Positions 1-32,000 of a stretch of 32,000 nt of DNA are shown here, piece after piece. The DNA comes from Candidatus Saccharimonadota bacterium (lineage in GTDB: Bacteria; Bacillota_I; Bacilli_A; Mycoplasmatales; Hepatoplasmataceae): positions 540,001 to 572,000 of the forward strand of contig AP027133.1 in assembly GCA_027925325.1 (NCBI GenBank), in the 5' to 3' direction. Below the pieces are notes generated by a model, which was given only the letters and a program-made list of their open reading frames with translations, was not told where the DNA came from and did no database searches. Position numbers and translations under genes: made by a program. Each line of letters opens with the position of its first letter. Positions within the stretch are counted from its first letter, which is position 1.

Positions 1-1
1 T

Positions 2-658
2 GAAGCAAAAAAATATTTAGATGAAGAAATAAAAGAATTTATCGATAAACTAATTGAACTAGAAAATAGTTTTAAAAAAATTAAAGAATTTATAATTTCT
101 AAAAAATATAGCTTTACGCAAGAAAATAAAAAAAGTGAAATTTACAAAAATCTTAATTTAAATCAAATTACAAAAGAATATATTGATCAGATTTTTAATA
201 ATGAATGAAACCACTATCATAATTATGAAAAATGAATCGATGTATTTAACGATATTTTAAAAAATATCAAAATCTATTTAAATCAAAAAAAGCAAAATAA
301 ATTAAAATTAATATCACTACAAGAAAAAATAAATGCAAAAATTAATCAATTTAATGATAATCTTAAAAATCAAAAATTAAAGATTGAAAATAATGATGAA
401 AAAAATATTATTTTATTTTTACAAAATAAAAATAATTTAATTAAGCAAGAAATATATAATATTGAAGAAGAATATAGAAATTTAGATTACGATAATCTAG
501 AGAAATATATCGTAGATTATAAAGAAAAAATAAATCAAATATCTCAAAATACAAATGTATATCTAATTAATAAATACTATATGTGAGATCGAAAATTTGA
601 TTATGAGCGAGATAATTCAAACTATACTAGCTATTTTGTTGATTGCTTATTTAGTTAA
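2..658 (+). CDS. 3' part of a Lys/Asn/Glu-rich, coiled-coil-like hypothetical protein (5' end lies outside the window)
   Basis: Frame 2 is open from the window edge to TAA at 656-658. It has three in-frame TGA codons (NNEWNH, EKWID, YMWDR) and no TAA/TAG. The composition is heptad-like and K/E/N/I-rich. No recognisable catalytic motif. Confidence 0.6.
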
Positions 659-698
659 AATTATTTATTTATAAAAAAGAATTAAAAGGAGTTAATTA

Positions 699-992
699 AT
701 GGAAAAAGAAAATTTTTCTTGGGATGAAAAAAGAAAGATCTGAGAAAAACAATACGGCAATAGATTAACAGGGTATGATATTTTTGGTCGATTTGTTGGA
801 AGATGCGGTCTTGAGGTTTATCATATTCTTCCTAAATCAAGGGGTGGAAAAACAGTAATTGAAAATGCAATAATTTTGAGTCCAGCTTCGAATCGAGAAA
901 AAGGAGAAAAATTACACGGAATTATAAATAAAAAATATTTTCAAGTATTAAATATCGGAAACGGAATTGGTAAGATAATTATCAATCAATAA
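699..992 (+). CDS. mini HNH-like protein, paralogue 1 (97 aa; His kept, preceding Asp replaced by Tyr)
   Basis: ATG at 699 lies 7 nt after AAGGAG (686-691). Translation: MEKENFSWDEKRKIWEKQYGNRLTGYDIFGRFVGRCGLEVYHILPKSRGGKTVIENAIILSPASNREKGEKLHG... This matches the HNH pattern [DE]V(D)HI.P.S.GG....N...L....N..K. One internal TGA=Trp. Stop TAA at 990-992. Confidence 0.75.
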
Positions 993-1016
993 ATTTATTA
1001 TTAAGGAGTTAAATAA

Positions 1017-1343
1017 ATGGAAAGTAATATTGAAAGTGATATTTTTTCTAAAGCAGGAAAGAAAGCAATTTGAAAAAAACAATTTGGAACACATTTTACA
1101 GGATATGATTCTTTTGGCAGATTTGTTAGTCAATGCTGTTCTGATACAAAATGTTGCTCAAGTGTTTCTTTAGTTCTTCCAAAAACTTATGGAGGAAAAG
1201 AAATTTTTGAAAATGCAATGATTTTGCATCCAAAATCATTAGAAGAAAAAAGTGATAAATTGCACGGAATTATAAATAAAAAATATTTCCGAATTATAAA
1301 TAATCAAGATGGAACAGGCAGATTAATTGTTAATAATAAATAA
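1017..1343 (+). CDS. mini HNH-like protein, paralogue 2 (108 aa; catalytic His and Asn positions lost, probably inactive)
   Basis: It has the same RBS context as paralogue 1 (TTAAGGAGTTAAATAAATG). The N-terminus (AIWKKQFGTHFTGYDSFGRFV) and C-terminus (KLHGIINKKYFRIINN) are homologous to paralogue 1. The core reads SLVLPKTYGGKEIFENAMILHPKSLEEKSD, with V-L where D/Y-H is expected (1173-1178). Stop TAA at 1341-1343. Confidence 0.7.
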
Positions 1344-1360
1344 ATTAATTTTGATGAAAT

Positions 1361-1392
1361 AAAAAGCACGTTAATAAAGAACGTGCTTTTTC
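1361..1392 (+). terminator. rho-independent terminator after the tandem HNH pair
   Basis: Stem AGCACGT (1365-1371) pairs with ACGTGCT (1381-1387). The loop is 9 nt and a T-run follows. Confidence 0.7.
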
Positions 1393-1467
1393 ATTTTATT
1401 ATTGCATTTAAAAATAATATAATAAATTTAAATATTAATAAAAGTAATTTTTAAGAAGGATAATTAA

Positions 1468-2853
1468 ATGAAAAAATACTATGCTATATTTTTGATTCCA
1501 CTAATTGGCGTTATGCCTATTAATAGAAATATTAGTGAAAAAAATATCTCAGCAGAACAAACTGTAATTACTGATTTTTCAGCAGGCGGGCATCATTCTG
1601 GAATAATTGTTGATACAGATAATGATTATTATGCTGACACTCTTTATATGTGAGGTGATAATGAATATGGAGAAATTGGAAATGGTAAGAATTTTGAAAC
1701 TGTTAGTACACCGCAAATAATAGATTATGATTTTAAAGGTAATTTAATCAATCTTGAGCTTGGAGTAATTCATTCTGGCGTTACAGTTGATTCTGATTAT
1801 GATGGATATGCCGATACCCTTTATATGTGAGGTGATAATGATTTTGGTCAAGTTGGAAATGGTACTAGCGGAGATGAAAATATGTCTGTTTCACCAGAAA
1901 AAATTACTCCTGAAGATCAAGACAATTGAAACGGTAATATCGTTGACTTATCATTATCAGCAATGAATACCTCTGTTAGTATCGATACAGATTATGATGG
2001 ATATGCTGATACCTTATATGTATGAGGATCAGATATGGATGGACAGATTGGAAATGAAAGCATTATAAATGTATTATATCCAACTATAATCACACCAAGT
2101 GAAAAAGATAGTTGAGAAGGTAATATAATTGATGTCTCTTTAGATGGTTATAGTAGCGGCGTTACAATTGATTCTGATTATGATGGATATGCTGATACAT
2201 TGTATATGTGAGGAAGAAATAATTATGGACAGATCGGAAATGATAGTTTTGCCAACACATATTTACCAACGATAATTACTCCTAAAAATCAAACTAATTG
2301 AAGTGGAAATATTATTGATTTTGATTTAGGAACAGAACATGCTGGACTAACAATTGATTCTGATTATGATGGATATGCCGATACCTTGTATATGTGAGGT
2401 GATAATTATTATGGACAATCAGGAAATGGAACCTTTGGACCTGATTATGAATACTTAACTACTCCGCAATTGATAAATTTTAATTTCAATGGAAATATTA
2501 TTGATATCTCTTTAGGTGGAACACATAGTGCTGTAATTACCGATTCAAATTCAGATAACTATGCTGACACTCTATATGTATGAGGAAATAGTTATTTTGG
2601 ACAAGTAGGGGATGGGACTTCAAGAATTACAAATCAAGAAACTCCGCTTATTATCACTCCTAAAGATCAAGATAATTGAAATGGTAATATCTTAAAATTA
2701 TCACTTGGTTTTAATACAACAGGAGTTGTAATTGATCAAAATAATGATAATTTAGGTGATACATTATATATGTGAGGACAAAATTCATTCTATGAATGTG
2801 GAAATCCCAATTTAGAAGTATATTATCCTGAAATCACAATAAATTTTTTATAA
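1468..2853 (+). CDS. secreted or membrane-anchored RCC1-like (regulator of chromosome condensation repeat) seven-bladed beta-propeller protein, 461 aa
   Basis: GGA-rich RBS (AAGAAGGA) upstream. The N-terminus is hydrophobic (MKKYYAIFLIPLIGVMPI). Seven repeats of ~60-65 aa each carry D.D.DGYADTLYMWG.N..GQ.GNG, the RCC1 signature W-G-x-N-x-x-G-Q-x-G. Every repeat Trp is encoded by TGA. Stop TAA at 2851-2853. Confidence 0.85.
1586..2790 (+). repeat. seven intragenic tandem coding repeats (period 179-195 nt) of the RCC1-like gene
   Basis: The core GATTCTGATTATGATGGATATGC[CT]GATAC..T.TATATGTGAGG recurs near 1607, 1786, 1981, 2167, 2353, 2539 and 2731. Copies 2, 4 and 5 are nearly identical at the DNA level. 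Confidence 0.85.
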
Positions 2854-2891
2854 TAAAATAAAGATAAGAAAAAATAAAAAAAGAGAAAATT

Positions 2892-3245
2892 ATGGAAAAA
2901 ATAATTAAAGAAGAAGATCTAATTTTGGAATTTAATGAAATTTGTTCTACAGAAAAAAATATTAAAGATTTAAAAAATATTCTACTTTTTAAACAAAAAT
3001 TCCCATTAAAAAAAGAATGATATGAAAGTATAAATTTAAATTTTGTGCGCAATTTTATTAAAAATTATGGAGTTGAAACAGAATATGAATCAAGGAAGTG
3101 ATTTTTTGAATATTTTAATAATCCATTTTCAAGAAATCCTTATATAACATTTACGTTTAACCCAGAGCAAAGAAAAATATTAATAAATACTTTGAATAAA
3201 TTACAAAAATCTTTAGAAAATAAAGAAGAAAATGAATTAAAATAA
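2892..3245 (+). CDS. hypothetical protein, 117 aa
   Basis: ATG at 2892 follows AGAGAAAA. The frame is open with two TGA=Trp codons and stops at TAA 3243-3245. A strong bidirectional terminator follows. No recognisable motif. Confidence 0.55.
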
Positions 3246-3272
3246 TAAATATAAATTTTAATATATTGTTTG

Positions 3273-3305
3273 AAAAAAAAGAATCCTAATTTAGGATTCT
3301 TTTTC
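3273..3305. terminator. bidirectional rho-independent terminator between convergent genes
   Basis: Stem GAATCCTA (3281-3288) pairs with TAGGATTC (3292-3299). An A8 run lies on one side and a T-run on the other. Confidence 0.8.
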
Positions 3306-3320
3306 TATTGTTAATTTTAA

Positions 3321-3611
3321 TTATTTAACATTTATTTTAATTTTTCCATTCCTTTTATTTTTGATTTTAAATTTTTTTCCATTAACATAACCAGATAAAT
3401 TATCTGCTTTTTCTCAATTTGATAATGGATGCAATGGTTGAGCATTTTTTATTATTGTTTTTCCGCCTTTAGATTTAGGAAAAATATGATCAACTTCAAA
3501 ATTATCTTCAGTAATATTTCTTCCAAATAAATCAATTCCAGAATTAGAATTTCCATAATTTTCTTTTCAAATTGTATTTCTTTGACTTTTTTTAAAGTTA
3601 CGATTTGGCAT
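3321..3611 (-). CDS. mini HNH endonuclease, paralogue 3 (96 aa, canonical D-H...N...N motif intact)
   Basis: Reverse-strand translation: MPNRNFKKSQRNTIWKENYGNSNSGIDLFGRNITEDNFEVDHIFPKSKGGKTIIKNAQPLHPLSNWEKADNLSGYVNGKKFKIKNKRNGKIKINVK. The D-H pair lies at 3486-3491. RBS GGGGTG/AAAGGGG is just upstream (3614-3622). Length is 291 nt = 97 codons including TAA. Confidence 0.8.
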
Positions 3612-3708
3612 ATAATCACCCCTTTATTTTAATTCTAAATTATTGATATAAATAATTTAAAATTTATTATAAATTAAATATATAAAAAGTATAAATAAAG
3701 AGATTATA

Positions 3709-5370
3709 ATGAAAGATTTTACTATTAGTAAAGGTTTTTCAATAGATTTGATTGCAAAAGATGATGATTATAAATTAATAAATTTAGGCAAAGAATTTAT
3801 TGAAAAATTAGAAGATGAATACAAAAAATATAAAGATAATTTAAAAAAAGAAATAAAAAAATTTGAAAAATATGCTCAAGATGAAAATGTATATTTCTCA
3901 CAAGAAAAATTATTAAAGAAATCACCATTAACAATTTTAAATGCACCTTGAGGAAGTGGGAAGACATACTTTATTGAATCATTTGCAAAGCATTTTATTG
4001 ATAAGGAAATAAAATTAAAAACCTTTAAAAAAATAATTATATTAGATGTTTGAAAATATTCAAATTCAAAAAAAATTCCAGATGAAATAATTTCAGAATT
4101 ATTTTCCATATTGATTAATAAAACTAGAAAAGAAAAATTAAAAGAAAATTTAAAAAAATTTTCAATTAATTTTTTTATAAATCCTTTTTTAGTATCATGG
4201 GCAAATTATTTTTTAAAAGCTAAAATTAAAGAAATTCAAATAAGCAAAAATGAATTAAACAAACTTGTAAACGATATTTCAAATGATATTGATCATACTT
4301 TAATAATATTTGACAATATTGAAAGAATAGGAAAATATTCTTGAGAAGTGATAAAAGCAATATTCAAAATTTCTCAAATTGACAAATTATGTTTTATTTT
4401 GCCAATGAATATTAATAAATTAAATGATAATGATAAATATATTGAATATCCAATTGAAAAATATATTGATTTGCCAATATTTAATTTCAAGCAAGATTAT
4501 CTATCTTTTTTAAGAAACAAAAATTTAAATGAAGATGAGGCAATTTTAATAAACAAAATATTAAATACTGAAAGAAATGGAGAAAAATTATCAATTAGAA
4601 AAGTAGAACAAAGATTTAGAAGTTTAAATATTTTAAATATAAATGATAAATATGAAAAAATAAAATTTATTTTAAAAAATATTTGACCTGTATATAATGA
4701 AGGAGATGATTATTTTAAAAAAGAAATTTTAGAATATCACTGTTTTTTTAAGGAAAAAAATTATATTTTTGAGGATTTTAAAAATATCATTTTTTCAAAT
4801 GAAGATTTGAAACAAAATAAATTTTTTAAATCAAAATATGAATCTATTAATAAATATTTAGATGATTTAATATTAAATTTAAGATCAGAGAAAATTGATT
4901 TAAAAAAAGACTGATTAGATATTTTTTCTAAAATTTATTCAGAAATAAATGGTATTTGAAAAAAGAATACCTTAACTAAAAATAATTTGGATAAAGAAAT
5001 AAAAGAGAAATTAAAAAAATTAGATATTATTGAAAAACGAGAAAATGAATTAAATTTAAATGACAATGAAAAAATTTTAAAAAATGGAGAAAAAATAAAT
5101 AATATAATTAAAATTAATTTTAATTTGCAGGAATTAAATAATATGATAAATTCATTACCCATTTATAGAAATAAATGATATTTGAGTGAAATAGAACGTT
5201 TAAAAGAATTAAAAAATGATTTTAAAAAATTAGAAAATAAAAATTCAAGTTATACAAATTTAGATATTATTAAAAGTTGGAATTTATTAAATTTTGATAA
5301 TATGTATGAAGATGAAAAAATCGTTAGATTAATAACAAAAAATATGATAGATAATTGAAATAAACAATAA
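3709..5370 (+). CDS. KAP-family P-loop NTPase, 553 aa
   Basis: Four ORF-track fragments (3709, 4111, 4348, 4987) share one frame and are joined by TGA=Trp. Walker A is LNAPWGSGKTYF (GSGKT at 3952-3966; the Trp TGA at 3949-3951 splits the P-loop in the standard-code track). A hydrophobic insert (FSINFFINPFLVSWANYFL) lies between the Walker motifs. Walker B is LIIFDNIER (4300-4326), the KAP-type hhhhDDLDR. The C-terminal half is long and K/N/E-rich. Stop TAA at 5368-5370. Confidence 0.8.
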
Positions 5371-5394
5371 TTATTAAAAAATTTTATTAATAAA

Positions 5395-6495
5395 TTATAA
5401 ATTAAATCTAAAATGAACAATATCTCCATCTTTAATTTGATAATCTTTTCCTTCAATTCTTATTAAACCTTTTTCCTTTAAGATATCTTCTTTTTGATAT
5501 TTGATAAGATCTGTATAGGAAAAAACTTCTGCTTTAATAAATCCCTTTTCAAAATCACTATGAATAATTCCTGCTGCTTTTTTTGCATTTATTCCTAATT
5601 TAAATTTTCATAGATGAATCTCTTCTTTTCCACAGGTAAAGAAAGTTCCCAACTTAAGTAATTTAAAAATCTTATTTAAAATAAGATTAATTCCTCTTTC
5701 TTTTAAATTATATTCATTTAAAAATTGTTCTTTTTCTTGATAAGAAGAAATTTTATTAATTTCATTTTCAATTCTTGCTGAAATTAAAATTGAATCTAAA
5801 TTATTTTTATTTATATAAGCAAGATATTTTTGATAATTTAAATCTTTATTTGGATTTATTAAATTATCTTCACTAATATTTGCAAGATAGATAATTGGCT
5901 TTAAAGTTAAAAAATTAAATTGCTTTAAAAAATCTTTTTCTTCTTCTTTAAATTTAAGATCTCTTAGATTTATTTCATCTTCTAATGATTTTTTAATTCT
6001 TAAAATTAAAGTTAGTTCATCTAATCTTTTCTTTTCTGCTTCAATTTTCTTTTTATTTTTTGTTAATCATTTTTCAATCTGTTCAAGATCAGAAATTATC
6101 AATTCTAAATTAATTGTATTTATATCCTCAATTGGATCTATTTTATTATTTACATGAATAATATCTTTTTCGTTAAACAATCTTACTATTTGTAAAATAA
6201 GATCAACCTCTCTGATATTTGCAAGAAATTTATTTCCTAAACCTTCACCTTTACTTGCATTTTTTACAAGTCCAGCGATATCATAAAAAGATACTTGTGT
6301 AAAAACGATCTTTTTCGAATCATAAATATCTTTTAATTTATAAGCTCTATTATCTTCTACATCAATTACTTTAATATTAGGATTAATTGTTGCAAAGGGA
6401 TAATTAGCTGCTTCGATATTTGAATCTGTAATTGCATTAAAAAATGTTGATTTTCCAACATTAGGTAATCCCACTATTCCAATTTTAATAGCCAT
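5395..6495 (-). CDS. ychF: ribosome-binding ATPase YchF (Obg-family GTPase/ATPase), 366 aa
   Basis: N-terminus MAIKIGIVGLPNVGKSTFFNA (G1 motif), then DIAGLVKNASKGEGLGNKFL (G3 region). C-terminus ...EGKDYQIKDGDIVHFRFNL. The frame was checked codon by codon from 5395 to 6495 and contains only TGA, no TAA/TAG. Confidence 0.95.
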
Positions 6496-6645
6496 ATTTT
6501 ATCATTATTTACTTTCTTATTTAATACCTTTGATTACCTTTTAAAATATTTCTAATATATTCAGAATGAATAAGCATTAATATTTTCATTATGATTCTTA
6601 TATTTATTTGATAAGAAAAAATAATTTAATTCCTTTAATCATATT

Positions 6646-8883
6646 CTATATTTTTTTATCTTTTAACTTTTTCTTAATCAAAAAATAACAAATTAAAATT
6701 ATGAAAACAATAAATAAAAAGAATGCTAATGATATTAAAATTATTGCTCAAATCGGAAATAAATTAAGATCATCAGGATAAATTGATTCTAATAAAAAGA
6801 TAATATCATTGTCATTAGAATATTTAATAAATTGATCATTTAATTTTGCAACTGAATCAGGATCGACAGATTGTGGTGAAAAATTTATACTTAAAAAATA
6901 AATCCCACAATATACTTCAAATATTAAATAATAATTATTAAAATCATCAGTAATTTCTGTATCAAAAGTAATTTCATTTTCTTCAATTTGATTTTGATTA
7001 GAAGATAAAGTATAATCAATCTCTTCTATTTCTAATTTAAGATTATCTTTATTATATAAAGATATATCAATAAATCTAGTTAGTTGATATGGATCATAAA
7101 TTTGATAACTTATAGTCAATATATTATTATCAACAGAACTATTTACATCATAAAGTTCCGGAAAGAATTCTCTAAAATCAAGATATTGTGGCTCCCATAT
7201 TTTTTCATCGTCTGAAACTTGAAAGTATAAATTATTTTGATACATTAAATCAAGATTTATATCAATTAAAAAAGAAGTATGACGAGGATAAGCTTGATCG
7301 GTTCATATTATTTCATTACTTGTACCATCTATTAAATTTATTGTATATTCAAAATAATCTTCATCTCGATAATCAATAAATCCTTTTTTTAGATAAAATC
7401 TTACTGAAGTTGTATCATCATTGCTATTTAATTGATAAAGATTACCACCACCGCAAACCATCGTCGGTTTTTCAGGCAAAATTAAACTATAATCTTGTTC
7501 AGATTCAACTTTTCCATAATATCAAATATCTAATAAATCTTCATCACCGGCATTATTTTGATTAATTTGATAAATCATTTCTGTATCATTTGAATATTTC
7601 TTAAGAAAAATAAAATTGACATAGATTGATGGATCAATTAACTCATTTTGATAAAATCCTGAATAATCTAAATTAAGAAAAGTATAAAACGCATCATTCA
7701 CAAATAATAAGCCAACTTCTATTTTCTCCTTCTCATTAATAGCATTCATAATATCAAAATTTAAATTAAATAAATAAATATTTTCCCCATGTATTGTTAC
7801 ACTATTATTAATTGCTGGTAAAATGCTATATGAAGTATAACTTTCAGAATTATTAATATTATCATAGACATTTATGTCATTAAAAATTATTGAGTGAAAA
7901 TAAATATTGGTTCTTAATTGAAAATCAAGATCATAATCATTTATTAAACAACCAATAAATGGATTATAAAATATTCCATAAAAATGATCAGAAGGATTTT
8001 CTAATAAAAAATGATCTTGATTTGAATTCTTAATATTAAATTCATTATTTGCGAAAGTAATATTATTTATATATATTGTGTCAAAAATATTTTCAGGATG
8101 AGCTTCTCAATTACCATGTCATCAATCATCTCCTTGTGTTTGCAATTTTGCAGATCCAATAAGCGAAATAACAGGAGTTACATTTTGATCATATAGATTA
8201 ATTTGATTATCAATAAAATTTATATGATCAAAATATGAAGCAATTCAAATAGAGCCATCAAAATTATTCATTATCAATCCAATTGTTGCAATATTAACCG
8301 TTCAATCATTTAATTTATAAGAAAAACTATCAGAAATATTAGAACTATAAATATTAAAAATTAAATTTTGGTAGGTTGTATTAAAAATATTTACATTATA
8401 AAGAAAAACATGATTTATATTTCCAAAAGGAAACATAAAATTATCAAAATTTAAATCGGCGATTGTAACATCATAAATTTCTTGAAAAAATGAATAATAC
8501 TTTATTCCGTCATGCTCTTCAGTAACATCAAAAGTTGTAGTATCAAAAACTGCTGTTGCATCACGATTATAGAGAGTATATCCATTTCCATCAATAAACA
8601 TATGCTCTAATGATAATCCTGTAATATCATCATTTTCTGAATCTGAAAAGTCAACATTAGATTGTAATTCATAAACGCCATCTTGAGGAACGTTTCTTAA
8701 ATCATCAATAAATTCTTGCGAACTTATCGAATTTTCTTCATATTTTGCGAATTGTTCATCTTCCTCAATTTTAATATTTTCCTCAATATTAATATTTAAA
8801 TCATTATTATTAAACTGACTAAAAAAAAATCCAGTAAATAATGATAAAAATAAACTAAAAACAATTATAATTTTAAATTTCAT
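6646..8883 (-). CDS. surface protein, 745 aa: N-terminal signal peptide, probable beta-helix-like repeat region, C-terminal TM anchor
   Basis: Three ORF-track fragments (6748-7245, 7522-7749, 8302-8883) are in one frame. All gaps were checked and contain only TGA. N-terminus MKFKIIIVFSLFLSLFTGFFFS. It carries an FIDGNGYTLYN motif and many N/I/F-rich ~20-25-aa turns, typical of right-handed beta-helix adhesin-like proteins. The C-terminus WAIILISLAFFLFIVFIILICYFLIKKKLKDKKI is a TM helix plus basic tail. Stop TAG at 6646-6648. Confidence 0.8.
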
Positions 8884-8893
8884 TGCATATAAA

Positions 8894-10753
8894 TTATATA
8901 TAACTAATTTCTAAATTTTCTTTGTCATAATGCTTTATTCCATTTCAAGTATCCTTATTACGATAATGTCAAAATGTTATTCCATTCATAAAATCTTTAT
9001 TAAGATTTAATTTTATCTCATTTGTTAGTTTTTTATCAATAGTATAAAAAACGCCTGAAGATTTTATGAAATTAAATCAATATCTTGAATCTAAATAATT
9101 TTCAATATTTTTTATTTGATCTAATCTATATCCATATTGATAAAAATAATCTCATAAAGAAATTTCTTCATTTTTATTTAAACTATACTTATTTAATTTT
9201 CAACTATAATTTGCTTCCCCATTTAAATATGAAGTAAAAAAATCTCCTGAAGATTTTGGTGAATTAAAAATAATAGAATTTTCTTTTAAATTATTTAATC
9301 TATTTTCTACTAAATCATTAGCCAAATTAAATATTCCTTCTTCAAAATCCTTTGTACCTTTTAAAAATAATTTATAATTTTTGCTTATAGAGCCAAAAAT
9401 CATTTCTCCTATTCCTGAACCAGTCTCAATAAAATCTGATAAAAATGCTGTTCTTTGATTAGATTTTGATTTTTCTAAAATTTCATTAAAAGAAGTAGTT
9501 TTTTGTGGATATTCATTATCAGAAATTACTGCATATGGATTAATATTACAAGTACTAGAAAAATTAGAATTTGGCATACTTTCAAGATAAATATTAGAAT
9601 TATGAGTTGAAGGATTTAATGAAAATGTAAATTTTAAAGATAATGGATATTTTTCTGGATAAGGACTTTTTATATAAATAGGATCATATTGAATTGAATT
9701 ATTACCATTTGTAGTTTCGATTACATAATATTGAAAAGGAGCTAAAAATAATTTATGCTCAAAGATAATATTTTTATCATCCATATATGAATTCGCAGTA
9801 ATTAAAAAATTATGAATATCAATAGGTTCAGTTTTGGCCATTTCTTTATTAGAATAAAATTTTGATACAAAAAATTTTCCTGATTTTGAAATTATAAATC
9901 CATCCTCTTCAATTATCGAAATAACTAAATTATCAGTTTCATTTTTATTAATTGCAAATTTATCAGGATATAATGGCGATTCTAAAATATGAAAACTTAC
10001 AAAATTTACTTCTTTTAAATCATTTATAAATGTATCTTTTACATTTACATCATTTATTATTGTATTATTTGAAAACTTATTTATTGGATAAAGATAAAAA
10101 TCATAATTTAATGGCAATTGATACATTTTTGATTGTGGAGATTCACTTTTATAAATTCCAATAATTCAAATAATGGAATTATTTATTACATCATTTCCAT
10201 ACCTAAAATTTGTTTTGATTTCTTCAATTTTGCTTAAATTTAAATTAAAATCTTCTCTTGTTGATAAATTATTTAAATTATTTCTTTCTAAATGAACTCT
10301 TTCTATCATTGTATAACCATTTAAAATAGTAGAAATTGGATAAGTTGTATAAATATCTAAATTTATAATGATGATAAATTCTTCCTTATTTAATCATTCA
10401 ATTTTTGAAACAAAATAAAATTTAAATAAATTATTTTGATTGATAATAATGTAATTTAAATTGCTAATACGTTCTTTTTTTTGATTAAGATCTTCTTCTA
10501 ATAAATAATCATTAATATTTAATTTTAATTTTGCTTGATAGGTATTATTTATAATTAAATCTTTTTCAATTCAATATCCATTATCTAAATTTTTAAAATC
10601 AAATTGATCATTAAAAATAACATAATTAATAAATTCATCTCGTTTTTTAAATGATTCATCTTTTGATTCTCCTGGAAAATCAATAACATTTTTATTAGAG
10701 ATATTATTTGTATCTCAAAAAATATTGTTTTTTGGTATTAAAATTTTTATCAT
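8894..10753 (-). CDS. Y1: hypothetical protein, 619 aa, paralogue of the Y2 core (no signal peptide or TM)
   Basis: ATG at 10753 is preceded by AGAGGG. The frame is open to TAA at 8894-8896 (codon-checked, TGA=Trp). The N-terminus MIKILIPKNN... and residues ~27-143 are nearly identical to Y2. The C-terminal WKLNKYSLN...LWDYF.QYGY...FWHYRNKDTWNGI block is shared with Y2. Confidence 0.8.
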
Positions 10754-10765
10754 GTTTTCCCTCTT

Positions 10766-13018
10766 CTATTTAATCCTTACTCATTTAGTAGTAAATAGGC
10801 CAGCTGAAATATTATTTTGTTCAGATGAATTTTTTGATGAATATGGAATTAATTTACCAACTTCATGATGTGATTGTCCTATTCTTATTATATTTTCTTC
10901 TAAATCATATCCATCAATATAACCGACAACATCAGAATCATCATTTATTCCTTCTGATTTATTATTACTTCCAACATAAGATTCTGCTAATTTATGTTTA
11001 TGGCATTTAACATTTCCTGAAGAAATAGTATTTAATTGACTTGTAATTGCCTGAATTGTTGTCATTCCTTCAGTAAAATTTTGATTATATTCATGCAATT
11101 TTATTCAAGTTCCCAAATATTTATCATTTAAATTTGGATCATAATTATTTATAAATTCTTTAATCGTTCCAATTACTTCATCTAGCGGATTTTTTTGTAT
11201 AAAATCAATTTCTGCATTTTCCAATTCATAATTATTAATTCCATTTCAAATTCGTTTATTTCGATAATGCCAAAAAAATATTCCACTTGTGAAATCTTTA
11301 TCAATCTTTAATTTAATTTCTTCCGATAAATTTCTATCAACCGATTTAAAAATATCGGTTGCTTTTAAATAATTAAATCAGAATCTTGAATTTAAGTAAT
11401 TTTTGATATTTTCTGTTTTATTTAATTTATAACCATATTTATGAAAATAATCTCATAAAGATTTTTCTTCTTCTATATTCAAACTATATTTATTTAATTT
11501 TCAACTATAAGTTTCATTATTTAATAAATATGAAATAAATAAATCTCCATTTATTTTACTTGAATTATCATATTTAAGATTATTCATATATTTTGAAATT
11601 TTACGTTTTTCTAATACGTTTGCTATTTGTGGAAATTTTTTTTTATTAAGCATTTGTGAATAAGCTTCTGATTTAGCATCTTTTAAAACATTTAGATATG
11701 ATATTGTTCTCTTTGGATATTCATTATCTTTTATTATTGAGTATTGATTAATATTTCAATTTGGATCGATTTCAATTTGACTTGAGAATTTTTCAAAATA
11801 AATACTACTTGTGTGAATTAAAGGATTTAAAGAAAAATTAAATCTTAAATGATCTTTACGTAATGCATTATTCCATCCTAATTGTAAAGGATCATAATCA
11901 ATTGAAGATTCACCATTAGTTGTTTCAATTTTATAAACTTGATAAGGAGCTAAATATAGTTTATGCTCAAAAATTACATTTTTATAAGATAAATATGAAT
12001 TAGATTGAAGTGAAAAATCATGAATAGATATTCCATCACTTCATCCCATTTCCCTATCTAAATCAAATCTTTTAATAAATAATTTTCCTCCTCTTAATTC
12101 AAAATTATTTTCATCTATATTTGATAGGGTGATAATAAAATCTGAATTAGAATCACTTGAGTTAACTCTCTTAATATTAATTGCATTAGGATATAGCGGT
12201 GATTCTAAAAGATAAAATCCGACAAATTTATCTTCTGTTTCTCCTCCACTAGTTAAACCAGTATCATTAAATAAAGCATTTTTTGTTTCAATATCATTTA
12301 TCATAATTTTTATGCTATCACCATTTTCTTGACCATTGGTTTTATAAATTGGATAAAGATAGTAATCATAATTTAATGGTAATGTCCCAATTTTTGTTGT
12401 CGGTGTTTCTTCTTTACATAATCCAATTATCCATATAATTGAATTACTAATTATGTTATCGCCGTATTTAAAATCAACAGGAATTTTTTCCACTTTGCTT
12501 AATTCAAAAGAAAAATCTTCTCTTATTTGTAATTTATCTAAATCTGTTCTTTTTAAATGAGCTCGATCAATCATTGCATCACCATCTAAAATAGTAGAAA
12601 TAGGATAAGTTGTATAAATATCTAAATTTATCATAATGATAAATTCTTCGTTATTTAATCATTCAATTTTTGAGACAAAATAAAATTTAAATGAATTATT
12701 TTGATTGATAATGATGTAATTTAGATTGCTAATACGTTCTTGTTTTTGATTAAAATCTTCTTCTAATAGGTAATCATTAATATTTAATTTCAATGTTGCT
12801 TGATAGGTATTATTTATAATTAAATCTTTTTCAATTCAATATCCATTATCTAAATTTTTAAAATCAAATTGATCATCAAAAATAACATAATTAATAAATT
12901 CATCTCGTTTTTTTAATGATTCATCTTTTGATTCTCCTGGAAAACTTATCGCATGTTTTTCTATATTATCATCTGAAAATCAATAAGCATTGTTTTTAGG
13001 AATTAAAATTTTTACCAT
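10766..13018 (-). CDS. Y2-X': hypothetical protein, 750 aa; Y-family core fused in frame to a second copy of the X C-terminal domain
   Basis: ATG at 13018. ORF-track fragments 12041-12634 and 10781-11098 are in the same frame. I checked every codon in 11099-12040 and 12635-13018 and found no TAA/TAG. The Y-type C-terminal block ends ...FWHYRNKRIWNGINNYELENAEIDFI. It continues QKNPLDEVIGTIKEFINNYDPN...AGLFTTKWVRIK, which is homologous to X residues ~75-209. Stop TAG at 10766-10768. Confidence 0.75.
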
Positions 13019-13020
13019 TA

Positions 13021-13650
13021 TTATTTAATCCTTACTCATTTAACGGTAAATAATCCGGCTGCAAAATTATTTTGTTCAGATGAATTTTTTAATGAATATG
13101 GAATTAATTTACCAACTTCATCATGCGATTGTCCTATTCTTACTATGTTTCCTTCTGAATCATAACCATCGATATAACCGACAACATCAGAATCATCATT
13201 TGTCCCTTCAGATTTATCATTACTTCCAACATATGCTTCTGCTAATTTATGCGTATGACCCTTAACACTTCCTGAAGAAATAGTATTTGCCTCATTTGTA
13301 ACTATTTGAATTGTTGTCATTCCTTCAATAAAATTTTGATTATATTCATGCAATTTTACTCAAGTTCCTAAATATTTATCATTAATATTTGGATCATAAT
13401 CATTTATAAATTCCTTAATTGTTCCGATTGCTTCATCAATTAAAAAAATTTCTTCTGATAAAATGATGTATTTATGATTATCTTTTGAAATTAAGATCTC
13501 TTTATTTGCTTTATTTAATTTTAAAAAATATTCTAATTTATGATTTGTTAATTTAAAAATTGAATTAACGTCATCGTTTTTTACATTCTTAATTTCTCAA
13601 TCCGAAAGTAAGAAAGATTGTTTATTTTGATAATTAATTTTAATCTTCAT
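13021..13650 (-). CDS. X: hypothetical protein, 209 aa, with a conserved His/Glu-rich C-terminal domain (HxHKLAE...GQSHxEVGKLIPYS)
   Basis: ATG at 13650 lies 9 nt after AAGGAG (13663-13668 on the reverse strand). The frame is open with TGA=Trp. It ends ...AGLFTVKWVRIK, TAA at 13021-13023, 2 nt before the Y2 start. The ORF-track fragment 13036-13353 is its C-terminal part. Confidence 0.8.
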
Positions 13651-13770
13651 TCTTTAATTAAATCTCCTTATTAATCTAATTTTAGTATATCAATAATCTA
13701 AATACAAATGTATTAAAAATTAAGGGTAATTTTAATCTACTAAATAAATATAATTTTTATGGAGGAAAGT

Positions 13771-14241
13771 ATGGCGAAAATTATACCTTATATGACGTTT
13801 GAAAATAGCTTAGAAGCTATCGAATATTATCAAAAAATTTTCGGAGAAAAGATTTTAGTAGATCGAAAAGAGCTTGACAAAAATAGCGCAAATTTTTTTA
13901 AAACAGAACCAGATCCTAAAAAAACAATTCATGGCGTATTAGTAATTGCTGAAAATTTAATTATGTTTTCTGATAATTTTAGTGAAAATAAAATCTCACC
14001 GATGACAATTTTAATTAATTTCAATGGTGATAATGAAAATGAATTTAAAGAAGCAGAAAAAATTATGAATAATGCCAAAAATAATCAATGCAAAATTACA
14101 ATGCAATTTGAAAAACAAGCATGAGGGGGTGCAATGGGGGCATTTATTGATAAATACAAAAACATTTGAATGATTCATGCAGAATCTTTCCAAAAAAATA
14201 GTAAAGAAAATGAAGTATTTAAAAAATATTACAAAATATAA
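13771..14241 (+). CDS. VOC/glyoxalase-superfamily protein, PhnB/YjdN-like, 156 aa
   Basis: GGAGGA (13761-13766) precedes ATG at 13771. Sequence MAKIIPYMTFENSLEAIEYYQKIFG...HGVLVIAENLIMFSD...WGGAMGAFIDKYKNIWMI matches the PhnB-like pattern (Y..F...a.EA..fY...FG...H..l.i.g..lm.sD...WG...g.l.DkfG..W.i). Two TGA=Trp. Stop TAA at 14239-14241. Confidence 0.75.
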
Positions 14242-14278
14242 AATTTAAAAAATTAATCATAAAAAGACAATAGAAATT

Positions 14279-14896
14279 ATGAAAAAGAGAAAAAGCATAT
14301 TAGAAACAAGAACACCATTATTTAATTCTTTTTTAAGAATATTAATTTATTTAGCAGTATCAATGCTTATAATAATTTACTTAATTGAATTACATCAACA
14401 AATTATTCTTCCTAATAATGATGATACTTTATTAAAAATTGCTTTCTGTTCATTTATTCTTTTTGATATTGCATTTTGATTATTATTTTTAAAAAATATC
14501 ATAAAAGTCGGTTGAGAATGATACATTTACTATTATGATAAAAATAATAAAAATCAAAATGAAACACAAAATATAGATAGTAAAAATAATGAAGAGAAAA
14601 CAAAAAATATAGATAATAAAAATGAAATAAAAAGCACAACTATTACAAAAAATAACGAAAAGAAAGAAAAGAAAACTTTTGCAATTGTTGTCTATACTTT
14701 TTTTATTGTAATAGGATTAGGAGCTGCATTAACTTCTATTATTTTAGGTTCTTTCAATCTAGAAGAAGAATATTCAAATGTGTGAAATATATTTGAAGTA
14801 TCATTAATGCCAATAATTTATATGTTATTATCAATAAGTGTTGCAAAATTAATAATAATAATTAGAAATAGTATAAAATATCCTACAGATGAATAA
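14279..14896 (+). CDS. small integral membrane protein, 205 aa (about 4 TM segments with a Lys/Asn-rich central loop)
   Basis: ATG at 14279. Hydrophobic segments: ILIYLAVSMLIIIYLI, IAFCSFILFDIAFWLLFL, FAIVVYTFFIVIGLGAALTSIILG, LMPIIYMLLSISVAKLIIII. TGA=Trp. Stop TAA at 14894-14896, followed by a terminator. Confidence 0.65.
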
Positions 14897-14955
14897 TTAA
14901 TACTAAATTTTTAAAAAATATCATCAAGTTATTTAAAGATAGTAAAAACTAAAAT

Positions 14956-14985
14956 AAAAAAGACTCTTTTAAAAGAGTCTTTTTT
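14956..14985. terminator. bidirectional rho-independent terminator (ends the membrane-protein gene and the tRNA operon)
   Basis: Perfect palindrome AGACTCTTTT/AAAAGAGTCT (14961-14980), flanked by A5 and T5 runs. Confidence 0.8.
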
Positions 14986-15020
14986 ATTAACCCATTTAAA
15001 AAATTAAAAAACTTTTTAAA

Positions 15021-15096
15021 TGGTGGTTCAGGACGGAATCGAACCGCCGACACAGGGATCTTCAATCCCTTGCTCTACCGACTGAGCTACTGAACC
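15021..15096 (-). tRNA. tRNA-Phe (GAA)
   Basis: Reverse complement GGTTCAGTAGCTCAGTCGGTAGAGCAAGGGATTGAAGATCCCT...GGTTCGATTCC...CTGAACCACCA. Anticodon loop TTGAAGA. CCA encoded. Confidence 0.95.
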
Positions 15097-15106
15097 TAAA
15101 AACAAC

Positions 15107-15182
15107 TGGCGGTCCTGACGGGATTTGAACCCGCGATCTCCTCTGTGACAGAGAGGCATGATGACCACTTCACTACAGGACC
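15107..15182 (-). tRNA. tRNA-Asp (GUC)
   Basis: Reverse complement GGTCCTGTAGTGAAGTGG...CCTCTCTGTCACAGAGG...GGTTCAAATCC...CAGGACCGCCA. Anticodon GTC. Confidence 0.95.
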
Positions 15183-15183
15183 T

Positions 15184-15260
<77 letters not shown>

Positions 15261-15268
15261 ATAAATAA

Positions 15269-15361
15269 TGGTGGAGATGGAGGGATTCGAACCCCCGCAC
15301 GACTTGCGCCGTCTCTCGGTTTTCAAGACCGATCCCTTCAACCAGACTTGGGTACATCTCC
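15269..15361 (-). tRNA. tRNA-Ser (UGA), long variable arm
   Basis: Reverse complement GGAGATGTACCCAAGTCTGGTTGAAGGGATCGGTCTTGAAAACCGA + variable arm + GGTTCGAATCC...CTCCACCA. Anticodon TGA. Length 93 nt. Confidence 0.95.
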
Positions 15362-15369
15362 ATTTGATG

Positions 15370-15446
15370 TGGTGGTCCGTGCTGGACTTGAACCAGCGAC
15401 CAACCGGTTATGAGCCGGTGGCTCTAACCAACTGAGCTAACGGACC
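15370..15446 (-). tRNA. tRNA with CAU anticodon, probably tRNA-Ile2 (lysidine-modified)
   Basis: Reverse complement GGTCCGTTAGCTCAGTTGGTTAGAGCCACCGGCTCATAACCGGT...GGTTCAAGTCC...GGACCACCA. It is called Ile rather than Met only from its position in the conserved Met-Ile-Ser-fMet order. Confidence 0.7.
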
Positions 15447-15452
15447 AAATAT

Positions 15453-15529
15453 TGGTAGCGGAAGAGGGACTTGAACCCCCGACCCATTGAATATGAACCA
15501 ATTGCTCTAACCAACTGAGCTATTCCGCC
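15453..15529 (-). tRNA. elongator tRNA-Met (CAU)
   Basis: Reverse complement GGCGGAATAGCTCAGTTGGTTAGAGCAATTGGTTCATATTCAAT...GGTTCAAGTCC...CCGCTACCA. Anticodon CAT. Confidence 0.8.
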
Positions 15530-15535
15530 TTATAA

Positions 15536-15611
15536 TGGTGGAGCGAACGAGATTCGAACTCGCGACCCCATGCGTGCAAAGCATGTGCTCTACCAACTGA
15601 GCTATCACCCC
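15536..15611 (-). tRNA. tRNA-Ala (UGC)
   Basis: Reverse complement GGGGTGATAGCTCAGTTGGTAGAGCACATGCTTTGCACGCATG...GTTCGAATC...CGCTCCACCA. G3:U70 pair present. Anticodon TGC. Confidence 0.95.
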
Positions 15612-15614
15612 ACA

Positions 15615-15691
15615 TGGTCGGAAAGACAAGACTTGAACTTGCGACCCCTGCGTCCCAAACGCAGTGCTCTGCCAAACTGAGCTACTTTCCG
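15615..15691 (-). tRNA. tRNA-Pro (UGG)
   Basis: Reverse complement CGGAAAGTAGCTCAGTTTGGCAGAGCACTGCGTTTGGGACGCAG...GTTCAAGTC...TTTCCGACCA. Anticodon TGG. Confidence 0.95.
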
Positions 15692-15696
15692 ATATT

Positions 15697-15773
15697 TGGC
15701 GCGCCTGATAGGAGTCGAACCCACAACCCTCTGATCCGTAGTCAGATACTCTATCCAGTTGAGCTACAGGCGC
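15697..15773 (-). tRNA. tRNA-Arg (ACG)
   Basis: Reverse complement GCGCCTGTAGCTCAACTGGATAGAGTATCTGACTACGGATCAGA...GGTTCGACTCC...CAGGCGCGCCA. Anticodon ACG. Confidence 0.95.
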
Positions 15774-15791
15774 CTTTATATAAAATAAAAT

Positions 15792-15876
15792 TGGTGCGGG
15801 TGAAGGGACTTGAACCCTTACGTCCGAAGACACTAGATCCTAAGTCTAGCGTGTCTGCCAATTCCACCACACCCGC
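15792..15876 (-). tRNA. tRNA-Leu (UAG), long variable arm
   Basis: Reverse complement GCGGGTGTGGTGGAATTGGCAGACACGCTAGACTTAGGATCTAG + variable arm + GGTTCAAGTCC...CACCCGCACCA. Anticodon TAG. Confidence 0.95.
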
Positions 15877-15880
15877 AAAT

Positions 15881-15956
15881 TGGTGCCGTCGATAGGAATC
15901 GAACCTACGACCCACTGATTACAAGTCAGTTGCTCTGCCTGCTGAGCTACAACGGC
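15881..15956 (-). tRNA. tRNA-Thr (UGU)
   Basis: Reverse complement GCCGTTGTAGCTCAGCAGGCAGAGCAACTGACTTGTAATCAGT...GGTTCGATTCC...GACGGCACCA. Anticodon TGT. Confidence 0.95.
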
Positions 15957-15959
15957 TAA

Positions 15960-16035
15960 TGGTGGGGCATATAGGACTTGAACCTATGACCTCCTGCTTG
16001 TAAGGCAGATGCTCTCCCAACTGAGCTAATACCCC
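15960..16035 (-). tRNA. tRNA-Val (UAC)
   Basis: Reverse complement GGGGTATTAGCTCAGTTGGGAGAGCATCTGCCTTACAAGCAGA...GGTTCAAGTCC...TGCCCCACCA. Anticodon TAC. Confidence 0.95.
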
Positions 16036-16042
16036 AAAATAT

Positions 16043-16118
16043 TGGTGACCCATACGGGATTTGAACCCGTGCATGCTAGGATGAAAACCTAGTGTGTTAA
16101 CCTCTTCACCAATGGGCC
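16043..16118 (-). tRNA. tRNA-Glu (UUC)
   Basis: Reverse complement GGCCCATTGGTGAAGAGGTTAACACACTAGGTTTTCATCCTAG...GGTTCAAATCC...ATGGGTCACCA. Anticodon TTC. Confidence 0.95.
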
Positions 16119-16122
16119 TAAA

Positions 16123-16197
16123 TGGCGCTCCGGAGAGGATTCGAACCTCCGACCAACTGGTTAACAGCCAGCTGCTCTACCACTGAGCTACCAGAGC
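16123..16197 (-). tRNA. tRNA-Asn (GUU)
   Basis: Reverse complement GCTCTGGTAGCTCAGTGGTAGAGCAGCTGGCTGTTAACCAGT...GGTTCGAATCC...CGGAGCGCCA. Anticodon GTT. It is first in the transcription order of the cluster. Confidence 0.95.
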
Positions 16198-16450
16198 AAT
16201 ATATTTTATTTCCTAGATAATTTAATTCTACTATTTTAATAAAGTAAAATTAAAAAATAATAAGAAAATACACAATTAATATTATACCGTAAAGTGTCTT
16301 TTTTAAAAACAATTTATTTATAACATTTATTAAAATTTAGAAAACATTATATTTTAAAAAATATCAAAAATTGAGGAAAAATAGTTAAATATATAAAAAG
16401 AAAAAATAAAAGTATAATTTGTTTGTAAAATAAGAAAGAAGAAATTAATT

Positions 16451-16579
16451 ATGTTTAAATCAAATGGTGATGATAAAGCAAATGCTCACAATCACAACAA
16501 CACTACATTAGATCACAATAATAAAACATACAAAAGTAATCAAGATAATCGTAGTAGACAAAAAAACAAAAATAAATAA
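16451..16579 (+). CDS. possible small His/Asn/Lys-rich peptide, 42 aa (tentative)
   Basis: ATG at 16451 with only a weak purine-rich upstream stretch (AGAAAGAAGAAA). A TATAAT hexamer lies at 16413-16418. Sequence MFKSNGDDKANAHNHNNTTLDHNNKTYKSNQDNRSRQKNKNK. Stop TAA at 16577-16579, then a clean terminator. Short and low-complexity, so coding status is uncertain. Confidence 0.35.
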   Translation: MFKSNGDDKANAHNHNNTTLDHNNKTYKSNQDNRSRQKNKNK

Positions 16580-16596
16580 AATCATTAATAATTTTG

Positions 16597-16621
16597 AAAA
16601 ACAGCAGATTTGCTGTTTTTT
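16597..16621 (+). terminator. rho-independent terminator ~50 nt upstream of ktrA
   Basis: Stem ACAGCA (16601-16606) pairs with TGCTGT (16611-16616). Loop GATT, then a T6 run. Confidence 0.75.
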
Positions 16622-16674
16622 GTATATTTAAATACAATGTATTTTATTTTTATGTAATCAATTATAATTAATTT

Positions 16675-17349
16675 ATGAAAAAACAAGAAGTAATTATTAT
16701 TGGAGTTGGAAGATTTGCTGAGGCATTAATAAGTGAATTATCAAGATTTCCAAGATTTACATTAATTGCAATCGATAGTGATATTAAAAAATTAGCAGAA
16801 ATATCAACAAGAGTTGATAAAACATTTGTAGGTGATGCCTCAAATGAACAATTTCTAAAAGAAGTTGGAATTAAAAATGCTGATATTTTTGTTGTAAGTA
16901 TTGGAGATGATATTCAAAGTAATTTATTAACTTCATCAATTTTAAAAGATAATTTCCACGGAATTGTAATTGCAAAGGCTGTAAGTAAAAGGCATGCTGA
17001 AATTTTAAAAAAAATTGGTGTCGATCTTGTAATTATGTCCGATACAATTGCTGCAAGAAGAACAGCTATTAGTATTTTAAATCCGGTTTTAAGTTTGGAA
17101 TTATCAGAAAGTGATTCTATTAGACTTACAGAACTTGATGGTGGCGTTTCAATTTTAACAATGGAAGCGCTTCCAATTTGAGAAAATAAAATGATCAAGG
17201 ATCTTAAAATTCCACGTAATGTTTCAATTGCTTTAATCTATCGAAATAAAAAAGTTGTAATTGTAAATGGCTTAACAAAAATTGAAAAAGGTGATCGAAT
17301 TGCTCTTGCTGGAGCAAATGAAGAGTTAAGCAAAATGCTTAAAAAATAA
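16675..17349 (+). CDS. ktrA: K+ uptake system regulatory subunit KtrA/TrkA (RCK: TrkA-N + TrkA-C), 224 aa
   Basis: MKKQEVIIIGVGRFAEAL contains the Rossmann GxGxxA/G motif. The ...DASNEQFLKEVGIKNADIFVVSIGDD region is TrkA-N-like. After one TGA=Trp comes a TrkA-C-like tail (IKDLKIPRNVSIALIYRNKKVVIVNGLTKIEKGDRIALAG). Stop TAA at 17347-17349. Confidence 0.9.
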
Positions 17350-17374
17350 AAAAGATCTTAAGATCTTTTTTTTT
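17348..17374. terminator. bidirectional terminator between convergent ktrA and ktrB
   Basis: Palindrome AAAGATCTTAAGATCTTT, flanked by A-run and T-run. Confidence 0.75.
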
Positions 17375-17384
17375 ATCAATATTT

Positions 17385-19007
17385 TTAACCCAAGCGAATT
17401 TTTGTTTCTAAATATTTTGAATTATAAATTTGATAATAGTGACGTTTCTTTGTAAAAACAAAATCATCTTCAGATTTAAAAAGATTTAAAATATTATACA
17501 TTCCAAATTGACCAATAAACATCACAATAATTAAAATGATACTTGCAAATACATCAATATATTGAATATTATTTGTTGAAAGTCCGGTTGTCCCATATGC
17601 ACTAGCAGAAACAAATAAAGAATCAATATAACTAACACTTTCATTATCAATTACATTTTCTGAAATATATATTGAAAATGAAGCGAGAAAGACAATTACT
17701 GCTGATAAGATAAAAATTTTATAAGCATCATTTACGTTATCGTTTGCGATTCTACGATTAAAAATCGCAACTTCTTTTTTCTTTCTTATTTTGGCATAAA
17801 TTCCAATAATTAAGATAAATAAAGTTGTTGTTCTAATTCCTCCTGCTGTTGATCCAGGTCCAGAGCCGATAAACATCATTAAAACATAAAGCACTTTTGT
17901 TGCTTCTGAAAGATCAGCGAGATTGATAGTTGAAAATCCAGCATTTCTTGTTGAAAAAGTATTAAAGATTAAAGCATAAGATTTTTCAAGGCCATCCCCA
18001 TATAATTCATTTCTATAAAATGAATTATTTCCATTAATTAAAATATCAAATCCCTCGATCACAAAAACCAATACCAATCCGATTATCGCAACACTAAAAT
18101 AAGAAATAACAGCTATTTTTGTAAAGATTGAAAAACGAAACTTCTGTCCCTTTGCTTTATTTTTTAAATAATTATAGCAATCATAAATTACGGCAAATCC
18201 AATTCCTCCAAATACAAATAAAAAAATTGTTAAAAATTGAATAAAGTAATTTTGATAATAAATAGCAAGTGAATAATCACCGGTAAAAATATCAAAACCG
18301 GCATTATTAATCGATGAACCAGCATGAAATATTCCCGCTCATAAAGATTTTGTAAAATCGCCTTTTAATCCAATCTCGTCAGGCGTCGGAAAATCAGTAT
18401 AAGGATAAATTGATGTGTCTGTTCATTCGCTAGGATATTTTGGATCAACCGAATAAAATAATCCGGCAAAAATTAAACCAAAACAAACCACAAATATGAC
18501 CGTTGAAATAAAGGCCGTCTTCGCTACCTCTAGGGCATGAGCATTTGTCTGTCCGCCTATTTCATTCATAATTTCGCTTTGATCTTTGATCGTAACTTTT
18601 TTCTCAAAGATATATTCAACCAAAATAACTTTAATTGTAAATCAACCAATTCCACCGATCAAAATTAAAATAAAGATAATAAGTTGGCCAAAAAAATTAT
18701 ATGTCGCACTAATATCAACAGTACTTAATCCGGTATCAGAAAAGGCACTTGAAGAGACAAAGAGAGAATTAATAAAACTGACTTTTTCAACATCATCTTG
18801 TTGAAAAATTGGTATATAAAGTAATACTCCTCCGATAATTGAGAAGAAAAGATATCAAATAAGAACAGTTAATATTCCCTTGTTTTTACGAATAAATCTT
18901 TGAAATTTATTTCCCTGATCAAATCTTTTATTACGGACTTGATCTTTTTTGGGAATTAAAATCTCATTATGATTAATTTTACTTTTTCGATAAAAAAGTG
19001 TTTCCAT
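17385..19007 (-). CDS. ktrB: Trk/Ktr-family K+ transporter membrane subunit (KtrB/TrkH), 540 aa
   Basis: ORF fragments 17385-18077 and 18423-18623 are in the same frame, and the gaps were codon-checked. Four pore-loop motifs each carry the filter Gly: SAFSDTGLSTV, SSINNAGFDIF, STRNAGFSTIN and SAYGTTGLSTN. ATG at 19007, TAA at 17385-17387. Confidence 0.9.
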
Positions 19008-19008
19008 A

Positions 19009-21063
<2,055 letters not shown>

Positions 21064-21070
21064 AATAAAC

Positions 21071-22675
21071 TTATATTTTTATATATGTACTTATTCTATC
21101 ATTTTGTCTAAAATTATAATTTGTTAAAAATTTCGCAAAAAAAAGTAAAAATGCAAATAAATAAACAAGTAAAATAATATCTATTTGTAAAATCGGTAAA
21201 TTAAAAAAAATAAGTCAAATTGGAAGCGAAAACATATTAAAAAGTAATAAAAAGAAAAGAGCAAAAAATAAAAAATAATTATTAAATTTTTGATATCTTT
21301 GCTCTTTTTTTTGAAAATAGAATCTTAAAAAAATAAATAAATTAATTGTTGTAAGAATAATATAAAAAGGAATTGAAAAGTAAATTACATGAAAAATATT
21401 TTCTTTTCAAAAAATCGAATTATTAAAAATAGAATTTAATATCGTAAAGTAATCATCAATCGAAAGAGAAAAGGCGATTATAAATAATAATCCTATTCCC
21501 ATAAGTAAGATAAAAGTTATGTTTTTTTGATTTTCCTTTACCAAAATTTCAAATTTATAGATTTGCTTTTGATTCTTGCTTAAATAAATAAAAGTAAGCG
21601 GAAGAAAAACGACAAGACCAGAAAAGGCAACAAAAATTATTAGATAAAAAATATTAATTGCATAAAAATAAAAACTTCCCTCTATAAATAAAATTAAAAG
21701 AAAATAATAAATTGTTGTAAAAATATTCTCTTTTTGATAAATTAAATAAAAAACAATTGAAAAACCGATTGTAATTGTAAAGATAAGAGAATAGTAAGTA
21801 AAACTATAAAATAATAAAGTTATAAAAATAATAAAGTAAATATAACTATTATCTTTATAGTAATTATCAGCATATCTTAAAAAAATTATGATAATCGCAA
21901 ATAAATAATAAAAACCATAAAATTTTTCGGAAATAACATTTTGATAACCAAATACAAAAAGTAAAGCTGTTCCGAATAATAAAAATAATAAATTACTTTT
22001 TCAATTATTTTTTTCAAGAATAAAACCTTTAAGTAAAAAAAGAATTATTATAAAATAAAGCGCAGGAACAAAATATTTTACAATTAATTCAAAATCAATA
22101 TTAAGCGAATTTGTTGTAACAAGCAATCAATAATAATTAGATTGAAAAATAGTGTAATAATCAAGATCATTATTAAATGGTTTAAATAATTCTGTATTTG
22201 CATCATTTAAATAAATATTATTTAAAGTTAAGTAATTTAAATCACTACTATAATCATTAAATCAATTTAAATTGTTTTCACAAATTGTAAAAAGATAGAT
22301 AAAAATTACTGATGTTGCAAAAATAAAGGCAAAATTTAATAATGAATAATAATTTAATTTAAAATTTTTAAATCCCCAAATTCGATAAGAAATTAAAATA
22401 TAAATAATCAAGAAAATATCAATAATATCGGTAAAATAACTAATATAATTAAGGTTATAATTTAAGATAATAATAATCGCATAACAAAAAAAAGTAAGTA
22501 TTTGATAAGAGACAAAACCTATAAACGGAGCAAAATAATTATTATTATCTTCAATCTTAAATTTATTAAGAATAATTTTACCCAATCCATAAAAAATAAA
22601 TAATGATAAGAAAAAAGCACTAACCAATTTAAGAGCAATAAAATCTTCTTGAAAAATTATCCCAATTAAAAACAT
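21071..22675 (-). CDS. large polytopic integral membrane protein, 534 aa, function unknown
   Basis: ATG at 22675. All 534 codons were checked in frame (TGA=Trp; first TAA at 21071-21073, 7 nt before the ligA start). It has at least 12 hydrophobic segments rich in F/I/L/Y. No catalytic motif recognised. Confidence 0.8.
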
Positions 22676-22804
22676 ATAAGAATTATATATTATCTATTTT
22701 AGATAAGATTATATTTTGTTTATTTTATATCAATATAAAATAACTAAAAACTTAATAATGATATAATTTTATTGTCTGTAAAAAGGAATAGGAGATAATA
22801 AATA

Positions 22805-23413
22805 ATGGAGTATAAAAGGATTGAATTACCATTTAAATATGAATATCTAGAACCCTACATCGATCGAAGAACAATACAGTTACATTATGAAAATCATCAT
22901 GCAGGATACGAAAGAAATTTAATTGCTAAAATTAAAAATGTTGGATTTGAAAAAAGATATCCAACATTAGAAGATTTAATGCGTAATTACCAAAAAATTG
23001 AAAATCCTGAAGTAAGAATTGCTGTTCGTGAATTTGGGGGAGGATTAATAAATCATAATTTCTTATGAACTATTTTAAAACCTAACATTGAATTAAAAGA
23101 TGGTAATTTAAAGAGAGCTATCGAAAGAGAATGAGGAAGTTTTGCAAAATTCAAAGAAGAATTTACACGTGAAGTTAAAAATCTTTTTGGATCTGGTTGA
23201 GTTTGACTGGTAAAAAGAAAAAATGGTTCACTTAAAATCATTAAAACTTTTAATCAAGATAATCCATGATTTTTAAAATTTACACCGATAATTGCAATTG
23301 ATCTTTGAGAGCATTCTTATTATTTAAAATACAATAGTGATCGAATGGGATATTTAGAAAATTATTGAAATATTATAAATTGAGATCAAGCAGAAGAGTG
23401 CTACAATTCTTAG
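22805..23413 (+). CDS. sodA: Fe/Mn superoxide dismutase, 202 aa
   Basis: AGGAGA RBS. Motifs: LPFKYEYLEPYIDRRTIQLHYENHHAGY (His ligand 1), GGGLINHNFLW (His ligand 2), and IAIDLWEHSYYLKY (Asp and His ligands in the D-x-W-E-H motif, with the invariant Trp encoded by TGA at 23306-23308). Stop TAG at 23411-23413. Confidence 0.95.
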
Positions 23414-23416
23414 GAT

Positions 23417-23447
23417 AAAAAAAACACCGGTCTAGGACCGGTTTTTT
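23417..23447. terminator. bidirectional rho-independent terminator after sodA, facing the phosphohexomutase gene
   Basis: Stem CCGGTC (23427-23432) pairs with GACCGG (23436-23441). An A8 run lies upstream and a T6 run downstream. Confidence 0.85.
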
Positions 23448-23536
23448 ATTTATTCTCAACAGTTATTATAACAATTTATATTCAAAATTAAAATATTTAT
23501 TTATTTTAATTTATTTTTAAAACAAATTAATTCTTG

Positions 23537-25186
23537 TTAAAATTTATAATCAACAAAATATTTATGTAATAAGCGATAATTATTAATCGCTTTTTTACTA
23601 TCGCTATCAAAAATATTAAAATATATTCTTAAAATCGGTTCAGTTCCAGATGGACGCAAGCAAATAAAACTATAATCATTAAAATAAATAAATATGATAT
23701 TTTGTTTTGCAAAATATTTGTTATCTTTTCGCATATCGATTATCTTAGTAATTTTTAAACCTGCCAATTGATTATTTTTTCTATCAATAAATTTATCTAA
23801 AAATTTATTAATATCAAAATTTTTATTTAATTTGTGCATCGTTTGTTTCATCACAAAATATCCATATTTTGCTTGTAAAGATTTAAGAACATCAACAAGA
23901 TCTAAATTTTTTGCTTGATAATATTTAACCATTTCTAGTAATAATATTAAATTTTGAAAAGAATCTTTATCTTTAGTCATCATATTGATTGTTGACCCAT
24001 TTGATTCTTCTCATACATATAAACATTTATTTTTTTGATCTTGATGTAACTTTACAACTGCAAATAATTCTTTAAAACCAGTAAGTGATTCGTAAATTTT
24101 TACTTTTTTATCTTTTAAAATAAAATCAGCAAAATTTGAAGTAACAATCGATCTTACAACAAAATAATTATTATTCTCTAAATCAGCTCTTTCTAAAAGA
24201 TAATTTAAAGAAAGAACAGCAATCTCATTTCCGGAGAAAACTTTTCAGTGCCCATTTTTGCGATAACAAACACCAAAACGATCACCATCAGGATCTGTTG
24301 CAAAAATTAAATTAACATTATTTTTATTACTTTCTTTAATTGCAAGATTAAATGAAGATTTTATTTGTGGATTTGGGATCTTTGAATTTGTAAAATTAGG
24401 ATCAGGATCTTTTTGCTTATCAACAAGATAAAAATCTACTTTCATCTTCTGTAAAATTTTTTCAGCAATTTTTAAGCTTGCGCCATGATGATTTGTAAAA
24501 GTAAGTTTTATATCATTATAATTAGCAAAATGATTATCAAATCCGATTTCATTTAATAATCTATTGATATAAAATTGATAATATTTTTTATCTAAAAAAA
24601 TTAGATCATTATTACTTTCATCTAAATTAAAATCATAATTTTCTCGTTCTAAAAAATAATTAATTTTATCGATCATCTTTTGATCAATCTGTTTTCCAAT
24701 TTTATCATAAAATTTCATTCCACTATATTCAGGTGGATTATGTGAAGCTGTAAGATTTATTCCGCCTATGAAAGAATAATTTGCAATTAAAAACGAAAGA
24801 AAAGGCGTCGTTTCAATTTCATTATTATAAGGAAGATATGCTTTTACACCCATCTTTTTGGCAACATTAAAAATAATTGTTGAAAAATATTTATTATCCT
24901 TACGATTATCTTTAAAAATTAAAATTCCATTTTGCTTTACTGCTTTTTCACCATAGATTGCAAATAAAGCTAATATATATCCTTTAGTATATCTTGCAAT
25001 TACATACTTATTTATTAAAGATGGTCCAAATCCTCGTTTTGCCCTAACTCCAGCCGTTCCAAAACTAAGTTTATAACAAAATCCTTCATTAATTTTTTTT
25101 GCTGATAAATTTTTTAAACTTAATTTCTCTTCTAAAGATATGTTTTGTATTCAATTAATATATTCTCTGTTTATTTCTTTAGCCAT
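23537..25186 (-). CDS. alpha-D-phosphohexomutase (phosphoglucomutase/phosphomannomutase), 549 aa
   Basis: Fragments 23537-23983 and 24245-24853 are in the same frame and the gap was codon-checked. Motifs: FGTAGVRA, phosphoserine loop TASHNPPEYSGMKFY, metal loop FATDPDGDRFGV, sugar-binding WEESNGS, and phosphate-binding RPSGTEPILRIY. Confidence 0.9.
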
Positions 25187-25226
25187 ATGAATTAATATAT
25201 TTTTAAAATTATAAAATATAGATAAA

Positions 25227-25925
25227 TTAAATAATCTTTTTTATCTTTTTATAATCAATCATCCTGTTTTTAAAATTTAAATTAGTTCTTTGATAAATTA
25301 AAAAATAACGATCATTTTGATTATTTAATTGATCATGATATATTTCTTTTAATTTTACTCCTCTTTTTTTCAAAAAATTATTATCAGTCATTTTTAATTC
25401 TTGCAAATAATTTTTCCCTTTATAAAAAACGCTTAAACCATTTTTTCTGAGTAAAAAAGTACTTATTTCTAAAAGCAAAGCAACTTTTGCAACAGCTCTT
25501 ACTAAAATTAAATCTATTTTTTCTTCTCATTCCTTAAGATTTTCAATTCGCTTATTAATTACTTTAATATTATTTAGTTTTAATTTCTCAATAATATAAT
25601 TTAATCAATCTGTTTTTTTACGTACTGAATCAACTAAAATAAAATTTATTTGATCATAAATAAGCGCAAGTAATAATCCCGGAAATCCGCCCCCAGTTCC
25701 AATATCTAAAATTATTTTCTGTTCTTTAATAATTTCAAACTTCAAAATTAAAAGTGAATCATAAATATTTTTATCAAGAAATTGCTGATAATCTTTTATC
25801 GCCGTAAGATTAACTTTTTGATTATAAATAAAAAATTCTTCTACAAAAATAAAAATTTTTTCCTTTTGTTTTGCATTTAAATCAAATTTGTCTAATAAAT
25901 TAAAAAGTAATTCTTTTTTATTCAT
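25227..25925 (-). CDS. rsmG: 16S rRNA (guanine527-N7)-methyltransferase RsmG (GidB), 232 aa
   Basis: Fragments 25227-25478 and 25605-25925 are in the same frame and the gap was codon-checked. It has the SAM motif ILDIGTGGGFPGLLLAL and the typical N-terminal ...FIYNQKVNLTAI. Confidence 0.9.
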
Positions 25926-25927
25926 AT

Positions 25928-27601
25928 TTATTTACTATAAATATCTCAATCCGGTATTCATGGATATAAAAGATAAAGCCCTTCCGTAACAGGATTACTG
26001 TATTGATCAGAAAAAGTATTCGATGATTTTTCAATCATAATATTGCCACTTTGATCAACCGGTTGTTCTAAAATTGCATATGAAACAAAATCAAAAAAAT
26101 CGTAATCGCTTGAATCGGGATTAAACTCTTCAAATAAGATTGAAAAGGCATCATTTAATGATTCTGAATCGACAAAATTAAGTCCATCATTTTGATAATC
26201 ACCGACAAAAATAGAACCATAAATTAATGGATCTTGATCGGTGTAATAATAACTAGAATCTACATCATCAACATAAAATAAATCAGAACTTGGATCTGCG
26301 ATTGATTGATCGATTTCATCTTCTGTTTTAGCTGATAAATCACTATCGGTATAATCTGGATTATTTTCTTGTCATCCCCCTTCTTCTTTGCTTTTAGAAA
26401 CATCATCATAATATTTTTGCTCTAATTCTTCATTTTTAACATCATAATCAGGATTTGTTAAAAAATCTTGATCTTGATTATAAGTTAAAATAAATTTATC
26501 AATATATCATAAACCGATATTTGTCGCCTCTTGGATATTTTTAGTAGCAGAACCTAAAACCGAATCATCTGAACCAGGAAATTGTTGTGTTATATCTACA
26601 TCAACGCCAATTACCTTATATTGATTATTATTATTAGTTTGATTTTCTTTTTCAACAAGTGTAACCGTATCAACGGTTTGCCCACCATTCACAGGAAAAA
26701 TTACCTTTGTCTGTTTATCAATTAAACGTGTTGTAATCGTTCTCCCATCACCGACATTAAACGAACCGGAATATCAATCAGCTGTTTTTTGTTGTGAAGT
26801 ATTTTTTGTGTAATCCGGTTCTTCACCATATTGATTTATCAAGTGAACATAATCAGAAGAATATGATGAATCATAAAGATAAGCATCTTGATTTGTCTTA
26901 TTATGCTCTAAATCATATCCCAATATCTGATAATTAAATCAATTAATCGCTTGTTCATAACCTGACATAAAATCAAAAACAGTTGAAAATTGCAATCCAC
27001 CATAAGTTGAAACATTATTTTGTTCATTATCATCTAATGCTGTAATATAAACAGCAGCAGCAAGACCGGCAATAAATCCCGCTTGTTCGCTTGCAAAACG
27101 AAATGAAATTGCATTTCGCGCGATCCTTGCATCATAATTTGCATCATCAATAATTAAAAATCAATCATCTTTATATTTTGAATTAAACAAAACACCATCA
27201 TCATCACGGGTTGAATTACTATAATTACTCGTTCCTAAAATTGCATCTAATACATTATATCCAGCACAAGCGATTATTTCTGCGCCATTATCATAACTAT
27301 AGGTAATATTTTTACGATATTCGGTTGTATTGTCAATTTCATTTGGAACAACTTCACCGATCGGTTCATCAAAATCTTCACCATATTGAATTGTTGCTTC
27401 AATTAAATTTTGATTAAACCCACGATCATTTTTAGCCGGTGAATTTGGCATCACCATTATTCTTTGAAATCCTGATTTAAGACCGGTATTATAATCAATA
27501 AAAAAAGCTGCGAAAAAAAGCACAAGAACAAGAATTAAAACAATTGCAATACTAATAATTGAAATAAAAGTCTTTCGATACTGAGAAATTATTTTTTTCA
27601 T
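25928..27601 (-). CDS. BMP-family (PnrA/Med-like, nucleoside-type) ABC substrate-binding protein, 557 aa, with N-terminal TM anchor and a long acidic C-terminal extension
   Basis: Fragments 26507-26692 and 27161-27601 are in the same frame and all gaps were codon-checked. N-terminal anchor FISIISIAIVLILVLVLFFAAFFI has no lipobox Cys. BMP-like blocks: GFNQN, FRFASEQAGFIAGLAAAVY, TYGGLQF..VFDFMSGYEQAI, VIGVDVDITQQ. The last ~190 aa are D/E/Y-rich. TAA at 25928-25930. Confidence 0.8.
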
Positions 27602-27607
27602 AAACTA

Positions 27608-28513
27608 CTACCGCATATCCTTTTTAAATGGCTTGCCAGAACTTGATGGTCCATTTGTTTTACTTTTAAAAATAACAAGAACAATCAAAGGTAAAATAAA
27701 TGGAATTGTATGGGCAAGTTCTGATGAAATTCCTAAATTAACTTCTGATACGATCGCAACAAGAATTGAAAAAAGAATTGAAAAAGAGGTAATACCGATA
27801 ATTGTTCATTGCCCTAAAATTAAAATTGCAAGCGATAAAAATCCTGATCCATTTACCGTTCCTGAAAATGAATCAAGATTTGCAACAAAAATCGCTCCTG
27901 CCATTCCCGATAAAAATCCTGCTGTCATCACTGAAAATCATCTTGTCTTTTTTACTGAAATTCCTGCAGTTTCTAACGCATAAGGATTTTCTCCTGCTGC
28001 CTTTAATCTTAAACCATAATTTGTTTTATGAAGAAAAAAGGTAAAAAATAATAAAATTAAAATCGTAACTATCGTCATAATAATGACAAATGAATCGACA
28101 TTTCCCGATCAATTACTAGAATGACCGATATCACTAATTGTTTCTCCCCCGTTTGGAATTGCATACATTACAAGCAAAGCAAAAGCAGGAGCAATCATAT
28201 TTAAAGCCGTTCCTGTAATAACATTATCCGCAAGTAAATTAATTGTAAAATAACAAAGTAATGTCGCATAAAGCATTGAAAATAAACCAGCAAAAAAGAG
28301 CGCAAGGTAAGAACTAAATCAATCTAAATTTTCCTCGAATCCATTTATCTGGAAAAATAATGTAAAAATAAGTCCACCCATAATCATTTTTCCATCAAGA
28401 GCGATATTAACAACACCTGATTTTTCTGATAATAAACCAGCCAATGAACCTAATGAATAAATTGAAAAAAAAGCTAATAATTCAGTAAGAAATAAGGCAA
28501 ATGAACTATTCAT
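27608..28513 (-). CDS. ABC transporter permease (BMP/nucleoside-type, second permease), 301 aa
   Basis: ATG at 28513 follows GGAGAG and overlaps the upstream permease stop by 8 nt. The protein is polytopic (LAGLLSEKSGVVNIALDGKMIMGG, typical of this permease family). TGA=Trp. Stop TAG at 27608-27610. Confidence 0.85.
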
Positions 28514-29831
28514 TATTCTCTCCTTTTTTATTATTGTGATGTTTTTTATGCTTTTTGCTATTTTTCATTTTTAAATATTGTTGTTTGTAAACGGTATCGG
28601 CTTTTTTTCCTTTTTCAAGAGCGATAATTTTATATTCTTGTTCTTTTTTCTTTTCACTTTCGCCAAAATTATCTCTTGAATTATCAGCATTTAAACTATT
28701 AATTGTGGAGGAAGTAAAATTTTTTTCATCTTTCCTTTTAACCCAATTAATAATCTTTGTTTGCGGAGAATAAATTAAAAAGTAATTTGCACCAGAAATA
28801 AACAAAACGATAATTCCCATAATAAAATCAACGATATTTTGATCACTATAAACATCTAGATAGATTTTAGCATTTTCAAAAAGAGAGATAAAGATTGCCC
28901 CAAATACAGCTCCAATTGGGCTGTTAAAACCAATTAAAGCGATTGTAATACCATTGAAAGGTTCTAATGGTAGATCATTTCCAACAACAGGAAGGGTTTG
29001 ATTTGTTCCTAAATAAAATGTTGCTCCAGCTAGACCAGAAAGAGCACCAGAAAGCGCCATCGCTTTATAAATCTCTTTTTTATAATTTATCCCTGAATAT
29101 AAACTAATATTTTCTGAACTTGCTATAATTCCTTGTTTGATTCCAAATGATGTTTTAGCATAAAGAAATCAGATGATCGGAACAATTATCACAAGTAAAA
29201 TAATCCCAATATTTATCGATGATTCTGGAAATAATGAAGTTAATCAATCAAATCTTAGTGAATTTGATGGATCTATATTCATCGGTACGGTCCCACCATT
29301 AAATAAATAAGGGGCATTTACGGGATTACGAAAATAGCGATAAATTCAAAAAACAATTCAATTAAGCATAATTGATGAGACAACAACATTTATGTTATAT
29401 CTATTTTTTAAAAAAGCAATTAATAAAGCGATAAAAATTCCTGTCGCAACCGGAATTAAAATTGAAAATAAAACACCAATTCTTCCCGGTCAAACAACAA
29501 GAGCGGCAAATAAATATCCGAATAAACCACCTGCTACCATCTGCGCAAAAATACCGATATTAAAGATCTTAGCACGAAAAGCAACCAGAGCTCCCAAGCC
29601 GATAAAAGTCATTCAAGTAAAAACAGATAAAAAATTACCAAATTCTTTTAAACTTGTAAAATTACCTTCTCAAGTTGCAGTAAATAAAGTAAAGGGATTA
29701 TAACCAAAAATAGCGATTATTAACATTCCAATATAAAGCCCGATTAAAATTATTATTAAAGAAATAATTAATTTTTGATTAAAATGAAATTTTCGTTTTT
29801 TATTTTTATTTACATGTTTTTTTGTCGCCAT
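28506..29831 (-). CDS. ABC transporter permease (BMP/nucleoside-type, first permease), 441 aa, with a ~80-aa charged C-terminal tail
   Basis: ATG at 29831 (MATKKHVNKNKKRKF...). Polytopic. The ORF-track fragment 28506-29060 is its C-terminal part (MALSGALSGLAGATFYLG...). The tail ...RKDEKNF...KKHKKHHNNKKGENNE follows. Stop TAG at 28506-28508. Confidence 0.85.
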
Positions 29832-29848
29832 CTATCTATCCTTATTTA

Positions 29849-31861
29849 CTAAACTTCACCAACAAACATCTTTGAAATTTTTTCTGATGCAAATTTTTTC
29901 GGATTAATTATTTTTACAATTCGACCTTTATATAAAATTGCAATTCGATCACAAACAGCCATAAGCTCACTTATTTCGAGTGAATAAAGTAAAGTCGCTT
30001 TAAATGGAGCATTATTAATTATTTCTGTATAAATATTTTTGATTGATTTTATGTCTAATCCTCGCGTTGGATGACCGGCTAAGAGCAATTTATGCTCACG
30101 CGAAATTTCCCGCGAAATTACAAATTTTTGCTGATTGCCACCTGACAAATTTCTTATCTCAATATTATAATTACTAGCACCCTCTACATTCATTTTCTTA
30201 ATTAATTTTTCTGTTCATCGATAAATTTCTTTATTATCAACAACTAAATTTTTTCCCTCTTTTTGATTTGTTTTTTTCGGAAAATAAATTTTTGCGAATC
30301 TTTGATCATTGAAACTAGTAATTATTGAATTAAAGGCTAAATTTCGATCAGCAATAATTCCATGCTTAAATCGATCAATTGGAATATGACTAATAAATTT
30401 ATTTTTATCTTTAATTTTAGAATTACTAATATCTCTATCTTCAAACAAAATTTTTGATTCTTTTGTTGCTTTTTTGATTCCGGCAATACAATTAAAAATT
30501 TCCTCTTGACCATTTCCTTCAATTCCAGCAAGACCAAAAATCTCTCCTTCTTTAACATCAAAAGAAACATTGTCAACCGCTTTAAATCCTTTTTTTGTAA
30601 TATAACTTAAATTTTTAACCTCAAGCAATTTTTTTGTAGAAGGACTTTCTTTCTTAAAATCTAATGTTATCTTTGTTCCTACCATTATTTTGGCAATATG
30701 ATCAATCGTAACATCTGCTGTATTTTTGTAATTAGCAATTAAATTACCTTTATTCAATACAGCAATATTATCAGCGATTTCTTTTACTTCATGTAATTTA
30801 TGTGAAATAAATAATATTGTTTTATTTGCATCCCTTAATTTTTTGATTAATTGTAAAAGAGAAGAAATTTCATCAACCGATAAAGTTGCAGTTGCTTCGT
30901 CAAAAATAATTACATCTTTTTCTACTCAAAGTGTTTTTAATATCTCGACTTTTTGTCGATCACCAACATTTAATTTTGAGACCAATTGATCAGGATTTAA
31001 ATTAATCCCATAACGATTTGTGATTGCATCAAAACGATTACGATATTTTTTATAATTTAAAATTCCATATTTTGTTGAATTTCTTGTATTTAAATCAACC
31101 TTTAAGAAATCTAGTTCTTTTCTTATCTCTTCTAGTTTTTGTGTATTTTTTGTAAGATATTTTTTAAAATCTATTTTTAATTGCGAAATTTGTGAATTAA
31201 ATTTTTCCGATTTTTTTTCTAAATTTAAAATTTCTTTTTTTAATTTAGAAATTTTTTGTTCTTTTTTTAAAATATTTAATTTGTAAAATATAAGATTACT
31301 ATTTGTTAGTTTTTTTAATTTTTGTTCTAATTTATTAATTTCTAATTTATTATGATATCTTGCAAAACGTTTTTTTCTTAGTTCTAATTCAATATCATAA
31401 TATTTTTCAAATTTTTCTTTTTCTTTTGTATTTTTTGAAAAATTATTATATTTATTTTCTAATTCAAATATTTTTTGCTTTAAAGCATCTTTATCATCAT
31501 TTGAAACAAAAAGATCCTCTTGTCCCAAGATAATATTTTCAAGAACTGTGAATTTTTCAACCAAATGAAAATGTTGATGAACCATTCCAATTTGATGTTT
31601 TTTAGCAGCTCCTGATTGATACATATCAGAAATTTTTCCATCTATTTTAATTTCACCAAAATCTTGTTTATATAAACCAAATAATATCGAAGTAAGCGTA
31701 GATTTGCCTGAACCATTTTCTCCTACAAGTGCGGTGACTTTTGCCCCTTCAATTCCAAGATTAATGTTATTGTTCGCAACAATCTTTCCATTTAAAAATT
31801 TCTTAGTAATATTTATAAATTCTAGTTTATAAATAGGATTAGAGTTTTTTTTATTTGACAT
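29849..31861 (-). CDS. ABC transporter ATP-binding protein with two fused NBDs (nucleoside/sugar type), 670 aa, carrying a ~125-150-aa coiled-coil insertion in NBD1
   Basis: Three fragments are in one frame and the junctions were codon-checked. NBD1: Walker A GENGSGKST, Q-loop MVHQHF, signature-like LNVGDRQKVEILKTLW, Walker B VIIFDEATA. NBD2: GIEGNGQEE, LSGGNQQKFVISREI, LLLAGHPTRGLD. Stop TAG at 29849-29851. Confidence 0.9.
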
Positions 31862-32000
31862 TAGAATTTTTAAATCTTATTAACTTACTTTTTAAGTTAT
31901 ATTTATTGTAATATAAAATTCAAAAATTTTTAATTATTTTAAAAAATAATTATAAATTTGATTTTTTTGTTTTGTTTGTTTTTTATAAGAGATAAAATTT

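What the first reader, a model, noticed from the sequence alone, without database searches (positions are those of the whole stretch)
3321..5370. KAP P-loop NTPase divergently paired with an intact minimal HNH nuclease: defence-like two-gene candidate
A 553-aa KAP-family NTPase lies on the plus strand (Walker A APWGSGKT, hydrophobic insert, Walker B LIIFDNIER). A 96-aa HNH protein with an intact EVDHIFPKSKGGKT...N...SNWEKADN motif lies on the minus strand. The two start 97 nt apart and share a divergent AT-rich control region (3612-3708).

Pairing an NTPase with an HNH nuclease is the logic of several anti-phage systems; Septu, with its ATPase and HNH nuclease, is the analogy. KAP NTPases are frequent in defence islands.

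I do not know of a described KAP + mini-HNH system in Mollicutes, and divergent rather than operonic orientation is atypical. The standard-code ORF track hides the gene because a TGA Trp sits inside the P-loop itself (3949-3951).
Basis: partly seen in the sequence, partly recalled or inferred. Interest (0 to 1): 0.72.

Follow-up and report, generated by a model that had tools for sequence, protein, structure and literature searches.

The report
KAP NTPase beside small HNH nucleases
In a gut symbiont of woodlice, an ATPase from a family recently shown to block phages sits next to a tiny DNA-cutting enzyme; the two are neighbours only in this one bacterial lineage, so a joint defence role is plausible but unproven.

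Summary
The window is Candidatus Hepatoplasma scabrum (code 4). A 553-aa P-loop NTPase lies at 3709-5370(+) and a 96-aa HNH protein at 3321-3611(-). Their starts are 97 nt apart, and a TGA-Trp codon sits in the P-loop.

The NTPase belongs to the KAP family by homology, although Pfam's model misses it directly and it has no transmembrane insert. The small protein has an HNH fold with intact catalytic residues.

A second KAP gene (window 1-658) is followed by two more mini-HNH genes (699-992, 1017-1343). In six Hepatoplasma contigs a KAP gene is always followed by a catalytically dead, Cys-rich HNH paralogue under purifying selection.

The link does not generalise:
- 11 of 13 other Mollicutes KAP loci and all 28 distant ones lack an HNH.
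- Mini-HNH relatives elsewhere (L053-L055, and 42 metagenome loci with searchable flank) lack KAP.
- No PADLOC model matches, and the pair is not Septu.

Best reading: these are residents of a variable defence island next to ychF. The architecture resembles KAP NTPases recently validated as single-gene anti-phage proteins, with lineage-specific mini-HNH partners. Functional coupling is plausible but unproven. Interest is moderate.

The parts
1..658 (+). C-terminal 218 aa of a second KAP NTPase (KAP1, HPPSJP_4910 = P0004); the gene runs off the window start
   Evidence: The frame-2 translation is identical to the C-terminus of P0004. Stop codon at 656-658. P0004 carries PF07693.
699..992 (+). 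HNH_A: 97-aa mini-HNH paralogue with EVYH in place of EVDH (Asp to Tyr). It lies 40 nt after KAP1 and has an AAGGAG ribosome-binding site
   Evidence: Pfam HNH E=0.0016, below the gathering score. Family HMM E=2e-49. Its 3' half is about 75% nt identical to HNH_B (families D4/D5).
1017..1343 (+). HNH_B: 108-aa catalytically dead mini-HNH paralogue. The DH strand is replaced by QCCSDTKCCSSVSL and N65 is changed to Leu. It lies 24 nt after HNH_A
   Evidence: No Pfam hit. Orthologues lie 24-173 nt downstream of KAP1-type genes in L001, L002, L048, L177 and L178. dN/dS 0.27-0.45.
1361..1391 (+). Terminator-like hairpin closing the putative KAP1-HNH_A-HNH_B transcription unit
   Evidence: 12-pair stem followed by a T-run. 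Only 2 such sites in 6.2 kb, against 0.6 expected.
3276..3304 (.). Palindromic hairpin (A-run, 13-bp stem, T-run) between the convergent orf117 and HNH_C; probably a bidirectional terminator
   Evidence: sequence read.
3321..3611 (-). HNH_C: 96-aa standalone HNH (beta-beta-alpha-Me) nuclease with intact D41-H42, N56 and N65; strong ribosome-binding site AAAGGGGTGA
   Evidence: Pfam HNH 25.9 bits against a 21.4 cut-off. AlphaFold2 pLDDT 78, with the core above 90. Foldseek top hits are Gme HNH nickase 4h9d, EcoKMcrA and Cas9 HNH. Orthologue P0046 is 60% identical, dN/dS 0.49.
3612..3708 (.). 97-nt intergenic region (10% GC) between the divergent starts
   Evidence: Promoter-like hexamers are present on both strands but not above chance. 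No Rfam match.
3709..5370 (+). KAP2: 553-aa soluble KAP-family P-loop NTPase. NTPase domain about aa 10-325 (nt 3736-4683), with Walker A at nt 3943-3966 and Walker B at nt 4300-4326. Helical, coiled-coil-like C-terminal region aa 329-552 (nt 4693-5364)
   Evidence: Homologues E down to 1e-117, most carrying PF07693. It retains all 17 invariant family residues. AlphaFold2 model. Foldseek hits: RdrA, ORC/Cdc6, CED-4 and a giant-virus KAP protein. No transmembrane segment. The C-terminus gives only coiled-coil matches.

Best explanation
The flagged pair is one half of a paralogous KAP-NTPase / mini-HNH gene cluster. The cluster sits at the ychF edge of a variable, defence-type island in Hepatoplasma.

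**KAP2.** It is a soluble KAP-family P-loop NTPase with a confident N-terminal NTPase domain and a paralogue-specific helical C-terminal region. This is the same domain logic as KAP NTPases recently shown to act as single-gene anti-phage proteins. Most likely it is an NTP-driven, oligomerising switch whose C-terminal region senses or executes (inferred).

**HNH_C.** It is a standalone metal-dependent DNA nicking or cleaving enzyme of a widespread mini-HNH family. The fold and catalytic residues are shown; the activity is inferred.

**The link.** In the Hepatoplasma crinochetorum/scabrum clade, mini-HNH genes have been recruited next to KAP genes:
- A catalytically dead, Cys-rich paralogue (HNH_B type) is invariably co-directional and 24-173 nt downstream of the KAP1 lineage.
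- Intact copies sit 5' of a KAP gene in two genomes.

I think it most likely that this cluster is a lineage-specific conflict or defence module. In it the KAP NTPase would license or recruit mini-HNH subunits, with the dead paralogue acting as adaptor, DNA binder or inhibitor and the intact one as nuclease. The coupling of HNH_C with KAP2 specifically is the weakest, wholly inferred step.
For: **Recurrent adjacency in Hepatoplasma.**
- All three mini-HNH paralogues in the window flank the two KAP genes.
- HNH_B-type genes lie directly downstream of KAP1-type genes in 6 of 6 contigs: window, L001, L002, L048, L177, L178.
- Gaps are short, each gene has its own ribosome-binding site, and one terminator follows HNH_B.
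- An intact mini-HNH lies 137 nt upstream of, and co-directional with, KAP in L001.

**Selection.** dN/dS is 0.27-0.45 for HNH_B type, 0.49 for HNH_C type, 0.16-0.35 for KAP1 and 0.15-0.27 for ychF. All are maintained genes.

**Independent case.** An unrelated CxxC mini-HNH is divergent from a KAP, 241 nt away, in a Mycoplasma MAG (L008).

**Defence-island context.** GmrSD, Dcm, Tsp45I-like, N6_N4 methyltransferase and AAA_15/21 genes lie in the same interval of sister genomes. A GmrSD-like gene plus a methyltransferase lie next to KAP in L009.

**Literature.** KAP NTPase plus a variable C-terminal region gives validated anti-phage activity that needs both Walker B and the C-terminal region (PMC13552941). 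PifA is a KAP without transmembrane helices (PMC13001434).

**Structure.** The NTPase model is closest to RdrA of the RADAR defence system, ORC/Cdc6, CED-4 and a giant-virus KAP protein. HNH_C is closest to the Gme HNH nickase and McrA.
Against: - The six KAP1-HNH_B loci are orthologous and syntenic in genomes described as extensively collinear (PMC10928387). They count as about one evolutionary event.
- Other KAP lineages in Hepatoplasma lack an adjacent HNH: P0006/P0007 next to R-M-like genes, and P0008/P0009 between uvrA and a mannose-6-phosphate isomerase (PMI) gene.
- 11 of 13 other Mollicutes KAP loci and all 28 distant ones lack an HNH.
- The Williamsoniiplasma KAP sits between topoisomerase and recD2 genes. 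The Spiroplasma plasmid KAP has no HNH.
- Intact mini-HNH relatives occur without KAP: beside mnmG in L053, and as three copies beside type I R-M in L054.
- 0 of 42 metagenome loci with at least 1.5 kb of flank have a KAP. The KAP profile detects only 13 of 28 distant KAPs.
- The mini-HNH module is a broad family of 323 clusters at E<=1e-10, with other fusion partners.
- Two KAP1 loci (L002, L048) have no intact HNH, so an active nuclease is dispensable there.
- No PADLOC or NCBIfam model hits.
- HNH_C and KAP2 are divergent and look monocistronic.
Confidence: 0.42

Rival explanations
1. The two genes are independent neighbours. KAP2 is a self-contained single-gene NTPase, for defence or otherwise. 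HNH_C is an unrelated standalone nuclease gene that happens to reside in the same variable island. Adjacency in Hepatoplasma reflects shared ancestry and local tandem duplication, not joint function.
For: - Validated KAP defence proteins act as single genes (PMC13552941).
- Most KAP loci lack an HNH and most mini-HNH loci lack a KAP.
- The genes are divergently oriented, and HNH_C has its own ribosome-binding site and terminator.
- HNH_A and HNH_B are visibly tandem duplicates.
- The genomes are highly collinear (PMC10928387).
Against: - 6 of 6 HNH_B-type genes are linked to KAP1 with 24-173 nt gaps and are under purifying selection.
- Intact mini-HNH genes lie 5' of two different KAP paralogues in two genomes.
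- L008 is an independent HNH-KAP divergent pair.
Confidence: 0.36
2. The mini-HNH genes are selfish, homing-type or otherwise mobile nuclease genes that spread into variable regions. The multiple copies near KAP reflect insertion preference or tolerance, and the dead copies are decaying remnants.
For: - The family is multi-copy and sporadically distributed: 3 copies in the window, 3 in L054, single copies in unrelated contexts.
- The module is very widespread.
- There are weak PHROG HNH hits.
Against: - The dead HNH_B type is not decaying. It has a conserved ORF, a conserved Cys4 motif and dN/dS of 0.27-0.45 across six lineages.
- No intron, intein or disrupted target gene is present, and no terminal repeats.
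- There are essentially no phage relatives: 2 weak hits among 50,697 phage records.
- The 96-aa protein has no extra DNA-binding domain of the kind homing HNH enzymes carry.
Confidence: 0.1
3. The genes have a housekeeping or host-interaction role. The KAP paralogues would be NTPases for a cellular process such as chromosome, membrane or surface-protein handling, and the mini-HNH proteins would be repair or nutritional nucleases of a nucleotide-scavenging symbiont.
For: - The Williamsoniiplasma KAP lies between topoisomerase and recD2 genes. The H. vulgare KAP lies between uvrA and a mannose-6-phosphate isomerase (PMI) gene.
- The genome paper lists the HNH nucleases as being of unknown function, among many nucleases.
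- The neighbours include an RCC1-repeat secreted protein.
Against: - KAP copy number and C-terminal regions vary between close relatives.
- Positions are embedded among R-M, GmrSD and AAA_15/21 genes.
- There is no NCBIfam equivalog.
- Distribution across Mollicutes is patchy.
- The mini-HNH has no signal peptide (sequence read).
Confidence: 0.07
4. This is a bona fide Septu-type (PtuA ATPase plus PtuB HNH) system in divergent form.
For: Only the abstract logic of an ATPase next to an HNH protein.
Against: - No PADLOC PtuA or PtuB hit for either protein or for nine KAP homologues.
- The NTPase is KAP-type, not AAA_15/AAA_21.
- The genes are divergent, not operonic.
Confidence: 0.02

Closest known systems
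[quoted passage not shown]
   Same: Both have an N-terminal KAP-type NTPase domain with Walker A and B motifs, followed by a 200-300 aa region with no recognisable domain. That region differs between paralogues. Both occur in defence-island-like neighbourhoods.
   Different: - No transmembrane helices here; EF_KAP is modelled with two.
- Sequence relationship to EF_KAP was not tested.
- No activity data.
- Here there is lineage-specific linkage to mini-HNH genes, which that paper does not describe.
PifA of the F plasmid (KAP family, excludes phage T7)
   Same: It is a KAP-fold NTPase reported to lack transmembrane helices (PMC13001434), like the Hepatoplasma proteins. It acts in phage exclusion.
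   Different: No sequence-level comparison was done here. PifA has no described HNH partner. Its reported mechanism, membrane depolarisation and nucleotide leakage, is not inferable for a wall-less Mollicute protein with a coiled-coil tail.
Septu (PtuA ATPase + PtuB HNH)
   Same: An NTPase gene next to a small HNH nuclease gene.
   Different: - The ATPase class differs: KAP here, AAA_15/21 ABC-like in Septu.
- There is no model match.
- The orientation is divergent.
- Co-occurrence is not conserved beyond one lineage.
RADAR RdrA
   Same: It is the best solved-structure match of the NTPase model (Foldseek E 4e-4, probability 1.0). Both are ring-forming defence ATPases.
   Different: TM-scores are low (0.2-0.3). 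There is no sequence-level match, no PADLOC RdrA hit, and no RdrB deaminase partner.
Gme HNH nicking endonuclease (PDB 4h9d) and the McrA-type HNH domain
   Same: HNH_C is a standalone beta-beta-alpha-Me protein of about 100 aa. These are the top fold matches. It has a DH...N...N catalytic pattern.
   Different: - Only 21-28% identity.
- The Hepatoplasma family lacks the zinc-ribbon cysteines.
- It has a conserved N-terminal helix (xIWxKxFG) and a C-terminal beta-hairpin (GxxNGKxFxI).
- It has a catalytically dead, Cys4-bearing sister subfamily.
Tmn (YobI-family transmembrane NTPase defence)
   Same: It is a P-loop NTPase defence protein that is often mentioned together with KAP.
   Different: It belongs to a different family, YobI not KAP (PMC13001434). 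It has two transmembrane helices inside the P-loop domain, which are absent here. There is no PADLOC hit.

Membership tests
KAP P-loop NTPase (Pfam PF07693) | Match to the family profile | tested here: inconclusive
   The query itself has no PF07693 hit at E<=1 or at 0.001. However, 24 of 27 aligned homologues hit it (best E 2.3e-17), and the query matches those homologues at E down to 1e-117. Membership is by transitive homology.
KAP P-loop NTPase (Pfam PF07693) | Walker A GxxGxGK[ST], and Walker B hhhhD[DN]xxR with a trailing Arg | tested here: met
   APWGSGKT is aa 79-86 and LIIFDNIER is aa 198-206. W81, G82, G84, K85, D202, N203, E205 and R206 are invariant across 27 family members.
KAP P-loop NTPase (Pfam PF07693) | Transmembrane helices associated with or inserted in the NTPase domain | tested here: not met
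   The maximum 19-residue Kyte-Doolittle value between Walker A and B is 1.09. No window exceeds 1.6 in the query or in 8 of 9 homologues. This feature is not universal, because PifA lacks transmembrane helices (PMC13001434).
KAP P-loop NTPase (Pfam PF07693) | AAA+/STAND-like additional-strand P-loop fold | tested here: met
   The AlphaFold2 NTPase domain has pLDDT mostly 85-95. Foldseek hits include RdrA, ORC/Cdc6, CED-4 and TRIP13. The top viral-library hit is annotated 'KAP family P-loop domain protein' (E 9.8e-4).
Validated anti-phage KAP NTPases (EF_KAP class, PMC13552941) | KAP NTPase domain followed by a required C-terminal region of unknown function | tested here: met
   The architecture is met. 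The NTPase spans aa 10-325, followed by a helical region at aa 329-552 with no domain hit. The C-terminal region differs between paralogues. Whether it is required is unknown.
Validated anti-phage KAP NTPases (EF_KAP class, PMC13552941) | Protection against phage that depends on Walker B | not testable with these tools
   This needs recoded expression and phage challenge.
Septu (PtuA + PtuB) | PtuA-type AAA_15/AAA_21 ATPase | tested here: not met
   No PADLOC PtuA hit. Pfam shows a KAP family with only weak AAA_22/AAA_16 matches, and no AAA_15/21.
Septu (PtuA + PtuB) | PtuB-type HNH encoded in an operon with the ATPase | tested here: not met
   No PADLOC PtuB hit; only weak generic REase/Cas9 HNH matches. 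The genes are divergent.
HNH (beta-beta-alpha-Me) endonuclease, PF01844 | Profile match above the gathering score | tested here: met
   HNH_C scores 25.9 bits against a 21.4 cut-off. HNH_A scores 19.0, below the cut-off. HNH_B has no hit.
HNH (beta-beta-alpha-Me) endonuclease, PF01844 | Catalytic His on beta-1, structural Asn, metal-ligand Asn/His on the helix; beta-beta-alpha fold | tested here: met
   D41-H42, N56 and N65 are present. In the model the strands are at 39-42 and 57-60 and the helix at 62-71. The top fold hits are all HNH enzymes. In HNH_B the DH and N65 are lost.
HNH (beta-beta-alpha-Me) endonuclease, PF01844 | Metal-dependent nuclease activity | not testable with these tools
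   This needs purified protein.
HNH homing endonuclease | Residence in an intron or intein, or as a free-standing phage gene next to a cleavage target; extra DNA-binding modules | tested here: not met
   - No split host gene and no repeats around it.
- No domain other than HNH in 96 aa.
- Only 2 weak matches among 50,697 phage records.
RADAR (RdrA + RdrB) | RdrA ATPase with an adjacent RdrB deaminase | tested here: not met
   There is only a low-TM structural resemblance to RdrA. There is no PADLOC RdrA hit, and no deaminase gene next to KAP2.

The most novel reading that the evidence does not exclude
Hepatoplasma carries a previously undescribed multi-part conflict system with three components. 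A soluble KAP NTPase acts as the NTP-driven switch. A catalytically dead, Cys4-bearing HNH paralogue acts as its obligate adaptor or inhibitor. An intact 96-aa mini-HNH acts as the licensed nuclease. This would be an NTPase-gated nuclease built from an active/dead HNH paralogue pair, and it would be the first defence system beyond R-M and CRISPR recognised in this Mollicutes family.
Probability: 0.2. Interest if true: 0.6.

Novelty: new variant of a known kind. Interest (0 to 1): 0.4.

Why it matters
KAP NTPases were proposed as defence proteins in 2004 but validated only in 2026, and how they work is unknown.

A minimal-genome lineage offers a compact natural system for asking what a KAP NTPase controls. 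It keeps two or three transmembrane-less KAP paralogues, one of them tightly linked to a conserved dead-HNH protein and to optional active mini-HNH genes.

For Hepatoplasma biology, this would add candidate defence genes to an inventory that currently lists only R-M and CRISPR-Cas9 (PMC10928387).

The practical point also matters: these genes are invisible unless table 4 is used. If the genes turn out to be independent neighbours, the finding is an ordinary defence-island annotation.

Tried and rejected
- **Septu membership.** Rejected: no PADLOC hit and the wrong ATPase class.
- **Tmn.** I recalled Tmn as a KAP protein. The literature says it belongs to the YobI family, so I dropped it as a family assignment.
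- **Transmembrane KAP.** Rejected by hydropathy.
- **Phage origin of the mini-HNH.** Only two weak mycobacteriophage matches.
- **Mobile-element boundaries.** The repeat search shows only RCC1 repeats, the HNH_A/HNH_B duplication and AT-rich noise.
- **Regulatory RNA in the region.** No Rfam match.
- **Shared divergent promoter.** Hexamer matches are at chance level, so nothing can be concluded.
- **Literature search for a described KAP+HNH pairing.** The hits were author-name artefacts.
- **Original KAP paper.** Aravind et al. 2004 is not held in the library.
- **Hand-typed DNA pattern.** It had the wrong spacing.
- **Strict 126-nt pattern.** It found nothing in the metagenome contigs.
- **Context look-up for KAP1 (P0004).** Not on record, so the H. 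scabrum sequence upstream of the window was not seen.
- **AlphaFold-database fold search.** The afdb50 library was unavailable.
- **PDB sequence search with the KAP profile.** It gave only compositional coiled-coil hits.
Full report
**Observation.** The window has about 20% GC and uses TGA as Trp. Under table 4, a 553-aa ORF lies at 3709-5370(+) and a 96-aa ORF at 3321-3611(-). Both are identical to deposited proteins HPPSJP_4970 and HPPSJP_4960 of the metagenome-assembled genome of Candidatus Hepatoplasma scabrum, a hepatopancreas symbiont of the isopod Porcellio scaber.

- Walker A APWGSGKT, with W81 encoded by the TGA at 3949-3951.
- Walker B LIIFDNIER.
- HNH motif EVDHIFPKSKGGKT...N...SNWEKADN.
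- A 97-nt, 10%-GC gap between the divergent starts.

The NTPase gene has eight TGA codons and the HNH gene has two, which explains why standard-code ORF calling misses them.

**What the two proteins are.** Pfam's KAP_NTPase model does not hit the 553-aa protein directly. Its homologues (E down to 1e-117) mostly carry PF07693, and 24 of 27 aligned family members hit it. The query keeps all 17 invariant family residues.

The AlphaFold2 model has a confident NTPase domain (aa 10-325) and a low-confidence all-helical C-terminal third. Solved-structure neighbours are RdrA of RADAR, ORC/Cdc6, CED-4 and TRIP13. The best viral-library neighbour is annotated as a KAP-family protein. The C-terminal region gives only coiled-coil-type matches.

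The 'hydrophobic insert' is not a membrane segment. The maximum 19-residue hydropathy is 1.09, and the Hepatoplasma homologues are equally soluble. The literature notes that PifA is also a KAP without transmembrane helices.

The 96-aa protein passes Pfam's HNH threshold. It models as a beta-beta-alpha-Me fold with pLDDT above 90 in the core. It is closest to the 97-aa Gme HNH nickase, EcoKMcrA and Cas9 HNH domains. D41-H42, N56 and N65 are intact.

The ORF running off the window start (1-658) is the C-terminus of a second KAP NTPase, HPPSJP_4910. Forty nt later comes HNH_A (699-992; EVYH instead of EVDH). Another 24 nt later comes HNH_B (1017-1343), followed by a terminator hairpin at 1361-1391.

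HNH_B has lost the catalytic DH and N65, and carries a CCSDTKCCS insert instead. So the window holds two KAP genes and three mini-HNH paralogues within 5.4 kb. HNH_A and HNH_B are tandem duplicates in their 3' halves. A palindromic hairpin at 3276-3304 separates the convergent orf117 and HNH_C, and HNH_C has a strong ribosome-binding site, so it looks monocistronic.

**Comparative evidence for a link.** The interval next to ychF is syntenic in other Hepatoplasma genomes:
- In a Logan contig (L001) the order is intact mini-HNH (60% identical to HNH_C), then KAP, then dead HNH_B-type, then a coiled-coil ORF, then ychF.
- In H. crinochetorum Ps (L002) and another Logan contig (L048) the order is KAP, then HNH_B-type, then the coiled-coil ORF, then ychF.
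- Two more HNH_B-type genes (L177, L178) lie 36 and 24 nt after KAP1-type genes.

This makes 6 of 6 HNH_B-type genes KAP1-linked. They are maintained genes, with dN/dS of 0.27-0.45, against 0.16-0.35 for KAP1 and 0.15-0.27 for ychF. HNH_C against its L001 orthologue gives 0.49.

The KAP in the finding (KAP2) is a species-specific paralogue. It shares about 60% identity with the others, over the N-terminal 350 aa only.

Upstream of these KAP genes, the sister genomes carry GmrSD, Dcm and N6/N4 methyltransferases, a Tsp45I-like gene and an AAA_15/21 ATPase. This marks a variable defence island.

Outside Hepatoplasma there are two further cases. One Mycoplasma MAG (L008) has an unrelated CxxC mini-HNH of 91 aa, divergent from a KAP 241 nt away. 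Another (L009) has a GmrSD-like DUF262-HNH gene plus a methyltransferase beside its KAP.

**Comparative evidence against an obligate pair.**
- Other Hepatoplasma KAP lineages have no adjacent HNH. P0006/P0007 sit next to R-M-like genes. P0008/P0009 sit between uvrA and a mannose-6-phosphate isomerase (PMI) gene, with a short HNH-like gene 4-5 kb away.
- Of 13 KAP loci from other Mollicutes, only L008 and L009 have an HNH. None of the 28 distant KAP loci does.
- The Williamsoniiplasma KAP lies between topoisomerase and recD2 genes. A Spiroplasma plasmid KAP has no HNH.
- In the reverse direction, the closest intact mini-HNH relatives outside Hepatoplasma sit beside mnmG (L053), or as three paralogous copies beside a type I R-M system (L054). 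Neither has a KAP.
- An exhaustive profile search shows the mini-HNH module is widespread, with 323 clusters at E<=1e-10. It occurs standalone, tandemly repeated, or fused to other domains.
- In 65 metagenome loci with such an ORF, 42 of which have at least 1.5 kb of flank, no KAP was found. The KAP profile recovers only 13 of 28 distant KAPs.
- Two KAP1 loci lack any intact HNH nearby.
- No PADLOC or NCBIfam model matches either protein or nine KAP homologues.

**Mechanism and comparison with known systems.**

Shown:
- A KAP-type NTPase with intact motifs and a variable helical tail.
- A structurally and catalytically intact mini-HNH.
- A co-conserved dead HNH paralogue downstream of the KAP1 lineage.
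- A defence-island setting.

Inferred:
- The KAP NTPase is an NTP-driven oligomeric switch. This follows the recently validated KAP anti-phage proteins, in which Walker B and the C-terminal region are both required (PMC13552941).
- Mini-HNH proteins are recruited partners in this lineage, with the dead one as adaptor or inhibitor and the intact one as nuclease.

The system is not Septu: the ATPase class is wrong and there is no model hit. It is not Tmn, which is YobI family. It is not RADAR, because the resemblance to RdrA is only structural and no deaminase is present.

The published genome paper lists only R-M and CRISPR-Cas9 as defences. It mentions HNH nucleases of unknown function, up to three per genome.

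**Verdict.** The stronger linkage is between the other KAP paralogue and a dead HNH.

I put about 0.42 on a functionally linked conflict module, 0.36 on independent neighbours, and the rest on selfish-nuclease or housekeeping readings. Novelty is a new variant of a known kind, and interest is moderate (0.4).

Noticed in passing
window 1-1391: A second KAP NTPase gene (its C-terminus, HPPSJP_4910) is followed on the same strand by two mini-HNH paralogues (HNH_A, HNH_B) and a terminator hairpin. This is probably an operon that the finding did not mention.
   Followed up: yes
window 1017-1343; L001 10282-10605; L002 9679-10011; L048 9718-10068; L177 755-1090; L178 1453-1815: A catalytically dead HNH subfamily has a conserved CCSxxKCCS insert in place of the DH strand. 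It is always found 24-173 nt downstream of KAP1-type genes and is under purifying selection. Its role, and any metal bound by the Cys4 motif, are unknown.
   Followed up: partly
window 1468-2853 (+): A 461-aa protein has an N-terminal signal-like hydrophobic segment and RCC1/RLD beta-propeller repeats (Pfam E 1e-55; six ~186-nt DNA repeats). This is unusual for a bacterium with a minimal genome, and it may be a host-interaction protein.
   Followed up: no
window 8894-13650 (-): Two paralogous large ORFs (619 and 750 aa, with near-identical N-termini) match a PHROG tail protein (E 5e-11). The H. crinochetorum orthologue carries phi29_gp9_C. The adjacent 209-aa ORF repeats the C-terminal ~140 aa of the 750-aa protein. 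These are phage-tail-derived genes conserved across species.
   Followed up: partly
window 15021-16197 (-): A tight cluster of 14 tRNA genes, including three tRNA-Met, produces the only GC-rich kilobase (51%) in the window.
   Followed up: no
window 5371-5394: Only 24 nt separate the stop codons of the convergent KAP2 and ychF genes, and no terminator-like hairpin was detected between them.
   Followed up: no
L001 2850-7924: Upstream of the HNH-KAP genes in a sister Hepatoplasma contig lie GmrSD, a Dcm methyltransferase, and a 209-aa/205-aa pair. By eye, this pair reads like a minimal nucleotidyltransferase plus a HEPN protein (R-x4-H motif RNKINH). This part of the island is absent from H. 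scabrum within the window.
   Followed up: no
L054 6286-9779: Another code-4 assembly (GCA_947313745) has three intact mini-HNH paralogues within 3.5 kb next to type I R-M genes, plus a 265-aa protein with its own HNH-like motif. There is no KAP. This shows that the mini-HNH family tends to amplify locally.
   Followed up: partly
L008 5409-7524: An uncultured Mycoplasma MAG has a 91-aa CxxC-type HNH, unrelated to the Hepatoplasma family, divergent from a 532-aa KAP 241 nt away. It is flanked by a deaminase-like gene and a large helicase. This may be an independent origin of the same pairing.
   Followed up: partly
proteins P0074, P0080, P0090, P0099: The mini-HNH module also occurs as 2-4 tandem repeats within single proteins, some with His to Tyr changes. 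It also occurs fused C-terminally to TrkA_N/TrkA_C domains and to an uncharacterised ~220-aa domain (motif CVLLNTYLKYYF).
   Followed up: no

What the first reader, a model, noticed from the sequence alone, without database searches (positions are those of the whole stretch)
8894..13650. Tandemly duplicated X/Y gene module with an in-frame Y-X fusion: best candidate for an undescribed system
Reading the minus strand from 13650 to 8894 gives three genes. X is 209 aa, Y2 is 750 aa and Y1 is 619 aa.

- Y1 and Y2 are paralogues.
- The last 135 aa of Y2 are a second copy of the C-terminal domain of X. By my manual count 112 of 135 residues are identical. Both copies end AGLFT[VT]KWVRIK.
- So the locus is an [X][Y] unit duplicated in tandem with a period of 2255-2265 nt. 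The second X lost its first ~75-85 codons and fused in frame to the preceding Y.

A fusion of this kind argues that the X domain and Y act together. The genes are packed tightly, with gaps of 2 and 12 nt. An AAGGA Shine-Dalgarno-like sequence sits inside the conserved last codons of X, which suggests translational coupling.

None of the three proteins has a signal peptide or TM helix. I cannot place any of them in a named family with confidence. The block sits between core genes (ychF on one side, the VOC protein and tRNA cluster on the other), which looks like an accessory insertion.
Basis: partly seen in the sequence, partly recalled or inferred. Interest (0 to 1): 0.88.

Follow-up and report, generated by a model that had tools for sequence, protein, structure and literature searches.

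The report
Domesticated phage tail-knob gene pair
Two of the three genes are duplicated copies of the tail-tip "knob" protein that phi29-type viruses use to punch through a cell membrane; woodlouse gut symbionts keep them intact in a tiny genome with no other virus gene nearby, which suggests the bacteria now use this piece of a virus themselves.

Summary
Under genetic code 4 the minus strand encodes X (209 aa), Y2 (750 aa) and Y1 (619 aa). Y1 and Y2 are paralogues. Y2 ends in a second copy of the X C-domain (112 of 135 residues identical), and the repeat offset is 2255 nt.

The window is Candidatus Hepatoplasma scabrum. Y1 and Y2 can be placed: they are full-length homologues of the phi29 gp9 tail knob (distal tube protein), by PHROG 2248, phmmer to 5FB4 and Foldseek to 5FB5 (E 1.5e-25). 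Their nearest outside relative lies in a 9.8-kb, code-4, phi29-like phage contig.

No capsid, connector, polymerase or ATPase gene accompanies them in Hepatoplasma. X-Y2-Y1 plus a membrane-anchored protein Z is syntenic and intact in six distinct Hepatoplasma assemblies, with dN/dS below 1. It is therefore an old, maintained capture, neither an assembly artefact nor a decaying prophage.

Y1 keeps the knob's long membrane loop. Y2 has lost it and carries the X domain instead. Y2 and Y1 differ sharply between near-identical strains, and Z varies from one to three copies.

Best reading (inferred): a heteromeric knob acting on a membrane in an antagonistic interaction. The X-domain fold and the function remain unproven.

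The parts
13021..13650 (-). X, 209 aa (HPPSJP_5020). Residues 1-70 form a small beta domain; residues 71-209 form the conserved C-domain with an invariant HxH motif (H132, H134).
   Evidence: Table-4 ORF. Exact match to the Ca. H. scabrum protein, with homologues only in Hepatoplasma. Alignment A2. AF2 pLDDT is 74-81 for residues ~17-60 and below 50 for the C-domain. SD-like TAAGGAG lies 13 nt upstream.
13024..13440 (-). X C-domain (residues 71-209), the unit that is repeated at the end of Y2.
   Evidence: 112 of 135 residues identical to the Y2 C-terminus. No Pfam or PDB sequence match. dN/dS is 0.17-0.27 between species.
10766..13018 (-). Y2, 750 aa (HPPSJP_5010): tail-knob core (residues 1-611) fused to the X' domain.
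   Evidence: PHROG 2248 at 9e-12. phmmer to phi29 gp9 5FB4 at 7e-7. AF2 core pLDDT mostly above 90. Foldseek to 5FB5 at 1.5e-25, 4EO2 at 6e-17 and 8EGS at 3e-15.
10769..11185 (-). X' domain of Y2 (residues 612-750), fused in frame; HxH at residues 673-675.
   Evidence: The fusion is present in all Y2 orthologues of 746-751 aa.
11564..11704 (-). Y2 shortened, charged segment (residues 439-485) at the position of the knob's membrane-active L loop.
   Evidence: 47-51 aa with a best 19-residue hydropathy near 0 in the Y2 clade. The median in 104 outside relatives is 71 aa and 1.48.
8894..10753 (-). Y1, 619 aa (HPPSJP_5000): unfused tail-knob paralogue.
   Evidence: 52.8% identical to Y2 over the full length. 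PHROG 2248 at 5e-11. tblastn to tail/tail-knob proteins of Clostridium and Bacillus picoviruses. A profile search finds 451 relatives.
9263..9496 (-). Y1 L-loop-like segment (residues 420-497), retained at full length, Gly-rich and amphipathic.
   Evidence: 77-78 aa, Gly+Ala+Ser fraction 0.21-0.23, best 19-residue hydropathy 0.8-1.3 in the Y1 clade. It aligns with the Gly- and hydrophobic-rich loops of the nearest relatives. It is the fastest-evolving part between strains, with dN 0.4-0.5 and omega about 1.
6646..8883 (-). Z, 745 aa (HPPSJP_4990): predicted type I surface protein (hydrophobic segments at residues 1-24 and 704-741), last gene of the block.
   Evidence: Homologues occur only in Hepatoplasma, always next to X-Y2-Y1, in 1-3 copies. 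No Pfam, PHROG or PADLOC match.
12551..13440 (-). High-identity tract of repeat unit 1 (X C-domain plus Y2 codons ~35-155). Its partner is 10286-11185 in unit 2. This is a gene-conversion tract specific to Ca. H. scabrum.
   Evidence: 85-99% nt identity here against 47-74% elsewhere, at an offset of 2255 nt. Y1/Y2 alignment columns 51-150 are 92% identical within H. scabrum against 62-72% between orthologues. X_C versus Y2_C is 81% in H. scabrum against 63-69% in the other genomes.

Best explanation
SHOWN
- Y1 and Y2 are duplicated, full-length homologues of the phi29 gp9 tail knob (distal tube) protein.
- Their nearest outside relative is the knob of a phi29-like phage that uses code 4, a code used by mollicutes.
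- In Hepatoplasma only the knob gene is found in the 20-32 kb examined around the locus. It is accompanied by X and by the surface-anchored protein Z.
- The block is syntenic, intact and under net purifying selection across species.
- The Y2+Y1 segment is far more diverged between near-identical strains than its flanks.
- Y1 keeps the long loop that forms the membrane-penetrating helix barrel in phi29. Y2 has lost it and carries the X domain at its C-terminus.

INFERRED (mechanism)
- The module is an exapted phage tail tip. The phi29 knob is built as three gp9 dimers. Y1 and Y2 would therefore form a (Y1-Y2)x3 tube. Y1 would supply three membrane-inserting loops. Y2 would supply three X' domains at the distal, C-terminal end, possibly as one trimeric, metal-bound (HxH) tip.
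- Free X would dock further copies through its own 70-residue N-terminal beta domain, the part that the Y core replaces in the fusion.
- The complex would bind and perforate a lipid membrane, which is directly exposed on wall-less cells. It would act in a strain-specific antagonistic interaction, as a minimal tailocin-like pore former against competing mollicutes. Z, variable and present in 1-3 copies, would be the surface partner (immunity or receptor).
- Lacking signal peptides, the proteins would be released by lysis, as tailocins are.

How likely
- About 0.8 that the module is phage-derived and functionally maintained.
- About 0.4 for a heteromeric membrane-acting complex.
- About 0.2-0.25 for the specific tailocin-like use.
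For: - Family and fold.
- Phage origin: L011 encodes polymerase, head protein, knob, connector and terminase. L016 carries the nearest relative P0023 together with Phage_connector, Podovirus_Gp16 and DNA_pol_B_2, at 24% G+C, with 34 in-frame TGA against 6 TGG.
- Only the knob is present: proteins of L011 and L016 other than the knob find nothing in the window, L001, L002, L018 or L019. No phage structural family is found in the other window ORFs.
- Maintenance: all ORFs are intact in six distinct assemblies at ~20% G+C. dN/dS is 0.24-0.64.
- Strain-level divergence: Av and Tokyo2021 flanks are 98-100% identical while Y2+Y1 are 75-93%. ychF is 0.99/0.96/0.87 identical where Y2 is 0.81/0.79/0.78 and Y1 is 0.76/0.75/0.77. 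The loop windows evolve at omega ~0.8-1.06.
- Loop retained in Y1 and lost in Y2.
- phi29 knob as three dimers, with L loops forming a bilayer-thick helix barrel: PMC6542822. The C-terminal part of gp9 is the distal part: PMC11476376.
- The fusion replaces exactly the X N-domain.
- Z topology and copy-number variation.
- Two Hepatoplasma species co-occur in one host sample: PMC10928387.
Against: - No assembly, membrane activity, export or expression was tested.
- X, Y1 and Y2 have no signal peptide, and no lysis or release gene was identified.
- The X-domain fold is unknown (AF2 pLDDT below 50), so its role as a binding tip is conjecture.
- The X domain is the most conserved part, not the most variable, which is unusual for a specificity determinant.
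- The Y1 loop is less hydrophobic than in phage relatives.
- The neighbourhood holds defence-like genes: a KAP NTPase, HNH proteins, and in one strain a methylase and GmrSD. That fits an anti-phage role equally well.
- The rest of the Hepatoplasma genome was not searched here for other virion genes.
Confidence: 0.4

Rival explanations
1. Anti-phage module built from a captured structural gene. Cytoplasmic Y1/Y2 would co-assemble with, or compete with, the knob protein of an infecting phi29-like mollicute phage for its lower collar. Tails would then be non-infectious, because Y2 lacks the membrane loop and carries a bulky C-terminal domain. Z would block adsorption at the surface (superinfection exclusion).
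For: - None of X, Y1 or Y2 has a signal peptide.
- Loss of the loop in Y2 is what a dominant-negative subunit would look like.
- The collar-binding N-terminal domain is well conserved and is homogenised between the paralogues in H. scabrum.
- The rapid strain-level divergence suggests an arms race.
- Defence-like genes lie nearby: KAP NTPase, HNH proteins, and in L018 a methylase plus GmrSD.
- Code-4 phi29-like phages exist, and Hepatoplasma keeps CRISPR-Cas9 (PMC10928387).
Against: - No match to any PADLOC defence model.
- The hypothesis does not explain why a loop-bearing Y1, a separate X with its own adaptor domain, and a conserved X domain are all kept.
- The variable parts are the distal loop and a mid-domain surface, not the N-terminal collar-binding domain where a contest with a phage partner would be expected.
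Confidence: 0.25
2. Host-interaction device. The knob complex, held at the symbiont surface by Z or released, would attach to or perforate the membranes of isopod hepatopancreas microvilli, for adhesion or nutrient access.
For: - Hepatoplasma lives on digestive-gland surfaces and depends on host nutrients (PMC10928387).
- Y1 retains a membrane-active loop.
- The conserved X domain would fit a conserved host ligand.
- Z is a large surface-anchored protein that evolves fast.
Against: - The strong divergence of Y between strains from the same host species (Av and Tokyo2021, both from Armadillidium vulgare) is hard to explain by a host target.
- There is no export signal.
- The family search listed no hit from contigs the size of the Ca. 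H. vulgare or Ca. Tyloplasma genomes, so the module may be missing from these isopod symbionts. This was not proven.
Confidence: 0.12
3. Part of a larger phage-like element whose other genes lie elsewhere in the genome or are too divergent to recognise. Examples would be a dispersed particle-producing system, or a helper-dependent satellite that supplies its own tail tip.
For: - Only 20-32 kb around the locus was examined.
- The published 'no detectable phage' statement rests on keyword searches of annotation (PMC3942034), and that search missed these genes too.
- phi29-like satellites that borrow another phage's tail are known (Phanie; PMC11476376).
Against: - No capsid, connector, collar, ATPase or polymerase homologue lies near the locus in any of five Hepatoplasma loci.
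- The genomes are ~0.6 Mb with ~550 genes and extensive collinearity.
- The fixed chromosomal position across species argues against a mobile element.
Confidence: 0.1
4. Functionless remnant of an ancient phage DNA insertion that is decaying slowly.
For: - No function is demonstrated.
- dN/dS (0.35-0.62) is higher than in the core genes (0.19-0.28).
- The Y1 loop is less hydrophobic than in phage relatives, and Y2 has lost it.
Against: - Four ORFs of 209-750 codons stay uninterrupted in six distinct assemblies at ~20% G+C, despite dS of 0.5-0.9 between species.
- Large parts of Y evolve at omega 0.06-0.2.
- Very small, streamlined genomes retain ~7 kb for the block.
- The in-frame fusion is preserved everywhere.
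Confidence: 0.05

Closest known systems
phi29 gp9 tail knob / distal tube protein family (PDB 5FB4/5FB5; Pfam PF20934 phi29_gp9_C; PHROG 2248). Relatives include phage C1 gp12 (4EO2) and the Andhra tail knob (8EGS).
   Same: Same length class and the same fold from N- to C-terminus. The C-terminal motif ...SRY(W/Y)FN(F/Y)...GIT(F/I)WHYR... is conserved. Y1 has a long Gly-rich loop at the position of the pore-forming L loop.
   Different: The genes are chromosomal and lie in no phage genome. They are duplicated into two diverged paralogues, one of which has lost the loop and gained a 139-residue C-terminal domain. They are inherited vertically at a fixed locus.
Two-protein tail knobs of phi29-like phages of Gram-negative hosts (Phanie, Astrid, DU_PP_III), as described in PMC11476376
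   Same: The knob is built from two different gene products, and extra, putatively ligand-binding domains are added to the knob protein.
   Different: In those phages one gene is split into N- and C-terminal parts and Ig-like domains are inserted, within a complete phage genome. Here the whole gene is duplicated, the added domain is C-terminal and not recognisably Ig-like, and no phage genome surrounds it.
Domesticated phage-tail machines (R- and F-type tailocins, extracellular contractile injection systems, type VI secretion); comparison drawn from general knowledge
   Same: Phage tail genes without head or replication genes are kept in a bacterial chromosome under selection. Their products lack signal peptides, and the loci tend to vary between strains.
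   Different: Those systems derive from long contractile or flexible tails and comprise a dozen or more genes with tube, sheath or tape-measure, baseplate and lysis functions. Here only a podovirus knob (two paralogues), one small partner and a membrane protein are present. My searches found no description of a knob-derived system.
Mycoplasma pulmonis phage P1 (short-tailed, ~12 kb dsDNA, with DNA polymerase and GP16 encapsidation protein; PMC7466169)
   Same: It shows that phi29-like podoviruses infect mollicutes. The code-4 contig L016 that carries the nearest relative of Y is of this kind.
   Different: P1 is a complete virus. P1 itself was not compared with Y here.

Membership tests
phi29 gp9 tail knob / distal tube protein family | Significant sequence match to family profiles or members | tested here: met
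   PHROG 2248 'tail protein': Y1 5e-11, Y2 9e-12. phmmer of Y2 to 5FB4: 7e-7. tblastn to picovirus tail/tail-knob genes: down to 5e-5. The Y profile finds 451 relatives of ~600-750 aa.
phi29 gp9 tail knob / distal tube protein family | Pfam PF20934 (phi29_gp9_C) above threshold | tested here: inconclusive
   Precomputed hits are listed for Y2 itself (P0006) and for several Y1 orthologues. My own hmmscan of Y1, Y2 and four orthologues returned no PF20934 hit, even at E up to 10.
phi29 gp9 tail knob / distal tube protein family | Full-length gp9 fold | tested here: met
   AF2 model of Y2 from 113 sequences; core pLDDT mostly above 90. Foldseek: 5FB5_A E 1.5e-25, TM (target-normalised) 0.63-0.68, ~650-664 columns; 4EO2 6e-17; 8EGS_Y 3e-15; the next hit has E above 0.05.
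phi29 gp9 tail knob / distal tube protein family | Long hydrophobic pore-forming L loop near the distal end | tested here: inconclusive
   Y1 clade: full length (77-78 aa) but only moderately hydrophobic (0.8-1.3, against a family median of 1.48). Y2 clade: not met (47-51 aa, charged, ~0).
phi29 gp9 tail knob / distal tube protein family | Encoded in a phi29-like phage genome beside connector/collar genes | tested here: not met
   No connector, capsid, collar, ATPase or polymerase homologue in the window or in four orthologous loci. Outside relatives do sit in that context.
phi29 gp9 tail knob / distal tube protein family | Hexameric tube (three dimers) attached to a lower collar | not testable with these tools
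   Needs multimer modelling or biochemistry. The phi29 arrangement is taken from PMC6542822.
Domesticated phage-tail device (tailocin-like) | Tail genes without head, packaging or replication genes at the locus | tested here: met
   for 20-32 kb around the locus only. The whole genome was not searched.
Domesticated phage-tail device (tailocin-like) | Maintained by selection across species at a fixed locus | tested here: met
   Synteny in six distinct assemblies. ORFs intact. dN/dS 0.24-0.64, with large regions at 0.06-0.2.
Domesticated phage-tail device (tailocin-like) | Release (lysis) genes and killing activity against related strains | not testable with these tools
   No holin- or lysin-like gene was recognised in the window. 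Activity needs experiments.
Integrated prophage or prophage remnant | Integrase or recombinase, attachment repeats, further phage genes, signs of decay | tested here: not met
   No integrase or other phage family found among the ten neighbouring window ORFs scanned with Pfam and the eight scanned with PHROGs. No stop codons or frameshifts. The block lies next to a 14-tRNA cluster, but flanking repeats were not searched for specifically.
T4 gp10/gp12-type trimeric C-terminal domain, or tail-fibre module (candidate for the X domain) | Significant sequence or structure match | tested here: not met
   No Pfam or PDB sequence hit. The fold searches used a low-confidence model and are insignificant, although gp10 C-terminal-domain-like proteins rank first in both libraries (BFVD E 3e-3; PDB 2FKK E 0.4; TM ~0.16). 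tblastn of the consensus hits the N-terminus of a Twortvirinae 'putative tail fiber' at E 0.06. These are leads only.
Known anti-phage defence systems (PADLOC) | Match to a defence-system protein model | tested here: not met
   No hit for X, Y1, Y2 or Z at E up to 0.1.

The most novel reading that the evidence does not exclude
Wall-less bacteria have turned the tail knob of a podovirus into a free-standing, self-sufficient membrane-perforating machine. It would be a (Y1-Y2)x3 heterohexamer with a trimeric X tip, with no sheath, tube or baseplate. It would be used as a strain-specific weapon or conduit, and the variable array of Z surface proteins would act as immunity or receptor determinants. 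This would be the first domesticated device derived from a short-tailed phage, and the smallest phage-tail-derived machine known.
Probability: 0.2. Interest if true: 0.85.

Novelty: new variant of a known kind. Interest (0 to 1): 0.58.

Why it matters
phi29-type phages are known as strictly lytic viruses (stated for staphylococcal picoviruses in PMC9710869; otherwise general knowledge). Their genes are therefore not expected to sit in bacterial chromosomes. One of the Hepatoplasma genome papers states that no phage genes are detectable.

Finding the membrane-penetrating tail knob duplicated, remodelled and kept for a long time in ~0.6-Mb symbiont genomes would be a new example of phage-part domestication, from a phage type not previously known to be domesticated. 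It would occur in organisms whose exposed membrane makes a bare knob a plausible stand-alone tool.

The locus also offers a natural experiment on the knob itself. One paralogue has the pore loop and the other lacks it. There are covalent and non-covalent versions of the same accessory domain. The two paralogues may mirror the 'three dimers' of the phi29 knob.

For isopod symbiosis, the locus marks a strain-variable region that may decide which Hepatoplasma strain holds the gut gland, or how these bacteria resist their phages.

Tried and rejected
- Table-11 ORF calling breaks the genes at TGA, so I switched to table 4.
- Pfam scans of X, Y1, Y2, Z and orthologues gave nothing usable, although precomputed PF20934 hits exist.
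- A profile of the nine Hepatoplasma Y proteins against PDB missed 5FB4, which the single sequence found.
- The X domain had no PDB hit by sequence or by profile.
- The AF2 model of X from 8 sequences was poor (pLDDT 45). The two fold searches on it are not significant and I treat them as leads only.
- The Twortvirinae 'tail fiber' N-terminus match is borderline (E 0.06-0.3). It is not supported by PHROG profiles for X, so I do not rely on it.
- HMMs of the X domain and of Z found nothing in 11 phage or MAG contigs that carry knob relatives.
- The first genome-contig scan found nothing. The second found only two phage-like MAG contigs and missed Hepatoplasma, probably because Trp is TGA in the search pattern. 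No claim about rarity in genomes is based on these scans.
- The promoter and terminator scan is uninformative at this A+T content: 88 sites found against 101 expected.
- PADLOC gave no hit.
- The afdb50 library was unavailable.
- My first pairing of Z 'orthologues' between Av and Tokyo2021 was wrong. Av Z corresponds to the second Tokyo copy. This was corrected by the DNA alignment.
- M23/LytM peptidase (HxxxD...HxH), considered by analogy with phi29 gp13, was rejected for X. There is no Pfam hit, the motif spacing does not fit, and mollicutes have no peptidoglycan.

Full report
**1. What is in the sequence**

The window has about 20% G+C, and standard-code ORFs break up at TGA. With table 4 the minus strand carries four tightly packed genes:
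- X, 13021-13650, 209 aa
- Y2, 10766-13018, 750 aa
- Y1, 8894-10753, 619 aa
- Z, 6646-8883, 745 aa

The gaps between them are 2, 12 and 10 nt. AAGGA lies inside the last codons of both X and Y2, and GAGGG precedes Y1.

Y1 and Y2 align over their whole length at 52.8% identity. The last 135 residues of X and Y2 share 112 identities. Homology to X begins at X residue 71 and Y2 residue 612, so the Y core takes the place of the first 70 residues of X. The two repeat units align at an offset of 2255 nt.

X, Y1 and Y2 have no transmembrane-like segment. Z has hydrophobic segments at residues 1-24 and 704-741, followed by a Lys-rich tail, which is the layout of a surface-anchored type I protein.

**2. 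Whose genome, and how old is the arrangement**

The proteins are identical to HPPSJP_4990 to HPPSJP_5020 of the complete metagenome-assembled genome of Candidatus Hepatoplasma scabrum, a mollicute from the woodlouse Porcellio scaber (PMC10928387).

The same X-Y2-Y1-Z order lies between the tRNA cluster/TrkA side and ychF in:
- Ca. H. crinochetorum Av (L001)
- Tokyo2021 (L002)
- strain Ps (L019)
- an ENA contig (L018) and a JGI contig with identical X, Y2, Y1 and Z proteins (L017)

A 7.2-kb Logan contig (L003) holds the four genes in the same order but has no flanking genes.

Every Y2 orthologue (746-751 aa) carries the fused X domain, and every genome also has a separate X. The duplication and the fusion therefore predate the split of these species and cannot be an assembly artefact. 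All of these ORFs are uninterrupted.

The word-indexed family search listed no hit from contigs the size of the Ca. H. vulgare (662 kb) or Ca. Tyloplasma litorale (616 kb) genomes. The exhaustive search returned a single Hepatoplasma representative and gives no sources. The block may therefore be confined to the scabrum/crinochetorum clade. This is an inference from absence of hits.

**3. What Y is**

- Both Y proteins match PHROG 2248, 'tail protein'.
- Y2 matches the phi29 distal tube protein gp9 (5FB4) by phmmer at 7e-7.
- Y1 matches tail or tail-knob genes of Clostridium and Bacillus picoviruses by tblastn.
- A profile of the nine Hepatoplasma sequences, searched against 1.84 billion representatives, finds 451 relatives, mostly 600-750 aa.
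- An AF2 model of Y2 built on 113 of these has a confident core. It superposes on phi29 gp9 over ~660 columns (E 1.5e-25), then on the knob proteins of phages C1 and Andhra, and on nothing else.

Y is a full-length tail-knob protein. One inconsistency remains. Precomputed tables list Pfam PF20934 (phi29_gp9_C) for Y2 and several Y1 orthologues, but my own Pfam scans did not reproduce it.

**4. Where Y came from**

- The relatives sit in small phage genomes. L011 (11.9 kb) encodes a DNA polymerase, a major head protein, the knob, an upper collar connector and a terminase.
- The nearest relative of all, P0023 (E 1e-33, aligned end to end), lies on L016. This is a 9.8-kb contig with Phage_connector, Podovirus_Gp16 and DNA_pol_B_2, at 24% G+C. 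It has 34 in-frame TGA against 6 TGG codons, so it is a phi29-like phage that uses the mollicute code. Short-tailed ~12-kb phages with polymerase and GP16 are known from Mycoplasma pulmonis (P1; PMC7466169).
- In Hepatoplasma only the knob has a counterpart. The polymerase, head, connector, collar, fibre and ATPase proteins of L011 and L016 find nothing in the window or in four orthologous loci.
- Pfam scans of ten and PHROG scans of eight other window ORFs, those nearest the locus or lacking an obvious assignment, give only HNH, RCC1 and superoxide dismutase, all cellular or defence-type families.
- The composition of the four genes (19-25% G+C, Trp mostly TGA) is that of the host.
- Leclercq et al. 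reported no detectable phage genes in Hepatoplasma, and Kawato et al. do not mention this locus.

**5. How the two paralogues differ**

In phi29 the long L loop of gp9 leaves the tube after ejection and forms a largely hydrophobic helix barrel about as tall as a bilayer (PMC6542822). I measured the corresponding segment in three groups:

| Group | Length (aa) | Gly+Ala+Ser fraction | Best 19-residue hydropathy |
|---|---|---|---|
| 104 outside relatives (median) | 71 | 0.36 | 1.48 |
| Y1 clade | 77-78 | 0.21-0.23 | 0.8-1.3 |
| Y2 clade | 47-51 | 0.06-0.15 | about 0 |

Y1 thus keeps a full-length, Gly-containing, amphipathic segment. In Y2 the hydrophobic part is gone and the segment is charged. 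Y2 instead has the X' domain at its C-terminus. The C-terminal part of gp9 is the distal part of the knob (PMC11476376).

The same cryo-EM paper describes the phi29 knob as six gp9 arranged as three dimers. That arrangement is the natural template for a (Y1-Y2)x3 hetero-hexamer. This step is inference.

**6. What X is**

X homologues exist only in Hepatoplasma. Its C-domain is the best conserved part of the block (dN/dS 0.17-0.27) and has 72 invariant positions, including an HxH pair.

It has no Pfam or PDB sequence match. AF2 could not fold it from the shallow alignment. Only the N-terminal beta domain reaches pLDDT of about 78.

Fold searches with this poor model are not significant, although T4 gp10 C-terminal-domain-like baseplate proteins rank first in both libraries. 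The last ~50 residues also resemble the N-terminus of a Twortvirinae 'tail fiber' at E 0.06. I record these as leads pointing to a phage fibre or baseplate-type module, not as findings.

The architecture is an N-terminal domain that is dispensable once the C-domain is tethered covalently to Y. That is the pattern of an adaptor plus a functional head. This is inference.

**7. Evolutionary signals**

- dN/dS between Ca. H. scabrum and Ca. H. crinochetorum is 0.35 (X), 0.41 (Y2), 0.57 (Y1) and 0.62 (Z). The flanking core genes are at 0.19-0.28. Synonymous sites are near saturation, so these ratios are upper estimates.
- Strains Av and Tokyo2021 are 98-100% identical in the flanks and in X. The segment that holds Y2 and Y1 is only 75-93% identical at the nucleotide level. 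Tokyo2021 also has an extra Z copy inserted after Y1.
- Across five members of the crinochetorum complex, Y2 and Y1 stay at 70-82% identity whatever the background (ychF 0.87-0.99). This is the pattern of old, exchanged or rapidly diversifying alleles.
- Within Y, the loop region evolves fastest (dN 0.4-0.5, omega ~0.8-1.06). A Y1 mid-domain window reaches omega 1.5-1.7; the windows are small and noisy. The N- and C-terminal fold elements sit at omega 0.06-0.2.
- Z occurs in one to three copies of several types that are shared between strains, and once upstream of X.
- In Ca. H. scabrum a ~0.9-kb tract spanning the X C-domain and Y codons ~35-155 has been homogenised between the two repeat units. 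It is 85-99% identical at the nucleotide level against 47-74% elsewhere. Y1/Y2 alignment columns 51-150 are 92% identical against 62-72% between orthologues.

**8. Interpretation**

Shown: a phage tail-knob gene was captured, duplicated, remodelled and kept, together with X and Z, at one chromosomal site. The genes are constrained yet strongly strain-variable.

Most likely (about 0.4): the products assemble into a heteromeric knob that binds and perforates a lipid membrane. A bare knob is plausible as a stand-alone tool only where the target has no wall, as in mollicutes.

The strain-level divergence, the absence of signal peptides (as in tailocins) and the variable array of Z proteins fit a tailocin-like weapon with Z as immunity or receptor (about 0.2-0.25).

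The main rival (0.25) is an anti-phage decoy that poisons tail assembly of infecting phi29-like phages. It is supported by the cytoplasmic prediction, the loop-less Y2 and the defence-like neighbours: a KAP NTPase, HNH genes, and in one strain a methylase and GmrSD.

Host-membrane interaction, a dispersed phage-like element and a dead remnant are less likely, for the reasons given under the rival explanations. None of the mechanisms was tested. The experiments and computations that would decide between them are listed under next steps.

**9. Verdict**

- The claim that the proteins belong to no named family is wrong for Y.
- The locus is best filed as a new variant of a known kind: phage-tail domestication, here from a phi29-type knob.
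- Interest is moderate to high, because phi29-like genes are unexpected in chromosomes and because the paralogue pair dissects the knob's functional parts. It is held back by the unknown X fold and the lack of any functional evidence.

Noticed in passing
L001 7500-11900 versus L002 (Ca. H. crinochetorum Av versus Tokyo2021): A sharply bounded divergence island. Y2+Y1 are 75-93% identical at the nucleotide level, while the flanks (including X and the shared Z copy) are 98-100% identical. This suggests allele replacement or diversifying selection at the knob genes.
   Followed up: partly
L002 11923-14118; L018 5502-12187; L019 7001-9205 and 14188-16377: Z is a copy-number-variable family with 1-3 copies per strain at 60-84% identity. 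Types are shared between strains, and one copy lies upstream of X in strain Ps. The pattern resembles variable surface-protein or orphan-immunity arrays.
   Followed up: partly
window 699-992 (+), 1017-1343 (+), 3321-3611 (-): Three small paralogous proteins of 96-108 aa. Two have weak HNH endonuclease matches in Pfam or PHROGs. The middle one has Cys-rich substitutions and no hit.
   Followed up: partly
window 3709-5370 (+): A 553-aa P-loop protein (GSGKT motif) with no Pfam hit here. A 546-aa protein at the corresponding position in strain Ps is listed with PF07693 KAP_NTPase. In L018 the same neighbourhood also holds an HNH protein, a DNA methylase and GmrSD, so this looks like a defence-island-like region next to the knob block.
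   Followed up: partly
window 1468-2853 (+): A 461-aa protein with an N-terminal hydrophobic segment and RCC1-like beta-propeller repeats (Pfam 1e-55). It belongs to the RCC1-like family that Kawato et al. noted in Hepatoplasma.
   Followed up: no
window 15021-16197 (-): A cluster of 14 tRNA genes forms the only G+C-rich (~50%) kilobase of the window. In Ca. H. crinochetorum, X starts directly after this cluster.
   Followed up: no
H. crinochetorum. Pfam did not confirm the VOC assignment.
   Followed up: no
L016 1-9842 (GCA_014845145.1, JACSEL010000076.1): A near-complete phi29-like phage contig that uses code 4 (34 in-frame TGA), at 24% G+C, with a 643-aa collagen-like protein upstream of the knob gene. 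It is probably a mollicute picovirus binned into a MAG. Its host is unknown.
   Followed up: partly
Y proteins (P0001-P0009) versus Pfam: Precomputed tables list PF20934 phi29_gp9_C for several Y proteins, but a direct hmmscan against the Pfam copy at hand returns no such hit, even at E up to 10. This is an unexplained discrepancy between resources.
   Followed up: no

Follow-up and report, generated by a model that had tools for sequence, protein, structure and literature searches.

Two neighbouring genes of a tiny woodlouse-gut bacterium, 'Candidatus Hepatoplasma scabrum' Ps-JP (genome 606 kb), are nearly identical over one segment and strongly diverged over another, which raises the question of what these genes encode and how such a mosaic could arise. 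The genes, Y1 (8894..10753, minus strand; 619 aa) and Y2 (10766..13018, minus strand; 750 aa), lie in a stretch of 32,000 nucleotides, here called the window, and were translated with genetic code 4 (TGA=W), because table 11 splits both ORFs into fragments. They form a cluster with X (13021..13650, minus strand; 209 aa) and M (6646..8883, minus strand; 745 aa), the latter 10 nt downstream of Y1. This X-Y2-Y1-M cluster is situated between ychF and a tRNA cluster, and its neighbours in the window are housekeeping genes or genes without a family match. M, which is retained in the cluster in three genomes and evolves fastest of the cluster members, is probably a surface protein because its sequence has a hydrophobic N-terminus and a C-terminal hydrophobic anchor, as seen by inspection. 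No export signal is visible in Y1, Y2 or X, and a scan for promoters and terminators (76 sites vs. 85 expected) was uninformative at 20% GC.

A preliminary description of the locus, made by reading the sequence, held that Y1 and Y2 diverge unevenly along their length, and this is borne out. Residues 27-143 are identical at 109 of 117 positions (93%), i.e. with exactly the eight differences counted there, the amino acid identity of the centre is 30-48%, and the C-terminal knob block (the last ~120 knob residues) is about 58-67% identical, in agreement with the statement that the C-terminal ~100 residues realign. At the DNA level, Y1 10385-10680 and Y2 12650-12945 share 95.3% identity (14 differences in 296 nt); the near-identity had been recognized correctly, but the second range, given as beginning at 12640, should start 10 nt later, since Y1 and Y2 are offset by 2265 nt. 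The centre had also been called barely alignable. The conserved islands named within it do exist and its identity is low, but the wording was too strong except at a loop indel of ~30 residues, because the BLASTP alignment spans both proteins end to end with 53% identity.

Y1 and Y2 are full-length homologues of gp9 of Bacillus phage phi29 (5FB4, 5FB5, 5FEI; PF20934; phrog_2248), the tail knob or distal tube protein, and belong to the same length class. A Pfam scan of Y1, Y2, X and M gave no meaningful match, with nothing at E<=1 for the knob family in Y1 and Y2. Both proteins match phrog_2248 ('tail protein'; E 5.4e-11 for Y1 and 8.9e-12 for Y2), Y2 matches the gp9 structure 5FB4 (E 7.4e-7) with collinear N- and C-terminal matches, and a search with phi29 gp9 against the ORFs of the genome returned matches with E values of 7.5e-8 and 1.4e-5, the latter to Y1. 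Precomputed matches to PF20934 (phi29_gp9_C) exist for Y2 and three Y1 orthologues. The AF2 model of Y2 (pLDDT 80-95 over residues 1-410 and 500-600) has the knob fold over the whole chain, with an N-terminal tube-like beta-sandwich, a tip domain, a return to the top and a C-terminal domain. Foldseek matches this model to 5FB5 (E 6e-24), and its residues 1-604 superimpose on gp9 7-599 (VIA; Z 19.5, rmsd 4.0, 452 residues aligned). What had been offered as a weak impression, a resemblance to tail-tip proteins of phages of Gram-positive bacteria, has thus turned out to be well founded.

A profile search yielded 400 relatives of ~600 aa, and knob relatives were found in viral contigs of 5-19 kb, mostly 11-19 kb. 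The closest relatives found outside Hepatoplasma are 24-29% identical, and no closely related knob from a Hepatoplasma phage was found; scans of viral contigs with a Hepatoplasma-only alignment and with the near outside relative P0012 gave no match, nor did a scan of genome contigs with P0012. In genome G001, no knob was found by queries with the protein, the profile, phrog_2248 and P0012.

The identity mosaic of Y1 and Y2 maps onto the domain scheme of the knob of Staphylococcus phage Andhra, gp12 (8EGS; N-terminal beta-sandwich, tip, channel loop 393-500, C-terminal domain), and the names of the knob domains are taken from that study (PMC9710869). Residues 226-325 of Y1 (9779..10078, minus strand) are equivalent to gp9 216-317, the distal 'tip' domain, and are 33% identical to Y2, where the equivalent part comprises about residues 226-344 (11987..12343, minus strand). 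The C-terminal knob domain of Y1 (8897..9253, minus strand; residues 501-619) matches phrog_2248 and gp9 515-596 and is conserved without conversion; its counterpart in Y2 comprises about residues 489-607 (11198..11554, minus strand). Known knobs form their ring and attach through the N-terminal part (PMC9710869, PMC6542822), which fits the earlier suggestion that the N-terminus is the attachment end. The comparison with receptor-binding or tail-fibre proteins is not supported, since the knob fold is that of a hexameric tube, neither a fibre nor a classical receptor-binding protein. The tube-subunit fold of the knob part does not match the trimeric fold of a receptor-binding fibre or spike, and variation is concentrated in the central parts and not in the conserved C-terminal knob domain.

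Recent gene conversion, found only in H. scabrum, has made the N-terminal segments of Y1 and Y2 nearly identical. The tract covers nt 75-432 of both genes (10322..10679 in Y1, residues 25-144, and 12587..12944 in Y2, both minus strand) and coincides with the N-terminal tube-like beta-sandwich (~gp9 30-122). The full tract has 16 differences in 358 nt (95.5% identity), and its core (10531-10679) is 98.7% identical, vs. 68% and 70% in the flanks (85 differences in 274 nt; Fisher p=5e-20 vs. the tract). Within the tract, Y1 and Y2 have a synonymous difference (pS) of 0.13, vs. 0.34-0.46 elsewhere. In a permutation test of the Sawyer/GENECONV type, a check that had been proposed beforehand, the longest concordant run of variable sites between the H. 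scabrum copies was 33; a run as long occurred in 0 of 2000 site permutations (p<0.0005) and was absent from all other pairs among the six genes. The tree of residues 27-143 pairs the two H. scabrum copies (A_Y1 and A_Y2) with a support of 100, whereas the trees of residues 144-619, 226-500 and 501-619 set a Y1 clade apart from a Y2 clade (supports 92-100). The tract is probably made up of two nested conversion events, with a divergence of 1.3% in the core vs. 6.7% in the rest; diagnostic sites within it show a mixed pattern as to the direction of conversion.

The proposal that gene conversion keeps the ends of these proteins homogeneous therefore stands for the N-terminal part, on the evidence of pS, run length and tree, but not for the C-terminal block, the tree of which follows orthology, so that this block is simply conserved. 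Nor is N-terminal homogeneity a pattern of the family: the identity between paralogues over residues 27-143 is 0.93 in H. scabrum vs. 0.60-0.75 in four other Hepatoplasma genomes or contigs. Strong purifying selection alone, or an artefact of assembly, might also make two copies look alike. In all species, the N-terminal domain is indeed one of the more conserved parts, and the single H. scabrum genome in existence is an unpolished, Illumina-only MAG with ~20x coverage (PMC10928387). However, synonymous sites are homogenised as well, the same segment is less alike in the other Hepatoplasma genomes and contigs, the incongruence of the trees is fully supported, and the tract retains its 16 differences and sharp borders, which argues against a collapsed repeat. 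Both causes are extremely improbable and were rejected.

The duplication that gave rise to the two genes appears to be older than the conversion. The order M-Y1-Y2-X is the same in genomes G002 and G003, Y1 and Y2 are separate clades over residues 144-619 (support 100), and all Hepatoplasma knob copies are monophyletic (support 1.0; FastTree, 40-sequence alignment). These data suggest that a 2.26-kb tandem duplication took place before the split of H. scabrum and H. crinochetorum, and the same duplication would have produced a fusion in Y2, in which the knob part (residues 1-607) continues in frame into an X domain of 139 aa (10769..11185, minus strand; residues 612-750). This domain is 82% identical in amino acids and 88% in nucleotides to the C-terminus of X, which consists of a 70-residue N-terminal part and the X domain (13024-13440) and stands at the start of the 2.26-kb tandem repeat; an HxH motif is invariant in the domain. 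Between X and the Y2 tail, pS is 0.25 in H. scabrum vs. 0.39-0.43 in other genomes, which points to a second, weaker conversion tract linking the two. Neither cultured phages nor 27 viral contigs bearing knob genes contain a match to X, and outside the genus Hepatoplasma it has no relative of near length. The X domain was also compared with the trimeric head domain of T4 gp10/gp12 type (Gp10_C, PF21939). In a feature search of the ESM Atlas, 27 of its 30 matches belonged to Gp10_C clusters, with a score of 0.91, a lead only; against Gp10_C there was no Pfam match and no match to a PDB profile, and AF2 models of the domain, both within Y2 and alone, were unusable (pLDDT 30-36).

The centre had been read as a variable region. 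Across species, however, the Y1 type of centre is conserved, and so is the Y2 type; most of the central difference between the two proteins is therefore old and fixed. The expectation that the centre varies among related strains was nevertheless correct, and it is the most variable part between two strains of H. crinochetorum. The genomes of these strains are 98.4% identical (PMC10928387, Table 3), whereas their Y1 proteins are 75.5% and their Y2 proteins 80.9% identical, vs. 99% for X. Identity is lowest (windows of 0.36-0.65) in the tip domain and loop, and whichever sequences are compared, no other segments are so poorly conserved; in Y2 it is the tip-domain equivalent that varies most. One possible, though not probable, explanation, along the lines of the preliminary description, is a role of the centre in target recognition: the tip domain and loop would diversify under selection for new specificities, and the ends would be kept constant for assembly. 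The strain differences and the loop, which has the highest dN/dS (0.70-0.75), are in keeping with this. On the other hand, crude dN/dS between orthologues is below 1 in every segment, including the centre, the fold is that of a tube subunit and not of a fibre, and 20-25% divergence between strains of such similar genomes equally fits replacement of alleles by recombination. The conservation of each centre type across species also speaks against it. Selection for recognition could, moreover, operate on top of our main explanation, set out below, instead of displacing it.

The channel (L) loop differs markedly between the two proteins. Y1, the paralogue with a full-length loop, has 71 aa at this place (9266..9478, minus strand; residues 426-496), amphipathic and 27% charged, and Y2 has a remnant of 40 aa (11567..11686, minus strand; residues 445-484) that is basic, glycine-free and hydrophilic. 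The loops of 32 phage relatives are 61-76 residues long, with a charged fraction of 0.06-0.20 and a G/A/S fraction of 0.26-0.50. Y1 loops (70-71 aa) are as long as those of phages, but their charged fraction (0.26-0.30) and G/A/S fraction (0.21-0.23) are both beyond the phage range; Y2 loops (40-44 aa; charged fraction 0.35-0.48) are far shorter than all 32. The long, hydrophobic, Gly/Ala/Ser-rich loop able to form a membrane pore is found in neither protein, and neither loop resembles a working membrane-insertion loop, although the Y1 loop may retain partial membrane activity.

Such loops might be expected of a decaying phage remnant without present function, shaped by neutral drift and accidental recombination. 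Both loops are degenerate, and one strain bears a knob pseudogene fragment. Nor did any other phage gene come to light: in a two-phage screen of the 606-kb genome with 24 proteins of phi29 and Clostridium phage LPCPA6 (phmmer --max), only the knob proteins matched, and only Y1 and Y2. Genes for portal, lower collar, capsid and packaging, with which a knob is encoded in a small phage genome, were found neither in the window nor in this limited screen of the genome. The whole genome was also searched with Pfam families for a portal, a packaging ATPase and a protein-primed polymerase; nothing was found, a result given little weight because the same search, with phrog_2248, missed Y1 and Y2; whole-genome family searches are insensitive under code 4. 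Decay is nonetheless most unlikely. The genes are intact in all sampled genomes and contigs (619-636 and 746-751 residues; both genes in five of them, Y1 alone in a sixth contig), the genomes measure only 606-657 kb, and synteny has been kept since before the species split. Overall dN/dS is 0.29-0.57 for Y1, Y2 and X (vs. 0.13-0.28 for ychF and trkA), falling to 0.08-0.12 in some segments.

We consider it likely that Y1 and Y2 are captured, anciently tandem-duplicated phi29-type knob genes, and that their mosaic combines domain-specific rates, old specialisation and recent conversion. A Hepatoplasma ancestor would have captured a phi29-type knob gene, which the lineage retained in the X-Y2-Y1-M cluster, and a single duplication of the 2.26-kb unit (X domain plus knob) would have given the second knob and, in frame, the knob-X fusion Y2. 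Three processes may then have acted. Rates typical of knobs would constrain the N-terminal ring and C-terminal domains and let the tip domain and channel loop change fast; specialisation before the species split would have left Y1 with its amphipathic loop of 70 residues and Y2 with a short, basic, glycine-free loop and the X domain; and recent conversion of RecA type, ~360 bp long and confined to H. scabrum, would have overwritten the N-terminal domain. A recA gene was found in the genome (E 1.9e-112).

In phi29, the gp9 ring is built as a trimer of dimers (PMC6542822). By analogy we favour a mixed ring, in which three Y1 and three Y2 would co-assemble, and which would account for the tolerance of the ring-forming N-terminal domain to being made identical. 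The Y1 subunits would bring whatever membrane activity their loop has retained, and the three X domains of the Y2 subunits would be displayed, perhaps joined in a single trimeric head. Our leading guesses for the job of such a ring are interference with infecting phi29-like phages, or a contact device made by the cell and working with the surface protein M. Against the ring speak the composition of the Y1 loop and the shortness of the Y2 loop, neither of them suggestive of membrane insertion, and the lack of a visible export signal by which it would reach a target. It is also conceivable, if doubtful, that the proteins are dominant-negative decoys, i.e. knob subunits with a phage-compatible attachment domain but crippled loops that join the tails of infecting phi29-like phages and render the progeny non-infectious. 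The conserved ring and attachment domains combined with loops that depart from those of all 32 phages would suit such a role, as would the fast evolution under constraint and the strong strain divergence, reminiscent of an arms race; the lack of a visible export signal fits intracellular action, and the genome carries CRISPR and restriction systems (PMC10928387). This idea is wholly inferential, however, it leaves the linked surface protein M and the X domain unexplained, and it has to contend with the distance (24-29% identity) of the best outside relatives and with the failure to find a Hepatoplasma phage with a close knob. To return to the mixed ring, its fullest form, rather unlikely as a whole, would be a two-subunit cellular machine: a Y1/Y2 hetero-hexamer with a ring domain matched by conversion, a remodelled membrane-active loop from Y1 and three fibre-tip-like X domains from Y2, working with M to block phi29-like phages or to contact other membranes, its exposed parts being rapidly replaced between strains.

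Known systems offer partial parallels. Y1 and Y2 share with phi29 gp9 an end-to-end fold, collinear parts (N-terminal tube-like, tip, loop, C-terminal) and sequence similarity over the C-terminal 100 residues, but they differ in being tandem duplicates in a bacterial chromosome where no portal, collar, capsid, polymerase or packaging gene was detected, in their L loop, recharged in Y1 and truncated in Y2, and in the extra C-terminal domain of Y2. The whole-chain fold is also shared with Andhra gp12 and with gp12 of Streptococcus phage C1 (4EO2), to which the Y2 model aligns with Z 17.1 and 15.4 (VIA); unlike Y1 and Y2, these are virion proteins that form homo-hexamers. Two-gene ('split') knobs occur in Astrithrvirus-like and other small phi29-like phages, which indicates that the architecture can be divided over two polypeptides and can accept extra domains (PMC11476376). 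In LPCPA6, gp18 and gp17 each match both Y1 and Y2; in split knobs, however, one gene encodes the N-terminal half and another the C-terminal half, whereas Y1 and Y2 are two full-length paralogues. Duplicated bacterial genes such as tufA and tufB of Salmonella undergo concerted evolution through RecA-dependent gene conversion. As there, a short tract is homogenised at synonymous sites too, so that paralogues cluster by species in the tract only; in Y1 and Y2, by contrast, conversion is partial and affects one species and one structural domain of otherwise strongly diverged paralogues.

Ordinary evolutionary processes suffice to explain the mosaic as such. Hepatoplasma genomes have been published as being without phage genes (PMC3942034), and genes of the Y1/Y2 type are unmentioned in a comparative study from 2024 (PMC10928387). 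New here are the conversion tracts specific to H. scabrum, the model of a single duplication for the knob-X fusion and the comparison of the loops with those of 32 phage knobs. A genome of ~600 kb can evidently retain a piece of phage injection machinery that has been duplicated and specialised, is kept uniform in part by conversion and still varies sharply between strains. If the mixed ring is real, it would be a natural example of a homo-oligomeric phage part becoming a hetero-oligomer after duplication, and it would help to understand the ways in which wall-less symbionts cope with small phages or with host membranes.

The window has a GC content of ~20% and yields only short, broken ORFs under table 11, while reading TGA as tryptophan (code 4) gives long genes. 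The host genome is a single contig of 606,194 bp and belongs to 'Candidatus Hepatoplasma scabrum' Ps-JP (AP027133.1), which lives as a symbiont in the gut gland of the woodlouse Porcellio scaber (PMC10928387, Table 2). Four closely packed minus-strand genes follow one another with gaps of 2, 12 and 10 nt: X (13021-13650, 209 aa), the paralogues Y2 (10766-13018, 750 aa) and Y1 (8894-10753, 619 aa), and M (6646-8883, 745 aa). Their neighbours are housekeeping genes (ychF, a 14-tRNA cluster, trkA/trkH, ligA, sodA and others alike). By inspection, the N-terminus of M is hydrophobic and its C-terminus holds a membrane anchor, so that M is probably a surface protein anchored in the membrane; it has no family assignment, is 44-45% identical to its orthologues and evolves faster than the other members of the cluster. 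The 14 tRNA genes, three of them tRNA-Met(CAT), are compactly arranged at 15021-16197 (-) and produce a 50% GC peak within the 20% GC genome. The window also encodes a 461-aa protein with RCC1-like beta-propeller repeats (1468-2853, +; Pfam E 1e-55), a type of protein for which a possible role in host interaction has been discussed (PMC10928387), and, directly upstream of ychF, a 553-aa protein with a P-loop-like GSGKT motif and no Pfam match (3709-5370, +).

Y1 and Y2 both match phrog_2248 'tail protein' (PHROGs, E 5e-11 and 9e-12), and the sole PDB sequence match is the phi29 tail knob gp9, a 'distal tube protein' (5FB4, E 7e-7), with an additional N-terminal match that is collinear but weaker. 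An AlphaFold2 model of Y2, confident at residues 1-410 and 500-600, has gp9 as its best match (Foldseek E 6e-24; VIA Z 19.5 over 452 residues, model 1-604 against chain 7-599), followed by the knobs of phages Andhra (Z 17.1) and C1 (Z 15.4). The preliminary description was thus right in its weak impression of a tail-tip protein from phages of Gram-positive bacteria, given the family match, the 5FB4 match and the whole-chain gp9 fold. Profile searching recovered 400 relatives, mostly of about 600 aa; 27 relatives lie on viral contigs of 5-19 kb (the majority 11-19 kb) and one belongs to LPCPA6, a cultured Clostridium picovirus. A 40-member family tree unites all Hepatoplasma copies in one clade (support 1.0) with uncultured sequences on small contigs as sisters, and this monophyly indicates a single capture of a knob gene with duplication afterwards.

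When 24 phi29 and LPCPA6 proteins were compared with all code-4 ORFs of the genome (phmmer, filters off), the knob proteins alone scored (E 7.5e-8 to 2.1e-3), all remaining queries giving E values of at least 0.02. Whole-genome Pfam searches detected no portal, packaging ATPase or polymerase. The same tool, run over the whole genome with phrog_2248, also failed to detect Y1 and Y2, whose translated sequences score E 1e-11, so negative family searches of this kind on code-4 genomes are weak evidence. With the queries used, a knob was not found in G001, a further Hepatoplasma genome. The first Hepatoplasma genome paper reported no detectable phage gene (PMC3942034), a 2024 comparative study does not mention the genes of the Y1/Y2 cluster (PMC10928387), and a literature search combining tail knob and Mollicutes found no paper.

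Y1 and Y2 can be aligned end to end by BLASTP with 53% identity, and their divergence is indeed uneven, as the preliminary description had observed, its interpretation proving partly right. Identity is 50% in Y1 residues 1-26 (sliding windows 50-57%), 93% in residues 27-143, 30-48% in the centre, about 25-30% in the loop region, which also carries an indel of ~30 residues, and 58-67% in the last ~120 knob residues. The manual count of 8 differences in residues 27-143 was exact, while 'barely alignable' was too strong a term for the centre. In the nucleotide sequence, near-identity extends over nt 75-432 of both genes (window 10322-10679 vs 12587-12944), with 16 differences in 358 nt against flanks that are 68-70% identical (Fisher p=5e-20); the tract described beforehand is real, its second range having been started 10 nt too early.

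Aligning gp9 with the family and adopting the domain scheme of Andhra gp12 (PMC9710869) places this mosaic on the knob. Residues 27-143 correspond to gp9 30-122, the N-terminal tube-like beta-sandwich of the top ring and tail-stem contact, residues 226-325 to the distal tip domain (gp9 216-317), and residues 501-619 to the C-terminal domain. Residues 426-496 correspond to the gp9 L loop (417-491), which is hydrophobic, exits the tube and forms a membrane channel (PMC6542822). The architecture had therefore been correctly described as a conserved attachment end with a variable centre.

The Y1-Y2 identity over residues 27-143 is 0.93 in H. scabrum vs 0.75, 0.64, 0.65 and 0.60 in four other genomes or contigs, and it is 0.61-0.73 in cross-species comparisons. 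The synonymous difference (pS) between the H. scabrum copies is 0.13 in the tract vs 0.34-0.46 in every other segment, and in a tree of residues 27-143 these two copies group together against all others (support 100), Y1 and Y2 of the other species still standing apart. A test for conversion, as proposed in the preliminary description, was positive for the H. scabrum Y1/Y2 pair only: a Sawyer-type analysis found a run of 33 concordant variable sites, reached in 0 of 2000 permutations, and no other pair has a comparable run. The genome contains recA. Judged from these sequence comparisons, the N-terminal near-identity is recent gene conversion within H. scabrum, and the diagnostic sites are compatible with transfer from Y1 to Y2 or from Y2 to Y1. 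The core of the tract (nt 75-223) has 2 differences in 149 nt and the remainder 14 in 209 (p=0.018), and this lower divergence of the core suggests two nested conversion events. The C-terminal block carries no such signs and is simply conserved; the earlier idea that gene conversion keeps the ends homogeneous thus holds for the N-terminal end in H. scabrum and fails for the C-terminal one.

The order M-Y1-Y2-X adjoining ychF is also found in two further Hepatoplasma genomes, those of H. crinochetorum Av (G002) and G003, and Y1 and Y2 proteins occur in H. crinochetorum strain Tokyo2021 (AP027132.1) and on a 7-kb contig as well. For residues 144-619, and for the centre and the C-terminal block taken separately, Y1 and Y2 form distinct clades (support 92-100). 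The loop measures 70-71 residues in all Y1 and 40-44 in all Y2 proteins, and a C-terminal X domain is common to all Y2. Loops of 32 phage relatives have lengths of 61-76 residues, a charged fraction of 0.06-0.20 and a Gly/Ala/Ser fraction of 0.26-0.50. Those of Y1 fall within the phage range of length, but have a charged fraction of 0.26-0.30 and a small-residue fraction of 0.21-0.23, and those of Y2 are short, basic and devoid of glycine (charged fraction 0.35-0.48). The duplication is old, and given the separate clades and type-specific loops most of the central difference is fixed specialisation, not a shuffling cassette. G003 has an extra M-like paralogue (L014:10447-12892; 734 aa, 65% identical to its M) with a knob C-terminal pseudogene fragment, interrupted by two TAA stops, just upstream, which indicates that a knob-M unit was duplicated once more and that the copy has partly decayed.

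Y2 ends in 139 residues that share 82% identity with the C-terminus of X. The DNA identity of X and the Y2 tail is 88% in H. scabrum (pS 0.25) and 74-78% in two other genomes (pS 0.39-0.43), and in a tree the H. scabrum X groups with its own Y2 tail. The lower pS and this grouping point to sequence exchange between X and Y2 in the H. scabrum lineage too, a weaker conversion signal seen in this species only. The starts of Y1 and Y2 are 2265 nt apart, each preceded by a homologous X-domain end, so that X, Y2 and Y1 constitute a 2.26-kb tandem repeat (window 10769-13650, -) with the unit 'X domain plus knob', of which Y2 is the in-frame junction product. One tandem duplication of this unit would account for the second knob as well as for the in-frame fusion of knob and X, the break-points presumably lying where the X domain begins within X and where the knob gene ends on its 3' side. 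Within proteins of comparable length the X domain is confined to the genus, and its HxH motif is invariant. No usable result for this domain came from Pfam, from profile searching of the PDB or from two structure predictions; a language-model search placed it near the C-terminal domain of T4 baseplate gp10 (score 0.91), which serves as a lead only. The conversion tracts specific to H. scabrum, the fusion duplication model and the quantitative loop comparison are new.

Between species, dN/dS is 0.29-0.57 for Y1, Y2 and X, about 0.6 for M and 0.13-0.28 for ychF and trkA, ratios that are inflated because, with such a base composition, synonymous sites have almost reached saturation. For G002 and G003, the closest pair with DNA compared, it is below 1 in every Y segment except the 26-residue N-terminal stretch of Y1, where synonymous changes are too few for an estimate; the highest value is that of the loop (0.70-0.75). 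H. crinochetorum Av and Tokyo2021 share 98.4% genome-wide nucleotide identity (PMC10928387, Table 3). Protein identity between these strains is 75.5% for Y1 (P0005 vs P0008), 80.9% for Y2 (L013:7746-9992 vs P0010) and 99% for the adjacent X (L013:10015-10653 vs P0161), with the lowest-identity windows in the tip domain and the loop. Allelic variation between strains, as predicted in the preliminary description, is thus present, and the H. crinochetorum locus is a hot spot of strain-level divergence, with which positive selection and allele import are alike compatible.

Known processes explain the pattern; what is unusual is the object on which they acted, a phage tail knob that has been domesticated and duplicated. 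The gp9 hexamer of phi29 consists of three dimers (PMC6542822). After the duplication, each of the two dimer positions may have been taken by a different paralogue, so that the ring would hold three copies each of Y1 and Y2, and the ring domain that they share would tolerate, or even gain from, homogenisation; Y1 would contribute the remodelled loop and Y2 would gather three X domains. The cluster is unlikely to be a functionless remnant, because its genes are intact in very small genomes, and this in all sampled genomes and contigs. For such a ring without a capsid two roles rank higher and about level with each other: a cell-made device working with M, and an anti-phage decoy through which phi29-like phages infecting the cell would end up with defective tails.
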